Shown here: one piece after another, positions 1 to 64,000 of the stretch | Layout: each line of letters opens with the position of its first letter | How positions within the stretch are numbered: the stretch's first letter is position 1 | Source of the DNA: a bacterium | GTDB lineage: Bacteria > UBA8248 | Reading direction: 5' to 3' | Assembly (NCBI GenBank): GCA_965213625.1 | Contig: CBDBZU010000004.1 | Coordinates: 1,760,001-1,824,000, forward strand | Length of the DNA stretch: 64,000 nucleotides | The notes under the pieces: generated by a model | Databases searched by the model: none | What the model saw: only the letters and a program-made list of their open reading frames with translations | What the model was told of the DNA's origin: nothing | Position numbers and translations under genes: made by a program

Positions 1-1
1 T

Positions 2-643
2 GAGCAATACCAAAAGGGCGCAGAGATGCTCGGCAGCGAGGTTCTCTCGGTTCGCCTCGGCGGAATTTACGCCCTAGCGCGTCTGGCCCGTGAGCATCCT
101 GAGGAATATCATGTTCAAATCATGCGTTTGCTCTGTGCTTTTGTCCGCCGCCCGTCGCCAGAAAATAGCGAAGTAACCGATGAGGATGAGGTTTGGCTAC
201 CCTCCAAATTACGCCTTGATGTCCAGGAAATCATGAAAGAAATTGGCCAGCGAACCAATAAGCAAATCGAGGTGGAAGTAAAACAAGACGATTATAACAG
301 GCTGGATTTGCATGGCGCAGAATTGATTCATTCGTATTTATCTGATGCGAACTTTTCCTATGCGAACCTTATGGGTGCAGTTTTGAAAGAAGCGTTACTG
401 AAGGACGCAAATCTAACAAGAGCGGTTCTGGTTGGTGCGGATTTGACGGGTGCTATTTTGAGTGGTTCGAATCTCACAGGCGCTGAATTTTCAGTGAACG
501 GCAAATTGCCAGCAATCGGACTGACACAAAATCAAATAGATATAGCTATTGCTGATCCGAATAACCCACCCAAGTTAGATGGTGCCCTTGACGCCAAAAC
601 GGGTGAGCAACTGATTTGGCGCGGAAAACCCCTCAACGAATGA
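2..643 (+). CDS. Pentapeptide-repeat protein (5'-partial; frame is open at the window edge)
   Basis: VRLGGIYAL motif followed by A(N/D)LxxA pentapeptide repeats; no stop upstream of ATG 26 back to position 2. Confidence 0.8.
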   Translation, partial: EQYQKGAEMLGSEVLSVRLGGIYALARLAREHPEEYHVQIMRLLCAFVRRPSPENSEVTDEDEVWLPSKLRLDVQEIMKEIGQRTNKQIEVEVKQDDYNRLDLHGAELIHSYLSDANFSYANLMGAVLKEALLKDANLTRAVLVGADLTGAILSGSNLTGAEFSVNGKLPAIGLTQNQIDIAIADPNNPPKLDGALDAKTGEQLIWRGKPLNE

Positions 644-700
644 CATTCCACACTAACTAAACCACATCACTTTCGACAATAGAGATGATCTGCTGATAAA

Positions 701-728
701 GAAGGGCGGCTCGCGAGCCTCCCCCTAC
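701..728 (-). repeat. GTAG-type REP-like palindrome
   Basis: Reverse complement reads GTAGGGGGAGGCTCGCGAGCCGCCC (GTAG + palindrome). Confidence 0.55.
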
Positions 729-972
729 GGAACCGTTTCTTCATAAGAAGGGAAACCTACAAACGCTCGTTCTTCGGGGTTGTTGAAAAAGCCCAGCGGA
801 GCGATTTTGGTTGCGCGCATGCTTGTGAAGTTCACTCCCCCTTGAGGGGGAGTCGAAGAGGCCGAGCGGTTTATGCGAAGGCCGATTCGGTGGGGGGACA
901 TGCCACAGTAAAAATCTCCCCACACCAGTTCGCTTTCGGGCTAACGCCCTCAGCTCACTGACTCCCCCTCAA

Positions 973-2492
973 GGGGCTGTTGAAAAACCCCCGGCATTGT
1001 GATTGGGTGTAATGACACTATCTCGCCCGAGATGGGAGTTCCCTCGATGATAGGCAGCAAGAGGCGCGAGCAGATGGATTTGTTCGTGGCCGGTTCGCTG
1101 GATCGGCTGATCCCCGAGGATCACGTCCTGATGCGCGTGGACCGCGTACTGGATTTGAGTTGGCTTCGTGAGGAGGTGGCGGATTGCTATTGCGCGGACA
1201 ATGGTCGACCGGGGATCGACCCGGAGGTGGCGCTCCGCTTGATGCTTGCGGGTATGTTGCTGGGCTACGTACACGACCGGCGTCTGCTTCGCGAGGCGCG
1301 TGCGCACCTGGCGATCCGGTGGTTCATCGGATACGGGTTGCACGAGGAGTTGCCGCATCATTCGAGCCTGACGCGGATTCGTCAGCGGTGGGGGGAGGCT
1401 CGGTTCAAGGAGATATTCCGCCGGACGGTGCAGGCTTGTCTGGAGGCGAATGTGGCGAAGGGGGAAGTGGTGCACGTGGACGCCTCGTTGATACGCGCGG
1501 ACGTGAGCTGGGAGAGCCTGGCGGCGCACCACGCGGAGAAGGTGATTCAGGAGAATCCCGTCGATGATGAGGTCGGGAAGAAGGGAGGAGGCCGCGGTGG
1601 CGGGGGTCCGGTGAGCCGGACGGACCCGGACGCGCGGCTTGCGCGCAAGAGCGCGCGGGCGGGGTTCGAGCCGAGCTACAAGCAGCACGCGGCGGTGGAC
1701 GATGAGCGGGGTGTTGTTCTCGACGTGTCGGTGACGGAGGGGACGCGGAACGAGCGTGAGATGATGGCGTCCCATATAGAGGCGGTAAGCGAGTTGTCGG
1801 GCCGCGCGCCGGAGATGGTGACGGCGGATTCGGGGTACGCGTACTCGAAGGTTTATGGCGAATTGGAGCGGCGGGGCGTGGAAGCGCTGATACCAGCGAA
1901 GAAGGAACCCAGCCAGAGCCGTGTTCCGCTGCAGTTGTTCCACTACGACGCGCGCAACGAGGTGGTGAAGTGTCCGGGAGGCAAGACGCTGCGCCCCCGG
2001 CAGGCGACGGAGCGGGGGCGCTCCTATGTATCGAAGACGCGGGATTGCGCGGGCTGCGCGCTCCGTGCGGATTGTCTGTCGAAGTCGCGCACGAGCAGGA
2101 CGGTGTTGATTCCGCACGCGTATCCGGCGCTGTTGCGCGCGCGTCGGCGGCATGCGCGCTGGGGGGAGGAGGAGAAGCGTCTCTATGGCCGCCACCGTTG
2201 GCGCTCGGAGGGCTACCACGGCGAGGCGAAGAGCCGGCACGGACTGGGGCGGGCGGTGCGCCGGGGCCTTGCGAACATGCGGATCCAGTCCTACCTGACG
2301 GCGATAGCGGTGAACCTCAAGCGGCTGGCCGCCGCTTTTGCGGCGCGTATATTCGCCCTCTGGACGGCCTGTGCCGCCCGGAGACGCCGGCTGCGCGCAC
2401 ATGGCGCCCTCACGCGCCAATTGGGCTGCCTCCCCGCCGCCGCGTGAGCCGCCAAAACGCCCGCTTCCAACACCGGGTTTTTCAACAGACCC
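973..2492 (+). mobile_element. IS1182-family insertion sequence
   Basis: 18-bp TIRs GGGGCTGTTGAAAAACCC / GGGTTTTTCAACAGACCC (1 mismatch); 5-bp direct repeat CTCAA at 968-972 and 2493-2497. Confidence 0.9.
1047..2447 (+). CDS. IS1182-family DDE transposase
   Basis: GRPGIDP (DUF772-like), VDAS, TDPDA, ADSGY, CxxCxLRxxC, RWRSEGYHGEAK motifs; start could be 999 or 1047. Confidence 0.92.
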   Translation: MIGSKRREQMDLFVAGSLDRLIPEDHVLMRVDRVLDLSWLREEVADCYCADNGRPGIDPEVALRLMLAGMLLGYVHDRRLLREARAHLAIRWFIGYGLHEELPHHSSLTRIRQRWGEARFKEIFRRTVQACLEANVAKGEVVHVDASLIRADVSWESLAAHHAEKVIQENPVDDEVGKKGGGRGGGGPVSRTDPDARLARKSARAGFEPSYKQHAAVDDERGVVLDVSVTEGTRNEREMMASHIEAVSELSGRAPEMVTADSGYAYSKVYGELERRGVEALIPAKKEPSQSRVPLQLFHYDARNEVVKCPGGKTLRPRQATERGRSYVSKTRDCAGCALRADCLSKSRTSRTVLIPHAYPALLRARRRHARWGEEEKRLYGRHRWRSEGYHGEAKSRHGLGRAVRRGLANMRIQSYLTAIAVNLKRLAAAFAARIFALWTACAARRRRLRAHGALTRQLGCLPAAA

Positions 2493-2581
2493 CTCAAGGG
2501 GGGAGTGATTGTTGGACGCTCTGCAAAGGGGGGCGACCCGCAAGGATTTTTTCAACAACCCCTCATCACTCGCGTTTGACC

Positions 2582-3019
2582 TCAACACCATTTCGGGCGG
2601 CGTCCGCCGCGGTAGGGCAGGGCGTGGCCAGTGGCGAGGAGCAGCGTGGCGAGGTCGCGCCCGTCCGCAAGCAGGACGCTCGCCACGACGCGGCGGCCGA
2701 ACTTGCCGTGCGACACGTTGACGAGCCAGACCTGCTCGCCGATGACCCTGCGGACGAATTCGCGCGCCGCCTTGCCCCTCCGGCGTTCATACTCGCCGCA
2801 CTTCGCGCGCCTGATCTCGGGCGTGTCGATTCCCCGCACCCGCACATTGGCTTGCGCGATGATGCCCGGCCACACCCCGGCTTCGACCTTGAAGGTGTCG
2901 CCGTCGATCACTCTTTTCACACGCGCGGGCACGCGCTGCTCGAACGCCGCCGCGTTGGCCGCGAGGGCGAGGGCTATGGTGATGATGCCGCATACGATGA
3001 GTCGGGTCCTGTAGCGCAT
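2582..3019 (-). CDS. Thermonuclease (SNase) family secreted nuclease
   Basis: Signal peptide; RVIDGDTF, VRVRGIDTPE and GKFGRRVVA motifs. Confidence 0.85.
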   Translation of the reverse strand: MRYRTRLIVCGIITIALALAANAAAFEQRVPARVKRVIDGDTFKVEAGVWPGIIAQANVRVRGIDTPEIRRAKCGEYERRRGKAAREFVRRVIGEQVWLVNVSHGKFGRRVVASVLLADGRDLATLLLATGHALPYRGGRRPKWC

Positions 3020-3230
3020 TTCGGGTCTCCTCGTGTTCCTCGTGTGGTGGTTCAGGGTCTCCTCGCGTGGTGGATGGGACTCCACATGTAAGAAGAGAGT
3101 ATAGAGCAAGTGGAGGGTTGGTGAACGGGGAGTGAGATGGGGGCGAGCCGTGCGATTCGAACCCTCGATGTGGTAGCGTAGCGAAATATAATCAATACGT
3201 TCTTGACGGCCGAGAAAGGGGACATCAGGC

Positions 3231-4073
3231 ATGCCGACGATTGACGCCCAGGTGCACGCCTATGAAAGAAACCACCCGGGGCGGCCTTGGGCCGGGGATC
3301 TGCCGGGACCGCCCGAGGTCACCGGCGACGACATGGTCGCGGCCATGGATGCGGTGGGGGTAGACGCCGCCGTGCTTATCTCGCCGTTCGCCCTGTACCG
3401 CTACGACGCCGGTTATGCGCTCGAGGTTCGCGCCGTGCATCCGGGCCGGTTCGCCCTGATCAAGCCTGTCGACCCGACCGACCCGGCCGTGGCGGAGACG
3501 ATTGCCGAGTGGGCTGCGCAGGAGGGGACGGTGGGGGTCCGTATCATGTTGAACCCAGGCCCCGGCCTCGACCCGGCCCATCCGGGGGTCGACCGGGTTC
3601 TCGCCGCCGCCGCGCGCGCCTCACTGCCGGTCAACCTCATGTGCTGGGGCTTGCTGGAGCACGTCGCGCGGTATGCGCGCGCGCACGCGAACACGATGCT
3701 GGTGGTCGACCATCTGGGACTCGAGCAGCCTTTCCACCCGCCTGCGCCGCCTGATCCCTTCGCCGACCTCCCCGAGCTCCTGGCCCTGGCGGAACACGAC
3801 AACGTCGTCGTGAAGATAACCGGCGCTTGCACGCTCTCACACGCACCCCACCCATACGACGACATCTGGGACCCGCTCCGCCGGGTCTTCGACGCATTCG
3901 GCTTCGACCGGTGCTTGTGGGGCACCGACTGGACCCGCGCGGTCAATCTGCTGACCTACGAGCAGGGCGTTACGCCGTTCCGCCTCACGGACCGCCTGAG
4001 CGATGAGGAGCGCGCGACTCTCATGGGAGGCGCCTTGCAGCGGATATACAACTGGTCGCCGCAGATCACCTGA
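3231..4073 (+). CDS. Amidohydrolase_2 family protein
   Basis: IDAQVH, VVDHLG and WGTDW motifs. Confidence 0.85.
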   Translation: MPTIDAQVHAYERNHPGRPWAGDLPGPPEVTGDDMVAAMDAVGVDAAVLISPFALYRYDAGYALEVRAVHPGRFALIKPVDPTDPAVAETIAEWAAQEGTVGVRIMLNPGPGLDPAHPGVDRVLAAAARASLPVNLMCWGLLEHVARYARAHANTMLVVDHLGLEQPFHPPAPPDPFADLPELLALAEHDNVVVKITGACTLSHAPHPYDDIWDPLRRVFDAFGFDRCLWGTDWTRAVNLLTYEQGVTPFRLTDRLSDEERATLMGGALQRIYNWSPQIT

Positions 4074-4631
4074 CCGGTGGGGAGGGGTAGAACACCGACT
4101 CCAGGCGATGCGTCCTGGATGGTGCTGATGGTGCAAGCGTCCCGCATGCCGCGCGCCTGGTTTCTCTCACAAGCCCCGGACTCCCCCGAATCTTCTCCCT
4201 AGTCATTCGACTCGACCATCGGCCTGAGGCGAATTTCGGGATCGTCCACAGTAGAACGAATGCGTATTTGCCCGCATTTGCCGTGGCCGTGTTCTCGGGC
4301 GCGGCGGGGTATGATGGGAAGGCCCTCCGTCGGCTTTTTGGTTTTTCGGGTGTCGAATCAGGCGCCGATCGCTGGAGCCGGGTGTCCGCTCCGTCGAGGC
4401 GTAGATCATGAATAATGCAAATAATAATTCCTGAAAATTTCGATAAAATTAGATAAATTCACGGGGTAATTCCCTAAATTATTGACAATTTATTTGCTTG
4501 GGAAATGACGCCGCGGAATCCGGACGCAGGGGAATTCTGCCATAATCCGCGCATCTCAAGATGACGGTAAATGCGGGGAGTTGCAGGGGTGAAAATCCCC
4601 CGGACGGGCGCCCGGGGGAGTCATCACTTGG

Positions 4632-5828
4632 CTAGTTCTTGCTCAAGACGAACACGCTGGAGACCGCGCCGGGGCCGCCCAGGGTGTGGCCGAGCGCGCG
4701 TTTCGCGCCCTTGACCTGGCGGTCGCCGCAGCGCCCGAGGAGCTGGTGCGTCAGGTCGGCCACCACGCGAGCGCCCGTGGCGCCGATGGGATGGCCGCAG
4801 CTTTTGAGGCCGCCCGAGGTGTTCACGGGCAGTTCGCCGCCGAGTCTGCTCGCGCCGCTTTTTACGAAATCGGGACCCTCACCCTTCTTGACGAAGCCCA
4901 AATCCTCATAGTTCAGAATCTCCGTAATCGTAAAACAATCATGCACTTCCGCTAAGTCTATCTCCTCGAGAGGGTTCGTTACGCCGGCCTGCTCATAGGC
5001 CTGGCGCGCGGCCTCCTGCGTGGCCTCGAAGCCGATGAAGCTGAACCTGGGGTTGAACGCCGTGGTGATGTAGCCCGTGGCGCACGAGAGACCCATGCCG
5101 TCGATGAGCACGTAGTCTTTCTTGTCGAAGCGCTTCTCGGCCAGCTCCGCCCGGCAGAGCACGACCGCGGCCGCGCCGTCCGTCGTGGGGCAGCAATCGT
5201 ACAGCCCCAGAGGTTCGGTGACCGGCGGGGCCTTCAGGACCTGCTCCTTGGTGATCTCCTTCCTGAAGTGCGCGCGCGAGTTCAGGCTCCCGTGGTAGTG
5301 GTTCTTCACCGCCACCTCGGCGAGGTCTTCCTTATCCGCGCCGAATTCCTCGAAATACCGCCTCGCCAGAACGGCGAAACTGCCCGGCGCCGTGCGGCCC
5401 TTCGAGTACATAGGATGAAGTTTTTCAACGTGTTGCGCGACAAGGCTGCCCCGCGGCGGGACCTCGCGCATCTTCTCGGCGCCGACGGCGAGGACGACGT
5501 CGTGCATGCCTGAGGCCACGGCCATCGCCGCCATGCGGACGGCCTCCATGCCCGTGGTGCAGTAGTTCGAGACCCGCGAGACGGGCTTCGGGTAGAGGTT
5601 GAGCGCCTCTGCGAGCGAGGGTCCGCCCGTGCCGTCGAAGCCCCAGCCGAGCGGCAGATACGTGCCCAGCCACGCGGCTTCGATGTCCTCGCCGCTCACG
5701 CCCGCATCCTCATAGGCCTCGAAGGCGGCTTCCACCACGAGGTCGTTATAGCTCTGCTCGAAGAGTTCCCCGAATTTCGTGATGCCCGCGCCGATGATGG
5801 CGACTTTTCCGGCGATGGTTCCGCTCAT
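4632..5828 (-). CDS. Thiolase family protein (SCP2/PhlC-like acetyl-CoA acetyltransferase)
   Basis: SNYCTT catalytic Cys, EVHDCFT, GHPIGATG. Confidence 0.9.
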   Translation of the reverse strand: MSGTIAGKVAIIGAGITKFGELFEQSYNDLVVEAAFEAYEDAGVSGEDIEAAWLGTYLPLGWGFDGTGGPSLAEALNLYPKPVSRVSNYCTTGMEAVRMAAMAVASGMHDVVLAVGAEKMREVPPRGSLVAQHVEKLHPMYSKGRTAPGSFAVLARRYFEEFGADKEDLAEVAVKNHYHGSLNSRAHFRKEITKEQVLKAPPVTEPLGLYDCCPTTDGAAAVVLCRAELAEKRFDKKDYVLIDGMGLSCATGYITTAFNPRFSFIGFEATQEAARQAYEQAGVTNPLEEIDLAEVHDCFTITEILNYEDLGFVKKGEGPDFVKSGASRLGGELPVNTSGGLKSCGHPIGATGARVVADLTHQLLGRCGDRQVKGAKRALGHTLGGPGAVSSVFVLSKN

Positions 5829-5875
5829 GGCCAACTCCTTGAAAATAGAGGTTTTTCTTCGGAAAATATAAAGCC

Positions 5876-7279
5876 CTATTCGGCGGGGCGCAGTTTCCAG
5901 AAGTAATTATAATACCCATCGCCCTGATGGAGAAGCCTGAAAGTGAGTTCGCACTCCATACCGATGTGGACCTCGTCTTTCACCTGGCTCGTCATCTGGC
6001 CGTAAAAGCGCCCGCCGCCCTCTAGCTCCACCGTGGCCATCGTGATGAAGCCCTCCGGCGATGGGGGCAGGTAGTCATGGATGAAGGTGAAGATTTTGCC
6101 CCGGCGGCTCAGTTTCCGCTCATCCCACTCATCCCGCGCGCCGCATGCGTTGCAGACCTGCTGGCGGGGATACTGAAGCTCCCCGCACGAGCGGCAAACC
6201 CCGGCCATGAGGCGCATGGTCGCCCTGTTTTCCTTCCACAGGATGCTGGGCGAGGTGAAGGGCTTGATTTCCTCCTCGGGTGATAACCCATTGAATTTCA
6301 ACCATTGTCCATAGTTCGGGATGGCCCGCGCGCGCTCCACGGACCAGCCGACTCCCCGCTGCGTCCTCAGGGAATGGACCTTGTCCGTCGCCCGCAGCAG
6401 GATGGCTTCCCCCCCGCTCCCGTGACCGGCGACGATGATGTGCTCGCCCGGTTCCGCGCTCTGGAGCGCATCGACGAGGGAGAGCAGGGGAGCAGCGGCT
6501 CCTGAGTCCCCGAGGCGCGCGATGAGGGGGCTTTCGGGATAGGCCGAGTCGGGAAAGCCCAGTTTCCGGGCGATTGCGGCGTGGGTGCGGGCGTCGGGGG
6601 CGTAGACGAGTACGCGCGCGATGTCCTCTCTCGTGGCGCCTGTCTGGTTGAGCAATCCCTCGACGGTGGCGACGCTCTGGCGCACATAGCCGTAATCCTG
6701 GATGAATTTGGCGTCACCGGCGGAGACGGCTCCCTCGCCGGGCAGACGCCACCTGTCGATGAAATCCTCGGACCATGAGTAAACCGCCTCGATCTCGGCG
6801 GCGACGTCCTCTCCCTTGCCGAGCAATACCGCCGCAGCGCCGTCGCAAAGACTTAATTCATCGGGACTTCCCGGCAGCGCGGGCCTTTTCTCCGCCGCCA
6901 CCACGGCCGCCGATTTGGAGGAGCCGGCTTCAATGGCGTCACACGCCGCTTTGAGCGCGGACGTGCCTGCGCGCACAGAGCCGCCTGCATCCAGGGTAAA
7001 GAGTGTTTCTGGCAGATCGGCCGCCGCGGCGAGGACGGAAGCGTTTGATTTTTCGGCATATGGGTGGGTCGTTGAGGCGAAATAGAGTGAATCGACCTCG
7101 GAATCGCCCCAGCCCGCCGCGTTGATCAGCGCTTCCACCCCCATGGTGATGGGGTCTTCGTCAAAACCGGCCAGCGGGCGTGAAGCCCTCCGGTTGCCGG
7201 CCCCCCAAACGGATCGCACGGTCTCTCCGGCCAGGCGATGAAAGGGAATATATGCTCCCACACGTGTGATACCAGCCAT
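5876..7279 (-). CDS. HMG-CoA-synthase/FabH-like domain fused to C-terminal DUF35 Zn-ribbon/OB-fold
   Basis: DEDPITMG and DGAAAV motifs; CRSCG...CNACG Zn ribbon; YFWK C-terminus. Confidence 0.85.
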   Translation of the reverse strand: MAGITRVGAYIPFHRLAGETVRSVWGAGNRRASRPLAGFDEDPITMGVEALINAAGWGDSEVDSLYFASTTHPYAEKSNASVLAAAADLPETLFTLDAGGSVRAGTSALKAACDAIEAGSSKSAAVVAAEKRPALPGSPDELSLCDGAAAVLLGKGEDVAAEIEAVYSWSEDFIDRWRLPGEGAVSAGDAKFIQDYGYVRQSVATVEGLLNQTGATREDIARVLVYAPDARTHAAIARKLGFPDSAYPESPLIARLGDSGAAAPLLSLVDALQSAEPGEHIIVAGHGSGGEAILLRATDKVHSLRTQRGVGWSVERARAIPNYGQWLKFNGLSPEEEIKPFTSPSILWKENRATMRLMAGVCRSCGELQYPRQQVCNACGARDEWDERKLSRRGKIFTFIHDYLPPSPEGFITMATVELEGGGRFYGQMTSQVKDEVHIGMECELTFRLLHQGDGYYNYFWKLRPAE

Positions 7280-7489
7280 TTCTCCTCCTTGAAGTTTTTC
7301 TACGGAAATCGGGGTGATTTTTCTCTTGTGTGGGCCAAATAGTCAAGCCGCGTGAGGGTTTTATGGTTGTATGAGTGCGCAGCAAATCAGATTTCAGGGT
7401 TTTGCATCTCGCACGCCTTCTCTAAATGCCCCGATTCTTCTATGATGCGGGTGTTCGAAGACTGGTATCTTCCTATGGAGAGGGGATGA

Positions 7490-7732
7490 ATGAAACTTCA
7501 CGTTGAATACTGCGAGAAATGAAACTACGGGCCACGCTATGAGCAGTTGGCTCAGGATTTGAAAAAACATTTCCCGGACCTGGAAATCGCCGGAAACGAG
7601 GACGGAAATTTTCGCGTCGGCTCCTTCGAGCTGGTGCTCGACGGTGATCTCTTGTGGTCGAAACTGGACTCGGGCAATTTCCCCACGGAAGAAGAAGCGG
7701 TCAATCTACTCCAAGAGCATGTAAAAGCATGA
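7490..7732 (+). CDS. SelW/SelT/Rdx-family selenoprotein (UGA=Sec at 7520-7522)
   Basis: MKLHVEYCEK-U-NYGPRY...RVGSFEL...LLWSKLDSGNFP; CxxU motif; purine-rich RBS; in frame with ORF 7547..7732. Confidence 0.9.
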
Positions 7733-8199
7733 CTTTCGAGGGCGAGGTAGTCTCGGTCCACATCGCATCGGTGGGCGGCGAACCCATGATGGAGATTACC
7801 CAGGCGCAGGCGGTCATAGGGTCCGGCCTGGCCGGAGACCGCTATGCCGAGGGCGTAGGCACGTATTCCAAGAAGCAGGGGCCTGATCGTCAAGTGACGC
7901 TCATCGAAATCGAAGCCATCGAGGCGCTTGTGCGCGATCACGATATCAAACTCGACGTGGGCCAAAGCAGGCGAAACATCGTGACGCGAGGCGTTCCGCT
8001 CAATCACCTGGTGGGGGCGGAGTTTCAGGTGGGTGGTGTGAAGATGCGCGGCGTTCGCCTGAACGAACCATGCAAGTATTTTGAGAATTTGCTGGGGATC
8101 GATGGTTTACACGACGCCCTCATCAACCGCTCGGGACTGAATGCTCAAGTTATAAGCGAGGGCTCCATTCGCGCGGGCGACGTCGTCAAACGCATCTAA
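7729..8199 (+). CDS. MOSC domain protein
   Basis: GLAGDRY, RQVTLIE, RRNIVTRG and EPC motifs; ATGA overlap with the upstream gene. Confidence 0.88.
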   Translation: MTFEGEVVSVHIASVGGEPMMEITQAQAVIGSGLAGDRYAEGVGTYSKKQGPDRQVTLIEIEAIEALVRDHDIKLDVGQSRRNIVTRGVPLNHLVGAEFQVGGVKMRGVRLNEPCKYFENLLGIDGLHDALINRSGLNAQVISEGSIRAGDVVKRI

Positions 8200-8224
8200 C
8201 CCGTTATTTTCCAAGAGAATACAC

Positions 8225-9013
8225 ATGTCATTTCCCATCGTTCAGGTGGATGCTTTTACCGATACGCCCTTTTCGGGCAATCCGGCCGCTGTCTGCATTC
8301 TGCCGGCGCAAGTGGATGCGCAGTGGATGCAGCGTGTGGCGGCGGAGATGAATCTCTCTGAAACCGCATTCCTGGTGAGACAAGAGGACGGCTACGGCCT
8401 GCGCTGGTTCACACCCGTGTGCGAGGTGGACCTTTGCGGGCACGCCACGCTCGCGAGCGCCCACGTGCTCTGGGAAGGGGGTCATCTCGGTTCTGAGGAG
8501 ACGGTCATCTTCCACACGAAAAGCGGGGTTTTGACCTGTGAGCAGAAAGACGAATGGATAGAGATGAATTTTCCCATCAGCAGGGAATCACCCGCAGCAC
8601 CACCTGACGCCTTGGTGGAGGGTCTTGGCTTCACACCTCGATATGTGGGGAAAAGCGAGTTCGATTATCTGGTGGAAGCCGAATCCGAGGCGGCGATCAG
8701 GGATATGGCTCCTGATTTTCAAGTTCTCGAGAACGTTACCATGCGCGGCTGCATCGTTACGGCTCGATCCGATGACTCCCGGTATGATTTCGTATCTCGT
8801 TTCTTCTCCCCGGGGGTTGGCGTGAAAGAAGACCCGGTGACGGGTTCCGCCCATTGCTGCCTGGGGCCATTCTGGGCGGAGCGCTTTAAAAAAGAAGAAC
8901 TTAACGCTTATCAGGCATCTGCGAGAGGCGGGGTGGTGCGAATGAAAATTCTTGGAGACCGCATTATTCTGGGCGGTAAGGCCGTAACCGTCCTGCAAGG
9001 GGATTTGTTGTAG
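8225..9013 (+). CDS. PhzF-family isomerase/epimerase
   Basis: QVDAF, GNPAAV, NLSETAF, LCGHATLA and EDPVTGSAH motifs. Confidence 0.92.
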   Translation: MSFPIVQVDAFTDTPFSGNPAAVCILPAQVDAQWMQRVAAEMNLSETAFLVRQEDGYGLRWFTPVCEVDLCGHATLASAHVLWEGGHLGSEETVIFHTKSGVLTCEQKDEWIEMNFPISRESPAAPPDALVEGLGFTPRYVGKSEFDYLVEAESEAAIRDMAPDFQVLENVTMRGCIVTARSDDSRYDFVSRFFSPGVGVKEDPVTGSAHCCLGPFWAERFKKEELNAYQASARGGVVRMKILGDRIILGGKAVTVLQGDLL

Positions 9014-9107
9014 GATTGGGGGTTTTCCGCTCCGACGAGTTCGTTGAAATGACGGGGTATCCCCACGAGCGACAAGAGCCAAGACAGGTGAAAGGAACTA
9101 ACAAAAA

Positions 9108-9884
9108 ATGCAAAATCAGTATTTTGGTGATATTGGAGATTTTGTGAAATACGGACTTTTGCGGCAAATTTGCGGACTCACCTCAAAGAGGGGTAGCAAG
9201 AGTAAGCTGTCTCTTGGGGTCGTTTGGTATCTGATGCCGAACGGAGGCGGCAATGATGGCGGAAATACCTCTTATCTCCACAATCCCGAAGAATATCGGG
9301 AGTGCGATGTAGATTTGTACGATTTTCTGAAAAGCATCGTGTGTTCACACCGATTCACAAGAAAAGTGTCCCATATTCAGAAATCCATCTTGTTTCCGTC
9401 CAAAACAGCGTATCATGACAAAATTTTGCCATATGGCGATGGTATGGAAAAGGCTGGACTTCTTAAAAAGAGAGATGAGTGGTTAGGCTGCGCGAAACAC
9501 AAGGTACGCAATTGCGATGTCGTTTTCTGCGATCCCGATAACGGATTCGCAGTTAAATCTGTTGGAAAACAAAATGACTCCAAGAATAACAATGGAGGAA
9601 AATACGTTTTCTGGGATGAGGCAAAGACATTTTGCCAATTACATGAAAAACAAACTGTTGTCTATTATCAGCACAGAGACAGAAACAAGAACCAGGTAGG
9701 TGAAAAGGTCGGTAAAATTCGTAAGTTTCTCCCGGATGGAACTTGTGTCTTCTCAGTCCTGTTCAAGAATCGAATGTTTTTTGTGATTCCATCCCCAAAA
9801 CATCGGGACTTGGTATTGGGCCGCCTCAATGAAATGAAGGATGGGCCTTGGGCGCGCGTCGGTTTGGAAGTTTGTGACCATTGA
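9108..9884 (+). CDS. Conserved hypothetical protein (possible Rossmann methyltransferase-like fold), low GC
   Basis: N-terminal YFGDIGDFVKYGLLR and VVFCDPDNG motifs; AT-rich codons. Confidence 0.55.
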   Translation: MQNQYFGDIGDFVKYGLLRQICGLTSKRGSKSKLSLGVVWYLMPNGGGNDGGNTSYLHNPEEYRECDVDLYDFLKSIVCSHRFTRKVSHIQKSILFPSKTAYHDKILPYGDGMEKAGLLKKRDEWLGCAKHKVRNCDVVFCDPDNGFAVKSVGKQNDSKNNNGGKYVFWDEAKTFCQLHEKQTVVYYQHRDRNKNQVGEKVGKIRKFLPDGTCVFSVLFKNRMFFVIPSPKHRDLVLGRLNEMKDGPWARVGLEVCDH

Positions 9885-9984
9885 CGCTACCCGCCAAGGA
9901 CTATAACAGGTAACCACAATCGCGGTTTTCAGTGCTTTGGATTAATTGTTTTTATTGTCATTTTCATTTGCAAGGAGATTTTAA

Positions 9985-11184
9985 ATGGTAGTTGCTTTTG
10001 ACTCCCAGGCCGTGGGTGCGAATCGCTTGGAAGAGATTCCCTTTTCTGGCATACGCAAGGTTTTTGACGCCGTGGCGAAGCTGGAAGGTGAGGGGCGCGA
10101 CGTCATCCACTGGCAGATTGGCCGCACAGATTTCGATACACCCGAGCACATCAAGCAAGGAGCCGCAGAATCCCTCGCACGCGGTGATGTGCATTACGCA
10201 CCCAGCACGGGAGTACCCGCCTTGCGGAAGGGCATTGCGCACAGGACGGAAATCGATACCGGCGTGGAGGTGAACCCCGATACGCAGGTAATCGTTATGG
10301 CGGGAGCGAATGAGGGCATCATGGTTTCCATGCTGGCGCTGGTCAATCCCGGCGATGAGGTGATTATCGCGCAGCCGAACTGGCATCATTATAAATCCTG
10401 CACCGCGTTGGCGGGCGGCGTGCCCGTCGAGGTGATGACGAAAGAAGAGAACGATTTCGCATTGCGCGCCGAGGATATCGAGGCGGTTTTAACGCCCAAG
10501 ACGAAACTCGTTTGCCTCACTTCCCCCGGCAACCCCACGGGCTGCACGATCCCGGAATCCGAACTGGCGAAAATCGCCGAACTGGCGGTGCAGCGTAATT
10601 TCATGGTGATGAGCGATGAGATATATGCACGCATTTATTATGGCGATGCGCCGTGCGCCCCGAGCATTTTCTCGCAGCCCGGCATGGCGGAACGCACGGT
10701 GATCATCAACGGATTCTCGAAATTCTACAGCATGGACGGCTGGCGCCTCGGCTGGACAGTGGCGAGTCCCGAGATTACCCGCCACTTGCTCAAGATCCGC
10801 CAATACACCACCGTATGCGTCAACACGTTCATTCAACATGGCGCAGCGCGTGGCGTACTGGAGGATCAGGCGCCCATGGAGGCGATGACGCGCGAATTCG
10901 ACAACAGGCGGCGTGTGATATCAGAAGGTTTGCGCGCCATCGAAGGCGTCACGCTGGCCGAGCCTACGGGCGCGTTCTATGCGTTCCCGAACGTGAAGGT
11001 ATTTGGGGAAACCTCGGGCGAGGTGGCGGACTATCTTCTGAACGAGCACGCCATCGCCACGGTGAACGGCGCTGTTTTTGGCGGCGAAGGATACCTCAGA
11101 ATCGCCTATTCGTGCTCGACGGAAGAATGTGAGCGTGGCGTAGAGCGCCTGGCCGCTGCTTTGGAGCAGCTTCGAAAAGGCTAG
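9985..11184 (+). CDS. PLP-dependent aminotransferase, class I/II
   Basis: PGNPTG, SDEIY and GFSKFYSMDGWRLG motifs. Confidence 0.93.
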   Translation: MVVAFDSQAVGANRLEEIPFSGIRKVFDAVAKLEGEGRDVIHWQIGRTDFDTPEHIKQGAAESLARGDVHYAPSTGVPALRKGIAHRTEIDTGVEVNPDTQVIVMAGANEGIMVSMLALVNPGDEVIIAQPNWHHYKSCTALAGGVPVEVMTKEENDFALRAEDIEAVLTPKTKLVCLTSPGNPTGCTIPESELAKIAELAVQRNFMVMSDEIYARIYYGDAPCAPSIFSQPGMAERTVIINGFSKFYSMDGWRLGWTVASPEITRHLLKIRQYTTVCVNTFIQHGAARGVLEDQAPMEAMTREFDNRRRVISEGLRAIEGVTLAEPTGAFYAFPNVKVFGETSGEVADYLLNEHAIATVNGAVFGGEGYLRIAYSCSTEECERGVERLAAALEQLRKG

Positions 11185-11213
11185 ATTAAGGTAAATTTCA
11201 TCTTGATGTGAGC

Positions 11214-11246
11214 AAAAATGCCCCCACATGCGATGGGGGCGTTTTT
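11214..11246. terminator. Bidirectional intrinsic terminator
   Basis: AAAAATGCCCCCA-CATGCGA-TGGGGGCGTTTTT between convergent genes. Confidence 0.7.
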
Positions 11247-11269
11247 GGTTCGGGGATTTCAGTATTCTC

Positions 11270-11620
11270 TCAAACCCTCCCGTAATCGTCTTCTCGACGT
11301 TCGACGTCGTCCTCGCCGAAGTAGTCTCCAGTCTGCACCTCGATGAAAACGAAGGGCGTATCTCCTTTGTTTTCAACCCGATGCCATACTCCTTGCGGGA
11401 TATCCATGCTCTGGCCGGTGGAGAATGCGATTTCTTCTTCATCGCGGATTACGATGGCCTGTCCGGATATGGCGTGCCAGTGCTCTGACCTGCGCATATG
11501 ACGCTGCAGGCTGAGGCGATGTCCAGAATAAACGACAACCCGTTTAACCTTGTGGTCCGGCTCATCGGCCAAAACGGTGAAATACCCCCAAGGCTTAAGT
11601 TCCGTATGATTCTCGGACAT
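11270..11620 (-). CDS. Mannose-6-phosphate isomerase type II C-terminal cupin domain protein
   Basis: KPWG, LSLQRH..RSEHW and IEVQTGDYFGEDD motifs. Confidence 0.9.
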   Translation of the reverse strand: MSENHTELKPWGYFTVLADEPDHKVKRVVVYSGHRLSLQRHMRRSEHWHAISGQAIVIRDEEEIAFSTGQSMDIPQGVWHRVENKGDTPFVFIEVQTGDYFGEDDVERREDDYGRV

Positions 11621-11634
11621 CCGGATCCTCAAAG

Positions 11635-11667
11635 AAAAAACGGCGCCTCGGGAAGGGGCGCCGTCTC
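11635..11667 (-). terminator. Intrinsic terminator downstream of cbtB
   Basis: Minus strand ACGGCGCC-CCTTCCCGA-GGCGCCGT followed by a T-tract. Confidence 0.65.
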
Positions 11668-11694
11668 TTGTCTGGCAACAGGTTGCCAGGCCTC

Positions 11695-11892
11695 TTAATG
11701 GCAGGGGAAGGCGAAGGCGTGGCGAGTGTCGTGGGCGGCGTCATGCAAGAGTTGGGGTTGGGCGAAACCCACGCCGTAGAGGATGAATATGCCGAAAACG
11801 ATCGCCAAAATAGCCGGTTTGACGGCCTCCAGACGCCGGATGAGGCCACCTGATACGACTTCTTGATTCACAGCGCTCTCATGTAAAGCCAT
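11695..11892 (-). CDS. cbtB: Cobalt transporter subunit CbtB
   Basis: Single TM helix and C-terminal HDAAHDTRHAFAFPCH signature. Confidence 0.88.
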   Translation of the reverse strand: MALHESAVNQEVVSGGLIRRLEAVKPAILAIVFGIFILYGVGFAQPQLLHDAAHDTRHAFAFPCH

Positions 11893-12008
11893 CCAACCAC
11901 TCCTCTAAATTTTTACCGTATCGCCATGTATGGGGCAGATATTACCACATTTTCCCAAGAAGTCACTCCATCACGTTGTCCCCCGACTTTCATCATGAGG
12001 GATTCGGG

Positions 12009-12785
12009 TTAATCATCGATGATGGCCACCGCACGACACCAGGCGCCGCTGGCTCGCTCAATTTTGACGGGTAGCATCGAAACGGTGAACCCGAATTCAG
12101 GGATTTTATCGAGATTCATGAGTTTTTCCGCATGGATGTATTCTCTCTTACGTCCCAGGAAATGACTGCCGAAGAAATCTTTCGTGTTTCCCTGGCGTCT
12201 GAGTTCCGTCATCTTGGAGACGGGAATGTCGAAACCCCATGCGTCTATACCCATCACCTTGATCCCCTGATCGACGAGCCATTCCGTGGCGTCGACGCTC
12301 ATACCGGGGTGGGTTTGTTCAAAATCGGGGGTGTAGAGATACTTCGTGGTGTGATCGGTCCGAATGAGAACGATATCCATCGGCTTGAGTGAATAGCCTT
12401 TCTCTGCAAGGGATGACACCTTCTGCTGCGTTTCCTCCACCGTGATGTTGTGTCCGCGTTCGGCGTCATGAAAATCGAGGACCACCCCATCGCTCACGCA
12501 CCATTCGAGGGGGACGAGGTCGATCGTTTTCGAGGGTTTCCCCTCGGATTCAGGGCCGTAGTGGTAAGGGGAATCGAGGTGTGTACCACTGTGCGTGCTG
12601 ATGGCCGTGATGTTTTCGGTCGCGCAGTGCATGTGGTCGGGAAAATAACTGGTGTCCGGAAACTTGTATGATTTGGCTCGCATGCGCCCAAGTTCGGTGT
12701 GGTTTATGTATTGGATAGCGGCCGGGTTGTTCTCCATGGGCGCGTTTTGAAGGGGAACGCTTAAATCTACGATTCTACGGGCCAT
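12009..12785 (-). CDS. Cyclase family (kynurenine formamidase-like) metal-dependent hydrolase
   Basis: HSGTHLDSPYH, GIDAWG and EKLMNL motifs. Confidence 0.88.
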   Translation of the reverse strand: MARRIVDLSVPLQNAPMENNPAAIQYINHTELGRMRAKSYKFPDTSYFPDHMHCATENITAISTHSGTHLDSPYHYGPESEGKPSKTIDLVPLEWCVSDGVVLDFHDAERGHNITVEETQQKVSSLAEKGYSLKPMDIVLIRTDHTTKYLYTPDFEQTHPGMSVDATEWLVDQGIKVMGIDAWGFDIPVSKMTELRRQGNTKDFFGSHFLGRKREYIHAEKLMNLDKIPEFGFTVSMLPVKIERASGAWCRAVAIIDD

Positions 12786-12848
12786 TATTAGATACTCCTC
12801 ACATATTTGGTTTTGGGTGTTGGCCGCCCGGTGCCTGCAGGGTTCGGA

Positions 12849-13292
12849 TTATTCTTTATCCAACTTGAGGCCCGGCGGCGGAGCGGCGGCCTTTTCGCCG
12901 CGCTTGAGCAAGGGAAAAACCTCATTCGCGGCAATTCGAGCCGCCTGAAGCATATAGGGCATGCCGCAGTAAGTGGCCATCTGGATGATAACCTCCATGA
13001 TCTCGCGTTTCGTCGCTCCGCAGTTCCACGAGGCCTGAATGTGGGTGCGCAGTTGCGGATGCGCGTTGGCCATCACACATGCGGCCACGGCGCAAAGTTC
13101 TCTGGTTTTATGGGACAGGACGTTTCGGTCATAAAGCCCGCCGTAGCAGAAGTTCATGAAAAGTTCCATGAATTCCTCATCCGCCCATTCGGCCATGTCA
13201 TGACCGATGCGCTCGGTGAATTCCTTGGTCCATAGGTGTGTGCCGCGTTTGAGGGCGCTCGCAGGAATTTTGGGTTTTCGTTTTGGAGGCAT
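12849..13292 (-). CDS. Carboxymuconolactone decarboxylase family protein
   Basis: LSHKTRELCAVA...H...GAT..EI.E.I.Q...YCGMP pattern. Confidence 0.82.
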   Translation of the reverse strand: MPPKRKPKIPASALKRGTHLWTKEFTERIGHDMAEWADEEFMELFMNFCYGGLYDRNVLSHKTRELCAVAACVMANAHPQLRTHIQASWNCGATKREIMEVIIQMATYCGMPYMLQAARIAANEVFPLLKRGEKAAAPPPGLKLDKE

Positions 13293-13555
13293 TGTTTCTC
13301 CTTCAGTGGACTGATTCCGGAAACGGGCTTGTTTGGAAGACATTTGATCGAATTGGCGAAATTGCTAACACGCTCGAAAACGCCTGTCAAACCAAAACGG
13401 ATAGGTAACGAGAAAGTCTAATTAACGTACGGGTAATACTGTCGAAACGAGACTGAAATACTTCTCACCTACAAAAAATAGATGATGCTTCAGGGATGTG
13501 ATCTCTCGAAAATAGTAATTAGTGAAAATTATCAAAATAGATCGGAGGAGAGGGT

Positions 13556-14947
13556 ATGAGAAGAGGGTATCTCTACATGATGTCCGGACTGGTCTTCGCC
13601 GTAGGGGTTCTGTCCTTTGCCGACATAGGATTGGCGCAGGATGTAAAATCCATGGCAAAGAGCCTGGCGAATTTACAAGTCGCGGCGGACACTGTTTGGG
13701 TGATGGTGGCCGGGTTTCTGGTGTTTTTCATGCACGCAGGTTTTGCGATGCTCGAATCGGGACTTTGCCGGGCCAAGAACACTGTCGCTATTCTCTATAA
13801 GAATTTCGGAGTCGTCGCCGTCTCATCCCTGGCATTCTGGATATTGGGTTTCGCCCTCATGTTCGGCGATGGCAGCTCGATATTCGGTACGAACGGTTTT
13901 TTCCTGTCTGGGGCGGACAACAGCCCAGCCACGGGTGATGCGTACAAAGGTGTTTTCTCATCCCTGAATTGGACGGGTGTGCCGCTATACGCGAAATTTT
14001 TCTTCCAGCTTGTTTTCGCCGCGACGGCGGCGACCATCGTCTCGGGTTGTGTGGCCGAACGAATCAAGTTTTCCTCGTTCATGATTTTCAGCTTTCTGCT
14101 CGTAGCCATCATCTATCCCATCCAGGGCCACTGGATCTGGGGTGGCGGCTGGTTGGGAGGTATGGGATTTCTCGATTTCGCCGGTTCCACCGTGGTTCAC
14201 TCCGTAGGCGGCTGGGCTGGACTCGCCGGAATCATCGTTCTGGGTCCCCGGCTCGGGAAATATACGTCCGACGGTCGCATGCAACCGATGCCCGGCCACA
14301 ACATGCCGCTCGTCACGTTGGGTGGGTTCATCTTGTGGCTCGGATGGTTTGGATTCAACCCTGGTAGCACGATGGCCGCCGACGCGGGCGCCATCGCGCG
14401 TATCGCTGTAACGACAAATCTCGCCGCCTCTGCGGGCGTCGTGACTTCGAGCATTACTTCGCGGGCCATGTTCGGAAAAGCCGATCTTTCCATGAGCGTG
14501 AATGGCGCACTTGCAGGGCTGGTCGCCATCACGGCGCCATGCGCCAACGTTACTCCGCTGGGAGCGGTGATTATCGGTCTGGCCGCAGGCTTCATCGTCT
14601 GCGTTGCGATTCCGTTTCTCGATAAAATCAAGATTGACGATCCGGTCGGCGCCGTTTCCGTTCACTTGGTATGCGGTATATTTGGCACGCTTGCGCTGGG
14701 TTTGTTCGCCGCCCCTTCCGTTGACGATAGTGTCGTAGGTTTGTTCTACGGCGGCGGCGCAGGGCTCTTCATCAAACAACTAGTGGGAGTTGTCGCGGTC
14801 GGTGTCTTTACCTTCGTTTTGTCCTTTATTCTTTGGCATGTGGTGAAAGGTCTGATGGGCGTGCGCGTTTCCGCAGAGGATGAATTGGCAGGTCTCGACC
14901 TCTCGGAGCATGCGATGGAGGCCTACGCGGGCGAGAGGTTAGGTTGA
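13556..14947 (+). CDS. amtB: Ammonium transporter
   Basis: DFAGSTVVH, WFGFNPGS and DDPVGAVSVH motifs. Confidence 0.96.
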   Translation: MRRGYLYMMSGLVFAVGVLSFADIGLAQDVKSMAKSLANLQVAADTVWVMVAGFLVFFMHAGFAMLESGLCRAKNTVAILYKNFGVVAVSSLAFWILGFALMFGDGSSIFGTNGFFLSGADNSPATGDAYKGVFSSLNWTGVPLYAKFFFQLVFAATAATIVSGCVAERIKFSSFMIFSFLLVAIIYPIQGHWIWGGGWLGGMGFLDFAGSTVVHSVGGWAGLAGIIVLGPRLGKYTSDGRMQPMPGHNMPLVTLGGFILWLGWFGFNPGSTMAADAGAIARIAVTTNLAASAGVVTSSITSRAMFGKADLSMSVNGALAGLVAITAPCANVTPLGAVIIGLAAGFIVCVAIPFLDKIKIDDPVGAVSVHLVCGIFGTLALGLFAAPSVDDSVVGLFYGGGAGLFIKQLVGVVAVGVFTFVLSFILWHVVKGLMGVRVSAEDELAGLDLSEHAMEAYAGERLG

Positions 14948-15003
14948 TTCAGGCGCGAGGGGTTTATAACGAATGAATCTATCTGTTATCTTGAGAGGAA
15001 TGA

Positions 15004-15345
<342 letters not shown>

Positions 15346-15456
15346 GAATCTGCTCCGCAATGGGAGTTGTTTCCAGAACGAGGCGATGGCGTGGGCGATT
15401 CATGCTCATTTTCATTTGCCTCTAAATCGATTTCTAAGGCACGAATTTCCGACTTT

Positions 15457-15491
15457 CAGAAAACCGGCCCAGTTTCAAGGCCGGTTTTCTG
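15457..15491. terminator. Hairpin, probable terminator after glnK
   Basis: 13-bp perfect inverted repeat CAGAAAACCGGCC/GGCCGGTTTTCTG. Confidence 0.5.
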
Positions 15492-15688
15492 CGTTTAAAT
15501 CTCTGAAACAGCACATTTTTTTAATGCGTCATTTTCAATAGACTCCCCGAAGTATCTGTTAATGCTGATTTTGAATGCCTTTCTTGAATTTAGTCATGCC
15601 TAAAAATATATTCAGCGAGGGTTGACTTTATTTTTATCTTCAGAATAAACTTATTTTGTAGGTTGTTTTTCTATGGGGAACCGAAAAC

Positions 15689-17650
15689 ATGATACGCGGC
15701 CTCAAAACGCCCGGGGCGAGGCTTGCTCTGCGAGTGAAAAATTCTTTGACGTTGCCGGCATGGCTTCTGGCTGCCGGTTTGCTGTTGATGGGTGTCTGCC
15801 CCGCTTCGGCGCATATCGTCCCTCCCGAGGAATTACACCCCGTTGCCGAAAGCTACCGTCGCACCAGTTTCATCTTGAATCTGAATCCCGTGCTCTGGCC
15901 GCAGGTGTGGTCCGATTTGAAGCGTATCGAAGATGCGCTCAGAAAAGTGAACTCTTCTGGCGTGAAGAAATTCCTGGAAGATCTGGCCAATGCCAAGCGT
16001 GTGGCACAACCCGTGGTGAGGGCTGATGAAGAACCGGACATGGTCGCCGCGCGCAAGATGGGGAGTCGTCTGGTTTTCTCGCTGTCCACGCGGGGGGTCG
16101 CTTCGCTGCTAATCTCTCAACTGGACGGAATCAAGGCGGGTTCTGGCAGAACTGAGGTGAAAAACCGCCTGGATGAGGCACGCAGAGTATTTCTGGCTTT
16201 CGCCGAGGCATTGCCGTACCTGGATCCTGAAGGTTGGAAGAGGATGCAAATCCATTGGCTCGAAGCGAATTCCAACCTCGGAGCCGCCGGGGTGATGGGC
16301 ATTGGTGCAAGGCCGATGAATATCGTGAAAATTCGCGAGAATATCGCGTTTATCCGACAGTATTTCCACTCGAACTTTTCCGGGTTCCGGGCCGGAAGAG
16401 AACACAGACTTCTGCCCCGTCCCAAAGCAAGCAAAACGTATATTGCAAAAGCAAAAGTACCGTGGCGGCTGCCTCCTGGTTCGGACATCAACAAACAACT
16501 CCCGCGTCCCAGACAAATTTTAGGCATGGCGGAGCGTGGAGTGAACGAGGCGGAAACATTTCTCATTGCCCTGGGCGATATGGCTTTTGACAGTGCGGAG
16601 ATTTTTGGTGAGCCCGCGCGCAGCTTAGGCGTTAGTTGCAACACCTGCCACAACAAGGGGGTGACGAATCCCAAATTCTTCATCCCGGGACTTTCCCGGA
16701 CGAAAGGCGGAATGGACGTGTCGAACAGCTTTTTTGCAGGGCACGCCAACAACGGTTTGCACGACCCGCTCGATACGCCCGACTTGAGGGGCATTCGCTT
16801 TACGGCCCCATACGGCAGAAACGGCCGTTTCGCCTCGCTCAGGGAATTCGTCCGCAACGTTATCGTGAACGAGTTCAACGGGCCCGAGCCCGACCCGATG
16901 ATCATGGACGGGATGATCGCCTACATGAACGAATTCGAGTTCTTGCCGAACCCGAAGCTGAAAAAAAGCGGCAGGCTCAATCCCGGGAAAGTTACAAAAA
17001 CGGCGCTGCGGGGCGAGAAGATTTTTCACCGGAAATTCCCCCAGATGATGGGCGGCATGAGTTGTGCGAGTTGTCACATCCCAAATGCGAACTTCGTGGA
17101 CCACAAACGTCACAACATCGGTTCCACGGGAGGAAGTAACCAGCCCTTTCATGTGGGCGGTCTAGATACGCCCACACTGCTTTCTTCGAAATTCACGGCC
17201 CCGTATTTCCACGACGGAAGCCTCCCCACCCTGCGGGCGGTCAATGATTGGTTCAACACGCAATTCAAGCTGGGATTGAACCGAAAGGATATCGACGACC
17301 TCACGGCCTACGTCGAAGCCGTGGGGGATGGCGTCCAGGGGATAGAAAAAACGGTTTACACGCTGGAGTCTGAGTTGGAGGAGTTCAAGTTTTTCCTCTC
17401 CACGTATGAGCGCTTGAAGAAGAAAAAGAAAAAAGAGTTGATCACCGTCTTGCTGAGAACGGTGGTCCGCGAAGTGCAGGCTCACAAATGGGATGTTCAG
17501 GACAAGGAGAATCTGCCGATTCTCAATGAAATGGAGAAGAAGCTGAATGAGGCCTTGCGAGCTCATCTCGCCGGCGACTTGAAGATAACCGACAGTAAAA
17601 TAGCAGCTTATCACGCCTTATATCAAGAAAACGTGGACAAACTTAAATGA
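15689..17650 (+). CDS. Exported di-heme cytochrome c peroxidase/MauG-like protein with a long N-terminal extension
   Basis: Signal peptide (ASA-H); CNTCH and CASCH; TPDLRG.RFTAPY and TPTL..TAPYFHDG. Confidence 0.8.
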   Translation: MIRGLKTPGARLALRVKNSLTLPAWLLAAGLLLMGVCPASAHIVPPEELHPVAESYRRTSFILNLNPVLWPQVWSDLKRIEDALRKVNSSGVKKFLEDLANAKRVAQPVVRADEEPDMVAARKMGSRLVFSLSTRGVASLLISQLDGIKAGSGRTEVKNRLDEARRVFLAFAEALPYLDPEGWKRMQIHWLEANSNLGAAGVMGIGARPMNIVKIRENIAFIRQYFHSNFSGFRAGREHRLLPRPKASKTYIAKAKVPWRLPPGSDINKQLPRPRQILGMAERGVNEAETFLIALGDMAFDSAEIFGEPARSLGVSCNTCHNKGVTNPKFFIPGLSRTKGGMDVSNSFFAGHANNGLHDPLDTPDLRGIRFTAPYGRNGRFASLREFVRNVIVNEFNGPEPDPMIMDGMIAYMNEFEFLPNPKLKKSGRLNPGKVTKTALRGEKIFHRKFPQMMGGMSCASCHIPNANFVDHKRHNIGSTGGSNQPFHVGGLDTPTLLSSKFTAPYFHDGSLPTLRAVNDWFNTQFKLGLNRKDIDDLTAYVEAVGDGVQGIEKTVYTLESELEEFKFFLSTYERLKKKKKKELITVLLRTVVREVQAHKWDVQDKENLPILNEMEKKLNEALRAHLAGDLKITDSKIAAYHALYQENVDKLK

Positions 17651-18555
17651 AGACTGCTATGCGTTTCATCCAGATTTCATTGTCGAAAGCACCGAGTGTT
17701 GCTCTCCTTGTATTCTCCATGTTCTTGTTCGCTTCGGTTCCCGTTCACGCTGCCGACAGAGAGATTCGGATCGCGTTCATTCCACTTGAGAATCCCGAAA
17801 AACTTATCAGCAACGTAAAGCCGGCGATGAATTTCCTGGAAAAAGAGTTGGGGCGCAAGGTCCGCTATTTCATCACCTTGAATTACTCGGCCGCAGTGGA
17901 AGCCATGATCTCGAAAAAAGCGGACGTAAGCTTCATGTCTCCGCTGCCCTATGTCCTGGCGAACAAGTATTCGGGAGTCAAGGCGGTCCTCGGGGAGATA
18001 TATGACGGAAAACCCTATTACTATTCCAGGATTTTCGTCCGCAAGGACAGCGGTATCAAGAAACTATCCGATCTCAAGGGCAAGACCATTGCTTATGTCG
18101 ACCCCATTTCGAGTTCGGGGTTTATGTACCCTCATGACATTTTCACTCGCGCTGGTTTGGTGAACGGGGGAGTGGCAAAGCCCGAGGGCGGATTTTTTAG
18201 AAGGGTTTATTTCGCAGGCGGGGATCAGCAGGCGATCAACTCGATAGTCGGAGGCTTCGTCGCCGCCGCCGGCGTCAGCCAATACGCCCTCAACCTCCTG
18301 CGTCCCGAGCAACGTGATCAGGTCGTCGCCATTGCGCAGTCAGCCAGAATTCCCAGTCACAACGTGGTGGTGCGCAAAGGGCTCGCCCCTGAAATCAGGC
18401 GAATATTCATCGCGGCGATGATGAAGATGAACCGGCCCGAAAATCGCAGTTTGATACGGGCTCTTTACGGAACGGATGGTTACGTGAAGGTTAACCACAG
18501 TCGATATAAGAAGGTGGCCGATATGGCTCGTAAGTATGGTTTCTTGAAGGAGTAG
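17647..18555 (+). CDS. PhnD/PtxB-family oxyanion ABC substrate-binding protein
   Basis: Y.AAVEAM, DLKGKTIAYVDP.SSSGF.YP and IPSH motifs; signal peptide. Confidence 0.85.
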   Translation: MKTAMRFIQISLSKAPSVALLVFSMFLFASVPVHAADREIRIAFIPLENPEKLISNVKPAMNFLEKELGRKVRYFITLNYSAAVEAMISKKADVSFMSPLPYVLANKYSGVKAVLGEIYDGKPYYYSRIFVRKDSGIKKLSDLKGKTIAYVDPISSSGFMYPHDIFTRAGLVNGGVAKPEGGFFRRVYFAGGDQQAINSIVGGFVAAAGVSQYALNLLRPEQRDQVVAIAQSARIPSHNVVVRKGLAPEIRRIFIAAMMKMNRPENRSLIRALYGTDGYVKVNHSRYKKVADMARKYGFLKE

Positions 18556-18558
18556 GCA

Positions 18559-19404
18559 ATGTCGAAAGAAATGGTCATTCAGCTCGAAAATGCGCGCGTT
18601 GAGATGGGGGGACGGACGATTCTTTCTGTCGATCATCTCGAGGTCTATCGCGGGGAGAGAGTGGCCATTATCGGCAACAGTGGTTCCGGTAAGACGACCC
18701 TCATGAGAATGTTGAAGGGCTATGTGCCTTGTCAGGAGGGAAAGGTGGTTGTGATGGGGGATGTTTTTCCCATCAAGGAACCCAAAAAAATTAAAACCCA
18801 CCATCGCCATATCGGCATGATTCATCAGCATTTTGACCTGATTGGCCGCGAAACCGTCTGGCAAAACGTCTACCACGGAAGGCTCGGTTATGTGTCATTG
18901 CTTAAGAGCGTATTTGGAGTCTGCTCGCAACGCGATTTGCAAATCTGCGCACAGGCCATTCACGAAGTGCATCTCGAGGACAAGCAACGCCGCTTTGCCC
19001 GCACACTCTCCGGTGGAGAACAGCAGCGCGTGGCAATCGCCCGCGCTTTAGCGCAGGAGCCAGCGATTCTGCTTGCCGACGAGCCCGTATCGAGTCTGGA
19101 CCCGGCGTTGTCCGAGGACATTATGGATCTTCTCGTGTCGGTTTGCGACGCCTATGATCTCACGCTCATGATGAGTCTTCACCTTCCCGAGCTTGCGCGG
19201 AAGTATGCCGATAGAATTCTCGCGATGAAAAACGGAAAAATAATGTGGGATGGTTCTGCGGATTCCCTATCGAATGATAGGATATGTGAAATCTACGAGT
19301 TCATGGGAACGAACGGAGTCGTGAATGGGAACGGAACGAGAGCAAGCAGAAGCGCTTTCACCTGGCCGTATGGCTGGCAAGGTCAGCCTATTCCTGGTGG
19401 TTAG
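18559..19404 (+). CDS. PhnC-like ABC transporter ATPase
   Basis: [24 protein letters not shown] and [11 protein letters not shown] motifs. Confidence 0.88.
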
Positions 19405-20116
19405 CGCACTCTTATTCTGGTCTTTTCAGGGTTCTGAGTTTTCACCCGGGCAATTCTGGCGCGGGATTCCCCAACTGTTTCACTTCTTTGGACGCATGAC
19501 GCCGCCGGATTGGTCGGTCGGGGAAGTTTTGCTTACCTCGGCTGTCGAAACGCTGCAAACCACTATCGCAGGCACTTTTCTAGGCGCTTTGTTCGCCTAT
19601 CCGCTGGGTGTACTGGCGGCTTCGAACTGGACGCCGGTCTGGGTGCACTTGCCTATCAAGGCGTTCATGGCTTTCGTCCGCTCCATCCCCTTGCTGCTCC
19701 TCGCATTGTTGTTCGTCTCCGCTGTGGGACTCGGCCCCTTTCCCGGTGTGTTGGCGCTGGCGGTGCACTCGGTCGGGGTGCTCGGCCGTTTCGTGGCGGA
19801 GGAAATCGAGGCGACCGACCCGAAACCCCTGCTTGCATTGCAGGGTACAGGAGCCTCTCCCCTTCAAATCATTCAGCATGGCCTCATTCCTCAGGTGTTG
19901 CCGCAAATGGTGGCGCATCTGGCAATACGCTTCGAGATGAATCTTCGCGATTCCACGATTCTGGGTCTTGTCGGCGCGGGGGGCTTGGGATTTTACGTGT
20001 TCTTGTACGTGAAGCAGTTTCAGTGGCAAAAATCAGGCGTGCTGGTGCTGGCCATCATCGCCTTGGTCTTCGCGGGAGAATTCGCCGCATGGCAGGTCAG
20101 AAAGCGGTTGATTTAA
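19325..20116 (+). CDS. PhnE-like ABC transporter permease
   Basis: VGLGPFPGVLAL and RFEMNLRDSTILGLVGAGGLG motifs. Confidence 0.88.
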   Translation: MGTEREQAEALSPGRMAGKVSLFLVVSALLFWSFQGSEFSPGQFWRGIPQLFHFFGRMTPPDWSVGEVLLTSAVETLQTTIAGTFLGALFAYPLGVLAASNWTPVWVHLPIKAFMAFVRSIPLLLLALLFVSAVGLGPFPGVLALAVHSVGVLGRFVAEEIEATDPKPLLALQGTGASPLQIIQHGLIPQVLPQMVAHLAIRFEMNLRDSTILGLVGAGGLGFYVFLYVKQFQWQKSGVLVLAIIALVFAGEFAAWQVRKRLI

Positions 20117-20203
20117 CCGGGATGCTCAATGAAGTCGAATGCAGAAAGACATCACCCTGCCTGCTGGGAGCTTTTCTGGAGGCAGAGGTAGGAGGAAACG
20201 CGC

Positions 20204-21880
20204 ATGGACACGCTAATTCACCTTCTCAAGGAAGCAACCGCGAAATTTCCTGACACGATTGCCCTGGAGGGTGACGTGGAAGGACGCGGCCGAGTGACAC
20301 TCACGAGAAAGGAGTTGTGCGGAAAATCGGTCGCTCTGGCGTGCGAGTTGATGGATGCGGGTGTAAAGCCGGGCGATTTCGTCGCACTTCTGGCGCCGAA
20401 TCAACCCGAATGGGGTTTGGGATATTTCGGGGCGTTGCTTGCCGGCGGTGTTTTGGTGCCTTTGGATGTGAATCTCAAAGAAGGTGAGATTGCGAACATC
20501 CTGGAGAAGGCAAGACCCGTTTGCCTGATGACGGACGCTCGGGAAGGGGAACGCGCGACGAAGCTTGCGGGCGAACTTGCATCTGCCTGTTCGGTGTTGC
20601 GCATCGATGATGAGAGAGAGCCTGACCACGCCGCTTCACTGGATTCGTTGCCGGGTGCTGAGCGCGGCCCGGACGATCTGGCGCTGGTTTCGTTCTCATC
20701 GGGAACGACGGGAACACCTAAGGGCGTAATGCTTTCCCACGGAAACATCACCTCCAATGTGCGCGCCGTACTCGAGCCTTTCTTCGCCGGGGAGGATGAC
20801 GTTTTTCTCTCGGTTTTGCCGCTTCATCACATGTTCGAGAGCACGGGCGGTTTTCTGATTCCACTGGCGGCCGGCGCCCGTGTGCATTACCTATCTTCTC
20901 TGAATCCTCGCCTCCTCGTCGAGGCCATGCAGAACGAAGGCATCACCATCTGCTTGATGGTGCCAGCGCTTGCACGGCTCATCCACAAGCGGATCATGTC
21001 GAACGTGGAATCACTGAGCGGTGCGAAGAAAATCATCTTCAAGATGCTTTTCGGGATTTCCGGCATTTGTCTCTCCATGGGCTTTCGCGTCGGGCATGTA
21101 CTATTTTCCCAGGTGAAGAAGAATCTCGGTCCGAATCTGCGCTATTTCGCGAGCGGAGGGGCTGCGCTCGACCCTAAAATTGCTCGCGATTTGCTCGTTT
21201 TGGGGATCGAGGTAATCCAGGGATATGGATTGACGGAAACCTCCCCGGTCGCCCATGTGACACCGCCGGGAGCGCCGAACAGAATCGGAACCGTCGGCCC
21301 GCCGATTCCGGGGGTGGAAGCGAGGCTCGTGCCTGTAGAGGGAGCGGATGAGGGAGAAGGCGAGATACTCATACGCGGGCCGAACGTGATGCAGGGCTAT
21401 TTTGAGAATCCCGATCTCACGGCGGAAGTCTTGCGGGATGGATGGTTTCATACAGGGGACATCGGTCGCATCGACTCAGATGGCTACCTTACGATCTGCG
21501 GCCGGTCCAAGAACGTCATCGTCTCCGAGGCGGGGAAAAACATTTATCCCGAAGAGGTGGAGGAGCAGCTCCTCGAGAGCGCATGGTTCCAGGATGTTTG
21601 CGTCATCGGCAGAAAAACGCCTCGCGGCGGCGAGGATGTGTTCGCCGTCGTGGTGCTCGACCCCGAAACCGATTTGCCGCAAGAGGACGAGAAGCGAGCC
21701 GCCCTGGCCGATTCCGAACTCAAGCGACTGAGCGCGCATCTTGCGGATTACAAGAGGGTGGCCGGTTTTTTCGTCTGGCCAGAGGAGGAATTGCCTAGGA
21801 CCACCACGCGCAAACACAAGCGAGAGGACATCAAGGCGATTTTACGGGAGCGGCCCGAATTCTCACTGGATGATTTTTGA
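20204..21880 (+). CDS. Long-chain acyl-CoA synthetase (AMP-binding)
   Basis: SSGTTGTPKG, GYGLTET and FHTGDIG motifs. Confidence 0.9.
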   Translation: MDTLIHLLKEATAKFPDTIALEGDVEGRGRVTLTRKELCGKSVALACELMDAGVKPGDFVALLAPNQPEWGLGYFGALLAGGVLVPLDVNLKEGEIANILEKARPVCLMTDAREGERATKLAGELASACSVLRIDDEREPDHAASLDSLPGAERGPDDLALVSFSSGTTGTPKGVMLSHGNITSNVRAVLEPFFAGEDDVFLSVLPLHHMFESTGGFLIPLAAGARVHYLSSLNPRLLVEAMQNEGITICLMVPALARLIHKRIMSNVESLSGAKKIIFKMLFGISGICLSMGFRVGHVLFSQVKKNLGPNLRYFASGGAALDPKIARDLLVLGIEVIQGYGLTETSPVAHVTPPGAPNRIGTVGPPIPGVEARLVPVEGADEGEGEILIRGPNVMQGYFENPDLTAEVLRDGWFHTGDIGRIDSDGYLTICGRSKNVIVSEAGKNIYPEEVEEQLLESAWFQDVCVIGRKTPRGGEDVFAVVVLDPETDLPQEDEKRAALADSELKRLSAHLADYKRVAGFFVWPEEELPRTTTRKHKREDIKAILRERPEFSLDDF

Positions 21881-22057
21881 TTATTGGGGATGGGATGGCA
21901 TATCGACTCAGTGAGAAGCCGTGAACCGAACAACCGAATGGTTTATCTCCATTGTTTGTGATATCTAGCCTTCATTGAAGAATTTCAATAAAAGGTTTCC
22001 GTACTCATTCGATGCGGGTTCTGCGTCCTGACAGGGCATAATTGGTGAAGCGAATTT

Positions 22058-23278
22058 ATGAGGTCTGACAATATGTCTGAATCGATACGGAATGCCTCCC
22101 TGGCGTTGCTACCATGGCTTTCGGAAACCAGGCGCACTATTCATATGAATCCCGAGCTCGGCTACGAGGAGCATGAAACTTCTCGGCTCATCGTGGATAA
22201 TCTTAAGAGTTTCGGCCTCGATGTGCACACTGGTATCGCGGAAACAGGGGTGGTCGGCCTGCTCGAAACGGGGCGCCCCGGCCCCACCATCGGTATACGC
22301 GCCGACATGGATGCGCTCTCCATCGACGAGTCCAACGACGTGCCCTACAAGAGCCGCCAGCCGGGGAAGATGCACGCCTGTGGGCATGACGCCCATGTGA
22401 GCATGCTGCTGGGCGCGGCGCGCCTGCTTTCCGAGAACAAAAACTGGCTCGATGGCCTGGGTGGCAACGTCAAATTCATCTTTCAACCGGCGGAGGAGGG
22501 CAAGGCCGGTGGAAAGAGGATGGTTGATGAAGGTGTTTTAGAGGAGCCCCGGGTCGATCTCCTCATCGCCGCACATGTGTGGCCCGACATGCCGGCGGGC
22601 CGCATCGGCACGCGTTCGGGTCCTTCGCTGGCGGCGGGGGACAGACTCCAGATTTACGTGAGAGGCGAAAGTTCGCACGCGGCGTATCCTCATAAATCCA
22701 AAGATGCCCTGCTTGCCGCCTGCCATCTGGTGACTGCGCTTCAAAGCGTCGTGAGCAGAAACGTCGGCCCTCTCGAGTCCGCCGTTCTCTCCATAACGAC
22801 GTTCGAGTCCGGCGTTGCTTTCAACATCGTGCCGCGCGATGCGAGGATAAAAGGCACTATCCGTACGCACGATCCGAAGGTTAGAACGAAGGTGGCCGAA
22901 CGCGTGCGAGCCGTGGCGCGCGGGGTGGCCGAAGCCTTCGACGTAGAGATCGACCTGGAAATCACTCCGGGATATCCCGTTCTGGTGAACCACGAGTCGG
23001 CCGCCGCTCTCGTCGAAAATGCGGGGGTACAGATTCTTGGCGAAGAGAACGTAAAGGAGATGCCGCTTTCGATGGGAGCCGAGGATTTCTCCTACATGGC
23101 GGAGAAGCGTCCCGGCGCCTTGTTCCGAGTGGGCATATCGAACCAAGAAAAAGGGTTCGTGCACGGGCTCCATTCCGATCTGTTCGACCTGGATGAGGAC
23201 GCGCTGCCGGTCGGCGTAAGCGTCTTCGCTCAGGCGGTGGTCGAGTTCCTGGGAAATTCCGAACAATACCTCGCCTGA
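22058..23278 (+). CDS. M20D family amidohydrolase
   Basis: RADMDAL, MHACGHD, FQPAEEG and AEDF motifs. Confidence 0.93.
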   Translation: MRSDNMSESIRNASLALLPWLSETRRTIHMNPELGYEEHETSRLIVDNLKSFGLDVHTGIAETGVVGLLETGRPGPTIGIRADMDALSIDESNDVPYKSRQPGKMHACGHDAHVSMLLGAARLLSENKNWLDGLGGNVKFIFQPAEEGKAGGKRMVDEGVLEEPRVDLLIAAHVWPDMPAGRIGTRSGPSLAAGDRLQIYVRGESSHAAYPHKSKDALLAACHLVTALQSVVSRNVGPLESAVLSITTFESGVAFNIVPRDARIKGTIRTHDPKVRTKVAERVRAVARGVAEAFDVEIDLEITPGYPVLVNHESAAALVENAGVQILGEENVKEMPLSMGAEDFSYMAEKRPGALFRVGISNQEKGFVHGLHSDLFDLDEDALPVGVSVFAQAVVEFLGNSEQYLA

Positions 23279-23344
23279 TTTATCCGGGCTCCTCCGGGGG
23301 AAAATATCTTTGAGGCCGTCGACTATCGCGCGGAGAATCCCGCC

Positions 23345-24214
23345 TTGCTGATCGAGCCGTTTGTTTTGCTCGCTCTTAGCGCGGCGCTCTCCTTTACTTG
23401 TGCGGATTTCTTCGCGCGCAAGGGCTTGCAGTACGCCAATCATTTCGTGGGCGCCACCATCACGCTGGTGGGAGAGGTGCTCTTCTTCATTCCGTTGGTT
23501 TTTATCTTAGTGCCCCCGTTCCCGGAAATGGGTGCGCATTATCTATGGGTGATTATTGGAGGCCTGTGTAACCCAGGTCTTTTCCTTATCTTTTTCCTTA
23601 TCGGCATCCACCGGATCGGCGTGGCGCGCGCGGCACCGATAAAGGGGATGTCTCCTATATTCGCTGCTCTTTTCGCGCTAATTTTTTTGGGCGAGGACCC
23701 GGCCTGGTATCATTTGATGGGCATTGTGTTCGTGGTTGGCGGCATCGTGTTGCTCGTATCGGGAAAAACACAAGGGCGATGGAGCCGCTGGGATGCACGA
23801 TGGCCACTGATTGCGGCGGTGATATCGGGGTTTGGAGCCATGTCCTGGAGAAAAGGGCTGGTCGCTTTCCCGAGCGCACTTACCGCCGCAATGATAGGTG
23901 CCACAGCCGCTCTCGTCGTGGTTGGCATATACACCTGTTACGCCTTGCGAGAAGAGAGCGCAGGCGACGTGAAGCGAGCGTTTTGGCCGTACCTTTTGGG
24001 TGGGATAGCGGCGGGGATGGGAATTTTACTCTTCACCTCCGCATTGCAGTTGAGCCAGGTTTTCAGGGTGGTTCCGCTCGTTCAGATCAGCCCTTTGTTC
24101 ACCGTGCTATTCAGTGTGATCTTTCTCAGGAGAGCCGAACACATCACATGGCGCGTACCCGCGGGAGCGACGCTCACCGTGAGCGGGGTGATACTCGTCG
24201 TCTTGCGTGCTTGA
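23345..24214 (+). CDS. EamA/DMT family transporter
   Basis: About 10 TM helices with two EamA repeats. Confidence 0.8.
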   Translation: MLIEPFVLLALSAALSFTCADFFARKGLQYANHFVGATITLVGEVLFFIPLVFILVPPFPEMGAHYLWVIIGGLCNPGLFLIFFLIGIHRIGVARAAPIKGMSPIFAALFALIFLGEDPAWYHLMGIVFVVGGIVLLVSGKTQGRWSRWDARWPLIAAVISGFGAMSWRKGLVAFPSALTAAMIGATAALVVVGIYTCYALREESAGDVKRAFWPYLLGGIAAGMGILLFTSALQLSQVFRVVPLVQISPLFTVLFSVIFLRRAEHITWRVPAGATLTVSGVILVVLRA

Positions 24215-24311
24215 AACAATGAAACAGGATGGACTTCCGGCGCGAAAACCAGTATAAATCCACCCCTTGATGGTCTGGGGTTTCCCACCCCGGCGATCAT
24301 GGAATTTACTT

Positions 24312-24389
24312 GTCCCCATCGTCTAGCCTGGCCCAGGACACCGGCCTTTCACGCCGGCAACAGGGGTTCGAATCCCCTTGGGGACGCCA
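24312..24389 (+). tRNA. tRNA-Glu (UUC)
   Basis: GTCCCCA/TGGGGAC acceptor stem; CCGGC-CTTTCAC-GCCGG anticodon arm; GGTTCGAATCC; CCA end. Confidence 0.96.
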
Positions 24390-24513
24390 ATTTTGAATCT
24401 AGAGATCTCTTACCCGTCAAGTCGAGCGGCGCGAGGGTGTAACAACGCGCGCCTTGGGGGGACGGCCATCAGCGCCGTTACTCCGTTCACGCCACATACG
24501 TATGCCATGAGGC

Positions 24514-26421
24514 GTGGGAAAATGTGCCCGACGCATGAAACAACTCATTTTAACCAGTATCGATTCCGTACCGGATGAGCGAAAGGCCGAGCATCTCGGA
24601 CCATGGTCACTCCCCGAGTCTGAGTTTTTCGGGTGGGAGTGGAGTAAATTCGGAATCGAACTCCCGCTTCGAAGCGAGGAAGTCCACTTCGTCTCCAGAA
24701 GGTTGGAGAAGGTTTGTGAATTTTACATTTTTCGATTGTCCTTGAGGCAAAACGAATACCACGGGCGTTCTTTTTTGAATCGCTACTGGCGCATTTTGTT
24801 GATGCCGTGGCTCGTCAATCTGGTCATGTGCGCATTCGAGCGCTTTTTGCGGATAAGAGATCGAGTGATGAGCGGTGTTCCGTATATGGTGTATCTCGCA
24901 CCGCGCGATGAGACTTTCTCACCTATCACGACGCCTCATTTCAATCAGATGATGATCGATGATCCGCTGAACCGGCTGATCTTCAGCAGGTTCATCTGTG
25001 CATTTCAGCCCCGAGGCTGGATAATGCGAGAGGGTGCTCCGGCCCCGGAAGATTTGTATTTTTCCTCGAACCTCTCCTTTAGCGCGTCTGAAACGGAAAA
25101 TTACGCCGTATTCAAAAAAGTGCAAAGAAAAATGGAGGTGTATCGCTGGGCGAGTATCCTGTCCTCAAACTTAGGCTTCGTGCAGTTTCATAAAGTGCAC
25201 GGCTTGAGTCCGATGGATGCCGCCTACATATCCTTGCGCATGCTGTTACGAAATAGAAAGTGCTGGCGGGAGGCTGCTGGATCGTTTCAGAAGTCGCATG
25301 AGGTGGAAAATGTGCGCCTCACCAAGCAAGACGTGATTCGGGAACTTCAATCGATTCAACAAATAACCACCAAGGAAGCCGGGATTTTCTTGAACGTTAT
25401 GGATGAACTCGTTTCTGAGACGATTCCGAAGATATTCACCGAGCACTATCTGGAAAATGAGAAAAAAGCTCACTTTAAGGTGAAGGCGACGGCTCCCTGG
25501 ACGGACACCATCACCTATGGCCATCTGGGTAATGACGATCAATCGAACTTTTACGTGGCGGCACTTCTTGAAAAACGTCCCGTAAGGCTGGTCATCAATC
25601 AACACGGAGGAAACTACGGGGTCATAGAATCGGCCCCCTGGCATCATCTCACGGAGTATAAGACGGCCGATCGGTTCATATCGTGGGGATGGAAGCGCCA
25701 ATCCGATTATCGGGTAAACGCTGTCCCGGCGGCTTCTCCTTTTCTTTCAAAGATGAGGCGGAGCAAGAAGCGAGGTACAGCCATCATTCTGGTCAGCTCC
25801 GAACTCACTGCCCATCTGAAATGGCTGGCAACGGACTGCCTTCCTGAAGACATACCGCACTATATGCGAGAGAAGGCGAGTTTTATCGAACACCTAGAAG
25901 ACGCGCCCCGGGCCGCTTTGTTGTACAGGCCGTATATGCGCAGGAGAAACAACCGCTATGATCAGGCCTATATCGAAACACGATATCCCGACGTAAAAAT
26001 ACTTCACGGGAAACTGTCGCGATACATGCCGAGCAGGCTCTCTCCCTCGTTGGCAGGATGCGGTGTTTGCGTTCTCGATCGTCCGGGGACCGCAGCAGCA
26101 TTCACCATATCGGCGGGCATTCCGACTCTATTCTTTGGTCATCAAAATGCCTGGCGGGTATCGCTTCATGCGAAGCCTCATATCAAAAAACTCTCAAGCG
26201 TGGGTGTTCATCATTCATCCGGCGAAGGTGCAGCAAAATACCTGAACGCCATCTGGCCCGATGTCGGTTCGTGGTGGGAGGAAAAACACACACAGAAAGC
26301 CGTCGCCGAGTTTACTCATTACTATTTCAGGAGCAGCAAGAACTGGCGCTCTGAGTGGGTGGACATCTTCTCATCCCCCGATTCCATGTTATGGCGAACC
26401 GATGAGGCAAAGACATACTAA
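24514..26421 (+). CDS. Putative surface-glycan transferase (LIC12162-like)
   Basis: YWRILLMPWL, NQHGGNYG and DRFISWGW motifs; context in a nonulosonate locus; start may be 24535. Confidence 0.65.
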   Translation: MGKCARRMKQLILTSIDSVPDERKAEHLGPWSLPESEFFGWEWSKFGIELPLRSEEVHFVSRRLEKVCEFYIFRLSLRQNEYHGRSFLNRYWRILLMPWLVNLVMCAFERFLRIRDRVMSGVPYMVYLAPRDETFSPITTPHFNQMMIDDPLNRLIFSRFICAFQPRGWIMREGAPAPEDLYFSSNLSFSASETENYAVFKKVQRKMEVYRWASILSSNLGFVQFHKVHGLSPMDAAYISLRMLLRNRKCWREAAGSFQKSHEVENVRLTKQDVIRELQSIQQITTKEAGIFLNVMDELVSETIPKIFTEHYLENEKKAHFKVKATAPWTDTITYGHLGNDDQSNFYVAALLEKRPVRLVINQHGGNYGVIESAPWHHLTEYKTADRFISWGWKRQSDYRVNAVPAASPFLSKMRRSKKRGTAIILVSSELTAHLKWLATDCLPEDIPHYMREKASFIEHLEDAPRAALLYRPYMRRRNNRYDQAYIETRYPDVKILHGKLSRYMPSRLSPSLAGCGVCVLDRPGTAAAFTISAGIPTLFFGHQNAWRVSLHAKPHIKKLSSVGVHHSSGEGAAKYLNAIWPDVGSWWEEKHTQKAVAEFTHYYFRSSKNWRSEWVDIFSSPDSMLWRTDEAKTY

Positions 26422-27716
26422 TGGCCAAAATATCGTTGACGGGAGATAAATTTGCCGACTTCTCAGTCGAAGATGGGCGGCTAGCTGGCGTCTATGGTCC
26501 CTCCTTGTCTCAAGACGTAGGTTTTTATGAAGAAGCTCTCAGAGAACGTATTCGAAACCCAATCGGCACGCCCCTTCTCAGGGAGATCTCCAAAGGTGCG
26601 GAGAAGGTATTAATTGTCACCGACGATAATACACGCCATACCCCTTTGCATCGGGTGCTTCCCCTCATTCTGGAGGAACTCGGCGAGGCGGGGGTCTCCG
26701 ATTCTTCGATCCGAATCCTGATCGGTTTGGGTACACACCGCGCCATGACGGATGAGGAAATACGACGCAAGTTCGGTGATGAGCTGATTGCGCGATTCGA
26801 GATTTTCAACCATGAATGGAAAAACCTCGCAAAACTGGTTTCCTTGGGAAAAAGTGAGTTGGGGTTCGAAGTACTGATGAACAGAGAAATCCAGGGGGCG
26901 GATCTCCTCATTTCCGTCGGCAGCATCATCCCCCATGCGACGGCGGGGTTTTCCGGCAGGCCGAAGAGCGTGATGCCAGGTATTTGCGGCGAGGCCACAA
27001 TAGAAGCAACTCATTGGGCCGCTCTGGATTATGAGATGAGAGAAATTCTCGGCATCTTCGACAACAAGGTGAGGGAAGCGTTCGTTCGCATCGCCCGCCG
27101 AGCCGGGCTGCGCTTTATCGTCAATACGATCATGATGGATGAGGAAAGAATCTACGACGCTGTTGCCGGAGATGTGGAATCGGCTCACGAGGCAGGCTGC
27201 AGGAGATGCCTGGAGCTATATGGCGTGCCGGTCGCTTCGAAGGCGGACGTCGTCGTTGCGGAAGCCTACCCCTCCGACATTGATTTGCGACAAGCCATCA
27301 AGGCCGTGTGCGCGGCGGACGTCGTCTGTCGGGACGGCGGGGTGATCATCTGAGCCGCGGATTGCCGGGAGGGCATCTCTCCACAATTCTCCGATTTTGC
27401 GCATTATGGATTCAAAGACCCCGACGCGCTTTACCGAATGGTCGAGGCGGGTGAATTTCGCGAAAAACTCCTCGCCTACACGCTGGTCGCCATCGGCAGA
27501 ATCATCTCAAGGCGCGTGAAGGGGGTGTTGGTATCTCGTCATATCGGTTGTGAAGAGGCGGAGCGAATGGGCTTCGGCTGGTCCGGGTCGATTGGGGCGG
27601 CGGTCGATCAAGCCTTGCAGACAAAAGGACCGGATTCGAAAGTCATCGTCCTTCGGCAGGCGGGACAAATCGTGCCCGTAATTCCAAGCAAGAATACGAG
27701 AGGAGAGAGGATGTGA
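26421..27716 (+). CDS. larA: LarA-family nickel-pincer racemase/epimerase with an in-frame UGA at 27351-27353 (Sec or nonsense)
   Basis: DDNTR.TP, GLGTHR and PHATAGFSGRPKSVMPG motifs; the frame continues past UGA as AADCREG into ORF 27438..27716. Confidence 0.8.
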
Positions 27717-29305
27717 TCGTCGCCGTCATACCGGCCAAGCGGCATTCGGATCGCCTGGCGGACAAAAATTTATTGGAAATCGACGGATTGCCATTGGTGA
27801 CGCACGCGATTCGGTATGTACGAAGGTTCAAGAGTGTGGACAAGATCATCGTATCCACCGATTCGGAGGAGATCACCAAAATCGCCGGACGAGACGGCGC
27901 GATGGTTCATTTGCGTGGGCCAGAGTTGAGCGGGGAAACGTCCCTGCTCGAAATCTACCGGGACGTCGCAGAGAAATTGGGTCGTGAGAAAATATCTTTC
28001 CTGGTCGGAGTTCAGCCCGATCATCCAAACAGAAAGAGCGACCTGGACGTCCTCATTAGACACGTCAAAGACAACCGGATTGACGATTTGTGTACGGTGG
28101 ATCGACACGCCAAACGGAACGGAGCGCTCAGGATCATGAGTATGAAAGCCTTAAAGGCAGGCCTGACTCTTCACACTTCCATCGTTCAGGATGATTGCAT
28201 CAACATTCACTCCGCATTCGACTTCGCCATGGCGGTGCATGAGATGAGTCCATTTTCAAGAGAAATCACCGTCGGCGGAAAGATGATTGGAGCGGAACAT
28301 CCCACCTTCGTGATTGCCGAAGCCGGCTGCAACCACATGTGTGACTTGGGCACGGCCAAGGAGATGATCGACATCGCTGTCGAAGCCGGGGCGGATGCAA
28401 TTAAGTTCCAGACCTACAAGGCGGAGCGCCTGTCGCGCAAAGGGGCGATGACCTACTGGCATGGGACACAGATTCCGCAAATCGAGTATTACCGCAAGCT
28501 GGATCGCTTCGGTGCGGCTGAGTATGAAGCGCTTTTCGCTCATGGCCGTGAGAAGGGTATCATCACGTTCTCCACGCCGTTCGACATCGAAAGCGCCGAG
28601 ATGCTGAATGATTTGGGCGTGCCGCTCTTCAAAATCGCCTCCTGTGATCTTCCCGACAGCCGGTTGCTCAGGCGTGTGGCTGAATTCGGCAAGCCTGTCA
28701 TTCTATCAACCGGTGGTTCGACGGCAGAGGAAATCGACCGGGCTATCGACACTATTTTCGCTACAGGCAACTACCAACTCATCCTCATGGCCTGCATGTT
28801 GAGTTATCCAGCAGCGAACGAAGACGCGAACCTTCTGCGCATCCATTCATTAAAGGAAAGATATCCCGGCGTCATCATAGGTTTATCCGACCATACGGAA
28901 CCGGATGCGCACATGGTCATACCTGCACTGGGGTTGGCTCTGGGCGCGAATGCTATTGAAAAACACTACACCCTGGATCGTAGTCTGAGTGATTCGGGGC
29001 ATTTCTTTTCGATGAACCCGATAGATTTGAAGAAAATGGTGCAAAATGTCCGTCTTGCGGAGCGCATATTGGGTGACGGCGTGCTCGGAGTTGCCGAGGC
29101 GGAAATCTCCGCACGAAACAGCGCGCGGCGCAGCATCGTAGCCGAGCGTAATATAGAGCGTGGAGAGATTATCGAATCCTCAATGCTGGGCATGAAGCGG
29201 CCCGCCGAGGGGCTTCCCGGCTGGATGATGGATGAGTTGATCGGCAAACGGGCGAAGCTGGATATCCGGGCGGACCTGGCCCTCACGATGGATATGGTGG
29301 AGTGA
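27713..29305 (+). CDS. Fused acylneuraminate cytidylyltransferase (NeuA-like) + nonulosonate synthase (NeuB) with SAF domain
   Basis: IPAKRHSDRLADKN; IAEAGCNH, AIKFQT, GLSDHT, IEKHYTLD; C-terminal RRSIVA..KRP. Confidence 0.9.
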   Translation: MIVAVIPAKRHSDRLADKNLLEIDGLPLVTHAIRYVRRFKSVDKIIVSTDSEEITKIAGRDGAMVHLRGPELSGETSLLEIYRDVAEKLGREKISFLVGVQPDHPNRKSDLDVLIRHVKDNRIDDLCTVDRHAKRNGALRIMSMKALKAGLTLHTSIVQDDCINIHSAFDFAMAVHEMSPFSREITVGGKMIGAEHPTFVIAEAGCNHMCDLGTAKEMIDIAVEAGADAIKFQTYKAERLSRKGAMTYWHGTQIPQIEYYRKLDRFGAAEYEALFAHGREKGIITFSTPFDIESAEMLNDLGVPLFKIASCDLPDSRLLRRVAEFGKPVILSTGGSTAEEIDRAIDTIFATGNYQLILMACMLSYPAANEDANLLRIHSLKERYPGVIIGLSDHTEPDAHMVIPALGLALGANAIEKHYTLDRSLSDSGHFFSMNPIDLKKMVQNVRLAERILGDGVLGVAEAEISARNSARRSIVAERNIERGEIIESSMLGMKRPAEGLPGWMMDELIGKRAKLDIRADLALTMDMVE

Positions 29306-29344
29306 TTTTGATGATGAGATGCGCTTTACACGGATCGTCTGGCG

Positions 29345-30751
29345 ATGCCTAAAGTCACGGTGTACATCCCCACCCACAACTACGGCCGTTTTCTCGATGT
29401 CGCGATACAAAGCGTATTGAAGCAGACCATGGACGACTGGGAGTTGATCGTAATCGATGACGGCTCGACGGACGACACTTCGGAAATTCTCAAACCTTAT
29501 AGAGTCCATCCTAAAATCCGCATTCTCGAGCAAAAAAACAGAGGTTTGAATTTCACGAACAACGTCGCTTTGCACATCGCTAGGGGCGAATACCTCATGC
29601 GGCTGGACGCGGATGATCTCCTGGATGAGAACATTCTCTTGGTTCTCTCCCATGTCTTGGACACGAAACCCGACGTGGGTCTGGTGTATCCGGATTATTA
29701 TCAAGTGGACGAGGATGGAGCGGTCACCCAAATCGTTCACCGCCAGAAGATCGGAGTAGAAGTCGATTTACTGGATCTTCCGGCGCATGGCGCATGCACC
29801 ATGTTTCGCAAGGAAATTCTGCTGGAAATGGGCGGTTATTTTGAGGAGTTCGATCGTCAGGATGGTTACGGCATGTGGCTGAAATTCATCGAGCGGCATC
29901 GTCCTTACAATGTGAATTTGCCCCTGTTCTATTATCGCCGCCACGCAAAGAGCTTGTCGAAATCCCGGGGCTTGGTTCTGGAGGCGCGCCGCAAAATCAA
30001 AAGACGGGTGGTGGAAGAGATGAACCTTTACCGTAAACCGAGAGTGTTGGCGCTAGTTCCCGTCGTCGTGGATGAGGGATTCGAATTCGGAAATCCTTTT
30101 GCGCAGTTCATGGGAAAAGCGCTGCTCGAACGAACGCTGGAGGAAATCAGTCAAGCGCGTTATATCGACAAGATAGTCGTATCCTCGAGCGATGAGGACG
30201 TATTGGCTTATGTCGATCGTTTCGAGGGAGTGGACAGCATCCACAGGCCTCAAGCACAGGTGAGACGAACCACCAGGACGGAGGACACGGCGCTTCATGT
30301 TTTGAAGACACTGGAGGAGCGGGGATATATGCCCGACGCCGTTTGCATATGCTGCATCAACACCCCTTTTCGCCGGAGCGCGCACATCGACAAGGCCGTG
30401 GATACCATGACGATTTTCAAGGTCGATTCCGTGATATCCATCGCCGAGGATGTTTCGTTTTTCTACCACCACGGGAAAAACGGGCTTACCCCCGTCAACG
30501 GTTCAGCCCAGAGAATGCTGTGTCTGGAGAAAAAAGCGTTGTTCAAAGAAAACGGCGCGATTTATCTAAGCCGGGTGGAGACCGTTTTAGAAGGAAAATT
30601 ATTGGGAGAAAGTATAGGGCACATCACGATGCTTCCGGAGGAAAGTGTGAGAATCAATTCCGAGTACGAGTTCTGGCTGGCTGAGAAAATAGCGGCCGAG
30701 TGGATGCAGACGGCTTCGTCTGCTAAACTTGTCGATGTTCAAACTCCATAA
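29345..30751 (+). CDS. GT2 glycosyltransferase fused to a cytidylyltransferase-like domain
   Basis: IDDGSTD and RLDADD; C-terminal TPFR..HID, ENGAIY, SVRIN. Confidence 0.82.
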   Translation: MPKVTVYIPTHNYGRFLDVAIQSVLKQTMDDWELIVIDDGSTDDTSEILKPYRVHPKIRILEQKNRGLNFTNNVALHIARGEYLMRLDADDLLDENILLVLSHVLDTKPDVGLVYPDYYQVDEDGAVTQIVHRQKIGVEVDLLDLPAHGACTMFRKEILLEMGGYFEEFDRQDGYGMWLKFIERHRPYNVNLPLFYYRRHAKSLSKSRGLVLEARRKIKRRVVEEMNLYRKPRVLALVPVVVDEGFEFGNPFAQFMGKALLERTLEEISQARYIDKIVVSSSDEDVLAYVDRFEGVDSIHRPQAQVRRTTRTEDTALHVLKTLEERGYMPDAVCICCINTPFRRSAHIDKAVDTMTIFKVDSVISIAEDVSFFYHHGKNGLTPVNGSAQRMLCLEKKALFKENGAIYLSRVETVLEGKLLGESIGHITMLPEESVRINSEYEFWLAEKIAAEWMQTASSAKLVDVQTP

Positions 30752-30951
30752 CCACCACTCCACGAGATAAAAAAGACCCACCACGAGGCAAAGGTTCCGG
30801 AAATATCGACCTGGTTCGAGAACGAGTGAAGATTTAGCGCATGGCGTAAGTTCCAAAGCGCAGTGAGTGTTTCTTTCAAGGCGCTCGGGATTTTCGGCCT
30901 GCTGTAATCGTTCAGTTTTCGGGCCATTCCCTGCTTAACCAAAGAAGCCGC

Positions 30952-32715
30952 ATGTGGAACGATAGGCAAAGGAATATTCTGGACGTCGCGCGGGATTACA
31001 AGGATTTTCTGTTCTTGTATCTGGGCATCCTCATTTTGGCGACGGTGTTCGAGAGCGTCGGTCTCGGGATGCTGATGCCCATCTTTCAGACGATTCAGGG
31101 CACCGAAACGAACCACGTCCTCACGGCGTATGCCGAACGGGGATTTGGCCTCATCGGCTTGGAGTTTTCACTCCTTAACCTCATCGCTTTGTTCACGCTT
31201 GCCATGCTGGTCAAATATGCTCTGGTAGCGATTTCGATGCGCTTCGCGAGGGTGTTGAGCGCGAGAATCGCATGCGACATGAGAGAAAAAATCTTACGGA
31301 ACCTCATGGAGTTCCCGCTCTCGTTTTTTTACCAGAAAAAAATCGGCGATCTCATCAGCGTTCAATTCACCTCTGCGAACAATTGCGGATTTGTTTTCGA
31401 ACACGTGATGCTTATTACGAACGCCGTTTTCTTCTGTGTTTTGTATCTGATTCTGAATCTGATGGTTTCTTTTTCACTGAGTGTGCTTGTCCTCGGCTTC
31501 ACGTCGCTCTCATTGTATTTGCTGCTCCCCTGGTTTCGGAAGGCCTATGCCGAAGGAGAGATAGAGTCGGAGGGAATGGAAAACGTCAGTTCTTATCTTC
31601 ACGACGTTTTCTCTGGAATCAAGACGGTCAAAGTGTTCGGAAATCTTGAGCACCACCTCAAAGTTTACTCGATGCGAGCGGGCGAATATCGCCGGGTATC
31701 GGTCCGGATAATGGAAAATAGAATCTTTGCCTCTTTCTTTTACGAACCCTTGATTTTCCTGATGATGGTTATTTGTCTGGTCATTTCGGTCACATTTCTG
31801 GAAATCCCCTTTTTCACCCTTACAGTATTTTTGGCTATCTTTTTGCAGGTGCTCCCCAAGCTCAAGCTGATAGGCAACTATTGGCTCATCGTGAGCGAAT
31901 TCACCCCCCACCTGGAGAGGGTTCTCAAATACGCCGAAGGCGAATATCAGGAATGTTTGCCGCAAGGAACCACCTCGGTCGGTTCTCTTCAAAAAGGGGT
32001 CCGGTTCGAGAACGTGTCGTACGCCTATCCGGGCGCACAGGAAGATGCACTGAGCGGAATAAGCGCCTCGATTGAAAAGGATGCGACGACGGCGCTCGTG
32101 GGTTCGTCTGGCAGCGGGAAATCGACTTTCGTCGATTTGTTTCTGCGCCTTCACGATCCGGTGCATGGTGACGTTTACGTCGATGACGTGAATTTGAGAA
32201 ATGTGTCCGCAAGCCAGTGGCGAAAGCGGATTGGGATAGTAGAACAGGACCCCTATCTATTCAACGACACGGTTTACAACAATATACGATATGGAAACTT
32301 GAGCGCGGCTGAAACGCAAGTGCGGCAGGCGGCTGAAATCGCTTATGCGCATGAATTCATCGCCCGAATGCCAGAGGGTTACCGGACGATTATCGGAAAT
32401 CGGGGGTTCAAATTATCCGGGGGCCAGAAACAGCGTCTGGCCCTCGCAAGAGCCCTTGTTCGTTCCCCCCGGATACTGGTTCTGGATGAAGCGACGAGTT
32501 CACTCGATAGCGGATTCGAGCGTCTCATCCAGGAGGCCGTGTGGAATCTCGGGGGACGAATGACCATTCTGATCGTCACTCATCGTCTTTCCACGATCAA
32601 AGATGCGGACAAGATTCTGGTTCTGGAGGGCGGGAGAATCGTCGAGGAAGGAGATCATCTCGCTCTCATGCGGATGGAAGGCAGATACAGGAAATTCGTG
32701 GAATTGCAGTCATAA
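30952..32715 (+). CDS. ABC exporter permease/ATPase (MsbA/PglK-like glycan flippase)
   Basis: TM domain plus GSSGSGKST, LSGGQKQR and LDEATSSLD. Confidence 0.88.
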   Translation: MWNDRQRNILDVARDYKDFLFLYLGILILATVFESVGLGMLMPIFQTIQGTETNHVLTAYAERGFGLIGLEFSLLNLIALFTLAMLVKYALVAISMRFARVLSARIACDMREKILRNLMEFPLSFFYQKKIGDLISVQFTSANNCGFVFEHVMLITNAVFFCVLYLILNLMVSFSLSVLVLGFTSLSLYLLLPWFRKAYAEGEIESEGMENVSSYLHDVFSGIKTVKVFGNLEHHLKVYSMRAGEYRRVSVRIMENRIFASFFYEPLIFLMMVICLVISVTFLEIPFFTLTVFLAIFLQVLPKLKLIGNYWLIVSEFTPHLERVLKYAEGEYQECLPQGTTSVGSLQKGVRFENVSYAYPGAQEDALSGISASIEKDATTALVGSSGSGKSTFVDLFLRLHDPVHGDVYVDDVNLRNVSASQWRKRIGIVEQDPYLFNDTVYNNIRYGNLSAAETQVRQAAEIAYAHEFIARMPEGYRTIIGNRGFKLSGGQKQRLALARALVRSPRILVLDEATSSLDSGFERLIQEAVWNLGGRMTILIVTHRLSTIKDADKILVLEGGRIVEEGDHLALMRMEGRYRKFVELQS

Positions 32716-32829
32716 AGGGGCCTTACGAATTTCACCGTGAGCACAGGTTCTCGCTGGGTTCTAGGGGTCTGCGCGAGTTTGTGAACAATATGGACTCATC
32801 CAAGAGGAAAAAGGTGTATCGGTGAAATT

Positions 32830-34755
32830 ATGTGCGGAATTTGCGGCATCACCTCGACTGAACTCTCGCCTGCCTCGCTAGAGGAGAGCGTTGCACGGAT
32901 GTGTGACGCGATGGTGCATCGCGGCCCCGACGATGTAGGACTTTGGCGATTCGGCGAAACCTGCATCGGGGTGAGGCGTTTGAGTGTTATCGACACGAGT
33001 TCGGCGGCGAAACAACCTATGGTCAGCGAAGACGGTAGAACCTGCGTTGCATTGAACGGGGAAATCTACAATTTCAAACAATTGAGGGAACAATTAGAGG
33101 GCCGCGGCCACGTCTTTAGAGCTCAATCTGATACGGAGGTTCTACTGCGCCTCTACGAGGAAGAGGGGGAAGAATGCACCCGTCTTTTAAGAGGCATGTT
33201 CGCGTTCGTAATCGTGGACACCACTCGACGGGTATTGCTGCTGACCCGTGACCGGCTCGGCGTAAAGCCTTTGTACTATGCGCCTATCACGGGTGGATGG
33301 GCGTTTGCCTCGGAATTGGGGGCGCTGGTGAGAAGCGGTGTGATCCGCCCCGAACTCGATTTGAATTCTCTGGACCTTAGTCTTTCTCTGGGTTTTGTTC
33401 CGGGTGGACGCACGATGTTGAGAGGCGTGAGGGCGTTGCCTCCTGGACACCGGATGTGCATTACGGAGAGGGGATCTTCCATCAAGCGGTGGTGGGAGAT
33501 GCCTGTGGCTGGAACGACGCAATGTGCCGAAAAGGAAATCGTTCCCAGGCTGCGCGACTTGCTGGAGGAAAGCATCGAGCTCCACAAGATAAGCGATGTT
33601 CCCATCGGGGCGTTTTTGAGCGGTGGTCTGGATTCTTCGGCGATTACGGGTTTGATGTCGCGTCAGTCGGACAAACCCGTCAGGACCTATTCGGTCGGCT
33701 TCGATGATGTTCCTGAAGGTTGCGATGAGAGGAAATATGCGAGAACGACTGCGCAATCCTTCTCAACGCGCCACCTGGAGTTCGTATTCAAAGGTTCGAA
33801 AGTAGCGGGAGAACTTCCTGGCATCGTACGGCATATGGACCAACCCAGCTTCGATGGGATCAACACCTATCTCGTATCTCAGGCGGCAAAACAAGATGGC
33901 GTTACCGTCGCCTTGTCCGGCCTTGGGGCGGATGAGTTGTTCGGCGGCTACGACTCATTTCGCCTTATACCCCCTTGGTGGCGATTGTCGGCCATATGGG
34001 GAAAGTTGCCTTTAGCTACGAGAAAAATTCTCGTTGCACCAGCATCGCCGATGCTCCGCCTCAGCCCAGGCATGTCTTTGGAGCGCATCCAAAAGCTCGG
34101 TAGGCTGAAATGGGTGGATTCGCCGATTGGATTGTATGGCCTGGCGCGTCTTTTGTTGTGGCCTGAGGAAAAGAGAGTTTTTTATTCCCCGCAACTTCAG
34201 GTCCATTTTCACGAACGCAATCCGGACAGGGATATTTTCGCCATGCTCGCCTCGTTGCACCGCGTCGGCGAGAGGCCCTGGAGCGTTCTAAGCGAACTCG
34301 AATTGCAGGTGTACCTGGGGTGGAGAACCCTGCGGGATACCGACGTGATGAGCATGGCCCATTCCCTCGAAGTGCGAGTACCGTTCATTGATCATCACGT
34401 CGTGGAATTCGTTTGTGGCCTGCCGCCCGGGTGGGAGAAAAGGTGGGGCCACCCGAAGAAATTACTCGAGGCGTCTCTTCGCGACGTTATCCCCGCTGAT
34501 ATTTCGGCCAGGAGAAAACAGGGGTTTGCACTTCCGATGGCGAAGTGGATGAAAGAAGATTTTCGCGAAATTATCGAGGATGCGCTGAGTGAAGAATCGC
34601 TTCGCAGAAGAGGGATTTTCTCGTCCAAAGAGGTGCGCAGGTTATACGCCCATTTCAGGAAAGGAAAATCTGACCACACCCTTGTTTGGTTTCTGACGGT
34701 TTTGGAGCTTTGGTTTCGGGAGATGTTGGACATGCATCACCCGGAGATAATTTGA
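32830..34755 (+). CDS. asnB: Asparagine synthase-like glutamine amidotransferase
   Basis: MCGI, HRGPD, NGEIYN, LSGGLDSS and G.DELFGGY motifs. Confidence 0.9.
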   Translation: MCGICGITSTELSPASLEESVARMCDAMVHRGPDDVGLWRFGETCIGVRRLSVIDTSSAAKQPMVSEDGRTCVALNGEIYNFKQLREQLEGRGHVFRAQSDTEVLLRLYEEEGEECTRLLRGMFAFVIVDTTRRVLLLTRDRLGVKPLYYAPITGGWAFASELGALVRSGVIRPELDLNSLDLSLSLGFVPGGRTMLRGVRALPPGHRMCITERGSSIKRWWEMPVAGTTQCAEKEIVPRLRDLLEESIELHKISDVPIGAFLSGGLDSSAITGLMSRQSDKPVRTYSVGFDDVPEGCDERKYARTTAQSFSTRHLEFVFKGSKVAGELPGIVRHMDQPSFDGINTYLVSQAAKQDGVTVALSGLGADELFGGYDSFRLIPPWWRLSAIWGKLPLATRKILVAPASPMLRLSPGMSLERIQKLGRLKWVDSPIGLYGLARLLLWPEEKRVFYSPQLQVHFHERNPDRDIFAMLASLHRVGERPWSVLSELELQVYLGWRTLRDTDVMSMAHSLEVRVPFIDHHVVEFVCGLPPGWEKRWGHPKKLLEASLRDVIPADISARRKQGFALPMAKWMKEDFREIIEDALSEESLRRRGIFSSKEVRRLYAHFRKGKSDHTLVWFLTVLELWFREMLDMHHPEII

Positions 34756-34776
34756 TGCAGGCGAGAGGAATTCGGA

Positions 34777-35598
34777 GTGATTAGCGTTTTGATGACGTCT
34801 TACAACGCTCAGGCGTACATCGCCTCCGCCATGGAGAGCATACTCGCTCAAACGGAGTCTGATTTTGAATGCGTCATCATCGACGATGGTTCCACCGACG
34901 ATACGATTCGCGTCGTCAAGCAATTTTACGACCCCAGAATTCGCCTGATAGAAGCGGGTAGGATCGGGCTCGCGAGAGCACTCAACATCGGGGTGCGCGA
35001 GAGCCGAGGTGAATTCATCGCCCGCCACGACGCCGACGATGTGTCTCACCCCAAAAGATTCGAAATTCAAAAAGTGGCAATTCAGCGTTTTCCTGAATAT
35101 TCTGCCGTCGTCTCTCCACTGTTCGCATTTCATGCCGAAGATGTTCCGTGTTGGCCCGAATTCGGATTGGAAAAGGTCGGGCCTTCACTGAATGACGTGA
35201 GAAAGAAACTCATGTTGTTCAATCCGGTCGTACACACGTCATTGTTCGTGAGAAGCGAGGTGATGAAGTATATCCGCGGCTATGACGAGAGCCGCGCCAG
35301 CCAACTCGACTGGGACCTGTACATTCGGTTGTATGAATGCGGGATGAAGCTCGGGTCTTTGCAGATTCCCGTAGCTGCTAAAAGAATCCATGCGAGACAG
35401 TTCTTCGAACGGGGCGCGAGGTTTCGCTATGTGCTCGAAGGAGTGGTGCTGCAAAACAGGGCGATACGCACACTGGGGGGTGGATTTGTGTATCGAGCAC
35501 TGTTGCCGTTTTGGTTTTTATACCGAATGTTGCCGCACAAAGTGCGCATGTGGGTGAAGCAAGGCTATTTTTCAAAAAACCCGAGTGCGCGGGGATAA
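34777..35598 (+). CDS. GT2 glycosyltransferase
   Basis: IDDGSTD and RHDADD motifs. Confidence 0.88.
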   Translation: MISVLMTSYNAQAYIASAMESILAQTESDFECVIIDDGSTDDTIRVVKQFYDPRIRLIEAGRIGLARALNIGVRESRGEFIARHDADDVSHPKRFEIQKVAIQRFPEYSAVVSPLFAFHAEDVPCWPEFGLEKVGPSLNDVRKKLMLFNPVVHTSLFVRSEVMKYIRGYDESRASQLDWDLYIRLYECGMKLGSLQIPVAAKRIHARQFFERGARFRYVLEGVVLQNRAIRTLGGGFVYRALLPFWFLYRMLPHKVRMWVKQGYFSKNPSARG

Positions 35599-37024
35599 CG
35601 GTTCTGTGTACTTGAAGCGCGTTGCGTGGAATGTCCGCCCTGATTCAAAAGAGAAGAAATCCTTTCGGTTTACAAATACGGCAATTTATCTTCATGCGAT
35701 TTATTTTCTCGTTCCGTGGGAACGCGTTCCCTACTTTCCGGGTGTGGGACCATATAAAGTCTACATGTTCCTTTTTGTTTTGTTGTGCGCCGCATGGAGA
35801 TTAGAAATTGTTCGATATGGGGCGAGAAAACCGACTGTGGTATTCACCATCGCCGCCTTTTGGTTCTGGGTGATTTTCTGGGCGGGAATCATCCATGGCA
35901 ACATGCAGGGGGACCCCATCAAGGTGATCGTGCCCCTCTACCGGATTCTGGCTGATGCTGTACCATACGCTGACGGCATGCTCGTTTGGTATCTGATTCA
36001 AAACAACCGGTGGGGCATAGCAGAATTCGAGAGCGCCCTCGGGAGTGTATTCTGGATATCATTGGCGATGGGTGTCGAGAGCATTTTGTTCTATTACTTT
36101 CGTATTCCTAATCCATTTTCACTCAATCATGAAGGACAGTTTTTTCTCGGCATGTTCGCCAGGCATCATATCGTCGCCAGTAGACTCGGGTTGATACTGG
36201 CGGGCGCCGCCTTCTATTTCTTCTGGAGACGTGGCGGCTGGTTTTACCTTCTCGTGTCGTTCGCCGGTATTCTCCTGGTGTATTCCACATGGCGCCGGGT
36301 TCCGATTGGCGCGCTGTTCCTGGGCGCGTTCCTATGTATTCTCTTCTTCATGAAGTTCAGAAGAAGTCCAGACGAAAAGGGGAAGATGAAGTCTTATTTC
36401 GTTTACTGTCTCACGGCATCGGTTTTCCTCGCGTGCCTCGGCGTATCGGTGATGGTGGGGACGAGGGTGCGGGGTGAGTTCGTCGAAGCGTCGAATCTAT
36501 CGATGAGCGTGAAAGAACGGCTATTTCAGCACGCGCGGGCGGCTGACGTGTTTTTTGCGCGGCCTTTCCTGGGGGGCGGACCGCGACAGGGATTCTTGTA
36601 TGGATACTCCAAAGATACGCCAGCCACGATTTCTGCGTATTTTTATGGCGACGTCACCCGGTATGAATCGGGTATTCGGGGATGGTCGACTTCGGATTTG
36701 TTTCAGGAAAACCCGAGAAAGAGTGCGCCCGTTTCTCTCCACAGCTTGCCGATGAATTTTATCGTGGATTTGGGAGTGCTGGGGCTCGTTTTAGTGATGG
36801 TCATGCTGGTTAAGGGAGCGATGTATTTTTTCAAAGTCATGCGCTTGCCGCCGAGCGAAGATTCACTCTCCCTCGTGATGCCTTTTGCCGTTATCTTTTC
36901 CACCGTCGCTGCCTTGTTCGTTGCTGTTTCCACAACGGCCCACTTCTATCCTTACTGGCTGTTTGCCATCCTGCTCTGTTTTCTACACAGGCTCTATTGT
37001 AAAGTTCTGGCGAAAGTTGCCTAG
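35585..37024 (+). CDS. O-antigen ligase/polymerase-like membrane protein
   Basis: Multi-TM; RPFLGGG and LHSLP..IVDLGVLG pattern. Confidence 0.7.
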   Translation: MRGDNGSVYLKRVAWNVRPDSKEKKSFRFTNTAIYLHAIYFLVPWERVPYFPGVGPYKVYMFLFVLLCAAWRLEIVRYGARKPTVVFTIAAFWFWVIFWAGIIHGNMQGDPIKVIVPLYRILADAVPYADGMLVWYLIQNNRWGIAEFESALGSVFWISLAMGVESILFYYFRIPNPFSLNHEGQFFLGMFARHHIVASRLGLILAGAAFYFFWRRGGWFYLLVSFAGILLVYSTWRRVPIGALFLGAFLCILFFMKFRRSPDEKGKMKSYFVYCLTASVFLACLGVSVMVGTRVRGEFVEASNLSMSVKERLFQHARAADVFFARPFLGGGPRQGFLYGYSKDTPATISAYFYGDVTRYESGIRGWSTSDLFQENPRKSAPVSLHSLPMNFIVDLGVLGLVLVMVMLVKGAMYFFKVMRLPPSEDSLSLVMPFAVIFSTVAALFVAVSTTAHFYPYWLFAILLCFLHRLYCKVLAKVA

Positions 37025-38472
37025 GGGTTTTCCGATCCCTTGGTTTTCGCCGTCAGGCAAATCGCCGTGATGGCCCAGTAGAGAACGGATATTTTAGGAG
37101 ACGAAAAGATGTTCTCCGCACCTGCCTGAAAACATACGCCGATGCAGGCGGCCCAACCCCATGCTTCGGCTGAGCGTATCGAAAGCCGCCCAGATTTTCT
37201 CAGATGAAGAAATACCTCTATAAGGCCACCGGCTATCAGGCAAAGAAAAAGAAAACCTCCCGGAAAGCCTGTTTCGACGAAGGCTTTGAGATAAGAGGAA
37301 TGGGCCGAAAGCGGTGGCAGACTTTCATCCCCTCCTTTGGAACGTTTCTTCCTCCGGTCGCGAGACTTGCCCACTTGCCTTGAATCGGAATCTTTTACTC
37401 GCCAGGGCGGGGCTTTCAGTCTTTCGTTATTTATGTATTTCCTCTCGCTTTGCTGAAACGCCTGGGGGAAGAGGCCGTTTCCATGGCCCGTCAAAGGGCG
37501 ATCTGCGAGCATTTTCCCGCCGACGCGATAGATATAGATTCTGGGGAGCAGCGATAAGTCCATGAAATCTTTGTCATTGGCGGCAACTGCGCCTATCGAC
37601 AGGATCAAGAGAGCAGCCAGTAAGTTCCAGAGGAGACGGTTACCGAATCGGGAGATGCGGGCGGATATCATGTTCGTGAGGCATGGTTTTGTGAAATACA
37701 AAATCAGCAAATAACAGACGGTGAAGCCCAATACCCCTCCATAGCTACCCGTCGACGCCAATGCGATAAGATGTGCGGCAAGTATTGTGGTTGCCGCCGG
37801 ACGTGAAAACGTGCGGAATAGCAATGGGTAGAGCACCGCACATAGAACCAGGTAGGCGGCGAGAAAATTCGGATGCCCGATCGGACCGGGCCGGGAATCG
37901 AAGAACATCCGGGGAAATGACGAATACAGCAGCTCGGTGCTGAAGCTGTGTTGCGGCCCCCAGATTTTCCAGGTGATTTGATAGGCCAGATTTTGGAGTA
38001 AGACCGCCGCGAGCATGATGATGCCGCCGTAGAGGATGGCTTTCAGTATCCGGTTGCGGGAAATGCCATCTCCGCAAATATTCTGAAAAACGAAGAAGAT
38101 GATGAAATAGGCTATCGTTTCGGCCAGGCCCCAGAATTGCTGTTTGAGAGGAGCGCCACTCAACCATGCCGCAACGAGGCTCCAGGCGATGTAGGTGAGC
38201 CAGATGTAGCAGAAAACCGGTAGGCTGTGCAGCCGGACGTGTTTTCTGTTTTTCAGTACATACCATGCGTAGCCTGTGGCCAATGCCAGGAGCGCCATTT
38301 TGTCGTATGAGATGCTTCTCCCCGTATCGCCAAAGGCGACCTCGATGTTGACGAGTGGATTCAGGAACAAGAATAACGCGCCCCCGGCACCGAGGTTGTA
38401 TAGGCTCGTACAGACGATCGTGGCAGCGCCGATGAACATAGCGCCATATGCCAGGTACGAAGGGTTCATCAC
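37021..38472 (-). CDS. O-antigen ligase family protein
   Basis: HPNFLAAY, RPLTGHG and AHSSYL..VETG motifs; multi-TM. Confidence 0.78.
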   Translation of the reverse strand: MMNPSYLAYGAMFIGAATIVCTSLYNLGAGGALFLFLNPLVNIEVAFGDTGRSISYDKMALLALATGYAWYVLKNRKHVRLHSLPVFCYIWLTYIAWSLVAAWLSGAPLKQQFWGLAETIAYFIIFFVFQNICGDGISRNRILKAILYGGIIMLAAVLLQNLAYQITWKIWGPQHSFSTELLYSSFPRMFFDSRPGPIGHPNFLAAYLVLCAVLYPLLFRTFSRPAATTILAAHLIALASTGSYGGVLGFTVCYLLILYFTKPCLTNMISARISRFGNRLLWNLLAALLILSIGAVAANDKDFMDLSLLPRIYIYRVGGKMLADRPLTGHGNGLFPQAFQQSERKYINNERLKAPPWRVKDSDSRQVGKSRDRRKKRSKGGDESLPPLSAHSSYLKAFVETGFPGGFLFLCLIAGGLIEVFLHLRKSGRLSIRSAEAWGWAACIGVCFQAGAENIFSSPKISVLYWAITAICLTAKTKGSENP

Positions 38473-38890
38473 GGGCTTATGGCCTCCAGGATGCGGAGAC
38501 TTTCTTGAAAAGGACCGAAAATCTCACACCCTCATGATCGATAAAATGTATATGCCTAAAAAATATTTTTCGTTTTGCTGGTGAGTTGACAATCCTGGTT
38601 TTTCCTCACACCATGCCATTTGGCATACAATTCATGCGCGTAGATCACGGACTGCTCGCAGAATAGAAGGCAATTATCTCCAAGTAGGAATTTGCGTGAA
38701 GCCATGGCGTATTTTCTGTCCGCGCGGTTGATTAAGAATTCCGGTTCAGCTGCGAAACATTAATTTCGTTATATTTTCGTAATATTGCGAAATATAAGCG
38801 AAAACACCTTGGATGTAAAGTAAAAAACGCGACCAATTCGGGTCGAAACGCGTAATTGACGCATCATGTTTCATGCACTCATGAATTGGG

Positions 38891-39574
38891 TTGATTTCTC
38901 TCATGGATGGACGCATTCCTTTGGAATCCATTTCCGGTAGCGGGAAATTTTCTGCACTCAAGAGCGGACGGGTCTTGAGCCGACGTCAGTATCTTTGCAA
39001 ACGCGCGTTTGATTTGGGGTTTAGCATCGTGGTTCTGGCATTGTTCACCCCGGTTGGACTTCTCATCGCCATCCTGATCAAGTTCGTGAGTGAGGGGCCG
39101 ATATTTTATTCCCAGTTTCGTGTCACCCAGGGTGGGCGATTGTTCACACTCTATAAGTTCCGGACCATGCGCGTGGATGCCGACCAGCCGGAGGGAACCA
39201 TGTCCACGAAAGAAAACGACCCGAGGATCTATCCGTTCGGGCGTTTCCTGCGCCGCTGTCATCTCGATGAATTTCCCCAACTCTGGAATGTCATCAAGGG
39301 GGATATGAGCATCGTTGGCCCAAGGGCGGAGTACATCAAGACGCTGGAGATAGCCAAGAAGCACTATCCCGAATTTGAATATCGCGAACTCGTTCCGGCG
39401 GGAATCACGGGATGGGCGCAGATTCGGCAAGGCCACGTCGACCAGATTGAAGACTACAGAATCAAGCTGGAGCACGACATATACTACATTCTGAACTACT
39501 CGTTCTGGATAGATTTGCAAGTGGTATTCCTGACGATGCTCACTCTCTTGCGCATACGACGGCATCGACTCTAG
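38891..39574 (+). CDS. Initiating phosphoglycosyl transferase (Bac_transf)
   Basis: KRAFD, YKFRTM, LDEFPQLWNV.KGDMS.VGPR and GITGWAQ motifs. Confidence 0.92.
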   Translation: MISLMDGRIPLESISGSGKFSALKSGRVLSRRQYLCKRAFDLGFSIVVLALFTPVGLLIAILIKFVSEGPIFYSQFRVTQGGRLFTLYKFRTMRVDADQPEGTMSTKENDPRIYPFGRFLRRCHLDEFPQLWNVIKGDMSIVGPRAEYIKTLEIAKKHYPEFEYRELVPAGITGWAQIRQGHVDQIEDYRIKLEHDIYYILNYSFWIDLQVVFLTMLTLLRIRRHRL

Positions 39575-39617
39575 CCTCACAGCCGTTTGCGAGAGGTTTG
39601 CGCGCATTTGCGAAGTT

Positions 39618-40808
39618 TTATGCTAGTTCCCGTTTATTTTCCCCCGGACTCATTCCAACCTCGCCCATGCGTTCATAGAGTGCCAGTATATTTTCAGTCA
39701 CGATTTCATCGGAAAACTCCTCTTCCACGATCCTCCGCCCTGCCTCGCCCATTCTTCGTCTCAAGTTAGAATCCTGCGCCAGCTTTCCGATGGCGTCGGC
39801 CAATCTCCTGGCGTCACGTGGCGGGACGCTCAGTCCATTCACTCCGTTATTGAGGACTTCCCGGCAACCGGGAATTTCGGTGGCCACCAGGGGGCGGGCG
39901 CATGCCGCCGCCTCCAGCAGGCTTCTCGGGAGCCCCTCCTTATAGTAGGTCGGCAAAACGGCGATGTGGCAGCCTGTCCAAACTTCGCTCATGTTCTCCT
40001 TGTAGCCCCACCATTCGACTTGGCCCAAGCGGTTCCAACCGGAAAGCGTGGATTCGGGGATAGAAGATGGGTTCTTGGGGTCCGGGCTTCCCACCAGCGC
40101 CATGCGAATATTTATGCCCTCTTTATTCAGCAAGGCCGCCGCTTCTACGAATTCATGCACCCCTTTATCCGCGAGCATCCGGGAGGCGAGCACCGCGAGG
40201 GGCGGGCCCGGGGGCTCCGGCGCTGCATGAAAAGAGCAGACGTCGACGCCCGAGCCGCGAATAACGCTCAGGCGCGATTCATCGGGAAGGATATTTTCGA
40301 GGATCACCTCTTTATCGCCGTCGTTTTGCACGATGACGCTGGTGTTTTCCTTCTTGTGAACATACTTGAGCAGAAAAAGAACGATTCTTTTCAACAAAGA
40401 TAGTTTCAGCGAATTTTCGGAAAACAACGAGCCCATTCCCAAGAACGAGTTCACGACGTGTGGTGTTTTGACGAGAAGCGCGGCGAGCGAGCCGTGCAGC
40501 AGGTTTCTCACGCCGAAATGGTGAGCGATTCGGGGTCGGTACTTCCGGTAGGCGCGAACGAGTTTGAGAAAGGTCAGAAATTCCCTCCAAATATTGATCC
40601 CCGCCTTGTTTTCAATTCCCAAATCGATACATTCGAATCCCTCCGTTTGAATCTGTTCCATGTAATTTCCACCGATTCTCACGCATACGAAGACGCGGTA
40701 CCCTGCATTCCTGGCCGCCAGCGCGAGCTCGCGCCTGTGGCTCAAGAAGTACTTAGCCTCCAAATCCAGCAAAAATAGCGTCTTGTTCATCTTATCGCTC
40801 TTGCTCAT
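39618..40808 (-). CDS. GT4 glycosyltransferase
   Basis: GSGVD, SRML.DKG and EGLPRSLLEAAA motifs. Confidence 0.9.
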   Translation of the reverse strand: MSKSDKMNKTLFLLDLEAKYFLSHRRELALAARNAGYRVFVCVRIGGNYMEQIQTEGFECIDLGIENKAGINIWREFLTFLKLVRAYRKYRPRIAHHFGVRNLLHGSLAALLVKTPHVVNSFLGMGSLFSENSLKLSLLKRIVLFLLKYVHKKENTSVIVQNDGDKEVILENILPDESRLSVIRGSGVDVCSFHAAPEPPGPPLAVLASRMLADKGVHEFVEAAALLNKEGINIRMALVGSPDPKNPSSIPESTLSGWNRLGQVEWWGYKENMSEVWTGCHIAVLPTYYKEGLPRSLLEAAACARPLVATEIPGCREVLNNGVNGLSVPPRDARRLADAIGKLAQDSNLRRRMGEAGRRIVEEEFSDEIVTENILALYERMGEVGMSPGENKRELA

Positions 40809-42741
40809 CCAGCCAGGATTGAAACATCAACACGCTCCAAAGCCCGAATTGCCAATCCCTTGCACCGGATTCGTGCTGTGTCCACATTCGGCGAATGGTT
40901 TCCGCATGGGAAAATCCCGCTTCCTCGAGTCGCGTTTCTTTCAACAAAACCTCCGCCCAGTCCTTAAGTGGTCCTCTCAGCCATTCGCCGATAGGTGCGG
41001 CGAACCCCATTTTAGGCCTACCTGTCAGCGAAGCGGGAGCGTAGCGGGAGAACAAGCGCCTTAAAATCCACTTCCCTTCGCCACCCCTAAGCTTCAGCCT
41101 TAGCGGCAGACTCCAGACAAACTCCACGACACGGTGATCCAGGTAGGGCGCTCTCACCTCGAGGCTCGCTCCCATGCCCGCCCTGTCCACCTTCATGAGG
41201 ATATCATCGGGCAAATATTCCACCATGTCGCGGTACATCATCCTCTCGGCGGGATGAAGGCCTTGAGGGACTGGTCTTGGAGCATGTGTATTATCCGGTT
41301 CCAAATGCGCATTGAGGCATCCCGAAACATCGCCGTACGCCCTCAGGCGTTGATACATCTCATCGAGACTCGCTGCGCCGAAGATATTCGCCAGCTTTTG
41401 GAGCTTCTCTCCGGCCATCTCTATCCGATATCGTCGGGGCAGCGAGGGAGATATTTTTTCATAATAATGCGCCAGCGTAGAATGCCGCGTCATTAGAGTC
41501 TTTGCGATTCGCGTTTTTATGCGCTCCGGCAACCGGTGAGACCACTTCCAGACCCTAGGGACCAATAAATAACGATTATAGCCGCCGAAAAGCTCATCAC
41601 CCCCATCGCCCGAGAGAGCGACCGTCACGTCGTGTTCCCTTGTGAGGGCGCACAACAGGTGCGTGGGAATCTGGGACGGATCCGCAAACGGCTCGTCATA
41701 TAGCCGGGGAAGGTGCGGAATGATCTCAAGCGCTTCTTTCGGGCCTGCATAGAGCTCGGTGTGCTCGGTTTCGAAGTGACGAGCCACCTCCCGTGCATGA
41801 TGGGCCTCGTCGTAGCCTTTCTCGTGAAAGCCGATGGAAAACGTCCGAACGGGATAGCGATTCTCCGCTTTCATCAAGGCGACTAGAGTCGATGAGTCGA
41901 CTCCGCCGGAAAGAAACGCGCCGAGCGGCGCATCGGAGCGCAGCATCTGGCGCACGGAGCGTATCAGCACCTCTTCTAGTTGATCGAGCGCCTCATCCTC
42001 GGAGAGAACTTCTCTATCTGTTGATGCACGCTTCACGACATCATGTGCGGACCAGAATGTGCTTGTCCCCGGCAGATGTCCGGGTGCGTCCGAAGCGCGT
42101 AGGCTCAAGATGGAGGCGGGCGGCAGTTTGTTGATCCCCCGGTAGATGGAATGTGGAGCGGGTAAGCAGCCCAGTTTCATGTACGCGGCCAGAGCGTCGG
42201 CGGAGATTTCGCCTGCCCAATCAGGATGCGCGCGGAGGGCTTTGAGTTCCGATCCGAAAAGAAAGGATTTTCCGCACCAGCCATAGTAGAGTGGTTTTTC
42301 GCCCATGCGGTCGCGCGCGAGGTGAAGCGTTCTCTCCGTGCGATCCCACAGGGCGAAGGCGAACATCCCGACGAATCGCTCTATAGCTGCTTCCAACCCC
42401 CACGTTTCCACCGCGGCGAGGAGGACCTCGGTGTCCGATCGGCCCTGGAAGCGCACCCCCTCATGCGTCAATTCATCGCGCAGTTCGATGAAATTATAGA
42501 TTTCCCCGTTATAGGAGAGGACGTATCGACCCCCGTGGGAGATCATCGGCTGGCGGCCGTCCGCGCTCAAGTCGATGACGGCGAGCCTCCTGTGCCCCAG
42601 TGCGACGCCCGCCTTCTCATCTACCCAGCTTCCCCCATCGTCCGGCCCCCGGTGGCGCAGGCTTTCCATCATCCTCGAAACGACGCCCCGGGGGTCGACT
42701 GTCTCTCGATGCGTGAAGAGATAACCCGCAACGCCGCACAT
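40792..42741 (-). CDS. asnB: Second asparagine synthase-like glutamine amidotransferase
   Basis: MCGVAG, HRGPD, LSGGVDSS and DGGDELFGGY motifs. Confidence 0.9.
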   Translation of the reverse strand: MCGVAGYLFTHRETVDPRGVVSRMMESLRHRGPDDGGSWVDEKAGVALGHRRLAVIDLSADGRQPMISHGGRYVLSYNGEIYNFIELRDELTHEGVRFQGRSDTEVLLAAVETWGLEAAIERFVGMFAFALWDRTERTLHLARDRMGEKPLYYGWCGKSFLFGSELKALRAHPDWAGEISADALAAYMKLGCLPAPHSIYRGINKLPPASILSLRASDAPGHLPGTSTFWSAHDVVKRASTDREVLSEDEALDQLEEVLIRSVRQMLRSDAPLGAFLSGGVDSSTLVALMKAENRYPVRTFSIGFHEKGYDEAHHAREVARHFETEHTELYAGPKEALEIIPHLPRLYDEPFADPSQIPTHLLCALTREHDVTVALSGDGGDELFGGYNRYLLVPRVWKWSHRLPERIKTRIAKTLMTRHSTLAHYYEKISPSLPRRYRIEMAGEKLQKLANIFGAASLDEMYQRLRAYGDVSGCLNAHLEPDNTHAPRPVPQGLHPAERMMYRDMVEYLPDDILMKVDRAGMGASLEVRAPYLDHRVVEFVWSLPLRLKLRGGEGKWILRRLFSRYAPASLTGRPKMGFAAPIGEWLRGPLKDWAEVLLKETRLEEAGFSHAETIRRMWTQHESGARDWQFGLWSVLMFQSWLDEQER

Positions 42742-42794
42742 GATGTCCGCTCAGATTAAGTGGATGGAACCGGCGCGCGCGCTGGGTTCCATTC

Positions 42795-43550
42795 TCAGAT
42801 TTTGCGCAGCGCGAGGCCGAAGGTCTCGGCCGCCCGCTCTCGCGCCATGAGGTAGAAACCCCAAAGCCAAAGTCGCCAGAGAACGTGAAAGGGCGCGAAA
42901 AAGCTGAAATACTCGCTGGAATAATAGGCCCTTTTCTGAACCACGGCGAAGCTTGCTCCGCGCGCCATTTCTTCGAATTCGGGCAGCGTGCAGCGATGGT
43001 AGTGGCCCGGAAAACCGGTCTTGCCCGCAAGTTCAGGATAGACTTGCCTCAGCAGACCTCGTTTGAGTTTTTCGGGGATGACTCGATTTACCCGCGCATA
43101 GAGAGCGTTTTTTGACGGCGTGAAGAGGAGGGCGACGCCGCCTTTTTTCAATATGCTCGCCAGGCCGGCGAAAGCGGATTTCGTGTCCGCGACATGCTCG
43201 AGCAGCGCCTGGCAGATCACCACGTCGGCGTCTTCGCGTCCTCGGTATTCGGTGATGTCGGCGCGGATAGTCGCATCGTAAGCTCCGGTCGGCGCCCTGG
43301 TCAGTTCTCCCTCGTCGATGTCGAGGCCTACGACATGAAGACCCCGCAGCACCTTCTCTTCTCTGGAGTGCAGAGGATGTTTCCCTCCGCCCACATCGTA
43401 GACCAGCGCACCATCGGGGATATGAGGAGGTGCGAATTGCTCCCGGAAATGCGCCTGTCCATCCACCTGGAATTTCTCGGGCAGAAATGTATCGAAACGT
43501 CTTGAGAGGAATTTGTTGAAATCGATGAATTTTCCTGGCAGGCCGCGCAT
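42795..43550 (-). CDS. Class I SAM-dependent methyltransferase
   Basis: YDVGGG, GLDID and LLEHV...LKKGG motifs. Confidence 0.8.
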   Translation of the reverse strand: MRGLPGKFIDFNKFLSRRFDTFLPEKFQVDGQAHFREQFAPPHIPDGALVYDVGGGKHPLHSREEKVLRGLHVVGLDIDEGELTRAPTGAYDATIRADITEYRGREDADVVICQALLEHVADTKSAFAGLASILKKGGVALLFTPSKNALYARVNRVIPEKLKRGLLRQVYPELAGKTGFPGHYHRCTLPEFEEMARGASFAVVQKRAYYSSEYFSFFAPFHVLWRLWLWGFYLMARERAAETFGLALRKI

Positions 43551-43717
43551 GAATTGGGGAGTCCCTGTCTCGCAGAAAACGAAGGGTCGAGAAACTGCTC
43601 GACCGAACAGGGGTCCTCATGCCACCCATTATGTCAAAAGAGTGGGGCAGGGGAAACGGTCCGGCATAAATTCAAGAAGGCGCCTCCCCTTCTCAGGGGA
43701 AGCTACCTTCAATCGGT

Positions 43718-44605
43718 CTAGCCTAGCTTCTCCCGGAAGAAGGCTATCGTGCGCTTCCAGGCGAGTTCGGCGGCGGCTTTGTCGTAGCGCGGCGTGGTGT
43801 CGTTATGGAAGCCGTGGTTGGCCTTCGGGTAGAAATGCGCGGTGTATTCCTTGCCGAGTTTCTTGAGCGCGGCCTCATAGGCGGGCCAGCCCTTGTTGAT
43901 GCGCGCGTCGAGCTCGCCGAAGTGGATCAGCAGGGGCGCCTTGATCCTGGCGACCTCGGCTTCGGTCTTTGGATGGCGGCCGTAGAAAGGAACGGACGCG
44001 GCGAGGTCCGGCTTGTGAACGGCCATGGCGTTCGAAACGCCGCCCCCGTAGCAAAAGCCCACCACGCCGACCTTTCCGTTCGCGCTCGCGTCGGCTTTTA
44101 AGTGATCGAAGGCGGCGAAGAAATCCTGTAGCAGCTTCGCCTTATCCAGTTTTCGCTGCATGACCTTGCCTTCGGGGTCGTTGCCGGGGTATCCGCCCAG
44201 CGGGGTGAGGCCGTCGGGCGCGAGCGCAGTGAAGCCGGCCACGGCAACGCGCCGGGCCACGTCCGCGATGTAGGGGTTCAGCCCCCTGTTCTCATGTACG
44301 ACGACCACGCCGCTGCGCTTGCCCCCGCCCGCGGGCCGGACGAGATAACCTTTTATCTTCCCGTGCCCCTTGGGCGAGGCGTACTCGATGGTCTGCCCGT
44401 TGATGCGCGCGTCGTTCTCCTCGACCTGTTTCGCCAGTGCGTAATTTGGCGATAGCATATCCAGCAGGGCGGCGGCGGTGAGGCCGCCCACGGCAAACTT
44501 GGCCGCCTTGTCGAGAAACTCCCTGCGCTCGATGATGCCGTGCACGTACTTATCGAAGAGATCCAGCAATTCCTGGTCGAAATCACTCGCCTGCATGCGC
44601 TCCAT
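43718..44605 (-). CDS. Dienelactone hydrolase family protein (YghX-like)
   Basis: [14 protein letters not shown] and [13 protein letters not shown]; likely start MERMQ at 44605. Confidence 0.9.
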
Positions 44606-45259
44606 GACGGTCTCCTGGTTTTGGGAAAAGGGACGTATTAACGATTGGCGCCAGGCGGCCGGGGCGCTGCCAGGATTATACATCGTTTTCAGGCGATGCG
44701 GCCATGCAGCGCGAAAGTTCGGATGACGGCTCTTGAATGCCTCTTTTGTCGTCTCGTCCGCGTGCGAAAATGCGGGCAGTTGCGGGAAAATGCGGTATAT
44801 GCGAATAACTTTTTTCACCGCTATATTTAAGTGTGCCACACTCAGAATCAAGAAAAAACCTGTTTTATTACAATCAGTTACGAGGAAATCTCTTTTCAGG
44901 AATTTATCGAAAAACCCCGTGAATTTATCGATATTTACGGAAAATTTTATTATTTTCATTGCTGTGCCTTCCTTGCATCCATGGGTGTTGCTTTTTTCCC
45001 GACGAGCGACGATCCCGACCGGGGCGCCATGTGCGGGCTGGGAAGAAGCCGCCGCCTTCGCCTTCGACCCATCATTCGTGGCCATGGGAAAACCTCCCGT
45101 TCTTTCGTATCGACTCGATCCAGTGCGGAACCGGACTCGACCCTGAGGGAGAGTCCGGCTTCCCCGCGCGGCGCGCACGATAGCGCAGCGCCGGTTTTCC
45201 GGGCGTACGGCAAATGCGGGGAATTGCGTGTTCACTTTCGGGAGGGTGTGATTGCTTCC

Positions 45260-45836
45260 GTAGCAGACAGGCCCCTGCGCCTGTCCGGGGTCGTGACCTG
45301 TCCGAGGCCCCTGTGGCCGCCCGGCCCCGCTTGCGCGCCGTATCGAGGGACGAGGGGAGTCGAACGCCTCGCGCCAGGCGAGAATGCAATTCCTCCTTCA
45401 TTGGGGCTGTTGAAAAATCCTTACGTGAGATTTTTCGTTTGTTGTAGGGACAGGCCTCCGTGCCTGTCCAGAATGTAACCATCCTGCAAAAGGACAACCA
45501 CGGAGGGTTGTCCCTACACCCCCTCGCGTCGAACCCTCTCTCCCCGGTCGGCTCCATACGCTGAATCTCGAATTTGAGGCATTTTCAACAGCCCCTAATT
45601 AGTCGGAATTGCCCTTCGATACGCAGCTTTGCCGCTACTCAGGGTGAGGCGGATTCGGAGGCAAGCAAGAAGCGGGTTTAACGCTCAAGGGGGAGTGGTT
45701 CCTGTTTTGCATTTTCGGCATGCGCCGGAATGACGGCGGGGTGAACAACCTCGACCGGGGGGGGAATGGATTTGCCCTGTTGTTGTAGCGGACAGGCCCC
45801 TGCGCCTGTCCGGGGTCGAGACCTGTCCGAGACCCC
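45260..45836 (+). repeat. Pair of 52-bp direct repeats beginning with a GTAG REP (45260-45311 and 45785-45836)
   Basis: GTAGC(A/G)GACAGGCCCCTGCGCCTGTCCGGGGTCG(T/A)GACCTGTCCGAG(G/A)CCCC, 3 mismatches. Confidence 0.75.
45403..45595. mobile_element. MITE with IS1182-type ends carrying a REP pair (45444-45517)
   Basis: GGGGCTGTTGAAAA ... TTTTCAACAGCCCC; flanks TCATT/TAATT. Confidence 0.7.
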
Positions 45837-45867
45837 CTTGCCCGCCCGGGGACCGGTGTGTCCGCCC

Positions 45868-47019
45868 CTACCCCAACCTCTCCCTCAGCCACCGGAAAGA
45901 CTCGGGCGCCCACTCGGTGAAGTGCTTGAAGGCGCAGTGGCCATCATCCGGGTAGACGCGCGCCTCCTTGCCGGTCACGGGGCCGTGTTCGAGCATGTAG
46001 TAGATGTTCCCGATGGGGGCCAGGTGGTCCTGTTTCCCGTTGATCATCAGGACGGGGCAGACGATTTTATCCACCAGACCCAGTTCGCTCAGCGACCAGC
46101 GCTTGAAGAGCGCTTCTTCTTTCTCGACCGTGGTGGGCGGAAACGAGGGGCCGTCTCCAGGCGCGCCGAAGATGTGGACGGCCCGCCTGTTCCTGTTGCC
46201 GACGTAGTTCGCCATCTCCGCATCGCTCATGCGGTAGCCGAAGTGATGACCCGCGCTCGCCACGGCTGCGTGCACCTTTTCGGGATAGGAACCCGCGAGC
46301 AGCATCACCGAATGCCCGCCCCGGCTGATGCCGAACGCGCCGATGCGCCCCCCGTCCACCTCGGGCCGCGCGGCGAGGTAGTCGATAGCCGCCTTCCACG
46401 CCGAGACGGATTCCGGCTCGTAGGGAAAGGGGTTCTCCCCGGTGCCGGGGCCGTCCATCACGAGGGTGGCCAGGCCGTGCGCGAGGGCCATTTCGCCCGC
46501 CCAGCCGCGGTCTTCCTTGAACATGTCCCCGCCGCACATGATGAGGACGGCTGGGGCGGGGTTATCCGCGTTCGCGTCTTTTGGCGCGCGGAAATGGGAG
46601 GTGATGCGCTCGCCCGCGCACTCCACGCTTACGACTTCGAGCGGCGGGTCCAGGAACTCGCATGCTCTCAAGTAAGCGCGAATGCAGTCCTGGTTGGCTT
46701 GTTCTTTTAACGGGGTGAGCGGGCGGGGGAACCGCGCGAGGCTGTAGTAGGTCTTGGCGAGGAGAAATTTCTCCCGCGCGGCCAAAGCGTCCCCATCGGC
46801 GGCGAGTTCTTCCGCCTGTTCTTCATAGCGCGCGCCAATCCCGCTCCAGAGGGGGACCCAGAGGTCGTCCGTCGTTCCCTGGAGAGACGCAACGGCGCAT
46901 TTTAACTCTTCCATGTCCTCGATCATGGAGAACCAGCGGCGGTAGAAGCCGCCGTGCTCCACGACGAAGGGGTCTTCGCTGGGCGCGAAGGGGAGGTTTT
47001 CCAGGGGCGTGTCGTTCAT
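45868..47019 (-). CDS. Alpha/beta hydrolase (FrsA/DUF1100-like)
   Basis: DGPGTGE, GISRGG nucleophile, D..AP and GHC; likely start MNDTP. Confidence 0.82.
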   Translation of the reverse strand: MNDTPLENLPFAPSEDPFVVEHGGFYRRWFSMIEDMEELKCAVASLQGTTDDLWVPLWSGIGARYEEQAEELAADGDALAAREKFLLAKTYYSLARFPRPLTPLKEQANQDCIRAYLRACEFLDPPLEVVSVECAGERITSHFRAPKDANADNPAPAVLIMCGGDMFKEDRGWAGEMALAHGLATLVMDGPGTGENPFPYEPESVSAWKAAIDYLAARPEVDGGRIGAFGISRGGHSVMLLAGSYPEKVHAAVASAGHHFGYRMSDAEMANYVGNRNRRAVHIFGAPGDGPSFPPTTVEKEEALFKRWSLSELGLVDKIVCPVLMINGKQDHLAPIGNIYYMLEHGPVTGKEARVYPDDGHCAFKHFTEWAPESFRWLRERLG

Positions 47020-47063
47020 CGTTTCTTTCTGTGGAGAGTGGTCTGAAGAGCCGACGAATCCCT

Positions 47064-47492
47064 CTAGGCGTCCAGGTGCTCGTAGATTTCGACGACCATG
47101 CCGCCCTTGATGGTGCCGTCGCTCAGGTGGCCCGCCAGAACCTTTTCCGGCTCGCCCGGCCCGCCGCTGATGGCCATATGCACGTGGACGTAGGGCTGGG
47201 GTTCGTCCCAGGTCACGTCGCCCAGAGCAAGGGGCGGCTCGTCCGGCCAGGTGATGTTGCCGAGCGCCACGAGTTCGCGCCAGCCCTCGAAGTGCAGCCG
47301 GTCGACGTCGTAGCCGTCCATGCTCTTGAAGCCCGAAATCATGTCCGTCTCGGCGAGGGCGCCGATGAGGAAGACCGAACCCGCCCGGATGTTCTTCTCC
47401 TTCACGAGGTTGCATAAATTCGTATAAAAATTGTCTCCTGCCTCGAGCGTCACGCGGAAGATGCGGCCCAGTTTCCTCTCTTCTACTCTCAT
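47064..47492 (-). CDS. PPC domain (DUF296) protein
   Basis: HVHM and LAGHL motifs. Confidence 0.82.
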   Translation of the reverse strand: MRVEERKLGRIFRVTLEAGDNFYTNLCNLVKEKNIRAGSVFLIGALAETDMISGFKSMDGYDVDRLHFEGWRELVALGNITWPDEPPLALGDVTWDEPQPYVHVHMAISGGPGEPEKVLAGHLSDGTIKGGMVVEIYEHLDA

Positions 47493-47538
47493 TGAAGTCT
47501 CCTTTTCGGATGTTGATGTAACAGGCTTCTATCCCTGC

Positions 47539-47744
47539 GGGGTTGTTGGAAAACCTCTCCTCGCTCGGAATTGATCATCGCCGTTATTTCGGCATCATTT
47601 CCGTTTTTGTTGTAGGGGCCGCATATATGCGGCCCTCCCCGTTCGTGGCATACGGGTCGCATATATGCGACCCCTACATTCCCTCCGGCAAGGCGGTATC
47701 CCGTCGCCGCCATACCGGCATTGCAGGACTTTTTCAACGGCCCC
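47539..47744. mobile_element. Degenerate MITE with IS1182-type ends carrying a REP pair
   Basis: GGGGTTGTTGGAAAA ... TTTTCAACGGCCCC. Confidence 0.55.
47612..47677. repeat. REPIN-like inverted REP pair
   Basis: GTAGGGGCCGCATATATGCGGCCC ... GGGTCGCATATATGCGACCCCTAC. Confidence 0.8.
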
Positions 47745-47840
47745 CTCAAGGGGTCAATCCCGACGAAGGCGAGAGGGATTGTGTTGTCTTCTCTCTCGTC
47801 TGTCGATTACATACGCCAAATCACGAAATCAGGACTATTT

Positions 47841-48707
47841 CTACAACCCCCGTTGCGCGACGACCTCATCAAACAGGCGTTCGAGACCATCGCGGAAGGT
47901 TTCTTTTCTCTGCTGGAGCCAGTATTCGCCGCGCGTTTCGTCGGCATGGAAATATGGGAGAAATTTCGGATCCTCCGTGGCTTCGGCTTTCTCTTTGCCG
48001 GCGGCGACAACCTCGACCATGATCTCCATCATCCCGCTCAGGGTATTTTTGAGTTTTGTCGCCACCTCCTTGCCGCATATCTCGCCGTGACCGGGGACGA
48101 TGGTCTCGATATCGAGGCCCTCCACCCAGGCGAGCGCGTCTATCCACTCCTGCACGAAGGCGTCGCGCATGCCGGCCGAGGGGCCATTGATGACGACGTC
48201 GCCGGCGAAGAGCACACCCTCCTGGGGTACGAGGACGGACGTGCAAGCGGGGGAGTGGCCGCCCTTGCGGTGTATCTCGAAGGTGAGCGGCGGAAGATGC
48301 AGGGTGAGGTTGTCCTCGAAACAGAACTGGGGAAGCGGCACGGCGGCGTTTTCGATTTCGTCCGCCTCATCTGTGAAGCCCAAGTCCCGGAGCGTCTTCA
48401 CGAAGATTTCCTTGGAAAATGCGTTATCGCCCTTCGATATTTCATCGTAGACGTATTGGGGGGCGATGCGGGCAACGTCCCCTTCGATGAAGGAGGAGCC
48501 CGTCGTGTGGTCGCCGTGATAATCGGTGGCGATGAGGTAGCGCACGCCCAGCGGACTTAAAGAAGAAACTTCTTCCTGCCACTTGCGCGAATCGCTCGGC
48601 CGGACCGGGGAGTCGAGGAGGACGACGCCGCTTTCCGTGACGGCGGCACCCACGTTCGCCCAGTCGTAGGCGGTCTCTGCGTACAGGTGTTCGGACAGAC
48701 GATCCAT
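47841..48707 (-). CDS. MBL-fold metallohydrolase
   Basis: TDYHGDH, GGHS, FAGD and VPGHG motifs. Confidence 0.85.
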   Translation of the reverse strand: MDRLSEHLYAETAYDWANVGAAVTESGVVLLDSPVRPSDSRKWQEEVSSLSPLGVRYLIATDYHGDHTTGSSFIEGDVARIAPQYVYDEISKGDNAFSKEIFVKTLRDLGFTDEADEIENAAVPLPQFCFEDNLTLHLPPLTFEIHRKGGHSPACTSVLVPQEGVLFAGDVVINGPSAGMRDAFVQEWIDALAWVEGLDIETIVPGHGEICGKEVATKLKNTLSGMMEIMVEVVAAGKEKAEATEDPKFLPYFHADETRGEYWLQQRKETFRDGLERLFDEVVAQRGL

Positions 48708-48822
48708 GGCGGCCTCTTTCTCTTCTGGTTGACGTGAATGAGGATATTCGCGCAAGAATACCTACAAGCATTCATATCGGCAAGACGCATATCAACTTTC
48801 GTGAAGGGGAGGAAACCCTGTT

Positions 48823-49638
48823 TTGGAACTCATACTCCTGGGCGTGGGCGCGCCGCCGCCGACCCCTCAGAAAAGCGGCCCGTGCAACGCTATCGTCAGG
48901 GGCGGGAAGCTCTACCTGGTGGACGCCGCCCGCCACGCCGCGACCCAGATCATGAAGTCGGGTTTTCACGTAAGAGATGTGGACCACCTGTTTTTCACGC
49001 ATTTTCACTCCGATCACTACACCGGCTTTGGCGAGTTCTTCATCTCGCGGTGGATCATGGGCGCATCGACGCCGCTCAAGGTTTACGGGCCATCGCCCGT
49101 CGAGGAGATAGTCGAGCGGATGCTCAGCTATTACGAGTACGATATCGACCTGAGGGCGGAGGAGGGAAAGCCCAGGGCGGGAACCGATATCGAGGTGTCC
49201 GTCCTTAAGCCCGGCGATGCGTTAGAGGTGGACGGCATCGGCATCCGCGTTGATAAGGGCACGCGCCACGGGAACGTGGACGACATTATCTCCTACGCGT
49301 TCGAGGCGGAGGGGAGGAAGATCGTCATCGCGAGCGACGGCAGCCCCACGGATAAGCTGGTTCCCCTGGCGCGAGGGGCGGACGTGCTGGTCATGCACCC
49401 CTGCATCCCAGAATTGATCGATGAGAATTTCGGTGGATTCAGGGGAACGGCGAAGATTGTGGCGGCCCACCACGCCACGGCGGAAGAAGTCGGGAATACG
49501 GCTACCGAGGCCGGCGTCGGCAAGATCGTTTTCTCGCACGTCGTTCCTCCCCTGGCGCCGGACGATAAGGTGTGCGAGGCGATAGCGCCTTATTTCGACG
49601 GCCCTATAGTCGCAGGTGAGGACTTGATGCGGCTTTGA
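48823..49638 (+). CDS. MBL-fold metallohydrolase (RNase Z/arylsulfatase-like)
   Basis: THFHSDH motif, HHAT and SHVVP. Confidence 0.85.
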   Translation: MELILLGVGAPPPTPQKSGPCNAIVRGGKLYLVDAARHAATQIMKSGFHVRDVDHLFFTHFHSDHYTGFGEFFISRWIMGASTPLKVYGPSPVEEIVERMLSYYEYDIDLRAEEGKPRAGTDIEVSVLKPGDALEVDGIGIRVDKGTRHGNVDDIISYAFEAEGRKIVIASDGSPTDKLVPLARGADVLVMHPCIPELIDENFGGFRGTAKIVAAHHATAEEVGNTATEAGVGKIVFSHVVPPLAPDDKVCEAIAPYFDGPIVAGEDLMRL

Positions 49639-49794
49639 ACACTCGCTCTTCGCTCGCTTCGACACCCCACCCGCATCCCGAGTAAGCGCGCTTGCGCGTC
49701 GTATCGAGGGATGGGAGGAAAATCCTCATTCATCGGGGCAGTAGAAAAAGTCCCTCCGAGGAGGGAGGGAATCCCGATCATCGAATTGTTCACT

Positions 49795-49891
49795 GTAGGG
49801 ACAGGCCTCCGTGCCTGTCCTGACGAAGGACGACCACGGGGGCAGGACAACCACGGAGGGCAGGACAACCCCGAGGAGGGGTTGTCCCTAC
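49795..49891. repeat. REP cluster (GTAGGGACAGGC... type), preceded by a degenerate MITE end at 49736
   Basis: Same arms as 45444-45517; GGGGCAGTAGAAAAA upstream. Confidence 0.7.
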
Positions 49892-50094
49892 AAAACCATC
49901 GCGCCCGCCCACACCACGTGAACATCCATGCCGCCCGCTTCCGAAACGGATTTATCCATCAACCCCGGCCAGGGCGCATTTGTCGGATGCAACGAAATCT
50001 CGTCTGTGGCATACTTTGCGCATCCAGTTCAAATAATCGTTCACGCTTTCGTGAGGCAAACCTTCCATTTTCATTATCCGAGAGGAGAAACAAG

Positions 50095-51105
50095 ATGAGA
50101 AAGTGGTTTATGTTTCTGAGCCTGATCCTCGCCCTGAGCCTCGTGCCGGTCGGCTTCCAGGCGACTGACGCCGAGGCGGCCAAGTTCCGCATCGGCATGC
50201 ACCGCCAGACGTTCGGCTCCTTCACGGCGGTCGCCATGGGGATGGGCTATTTCGATGAGGAATTCGGAAAAGGCAATTGGGACGTGAAAGTATTCGCGCA
50301 GGGCAAGCTCGTCATCGAGGCGTTGCTCTCGCGCAGTCTCGATGTGGGCCACGGCGCCACGCGGCCCTACGTGGACGGGGTGGCGAAAAAGGCGGGCCTG
50401 GTGATGGTTTCCGCCAGTTCCTCATGGTGTAAATCCATCTCGATCTGGGTGCCGCCCGATTCTCCGGTCAAGACGGTGGCCGATCTCAAGGGCAAGACCA
50501 TCGCCGAGAAAAAGGGCACGTCCACCCACTTCGTGCTGGACAACGGCATCCTGCCTGCGTTCGGGATGAAGCCGAAAGACATCAAGATCATGAACACCAC
50601 CACGGCGGAGCGGCTCTCCGCCTTCCGGGCAAAGGTGGTTTCCGCAATGGTCATCGGCGCGCCCACCTCGTTCCGTCTCGCGGACAAGAAATGGGGCCGT
50701 CCCATCGTGGATTACTGCAAGTACGACAATCCGCCGGCGATGATCTTCATCGAACTCGCGAACCCCAGAACGCTCAAGAGCAACCCCGGGGGCGTGGTGA
50801 AGTACCTGCGCGCTTATCTCAAGTCCGCGAACCTCTGGAAGAAAGACCCCGACAAGTTCGCCAAGGTCTATCACAAGTGGCTGACAGCGAAGGGCCGCAA
50901 GGTGGATTACTCTATCGCCAGGCGCTCCATCAACGTGGTGCGGCCGCTGTACAAGATCACGCCGCGCATCATCAACGCGCTCAACGCGACGGCCAAGGTG
51001 CAGAAGGGTCGTGGCAAGATTCGGCGCCTGCCCGATTTCGCAGGGGGTGAGGGCATCGAGAGAGGTCCGCTCACCAAGGCGCTGGCCAGCATGAAGATGA
51101 ACTAA
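50095..51105 (+). CDS. SsuA/TauA/NMT1-like ABC substrate-binding protein (orphan)
   Basis: Signal peptide; DLKGKTIA..KGTSTH; RBS GAGGAG before ATG 50095. Confidence 0.8.
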   Translation: MRKWFMFLSLILALSLVPVGFQATDAEAAKFRIGMHRQTFGSFTAVAMGMGYFDEEFGKGNWDVKVFAQGKLVIEALLSRSLDVGHGATRPYVDGVAKKAGLVMVSASSSWCKSISIWVPPDSPVKTVADLKGKTIAEKKGTSTHFVLDNGILPAFGMKPKDIKIMNTTTAERLSAFRAKVVSAMVIGAPTSFRLADKKWGRPIVDYCKYDNPPAMIFIELANPRTLKSNPGGVVKYLRAYLKSANLWKKDPDKFAKVYHKWLTAKGRKVDYSIARRSINVVRPLYKITPRIINALNATAKVQKGRGKIRRLPDFAGGEGIERGPLTKALASMKMN

Positions 51106-51199
51106 GTTTTTCGATTTGTTTCCCGGGCTGCGGGGGCGTTTTCGGAGGCCTCCGCAGCCCTTGTCGTATCTGATGCAGGATTCGGTGGACTTGTGACGC

Positions 51200-52285
51200 A
51201 TGGCTGAACTGAAAATCACCGGCGTTGAGGCGAAATCGCTCAAGGTGCCCCTGGCCCGCGCGATAGGCAGCGCCAACAGCACGAAGTCGGAACTCGATTA
51301 CCTGGTGGTCTTTCTCCACACCGAAAACGGCCCGACGGGCTGCGGCTTCGTGATGGGCCTGGGCGGTGAGACCTCGACGACTCTCGTTCCCTACATCGAA
51401 AAAGAACTGGCTCCGCTGGCGGTGGGGCAGGACGCCCTTGCGCCCGAAGCGCTCTGGGCGCGCCTTTGGGGGCCGAACAAGCCGAGGATGCGCGGCGGGC
51501 TGGGCGTACAGGCGCTCTCCGCGGTGGATACCGCCTGCTGGGACGCGCTCGCCAAGGCGGCGGGGTTGCCGCTTTGCCGAATCCTTGGCGGCTTCCGGAG
51601 TAAGATGCCCGTCTACGGCAGCGGGGGCTGGCTCACGTTCACCGACGCCGAGATGGTGGATGAGTGCATGGGCTTCATGGAGCAGGGCATCGGCGCGTAC
51701 AAGCTCAAGCTGGGGACCAGCCGGGATGAAGAGCGAATCCGTCTCTTGCGAGATGAGGTGGGCGAGTCGGTCGTCTTGTTCACGGACGCCAACCAGAAGT
51801 ATAACCCGCGCGAGGCATTGGAGGTGGTCGCGATGCTCGCCGAATATGACGTGCGCTGGTTCGAGGAGCCCGTACTCGCCGATTCGGTGGACGATCTGGC
51901 GGATGTGGCCGAAAGGAGTCCCGTGCCCATCGCCGCGGGAGAAAACGCCTACATGCGCTGGGGTTTCCGGGAAATATGTGAGAGGAGGGCGGCGGCGTAT
52001 CTGCAGCCCGACGTGGGCCGCTGCGGCGGCGTGACGGAGTTTCGTAAGGCCGCTCATCTGGCGGAAGCCTACAATCTATCGCTGTGCGCGCATCTCTTGC
52101 AGGAGGTGTCGATAAGCCTTCTCGCGGCGACGCCGAGCGGCTACATGGTCGAGTATGTGGAGATGCTGCCTCCCGATACCCTGACGCGGGAATTTCCCGT
52201 TGTGAGCGGTTGTATGGAGGTTCCGGACGTCCCCGGACACGGGGTGGAATTTTCTGAGGAGGCCATACGGCGATATAGCGCTTGA
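51200..52285 (+). CDS. Mandelate racemase/muconate lactonizing enzyme family protein
   Basis: KLK, DANQ, WFEEP, GEN and QPD motifs. Confidence 0.9.
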   Translation: MAELKITGVEAKSLKVPLARAIGSANSTKSELDYLVVFLHTENGPTGCGFVMGLGGETSTTLVPYIEKELAPLAVGQDALAPEALWARLWGPNKPRMRGGLGVQALSAVDTACWDALAKAAGLPLCRILGGFRSKMPVYGSGGWLTFTDAEMVDECMGFMEQGIGAYKLKLGTSRDEERIRLLRDEVGESVVLFTDANQKYNPREALEVVAMLAEYDVRWFEEPVLADSVDDLADVAERSPVPIAAGENAYMRWGFREICERRAAAYLQPDVGRCGGVTEFRKAAHLAEAYNLSLCAHLLQEVSISLLAATPSGYMVEYVEMLPPDTLTREFPVVSGCMEVPDVPGHGVEFSEEAIRRYSA

Positions 52286-52297
52286 GGAGGAGCGGGT

Positions 52298-53182
52298 TTG
52301 GCTAAAAAAATCGCATTCTTGGGGCTCGGCAACATGGGCGGAGCCGTCGCCGCCAATATGAAGAAGGCGGGCTACGAAGTCGTGGGCTACGACCCGAGCA
52401 TCGCTGCGCAGGAGGCGGCGAAAGAGGCCGGCATCCCCGTCTTCGATTCTCCCGCCGAGGCGGGCCGGGAAGCGGACTACGTGTGCAGTTCGGTCCCGAA
52501 AGGAGAGCACGTGCGCGACGCCTACCTGGGCGAGAAGGGCGCGCTGCTCACCGCGAAAGAAGGCGCGGTGTGTTTCGATTTCTCCACCATTCTGCCCGAG
52601 GAGAGCATCGCCGTCGCCGAAGAAGCCGCGAGCCGCGGCTTTCATTTTCTGGACGCCCCCATCAGCGGAAACGCCATCATTGCGCGCGACAAAAAAATAG
52701 GCTTCATGGTGGGGGGTGATAAGGAGATACTCGACGCGCACCGCGCGGTGCTGGACTGCGCGTGCGAGTTGCTCGATTATTTCGGCCCCAATGGCTCGGG
52801 CTTGCGGATGAAGCTCATCACGAACCACCTCGTCTCGGCCCAGCTATGTGCTCTGGCGGAAGGGTTCACCCTCGGCGTGAAATCGGGCCTGGACCCGGAC
52901 CAGATGATGGAATATCTCTATTCGAGCACGGTGTTTCGCGTGATGAACACGCGCGGCCGGGGGCTGAGGAACAAGGAATATGAACCCGTGAAGTTCGCGC
53001 TCGCCCTCATGCACAAGGACCTGGGGCTGATTCGCGAGTTCGCGCGTGAAAACGGCGCTTCCGCCCCGGTTATCGACGCGGTCGGGAAAGCATACCAGGG
53101 CGCGATGGATATGGGACTCGGGGCGATGGACCAGGGCGTCATACGCGAGTGGTTCGAGCGCGAGGCGGGTTTGAGCGATTAG
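52298..53182 (+). CDS. Beta-hydroxyacid (3-hydroxyisobutyrate-like) dehydrogenase
   Basis: GLGNMG, DAPISG, KL.TN and KDL motifs. Confidence 0.88.
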   Translation: MAKKIAFLGLGNMGGAVAANMKKAGYEVVGYDPSIAAQEAAKEAGIPVFDSPAEAGREADYVCSSVPKGEHVRDAYLGEKGALLTAKEGAVCFDFSTILPEESIAVAEEAASRGFHFLDAPISGNAIIARDKKIGFMVGGDKEILDAHRAVLDCACELLDYFGPNGSGLRMKLITNHLVSAQLCALAEGFTLGVKSGLDPDQMMEYLYSSTVFRVMNTRGRGLRNKEYEPVKFALALMHKDLGLIREFARENGASAPVIDAVGKAYQGAMDMGLGAMDQGVIREWFEREAGLSD

Positions 53183-53224
53183 GCGAGGTTATCTTTACCG
53201 GATGCCGTTCAGGAGGATGGACGA

Positions 53225-54100
53225 TTGGAACAGTTGACCGACAACGTATTTTTTTATGATTGCTATCCCACGATGGGCATGGTGGTGACGGATGACGGCG
53301 TCATCGCGATAGACGGCCCCATGCGTCCCTCGGAAGCCATCGCCTGGCGTGATTTTATCGCCGAGAAGGGCCCGCTCCGTTATCTCGTCAACACCGAGCA
53401 TCATCAAGATCACATCGCGGCGAACTGGTTCTTACAGCCTGAGCGGATCATTTCGAGCGAGATCACGTATGCGGATTTCTACACCTCCATCGCCACGCCG
53501 GAAGACGGCAAGGAGCGCATGTTAAAGTACGACCCCGAGAACGAGGCGCTGCTCGAGGGCTTCGAACTCAGGCCTCCCGACATCACCTACAAGGGACGGA
53601 TGACGATTCGCCTGGGCGGTAAGACGTTCATCCTCATCGAATCCCCCGGCCACACGCGCGGGCAGACGGTCGTCCACGCGGTGGAGGATCGCGTCGCCTT
53701 CACGGCGGACAACCTCACGCCCGCCTTCAACGTGGCGTGCCATTCCGCCGACGTGTGGGGCTGGTTCCAGTCGCTGGGCGTGCTCGAAGCCCTGGACGTG
53801 GACTGGTACGTGCCCGGACACGGGAGACCTTGTCAAAAAAGCGAGATACCCCGCCAGCGCGAGAAACTCCATGAGCTGATAGACAAAGTCAGGGTCTTGA
53901 AAAACGGTGGACTCAGCCGTGAGGAGGTGCAGGACAAGGTGTTCGAGGTGTATGAGACGGAACTCAACAGCATGGATCACCTGGGCGAGCGCCTCACCAT
54001 GCTGAGAAAGGGAGGACTCGGCAACATCTTTGATTATCTCGATGAACACCCCTCGGGTCCCTTGAACAACCGCACGGACCCGGTGTGGCCGCACATGTGA
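53225..54100 (+). CDS. MBL-fold metallohydrolase
   Basis: NTEHHQDH, PGHT and VPGHG motifs. Confidence 0.85.
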   Translation: MEQLTDNVFFYDCYPTMGMVVTDDGVIAIDGPMRPSEAIAWRDFIAEKGPLRYLVNTEHHQDHIAANWFLQPERIISSEITYADFYTSIATPEDGKERMLKYDPENEALLEGFELRPPDITYKGRMTIRLGGKTFILIESPGHTRGQTVVHAVEDRVAFTADNLTPAFNVACHSADVWGWFQSLGVLEALDVDWYVPGHGRPCQKSEIPRQREKLHELIDKVRVLKNGGLSREEVQDKVFEVYETELNSMDHLGERLTMLRKGGLGNIFDYLDEHPSGPLNNRTDPVWPHM

Positions 54101-54154
54101 GGCGAAGCGCCGTGCTTCCTTTCGTATTTTCCAGATATTGAGAGAGATTTTGCG

Positions 54155-55618
54155 ATGAAACCAATGAATTTGCTCGTCATCATGGCGGATGAGTTGAGTC
54201 TGAAAACGCTCGGCTGCTATGGACACCCGATGGTGAAAACACCGAACATTGATCGCCTGGCGGCCGCTGGCGCACGGTTTACGAGCGCCTACACGAATTC
54301 CCCGATCTGCACGGCCGCGCGGGCGAGCTTCGCCACGGGTCGCTACGTGCACGAAATCGGCTGTTGGGACAACGCGAGTCCCTATATGGGCGAGCCGACG
54401 GGCTGGGGGCATCGCCTGCAGGACGAGGGCCACCGCGTCACCTCCATCGGCAAGCTGCACTACAGAAACCCCGCTGACCCCACAGGTTTCGACGAGCAAA
54501 TCGTGCCCATGCATGCGCGCGACGGCGGGGTGGGCAGCGTGCTCGGCTCCATTCGCGATGAGCTGATCGTTCAGAAGGCGGACAAGCTCGCGCGCGAGAT
54601 AGGTCCGGGCGAGACGAGTTATTCGAACTACGACCTGGACATCACCGAGAAAGCCTGCGACTGGCTCGAAAACGATGCGGAAAAATATAGTGACAGCCTC
54701 AAACCCTGGATGACGTTCGTCTCCTTCGTCTCGCCCCATTTCCCCCTGATGGCGCCGAAGAAGTACTTTGATTTGTATCCGACAGACGCCGTGCCCATGC
54801 CCAAAACCCATGCGCTGGATGGCCGCCCCCGGCATCCGTGGATAGAGGCGTACCGGAAATACGTGCCCTCGGACAGCTTTTTCGACGATGAAAAAAGGCG
54901 CGTCGCCATCGCTTCATATTTCGGGCTTTGCACGTTTTTGGACGATCAGGTGGGCCTCGTGCTGGAAAGTCTCAAGCGCGCTGGTCTCGCGGATTCCACC
55001 CGCATCATCTTCGCGAGCGATCACGGCGAGAACCTGGGAGCGCGGGGAACCTGGGGCAAGGGCACGATGTACGAAGAATCGGCCGCCGTGCCGCTCATAA
55101 TGGCCGGGCCGGATATCGAGGCGGGCGCTGTGGTCGAGACGCCCGTATCGCTTCTTGATTTCTATCCCACCATCCTCGAATCCGTGGGCGTTTCGCCCGA
55201 TAAGGAAGACAAGACCCGCGCGGGCCGCTCGCTTTACGGAATTGCGGGCGCTCCTTTTGACGCGGAAAGAATCGTTTTTAGCGAATACCACGCCTCGGGC
55301 GCTGAGACGGCGGCCTACCTCATCCGGAAGGGCAAGAAGAAATACATTTACTACGTGGACTATCCGCCCGAGTTGTATGATCTGGAAACGGATCCCGAGG
55401 AGCAGGACGACCTCGCCGGAAAACCGGAGAGCAAACCGATCATCCATGAACTCGAAGGCGATTTGCGGGAAATTCTCGACCCTGTAGAGGTGGATGAGCG
55501 CGCCAAGCGAGATCAGGCTGCGCTCATCGAGCGGCTCGGGGGACGCGACCACGTCATCGAAACCGCAAAAATCGGCGCCACCCCCACGCCGGGCGATTAT
55601 GCGGATGATGGGTATTGA
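54155..55618 (+). CDS. Sulfatase (choline-sulfatase-like)
   Basis: TPNIDRLA, SPICTAARAS, GKLH and SDHGE motifs. Confidence 0.88.
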   Translation: MKPMNLLVIMADELSLKTLGCYGHPMVKTPNIDRLAAAGARFTSAYTNSPICTAARASFATGRYVHEIGCWDNASPYMGEPTGWGHRLQDEGHRVTSIGKLHYRNPADPTGFDEQIVPMHARDGGVGSVLGSIRDELIVQKADKLAREIGPGETSYSNYDLDITEKACDWLENDAEKYSDSLKPWMTFVSFVSPHFPLMAPKKYFDLYPTDAVPMPKTHALDGRPRHPWIEAYRKYVPSDSFFDDEKRRVAIASYFGLCTFLDDQVGLVLESLKRAGLADSTRIIFASDHGENLGARGTWGKGTMYEESAAVPLIMAGPDIEAGAVVETPVSLLDFYPTILESVGVSPDKEDKTRAGRSLYGIAGAPFDAERIVFSEYHASGAETAAYLIRKGKKKYIYYVDYPPELYDLETDPEEQDDLAGKPESKPIIHELEGDLREILDPVEVDERAKRDQAALIERLGGRDHVIETAKIGATPTPGDYADDGY

Positions 55619-55718
55619 GGTGGTGGGGTGGTAGGATGATAGAGTGATCATATTTTTTAGTTGACTCCAAGGCCGCCAAGTTGTAATGTATTTGACATCA
55701 CATTGAGGTGACAGCATT

Positions 55719-55940
55719 ATGACTCAAATTACCGCACGTTTGCCGAATGAGGTGGTCGATGCACTGGATGAGGCGGCGAACCGTCTTAAACGGAGTCGTG
55801 CAGAAATCATCCGCCAGGCGATCGAGCGTTATTTGGAAGAATTCGATGATCTTTCGGTAGCCGTGGATCGGCTGCGCGACCCGAACGATCCGGTGCTCGA
55901 CTGGGATCAGGTAAGGCGTGAATTTCTCGATACAGATTAA
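55719..55940 (+). CDS. Ribbon-helix-helix antitoxin
   Basis: ITARLP...LD..A..LKRSRAEIIRQAI; lies upstream of a RelE-like gene. Confidence 0.82.
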   Translation: MTQITARLPNEVVDALDEAANRLKRSRAEIIRQAIERYLEEFDDLSVAVDRLRDPNDPVLDWDQVRREFLDTD

Positions 55941-56202
55941 ACGAAGTGCGGCCAGGGAGTTGGAACGCCTCGATAAAGCGGATCGCACGCGAATTGCCGA
56001 GGCCATCGACCGGCTGGCTGAGCACCCCTTGCTGGGAAGTGCGCTCAAAGGGGAGGTGCGTGGGCTAAGGCGACTCATCATCGGTGATTTTCGCGTGATT
56101 TACGAGGTGCAGGACGAGGCACTCGTCGTTCTGGTCGTTCACATCAACCGCTGGCGCAGGGGCGATGGACAAAGACGCGGCGCGCGGAACAACGGGGGCT
56201 GA
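55918..56202 (+). CDS. RelE/ParE-family toxin (atypical C-terminus)
   Basis: SAARELERL, LKG, LRRL.IGDFRVIYEV. Confidence 0.8.
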   Translation: MNFSIQIKRSAARELERLDKADRTRIAEAIDRLAEHPLLGSALKGEVRGLRRLIIGDFRVIYEVQDEALVVLVVHINRWRRGDGQRRGARNNGG

Positions 56203-56648
56203 GCGTTGAATATTGAAGATAAAGGATTTCACGTCGGCTGATCTTGTAATCTCTCCAAAGAACTCATAGAAAAATTTTCCTGGAACTTCGGTAGCACTCG
56301 GAAACCTCTCACCGGTTTTGTGGGTGGGTCGGTTTCAAAGATTCACCGTTATTTCCTCTCCTTCACACCTCTTGTGTAGTGGCACTCCGAAACTGATTGT
56401 AGGTAGTGCGGTTCTGAGCAGCCGTAGCCGTGTATGGGAGTATTGTGCGTAAAGGCAGGAAGAGGAGGAGTGAAGCTCAAAGTTCTTGGGCTTGTTGATT
56501 TTATATGATGTGTTGTAATGTAATGTGAATTAAAATGATTTATATATGCCATGTGCGGGATTGGTCGGTGAAAACGTCAGTATTCACAGACAGAATTTCT
56601 AATATTGTATTGTACATTAGAGTTCATTCAGAGTGAGGCGTTATTTTC

Positions 56649-57162
56649 ATGGCAATAGTTCGTAAAAGTAATGTCACATTTGATTGGTGGGAAGATTTCC
56701 GGTCTGCGGTAAAAACAAATGATTGACTCGGGAGTTTACAAGTCATTGGCGGGCATTCATGTGTCGCGATGTATGGCCCAACCGGATATCGGCGCTTTTT
56801 CCCCTGGCATCGTGCTTACTTGCTCGCCATGGAGCGCGGTCTGGGAGAGATCGACAATACGCTCTCGCTTCCCTTCTGGGATTGGGATGATGACCAGGGG
56901 CGATATGGCAAATACACCGATCTCTCCCAATGATGTCGTATTCTGGATGTACCATGCGGCCGTCGATCGGGTTTGGGCGAAGTGGCAAACAAATAACCCG
57001 GGCGAGCATGCGTTTCTCTCCGGAGAGGATGCGAAACTTGGCCCTTGGGGCGATGAATTCACGGTCGGTAACATTAACGATATATCGAATTTAGATAATG
57101 ACAGCTACTTCTACGGGGATACGGATTGTCCGGTGTTACTGGTTTCGTCGCTCGTCGTATGA
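56649..57162 (+). pseudogene. Tyrosinase pseudogene
   Basis: FFPWHRAYL...LPFWDW in one frame and SPNDVVFWMYHAAVDRVWAKWQ in another; several frameshifts and an internal deletion. Confidence 0.8.
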
Positions 57163-57261
57163 GCCGATTTCTGACTTCGTCTCAAACATTGGCGGTATCA
57201 ACGTTCGGCCAACTCCCGTTTTTTTACGAGCGGGACATGAGCATCACAAAATGTATATTGC

Positions 57262-57353
57262 GTAGGGTCGGCCTCTGCGTCTGTCTCCCAACGTTCGACC
57301 TGTTCGCGGACCGCACCTTCGTGAGCAGGATGCACGCGGAGGTCCGTCCCTAC
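57262..57353. repeat. Degenerate REPIN-like pair
   Basis: GTAGGGTCGGCCTCTGCGT ... CACGCGGAGGTCCGTCCCTAC. Confidence 0.55.
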
Positions 57354-57425
57354 GCATCTCTTTCTATTTAGGTCGGGATTGACCCCGGATGTCTAAAATA
57401 CATTGGGGGAAATTCAATCTTCGGT

Positions 57426-58772
57426 TCAGTCTGCTCCCGCGATCCATCGCGCGGATTCGGCGAGTGCTTCCTTTGCTTTATTGATTTTGTCTGAATCCAC
57501 CAGCAGTTTTCCGTCCGCTTTCACTCTCTCTCCTGCGATGAATACGGTATCCACATTCGAGCGTTCCACGTAGAAGACGACGGCGCGGACGGCGTCGCCT
57601 GCGGGCGTCACGTTGATGTCGTCTTTTCGGATGAGGACGAGGTCGGCCTGCTTGCCGGGTGTGATGGATCCGATTCTATCTGCCATACCCATCGCGTGGG
57701 CGTTGTTGATGGTGCCCCAGGCGAGCGCGTCGCGCGCCGAGAAGGAAAGAGCGGGCGCGCGGTAGGTGCTCTCATCCAGGCGGCGGTTGTCGAATATCCG
57801 CTGGACCTGAAGAGCGTGGCGCATGGCGTGGAGCATGTTCCCGCTGACGTAGGTTTCCAGGTCCACGCCGAGTGACGGCCTGCCGCCCAGCGCGTTCACG
57901 CGCCCGCAGACGGCCTCGCCCCGGTTCGTCTGCATCTCGGCGGATGGCGTGGCCGTGATGGAAGCGCCCGAGTCGATGATCACCTGGAGCTCCTCATCGT
58001 CCACGTAGTTGCAGTGCACGAGGTTGTGGTCGGGACCGAGAACCCCTTCTTTGGCAAGTGTGTGGTAGCCGCCCTTCACCTTTCGGCTCGCGTCGCCCCA
58101 GATGTGCGCGCTCGACAACAGCCCGTATTCGCGCGCCAGGCGCATGTCGTGAAGCGCCACTTCCAGGGGAGAGTAATCGGCTCCCAGAATGGCCATCGCC
58201 AGGGTGATGAGGCCCTCGTCACTTGACAGGCGGCCCGTTCGCAGCCGCTTGATCTCGCTCTCTGGATGCGGGATTTGCGAATAGTGGGGCTCGCCCTCCC
58301 TGGGTTTCGGCTTGGGCGTTCCGTGCCCGAAAAGGGCGCGGATGCCGGATTCTTCCAAGGCGTCGATTCCTGCGTCGGTGTGCTCGGGGGTGGGGTTGTT
58401 GTGGCACCAGTCGAAAAGCGTCGTCGTCCCGGCGTCCATCTGCGCCCATGCGCCTACGAGGGTCGCGATGTAGACATCCTCGGGCCGGTAGCGCGGAGCC
58501 ATGGTTTCATGCGCAATCTCGAAATAGCTGCGTCCGCCCCAGTCTCCGCCCAGGCCGCGAAGCGCGGTCTGCCAAGTGTGCATGTGCGCGTTGATGAGGC
58601 CGGGTAGGAGGATCATGCCGCTCGCATCGATAGTGTCCGAATCGGCTACCGGGAGACTCTCGCCCACCGCGGAAATAAGCGCACCTTCGAATAAGACGTC
58701 GCCGCACTCGATTTCCCCCACCTCGGGGTCCATCGAGAGAATTACGGCGTTTCGGATGAGGGTTTTCGTCAT
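57426..58772 (-). CDS. Amidohydrolase (deaminase/SsnA-like)
   Basis: PGLINAHMH, LVHC, LGVD and GSITPGKQAD motifs. Confidence 0.9.
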   Translation of the reverse strand: MTKTLIRNAVILSMDPEVGEIECGDVLFEGALISAVGESLPVADSDTIDASGMILLPGLINAHMHTWQTALRGLGGDWGGRSYFEIAHETMAPRYRPEDVYIATLVGAWAQMDAGTTTLFDWCHNNPTPEHTDAGIDALEESGIRALFGHGTPKPKPREGEPHYSQIPHPESEIKRLRTGRLSSDEGLITLAMAILGADYSPLEVALHDMRLAREYGLLSSAHIWGDASRKVKGGYHTLAKEGVLGPDHNLVHCNYVDDEELQVIIDSGASITATPSAEMQTNRGEAVCGRVNALGGRPSLGVDLETYVSGNMLHAMRHALQVQRIFDNRRLDESTYRAPALSFSARDALAWGTINNAHAMGMADRIGSITPGKQADLVLIRKDDINVTPAGDAVRAVVFYVERSNVDTVFIAGERVKADGKLLVDSDKINKAKEALAESARWIAGAD

Positions 58773-58863
58773 GCGCCGCTTCCCGCCTCGGGGAATTCAT
58801 CCGGTCCGCAGGGCTTATTCATGGACGAGTATTTTCGAAGGTGCTCGGATTCCGCGCCATGTA

Positions 58864-59079
58864 TCAGACGGCTTTTATGGAGTGAAGGGGCAGCGCCTCC
58901 GTTTCCAGTGTGGATAGGTCGATCCGACGCGAGGCATGGTCGATGTCGAAGCCGACCACACCGCCATCGGCGGCGATATCTACATTGAGTCCGTCGGAAA
59001 CTTCGCGCGTCTCTGCGCCCGGTTCGGTTCTGAACTCGATATAAAGGCTATCGGTTTCGGGGTAATAATGAAGTTTCAT
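58864..59079 (-). CDS. DUF2283 antitoxin-like protein
   Basis: MKLHYYPETDSLYI...VVGFDIDHAS. Confidence 0.82.
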   Translation of the reverse strand: MKLHYYPETDSLYIEFRTEPGAETREVSDGLNVDIAADGGVVGFDIDHASRRIDLSTLETEALPLHSIKAV

Positions 59080-59326
59080 GGCGCATCCTTTCTGAATCCG
59101 CGATCGAAGAAGGCGTTGTGCACGGTTTCTCCGTCAGCAAGCGTAATCACGCGGAGGATTCGTGGAGCATCTTCGCCGGATTGCAGAATTTCTCCCCAGA
59201 ATCGGAACCGCCCATCCGATTGTACCTCACGACGAAGAGGTTCGCTGATGACCTCGGCGCACCATTCGCGCTCGATATATGGCCGTTTCCGCAATACTTG
59301 GTCTTCAAAGTACCGCGTCTTTTCAT
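59076..59326 (-). pseudogene. Toxin-like partner of DUF2283 with an apparent 1-nt deletion near codon 3
   Basis: ATG at 59326 is out of frame with TRYFEDQVLRKRPY...LRVITLADGETVHNAFFDR (span 251 nt). Confidence 0.6.
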
Positions 59327-59538
59327 ACGCCAGTGCCGGATATCACTTCCAATTTACTTTCTTTTCATTATATTTGCACGGGAATCCGGATGATGAGTGA
59401 GATTTTACGGCAGCACCCGAAAGTGTCCCGGGCCATAAGGCGTCTTGTAGCAGATAACGCCTCCGATCACCAGAAGCGACGTTTTCCGAAGTCCTTGTAT
59501 CCATCGGAGAATTGCAGCGTTTTGTATAAGAGTTTTCG

Positions 59539-60189
59539 TCATGCGCCGCTTCCCGCTTCGGGGAATTCATCCGGCCAGTCGGCGAGCAGGGCTTCGAGAT
59601 AGGCCTTCAAATCATCGGGGTTTTTGCGGCGGATCTTGTTCCTGTCGATCTCCTCTTGCACTTCGATGGGAATCGCCAAGGCATCGTTGAACTTGTTTCT
59701 CATGTTGAAATAGGTGATGACCATGGTGAGTTCCACGATTTCTGAGTCGCTGAAATACTTTTTGACTTCGGCAAATACGTCGTCCCGCTCCCTGGCCGTA
59801 TTGAGCGTGACGTGCTCCGCCCAGAGCAGGACGGCGCGCTCTTTCTCGGTGAAGGGGCTGTAGTCTCCCTCGTTGATGGCGGCTATATCTGCTTCCGAAA
59901 TTCCCACCGATTGACCAACCGGCGTGTTGTGCGCCAGTCAGTAGGCGCAGTTGTTGAGCCGGCTGGTGTTGATGATGGCGAGCTCCTTCGTCTTCGTGTC
60001 GAGGGCCGAGCCGAGGCCCTGGCGCAGGAGAGACGAGGTGAGCGGCAGCATGAACTTCGTGATGAACGGCTGGTTCGCCATCACCCGCCAGGCGTTGGGA
60101 ATGCGGTTCAGCAGAACACCCGCATGGTCGAAGAGGTGGTTCACGACGGGGTCGTCGGCGCCTGATTCAAGCATGGGTACGCGGGACAC
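59539..60189 (-). CDS. AhpD/CMD-family selenoprotein (UGA=Sec at 59938-59940)
   Basis: SRLNNCAY-U-LAH (CxxU) joins ORFs 59938..60189 and 59539..59907 in frame; SECIS-like hairpin downstream. Confidence 0.9.
59905..59924 (-). promoter_or_regulatory. Bacterial SECIS-like hairpin
   Basis: CGCCGGTT-GGTC-AATCGGTG: 8-bp stem (2 G-U pairs), G-initial loop 21 nt after UGA. Confidence 0.7.
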
Positions 60190-60398
60190 GGTTTCACTCC
60201 TTTTCGGTATTCAGGTTTCATGAGAATGGCCCATTCTCCGATGAAACGCGAATTATTGGAACCGCGGCGGTCTTTTTGCCCCAGCTTGCGCTTGATGCCA
60301 TTCTTTATCGTGAGTTGTGCAGGAAGGTGGTTTGGTGAAGAATAGAAACCGTGAGCGCCTTTGATTCTCACTATTGCGCCGTGTTCAAGGAGTGTGCG

Positions 60399-60623
60399 AT
60401 GTCCGATACGCTTATCGAGAGAAACCCGGATATCCTCGGAGGAACTCCGGTATTCGCAGGCACCAGGGTCCCTGTCCGCACTCTGATGGAGCATCTCGAA
60501 GCAGGCGACAGGCTCGACGATTTTCTGGAAGACTTCCCGACGGTGTCGCGAGAGCAGGCGCTCGGAGCGCTCGAACGCGCGAAGGGGATGCTCACCAGCG
60601 GCGCCGATGAAACTGCTGCTTGA
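60399..60623 (+). CDS. DUF433 antitoxin
   Basis: PDILGGTPVFAGTRVPV...FLEDFPTV. Confidence 0.9.
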   Translation: MSDTLIERNPDILGGTPVFAGTRVPVRTLMEHLEAGDRLDDFLEDFPTVSREQALGALERAKGMLTSGADETAA

Positions 60624-60933
60624 CGAGTCGGTTCCCAGGCGGCTCGGTTCGTTATTCTCTGGTTCATTCGAAGTGCGCACGGTCCAGCAGATGGACTGGG
60701 CGGGAAGCAAGAACGGTGATTTGTTGCGCATGGCGGCCGAGAGTGGATTCGACGCTTTCATCACGGTGGATCAGGGGATCGAATACCAGCAGAACCTCTC
60801 CGAACTGACGATTCCCGTCATCATCATGATCGCCCCCAGAAACCGGTTGCAGGAGCTACAGCCCCTCGTCTCTGAAGTAATCGCAACTCTTTCTGGAGAG
60901 TTACAACCGCGTATCTACCGCGTCCCGGTTTGA
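60607..60933 (+). CDS. DUF5615 PIN-like toxin
   Basis: MKLLLDESVP, KNGDLL and ITVDQGIEYQQNL. Confidence 0.85.
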   Translation: MKLLLDESVPRRLGSLFSGSFEVRTVQQMDWAGSKNGDLLRMAAESGFDAFITVDQGIEYQQNLSELTIPVIIMIAPRNRLQELQPLVSEVIATLSGELQPRIYRVPV

Positions 60934-61012
60934 ATCGAACCCCAGCTTGCGTCGTGAAGGGCCCCGGTGGGAAGATGCGCCCGTTTTGAATTGACGCTCT
61001 CCAATCAAAGGG

Positions 61013-62128
61013 ATGTTCATGAACGTATCGGTTAATGCGAGAAAACCCATCGGCCTCGCGGTGGTGGGATGCGGGAAAATCGGGCGGATACGCGCTGAGT
61101 TCGCGCGCCAGAACGCAGCGGTCGAGTGGATGGGGCTGTGCGATATCGACGAGAAGGTGGGCCGAAAGCTCGCCGAAGACGTATCCGCCGATTTCTTCAC
61201 CACCGATTACCGCGAACTCTTAAAGCGTGATGAGGTGAACGCCACCGTTCTCGCCACCTATGCCAACGAGCGGCTGGAACCTATTCTCATCGGCGCCGAG
61301 CGCGGCCACCGGATGCTGATCGAAAAACCCCTGGCGGTGGACGCCGACGTGTCCGAGAACCTGGTGCGCGCGGTCGACGAGGCGGGCATCGACGCCGTTC
61401 TGGGCTATACGCAGCGGTTCCGCCGACGCTTTCTGGTGGCGAAAGAGAAGATACGCTCGGGTGAGTTGGGCGATGTCTCCTCCGTGACGGGCCGCGCCTT
61501 CCTGAACCGCATGAACCCGGTGGCGAATTCCACCAAAACCGAATTCCCAACGAAATTCACCCCCATGGTCATCTCCGGCACCCACAGCGTGGACTTGTGT
61601 TCCTGGCTGCTGGAGGGTCTCCGTCCCGCCGAGGTCTACGCGCGCTCGGTGGACAAGGCGATGGCGCCCTATCTCACAAAAGATTCCACCTTCGCCATCG
61701 TCACCTATGAGGACGGGACGATATGGAGCATGAACGTGAGCTGGGCGCTGCCGCGCGTCTGGCCGGCGGAGGTCTATTCGCTCGAGTTGGGCATTGTGGG
61801 TACGGGGGGTGTACTCACGATAGATGACACGCACCGCGACATCGTCTTCGCCACCTCAGAGCCGCACGAATCCTCGCGCCTGAAACAGGAGCGCAACGTG
61901 AGTTTTCTCACCAGCTATCCGCCGGGGGACCTGGTGTTCGACCAACTCTGGGGGCCCATGCGCGAGGAGACGCGCTCGTGGTTCGACAGGATATATCTGG
62001 GCGTCCAAACGCCGCACACCACCGCGCGGGAAGCGCACGAGAACTTGATGCTGTGCCTGGCGATGGATCACTCGGCCAAAACCGGACGGGCGGTATCGCT
62101 CCCGGTCAAGCCTGAGGATTTTGAATAG
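61013..62128 (+). CDS. Gfo/Idh/MocA oxidoreductase
   Basis: VVGCGKIG, IEKPLA and GYTQRF motifs. Confidence 0.9.
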   Translation: MFMNVSVNARKPIGLAVVGCGKIGRIRAEFARQNAAVEWMGLCDIDEKVGRKLAEDVSADFFTTDYRELLKRDEVNATVLATYANERLEPILIGAERGHRMLIEKPLAVDADVSENLVRAVDEAGIDAVLGYTQRFRRRFLVAKEKIRSGELGDVSSVTGRAFLNRMNPVANSTKTEFPTKFTPMVISGTHSVDLCSWLLEGLRPAEVYARSVDKAMAPYLTKDSTFAIVTYEDGTIWSMNVSWALPRVWPAEVYSLELGIVGTGGVLTIDDTHRDIVFATSEPHESSRLKQERNVSFLTSYPPGDLVFDQLWGPMREETRSWFDRIYLGVQTPHTTAREAHENLMLCLAMDHSAKTGRAVSLPVKPEDFE

Positions 62129-62339
62129 GCGGACACCGCCCCCGCCGGTTCTCTCGAGAATGAGGTCGTCAAGGCGGCCCTCGCCGCAACGGATCTGTTC
62201 ATGGGGGATTGGCGGTAGGCTGGGTGTCTCAGATCGTCATTCCGGCGCAGGTGAAGATTTGCGATGGTTTTGTATGTAGCGCACCCTTCCTGGGCGCGCT
62301 ACATACATGCGTACATGGACGCCCCCCTGGAATGCAAGC

Positions 62340-62560
62340 GGTTTTTTGGGAGGGTTCGGCGCAAAGCGGTTCGACTCAGTCGTACATTCGGCCTCTTCGT
62401 TGCGGCGCTTCGTAACGGCCGCGGGCCCGTATGGAGATGCGCGGGTCGGGTCCGAATCGGCCCGGCGAGCTCGATGGTTCGCTCGTCGCATGTAACTGGT
62501 TGCCCCGACCCCGTCTCGATGACCGTTTGCCCTTACTCCTCCTGTGGCCTGCCCACATTC
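62340..62560 (-). ncRNA. Predicted bridge/seek RNA of the IS1111-type element (boundaries approximate)
   Basis: GGGTCGGG/CCCGACCC stem enclosing TACATGCG and CGGGCCG (target matches); downstream ATGTACGA and CTCCATACG (donor matches). Confidence 0.75.
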
Positions 62561-62588
62561 CTCCCGGCTCTATCCGCGCGCCCGCCGC

Positions 62589-63614
62589 TCAGGCGAGGGG
62601 CGCCGGTTCCCTGTAGTCGTCCTTGTTCCGCATCAGCGCCCACGCGATGCGCGCCATTTTGTTGGCCAGCGCCACCGCGACGAGCATCCTCGGCTTGCGC
62701 GCCAGCATCCGGGCCAGCCACGAACCCGGCGGCGCGCCGCGCCGGAGCGCCTGGCGAATCACCGACATCGCGCCCGTGACCAACAGCCGCCTCACGTCGC
62801 GCTGGCCCATCTTCGATACCCGGCCCAGGCGGGGCTTGCCCCCCGTCGAGTGTTGCCGGGGCACCAGTCCCAGCCAGGCCGAGAAGTCCCGGCCCCGCCG
62901 GAAGTTCTCCATCGGCGGCGCGAAGGCACGGATCGCAGACGCCGTAACCGGACCCACCCCCGGGATACGCATCAGACGCCGCGCCTCCTCGTCCGCGTGG
63001 ACGCTCGCGTGAAGCCGACTCTCCAACTCCCCGATCTTCCGGCTCAGACCCGCGATTTGCTCCAGAAACACCTCGCCCAACTCCCGAACCGCCACCGGCA
63101 GACCCGATTCCGCTCCCCGAACCGCCGCCGCCAGACGCGTGAGGCCCACCGGACCCTGCCGCGCGACCACCCCGAACTCCGCCAGGTGTCCCCGCAACGC
63201 GTTGATCGTCTGCGTCTTCTGGCGCTTCAGCAAATCCCGCGCCCGGAACAGCATCCCCTCGGTCTGCTGCTCCTCGCTCTTCACCGCCACGAGATGCATC
63301 GTCGGTCGTGAGGCCGCCTCGCAAATCGCCTCCGCGTCCGCCGCGTCGTTCTTGTGGCGCTTCACGTACGGCTTCACGTAGGCCGGCGGCGCGAGCCGAA
63401 CCTCGTGGCCGAGCTTCGCAATCTCACGGCCCCAGCGGTGCGCCCCCGCGCACGCCTCCATCGCCACCACGCAGCGCGGCTGTTTGGCCAGGAAGTTCAG
63501 CAGACCCGCCCGACCGAGCTTCTTGCGGAACGCTACCGAACCGTCCGCGCGCGCCCCGTGGAGTTGAAAACTGTTTTTCGCCAAGTCGATGCCGATGATG
63601 TAGACTCCTTCCAT
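62589..63614 (-). CDS. IS110-family DEDD recombinase/transposase
   Basis: GIDLAK, MEAC, KNDAADA (DEDD); IPGVG; QHSTGG catalytic Ser; RBS AAGGAGG. Confidence 0.95.
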   Translation of the reverse strand: MEGVYIIGIDLAKNSFQLHGARADGSVAFRKKLGRAGLLNFLAKQPRCVVAMEACAGAHRWGREIAKLGHEVRLAPPAYVKPYVKRHKNDAADAEAICEAASRPTMHLVAVKSEEQQTEGMLFRARDLLKRQKTQTINALRGHLAEFGVVARQGPVGLTRLAAAVRGAESGLPVAVRELGEVFLEQIAGLSRKIGELESRLHASVHADEEARRLMRIPGVGPVTASAIRAFAPPMENFRRGRDFSAWLGLVPRQHSTGGKPRLGRVSKMGQRDVRRLLVTGAMSVIRQALRRGAPPGSWLARMLARKPRMLVAVALANKMARIAWALMRNKDDYREPAPLA

Positions 63615-63690
63615 GGATGCCTCCTTCCGGGCGGTGTGTGACGTTGCCTCGCCACATTCTAAACTGCCGGAAGGGGGCGTCCACCCCATC

Positions 63691-63737
63691 GGCCCGACCG
63701 GTTCGTGGCTTGCGGGTCGCATTTATGCGACCCCTAC
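63691..63737. repeat. Right part of the REPIN interrupted by the IS110
   Basis: GGCCC..GTTCGTGGC..CGGGTCGCATTTATGCGACCCCTAC, homologous to the right part of 47612-47677. Confidence 0.8.
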
Positions 63738-63877
63738 ACAGGTACTTCGGAATTTCCTGGGTTCCGTCAAACCCTCTTGGCTTGGTTAATTCTAACGCTG
63801 GAATGACGGCAAACTTCGGTTCGGGGATACTCGTACGGGCGAACCTAATGTCCCTACATGGACGCCTACCAAACATA

Positions 63878-63903
63878 GGACAGGCACGGGTGCCTGTCCC
63901 TAC
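63878..63903 (-). repeat. GTAG REP (GTAGGGACAGGCACCCGTGCCTGTCC)
   Basis: Same family as 45444 and 49795. Confidence 0.7.
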
Positions 63904-64000
63904 GGCGAGATTTCCTGTTTGTCGCGAAGGCGGAAGTCCTCCCATCGTCAGAATATCGCTCCGCGCAAAGGTGTGACCAATGATGCACGCGCCCCCTGAA

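Follow-up and report, generated by a model that had tools for sequence, protein, structure and literature searches.

An IS1111-group insertion sequence with predicted RNA guides for the REP repeats of its bacterial host

Introduction

RNA-guided recombinases of the kind treated here were described in 2024. In the IS1111 family, ISEc11 has subterminal inverted repeats and a non-coding region downstream of its transposase gene, the latter being essential and encoding a seekRNA; the element forms a circle with a promoter at the junction and is open to reprogramming, which has also been observed to occur naturally in its relative ISXne4 (PMC11187229). ISPa11 of Pseudomonas aeruginosa, from the same family, occupies a fixed site in the REP of its host, and RNAs of a long and a short form, both encoded 3′ of the gene, co-purify with its transposase, with the top-strand complement lying 5′ of the bottom-strand match (PMC11187229). 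IS621 (IS110 group; PDB 8wt6) has a DEDD RuvC-like domain, a Tnp domain and a Ser/Thr-Gly nucleophile loop (PMC11208158), each loop of its two-loop RNA reads both strands at a shared core dinucleotide, and its E. coli target is a REP (PMC11208158, PMC11208160). ISPpu9 and ISPpu10 (IS110 family, Pseudomonas putida KT2440) are likewise multi-copy and occupy REPs; a small-RNA gene lies 3′ of the ISPpu9 transposase gene, and ISPpu9 forms modular circles and ISPpu10 a hybrid junction promoter (PMC12288879).

The element analyzed here, on a 64,000-nucleotide stretch of bacterial DNA (hereinafter the window), shares or is predicted to share the features just listed with these systems. It differs from ISEc11, whose target is short and linear rather than a REP, and from ISPa11, with which it is compared by description, in its host, REP and guide set; that its transposase binds RNA is something we infer. 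In contrast to what is described for ISPpu9 and ISPpu10, its downstream RNA bears target matches. The differences from IS621 run deeper: the protein is a distant relative only, the RNA occupies the right end downstream of the gene rather than the left end upstream of it, the order of guides within a loop is reversed (left-target guide 5′ of right-target guide in IS621), the core is CG rather than CT, and the subterminal repeats measure 11 bp as against 2–3 bp (PMC11208158, PMC11208160). The element would thus act in the manner of a bridge recombinase, although its place is in the sister group of the IS621 type.

Architecture of the element

The IS is 1380 bp long and lies on the minus strand, running from 63691 to 62312 with one CG counted or, alternatively, from 63689 to 62310 (Table 1). 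An earlier note on this DNA, made from the letters alone, had drawn it from 62300 to 63737; the element does lie inside that span, which also takes in flanking REP sequence. What the note stated of the junctions, stem and guides, with their minus-strand coordinates, stands on re-reading. At the right junction, CCATGTA ends at 62312 and is followed by CG (62311-62310) and then by CATGTATG.

The layout is that of the IS1111 group, with 11-bp subterminal inverted repeats, for which published lengths are 7–17 bp (PMC11208160) and usually 11–13 bp (PMC11187229), and with the longer non-coding region 3′ of the transposase gene (277 nt, 62588-62312, as compared to 75 nt upstream, 63689-63615). Upstream of the gene, the search for sigma-70-like promoters returned one site, with 0.2 expected. 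Near the right end, the possible −35 box TTGCAT would come to face the end-spanning TACGAT, 18 nt downstream, once a circle junction forms; a count by eye gives TTGC at the corresponding position in 21 of 26 aligned rows. The lengths of the terminal extensions are a usual feature of the IS1111 group rather than a defining one. Those of the present element, of 6 nt (left) and 4 nt (right), amount with one CG core to 12 nt, a sum that depends on the chosen repeat end and is two above the total of 10 published for the family (7 bp left + 3 bp right, occasionally 6 + 3; PMC11187229).

Table 1. Features of the element and its flanks, with predicted RNA features, in minus-strand order.
Feature	Positions	Strand	Remarks
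Upstream REP unit (TGTAGGGG..GCGACCC)	63714..63738	−	Doublet partner of the interrupted target REP
Spacer between REP units, 17 nt	63697..63713	−	
Left target half CGGGC	63692..63696	−	(C/A)GGGC in 5/5 copies; same letters as 3′ target guide
CG core, left copy	63690..63691	−	
Left terminal extension ATGGGG	63684..63689	−	Right side of donor in circle junction
Left subterminal inverted repeat TGGACGCCCCC	63673..63683	−	11 bp; partner 62316-62326
Sigma-70-like promoter match TGGACG, 16 nt, TAGAAT	63656..63683	−	Upstream of transposase gene; consensus match only
Transposase gene, 341 aa + stop	62589..63614	−	GGAAGGAGG upstream of ATG
Predicted seekRNA/bridge RNA, ~159 nt	62367..62525	−	Enclosed by helix P1, 62525-62522 with 62370-62367
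Target-binding unit (predicted)	62443..62511	−	8-bp stem, CC/GG pair, inner hairpin
8-bp stem	62511-62504 with 62450-62443	−	GGGTCGGG with CCCGACCC
CC/GG pair in target-binding unit	62499-62498 with 62453-62452	−	
Predicted 5′ target guide TACATGCG	62487..62494	−	Complement of top strand CG+CATGTA
Inner hairpin of target-binding unit	62485-62481 with 62470-62466	−	
Predicted 3′ target guide CGGGCCG	62458..62464	−	Identical to top strand CGGGC+CG; pairs with bottom strand
Predicted 5′ donor guide CTCCAT	62431..62436	−	Complements left end ATGGGG; 5 Watson-Crick pairs + one G-U
Inner stem of donor unit	62390..62427	−	GGCC 62427-62424 with GGCC 62393-62390
Hairpin of donor unit	62422-62418 with 62406-62402	−	GCGGC with GCCGC
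Predicted 3′ donor guide ATGTACGA	62380..62387	−	Right-end extension + core + first left-end base
Possible −35 box TTGCAT	62332..62337	−	
Right subterminal inverted repeat GGGGGCGTCCA	62316..62326	−	
Right terminal extension TGTA	62312..62315	−	Left side of donor
CG core, right copy	62310..62311	−	
Right target half CATGTATG	62302..62309	−	In 5/5 copies
REP-related palindrome	62271..62306	−	Entered by right target half

The transposase

The encoded protein matches PF01548 (E 2.3e-12) and PF02371 (E 5.5e-23) and scores 316.5 bits with the NCBIfam model NF033542 'IS110 family RNA-guided transposase' (cut-off 140). Four acidic residues, D10, E53, D90 and D93, show a conservation of at least 97% in 75 relatives and correspond, by order and motif and not by structural alignment, to the catalytic D11, E60, D102 and D105 of IS621 (PMC11208158). 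Residues 249–258, GLVPRQHSTG, represent the GL-P----(S/T)G motif of the family (PMC11187229). Distant relatives in the PDB are the ISCro4 transposase, with an E-value of 2.5e-11, and that of IS621, at 2.3e-8 across the C-terminal domain. Judged by its sequence, the protein is a DEDD transposase of the IS110 family.

A predicted two-unit guide RNA

An Rfam scan of positions 61500-64000 with E-values up to 1 gave no match, and the 280-nt non-coding region folded alone gains no stability over its shuffles (z = +0.64), 142 of 200 of which fold equally well. The fold becomes apparent only from the alignment, not from the single sequence. That alignment holds 53 of the 58 relatives described in the next section (L034, L062, L067, L091 and L092, with poorly aligned right parts, were set aside) and yields 27 pairs in six helices, with 96.1% paired as compared to 88.7% on shuffling and compensatory changes in 16 pairs; none of 500 shuffles reached the observed values. 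The 8-bp stem is 95% paired across the 53 relatives with compensatory changes in six of its eight pairs, and helix P1, which spans both units, covaries as well. The covariance model R1, a kind of model that the earlier note had suggested, recovers the RNA in all five copies of the genome (124.8 bits).

The four predicted guides fall in the loops of this two-unit fold and are ordered as in published IS1111 seekRNAs, whose top-strand complement lies 5′ of the top-strand match (PMC11187229). The initial identification of an RNA-guided IS1111-type recombinase with a CG core is in agreement with this order, with the layout, and with the Pfam and NCBIfam assignments of the transposase. One guide has to be redrawn: the segment CTCCATACG (62436-62428) had been taken as an imperfect complement of CG+ATGGGG, and its CTCCAT does pair with ATGGGG, but the ACG that follows does not read the core, which it fails to track among the relatives. 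RNA-library contigs of relatives (152–240 nt; runs X2/X4, X9 and X10) lie wholly inside 62339-62580 and offer a weak hint of expression; such contigs show neither strand, ends nor transcription.

Covariation of guides and flanks among relatives

The comparative set comprised 82 rows, namely 80 loci and two elements of the source genome, with the left ends of relatives taken from alignment columns. Fourteen rows with an incomplete flank, an unaligned non-coding region or ambiguous letters were dropped, and 10 of the 68 usable rows repeated a guide set already counted, leaving 58 distinct sets, 57 of them outside the source genome. The earlier note had named a lack of covariation between guide positions and targets among homologs as grounds for refutation; across these sets three of the four guides do covary with the flanks or the right end of their own element. 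The 3′ target guide matches its own left flank at 4.02 of 5 positions on average as compared to 1.33 for the flanks of others, the 5′ target guide its own right flank at 5.52 of 8 as compared to 3.81, and the 3′ donor guide its own right end at 4.55 of 5 as compared to 3.63, with none of 10000 permutations reaching the observed mean in each case. For the 3′ donor guide the match is a full 5 of 5 in 50 of the 58 relatives. The covariation of the 5′ donor guide with the left end is weak (own 4.86, others 4.64; 5 of 10000 permutations) because that end is nearly invariant; its role is therefore assigned by analogy, and its letters do fit the left end.

In 43 of the 58 relatives (28 TG, 13 CG and 2 AG), one and the same core stands at the two junctions and in the two guides; in the other 15, one of these four positions deviates, partly through misaligned, divergent right ends. 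Relatives at 57–90% identity are inserted in unrelated sequences, with their loop segments altered to match. In a 76%-identical sibling from the same genome the right end has gone from ATGTA to ATACA and the donor guide has changed alike; the guides of the sibling ISB are a poor fit to the flanks of that element (3 of 5, 3 of 8). Among 15 distinct copies from the same genus, the left guide matches at least 4 of 5 positions in 12 and the right guide at least 6 of 8 in 10; in copy L127, at 90% identity, a position beside the core is mismatched. A distant DNA search of a plasmid collection returned no named close relative, the best full-length relatives being 65–69% identical and labelled 'IS110 family transposase'.

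Proposed mechanism of site selection

We posit that this is very probably an intact IS1111-group IS with an insertion site chosen by RNA from its own 3′ non-coding region. The steps, which we infer from published work on ISEc11, ISPa11 and IS621, would be as follows. The element would excise as a circle whose junction runs from the right end (..CCATGTA) through a single CG into the left end (ATGGGG..), and the RNA (~62525-62367) would bind the transposase. The first unit would engage the target, pairing TACATGCG with the top strand CG+CATGTA and CGGGCCG with the bottom strand CGGGC+CG, and the second would engage the circle junction, pairing ATGTACGA with the bottom strand ATGTA+CG+A and CTCCAT with the top strand ATGGGG. 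The DEDD/Thr-Gly active site would then swap strands at the common CG, leaving the element between two CG copies within a REP.

The donor half of this scheme invites an alternative, which we consider unlikely, in which the first unit alone guides as a short seekRNA (~62511-62443 plus a few flanking bases) and the end matches of the second unit serve otherwise; in one possible version, the protein would read the ends via the subterminal repeats and the second unit would act in RNA processing or stability. For ISEc11 a 70–100-nt seekRNA with target matches suffices, the role of the long form being left open (PMC11187229), and the near lack of covariation of the 5′ donor guide, together with inverted repeats that at 11 bp are long enough for recognition by a protein, would be in keeping with such an arrangement. 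Yet, if there were no pairing, it would be difficult to account for a 3′ donor guide that tracks the right-end extension in 50 of 58 relatives, with the core following too. Helix P1, which covaries, spans the two units, and donor loops have been predicted in IS1111-group bridge RNAs by Durrant et al. (PMC11208160).

The REP target and mobility of the element

The genome holds five copies of the element, three of them full-length and identical, and two, at different loci, with a common 345-bp in-frame deletion in the transposase gene. As the earlier note had expected of further copies, all five sit in one target, with flanks of the form (C/A)GGGC-CG ... CG-CATGTATG; the AGGGC left half in one copy amounts to a tolerated mismatch. 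The empty target predicted from the junctions, the 14-mer GGGCCGCATGTATG, is real: it stands uninterrupted at nine further sites in the genome, every one inside a REP-type palindrome. The conserved flanks were also considered as a part of the element itself, a candidate that was rejected because the joined flanks stand uninterrupted nine times in REPs. Going by these sites, the target is a stretch of 13–14 bp in a host REP, and the specificity would be about 5 + 2 + 6 nt.

The REP family itself accounts for 54 sites of the pattern TGTAGGGG[CT]CGCAT in the genome. The 17-nt spacer of the REP doublet is identical at three of the five occupied sites, adjoining an IS copy each time, and is absent from the rest of the genome. 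An arrangement similar to the palindrome entered by the right target half occurs uninterrupted at C4:3407729. For the copy in the window no orthologous empty site could be read among seven same-genus loci, where the neighbouring gene is 90–92% conserved and the intergenic region is not conserved.

The element is evidently intact and recently active, going by its copies and reading frame. That the copies are instead immobile and have spread by REP/REPIN duplication or recombination is highly improbable. This would account for the 42 bp of identical left flank (REP and spacer) common to three of the five copies and found nowhere else in the genome, and the deletion in the transposase gene of two copies would be in line with it. 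However, the right flanks of those three copies diverge past the common 8–9 nt target half, the left flanks of the remaining two are unrelated, and the three full-length copies, at 100% identity to one another, retain an intact reading frame and intact catalytic residues; the presence of one deletion derivative at two loci fits mobilization in trans. We give almost no credence to the notion that the protein reads the REP hairpin or sequence and that the guide-like matches are functionless remnants of captured target: REPs are structured, many recombinases read structure and one copy tolerates a left-half mismatch, but the 57–90%-identical relatives in unrelated sites have their loop segments changed accordingly, the matching segments keep fixed places in a conserved fold, and IS1111 members have been reprogrammed experimentally (PMC11187229).

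Variation of guide sets within the genus

Some copies from the same genus are coherently retuned to variants of the REP, e.g., to GGGT-CG-CATATATG and AGGT-CG-GACATATA. In same-genus siblings of 84–90% identity, both target guides are coherently retuned to differing REP variants. In a side branch the retuned guides address a sibling IS, at the DNA of its donor guide. In the genomes G005 and G022, a member of the clade interrupts the RNA gene of another element precisely where the inner stem ends and the donor guide begins, and the guides of these nested elements match that insertion site. If targeted, this would be an IS-against-IS insertion that disables the guide RNA of a competitor; a limited search of the literature found no account of nested or IS-on-IS targeting in connection with bridge RNA, seekRNA or IS110.

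It is possible, though we hold it only tentatively, that the element in the window belongs, as a single step, to an ongoing succession of natural guide swaps in one bacterial genus. If so, that succession would yield pairing rules for IS1111-type recombinases (~5 + 2 + 6 nt, with a YG core) without experiment.

Conclusions

A seekRNA or bridge RNA, its location 3′ of the gene and, for ISPa11, the REP target have all been published for IS1111; therefore the element is a new member only. Its novelty lies in this member with its own CG-core guide set, as the earlier note, which regarded the mechanism class as known, had cautiously allowed. The picture of how IS1111-type elements work is unchanged. 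The analysis does confirm that sequence alone suffices for reading the guide sets of IS1111-type recombinases, and the 58 distinct sets with their flanks allow target, donor and core positions to be mapped. This comparative set is of use in the annotation of such elements, since no Rfam model finds the RNA, and in the choice of new orthologues for programmable recombination.

Anatomy of the element and its transposase

The window's copy of this 1380-bp IS1111-group element is read on the minus strand (63691-62312), and its parts are collected in the table. The earlier note had placed the junctions, an 8-bp stem and four guide-like segments, and all of these coordinates are correct on the minus-strand reading. 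The transposase matches PF01548 (DEDD_Tnp_IS110) and PF02371, and reaches 316.5 bits (cut-off 140) against NF033542, named by NCBI "IS110 family RNA-guided transposase". D10, E53, D90 and D93 are conserved at ≥97% when the protein is aligned with 74 relatives, and residues 249-258 read GLVPRQHSTG. Taken in order, they are the counterparts of the catalytic residues D11, E60, D102 and D105 plus S241-G242 described for IS621 (PMC11208158), and the motif fits the GL-P----S(t)G pattern of IS1111 transposases (PMC11187229). The solved relatives are distant, namely ISCro4 (E 2.5e-11) and IS621 (E 2.3e-8), both aligning mainly over the C-terminal domain.

Features of the element and of its predicted RNA
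Feature	Position in window	Strand	Remarks
Left target half	63696-63692	minus	CGGGC; sequence read
CG, left copy	63691-63690	minus	sequence read
Left extension, 6 nt	between CG and left repeat	minus	ATGGGG
Left repeat, 11 bp	63683-63673	minus	TGGACGCCCCC
Transposase gene, 341 codons	63614-62592, stop 62591-62589	minus	GGAAGGAGG upstream
Non-coding region, 277 nt	downstream of transposase gene	minus	
Closing helix P1	62525-62522 with 62370-62367	minus	covarying columns
First unit, 8-bp stem	62511-62504 with 62450-62443	minus	plus CC/GG pair and inner hairpin
Second unit		minus	invariant GGCC/GGCC stem and GCGGC/GCCGC hairpin; CTCCAT 5′ and ATGTACGA 3′ of them
Inverted copy of 11-bp repeat	62326-62316	minus	
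Right extension, 4 nt	between right repeat and CG	minus	TGTA
CG, right copy	62311-62310	minus	
Right target half	62309-62302	minus	CATGTATG

A single insertion position in the host REP

Our survey of the host genome (4.15 Mb, 4 contigs) recovered five copies, three of them full-length and 100% identical, while two at different loci share the same 345-bp in-frame deletion with 7 bp of microhomology at its bounds. Every copy has (C/A)GGGC-CG as its left flank and CG-CATGTATG as its right flank. When the two flanks are joined through one CG, the result is GGGCCGCATGTATG, which occurs uninterrupted nine times, always within a REP-type palindrome or REP compound; the REP family is abundant, with 78 sites fitting GGG[CT]CGCAT[AG]TATG. 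Accordingly, the insertion at one host-REP position with a CG left on both sides, which the earlier note had deduced from the window's copy, holds across the genome.

An identical 42-bp left flank, made up of a REP and a 17-nt spacer, is found at three copies, that of the window (63697-63738) and both deletion derivatives (from C4:592729 and C4:2343142 on contig C4 of the same genome). Neither the spacer nor the flank occurs elsewhere in the genome, and the right flanks of the three diverge beyond the 8-9 nt target half common to all copies. Simple cut-and-paste at CG does not explain this sharing. The 42-bp block either travelled with the element or was spread through recombination. Upstream of the REP doublet, window 63870-63897 (minus strand) holds a second kind of palindrome, GTAGGGACAGGCACCCGTGCCTGTCCTA, and the orthologous intergenic region of the same-genus genome G005 has similar GTAGGGACAGGC..GCCTGTCC units.

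A conserved RNA fold downstream of the transposase gene

An alignment of 53 non-coding regions yielded a fold of two units, to which a search for covarying columns added the closing helix. The six helices are 96.1% paired as compared to 88.7% in column shuffles and show compensatory changes in 16 of 27 pairs, values reached by none of 500 shuffles; the pairing collapses once partners are slid by 1-3 columns. The two target guides lie on opposite strands of the first unit's internal loop. Overall, the predicted RNA spans ~159 nt, within the 145-170 nt given for long seekRNAs, the guide RNAs of IS1111 elements (PMC11187229). A covariance model built from the alignment finds in the genome the five copies, the siblings ISB and ISC and one truncated relic, with no further matches. 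The segment separating the stop codon from helix P1 (window 62526-62588, minus strand) carries, across relatives, a nearly invariant GTAAGGGCAAA-type motif that could be a processing or protein-binding site.

Guides covary with targets and ends

We aligned the left ends, and then the non-coding regions and right ends, of 80 relatives from other genomes (57-80% protein identity); 82 rows gave 68 usable and 58 distinct guide sets. The scaffold is conserved among them while four short segments vary. The 3′ strand of the first loop agrees with the five non-core left-flank bases at a mean of 4.02 for an element's own flank (28/58 perfect) and 1.33 for those of others, and the 5′ strand with the right-flank complement (8 nt, best register) at 5.52 versus 3.81. 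In the second unit, the 3′ strand matches the right-end extension (5 nt) at 4.55 (50/58 perfect) versus 3.63. For each of these three, none of 10000 permutations reached the observed mean. The 5′ strand (xxCCAT) matches the left end (6 nt) at 4.86 versus 4.64 (5/10000 permutations), a weak comparison because the left end hardly varies, and the role of this 5′ donor guide rests on analogy.

In 43 of the 58 elements, the two junctions and the two core-bearing guides all carry one and the same core (28 TG, 13 CG, 2 AG). The clade's core is therefore mostly YG (CG or TG, with few AG), and the core too is apparently read by the RNA. An ACG-core pairing suggested by the earlier note is not supported, as the trinucleotide that follows CCAT does not track the core among relatives. 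Mismatches are tolerated or have accumulated in several elements (ISB, and the relatives L127 and L148).

Relatives L030 and L046 (2/73 rows) carry after the right end a tandem duplication of the element's terminal ~70 nt, starting in L030 immediately after the donor-guide-encoding DNA and in L046 where the 5′ donor strand begins. Guide-encoding DNA mimics the donor site and may undergo recombination itself.

Retargeting in siblings and across the genus

ISB, 76% identical and in the same genome, has the right end ATACA, not ATGTA, with its donor guide altered likewise; its target guides fit its own flanks poorly. The left flank of the third sibling, ISC, agrees with the left guide at 5/5 positions, and an unoccupied site perfectly matching both its guides lies at C4:1090790. 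ISC itself (C4:4129761-4132490) has a ~1.3 kb interruption inside its gene. Further IS1111-type remains at C4:4124823-4125042, C4:907402, C4:692369 and C4:3391308 include solitary sequences resembling element ends and a 3′ relic whose target unit lacks its 5′ half.

Among 23 genomes of the genus, 12 have relatives at E ≤1e-50. Fifteen distinct near-full-length copies were compared with their flanks: 12 agree at ≥4/5 left-flank positions and 10 at ≥6/8 right-flank positions, and in several both guides are retuned to other REP variants. G008 combines guides CGGGTCG (left) and TATATGCG (right) with flanks GGGT-CG-CATATATG, and G011 CAGGTCG and ATATATGTCC with AGGT-CG-GACATATA. In G002, the left guide CGGGACG accompanies GGGA-CG, with the right guide not retuned (TACATGCG; 5/8 to the flank).

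In G005:C139 (L132, ~1445-3000, locus reverse strand) and G022:C139 (L131), a clade element lies within a sibling's non-coding region, precisely at the boundary of the GGCC stem and donor guide (..AAGGC-CG-GATACACGAATG..). The nested element's own guides fit this site (GAGGCCG, and GGTGTATCCG predicting CGGATACACC), the G022 fit being offset by one base. The arrangement has the appearance of an insertion targeted to the guide-RNA gene of another element.

Promoter-like sites and RNA-library signals

We found one promoter-like site, in the left end, and no terminator-like site. In a circle, the joined ends would create the hexamer TACGAT, with TTGCAT (62337-62332) 18 nt upstream of it; in the integrated state, TACGCA takes the hexamer's position. 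TTGCAT and TACGAT might form a junction promoter, an arrangement fitting those reported for ISEc11 and IS621 (PMC11187229, PMC11208158). RNA-library contigs of relatives (90-99% alike) fall entirely within 62339-62580: 152 nt in run X10, 240 nt in X9, and 224 and 222 nt in X2 and X4, apparently one data set filed twice, which have contigs over the gene too. As these contigs give neither strand nor ends, they are only a weak hint of expression. In the X2/X4 and X9 relatives, the 5′ target guide differs by a C-to-T change on the minus strand (window 62492), and in X9 the 3′ target guide has another (window 62460); the target predicted after these changes, GGGT-CG-CATATA, is the commonest REP variant of the host genome.

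Mechanism and place in the IS1111 group

With the anatomy, copy distribution, fold and covariation established, we infer RNA binding, a circle and catalysis by analogy. The transposase would bind the IS-encoded RNA, whose first loop would pair with the REP target and whose second unit would pair with the circle junction; strand exchange by the RNA-bound transposase would take place at the shared CG. The guides come with the top-strand complement first, as in published IS1111 seekRNAs (PMC11187229) and in reverse of IS621 (PMC11208158). Published work already describes the RNA's location downstream of the gene in the IS1111 group (PMC11187229, PMC11208160), seekRNA binding by IS1111 transposases, a REP target for ISPa11 and both natural and experimental reprogramming (PMC11187229), as well as IS1111 bridge RNAs with predicted donor and target loops (PMC11208160). 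We found no named close relative in the plasmid collection. The terminal extensions and core total 12 bp, a small difference from the 10 bp in the family description of PMC11187229. Since these features are already published, the element adds another member to a known group; Rfam has no model for its RNA, and its core is CG.
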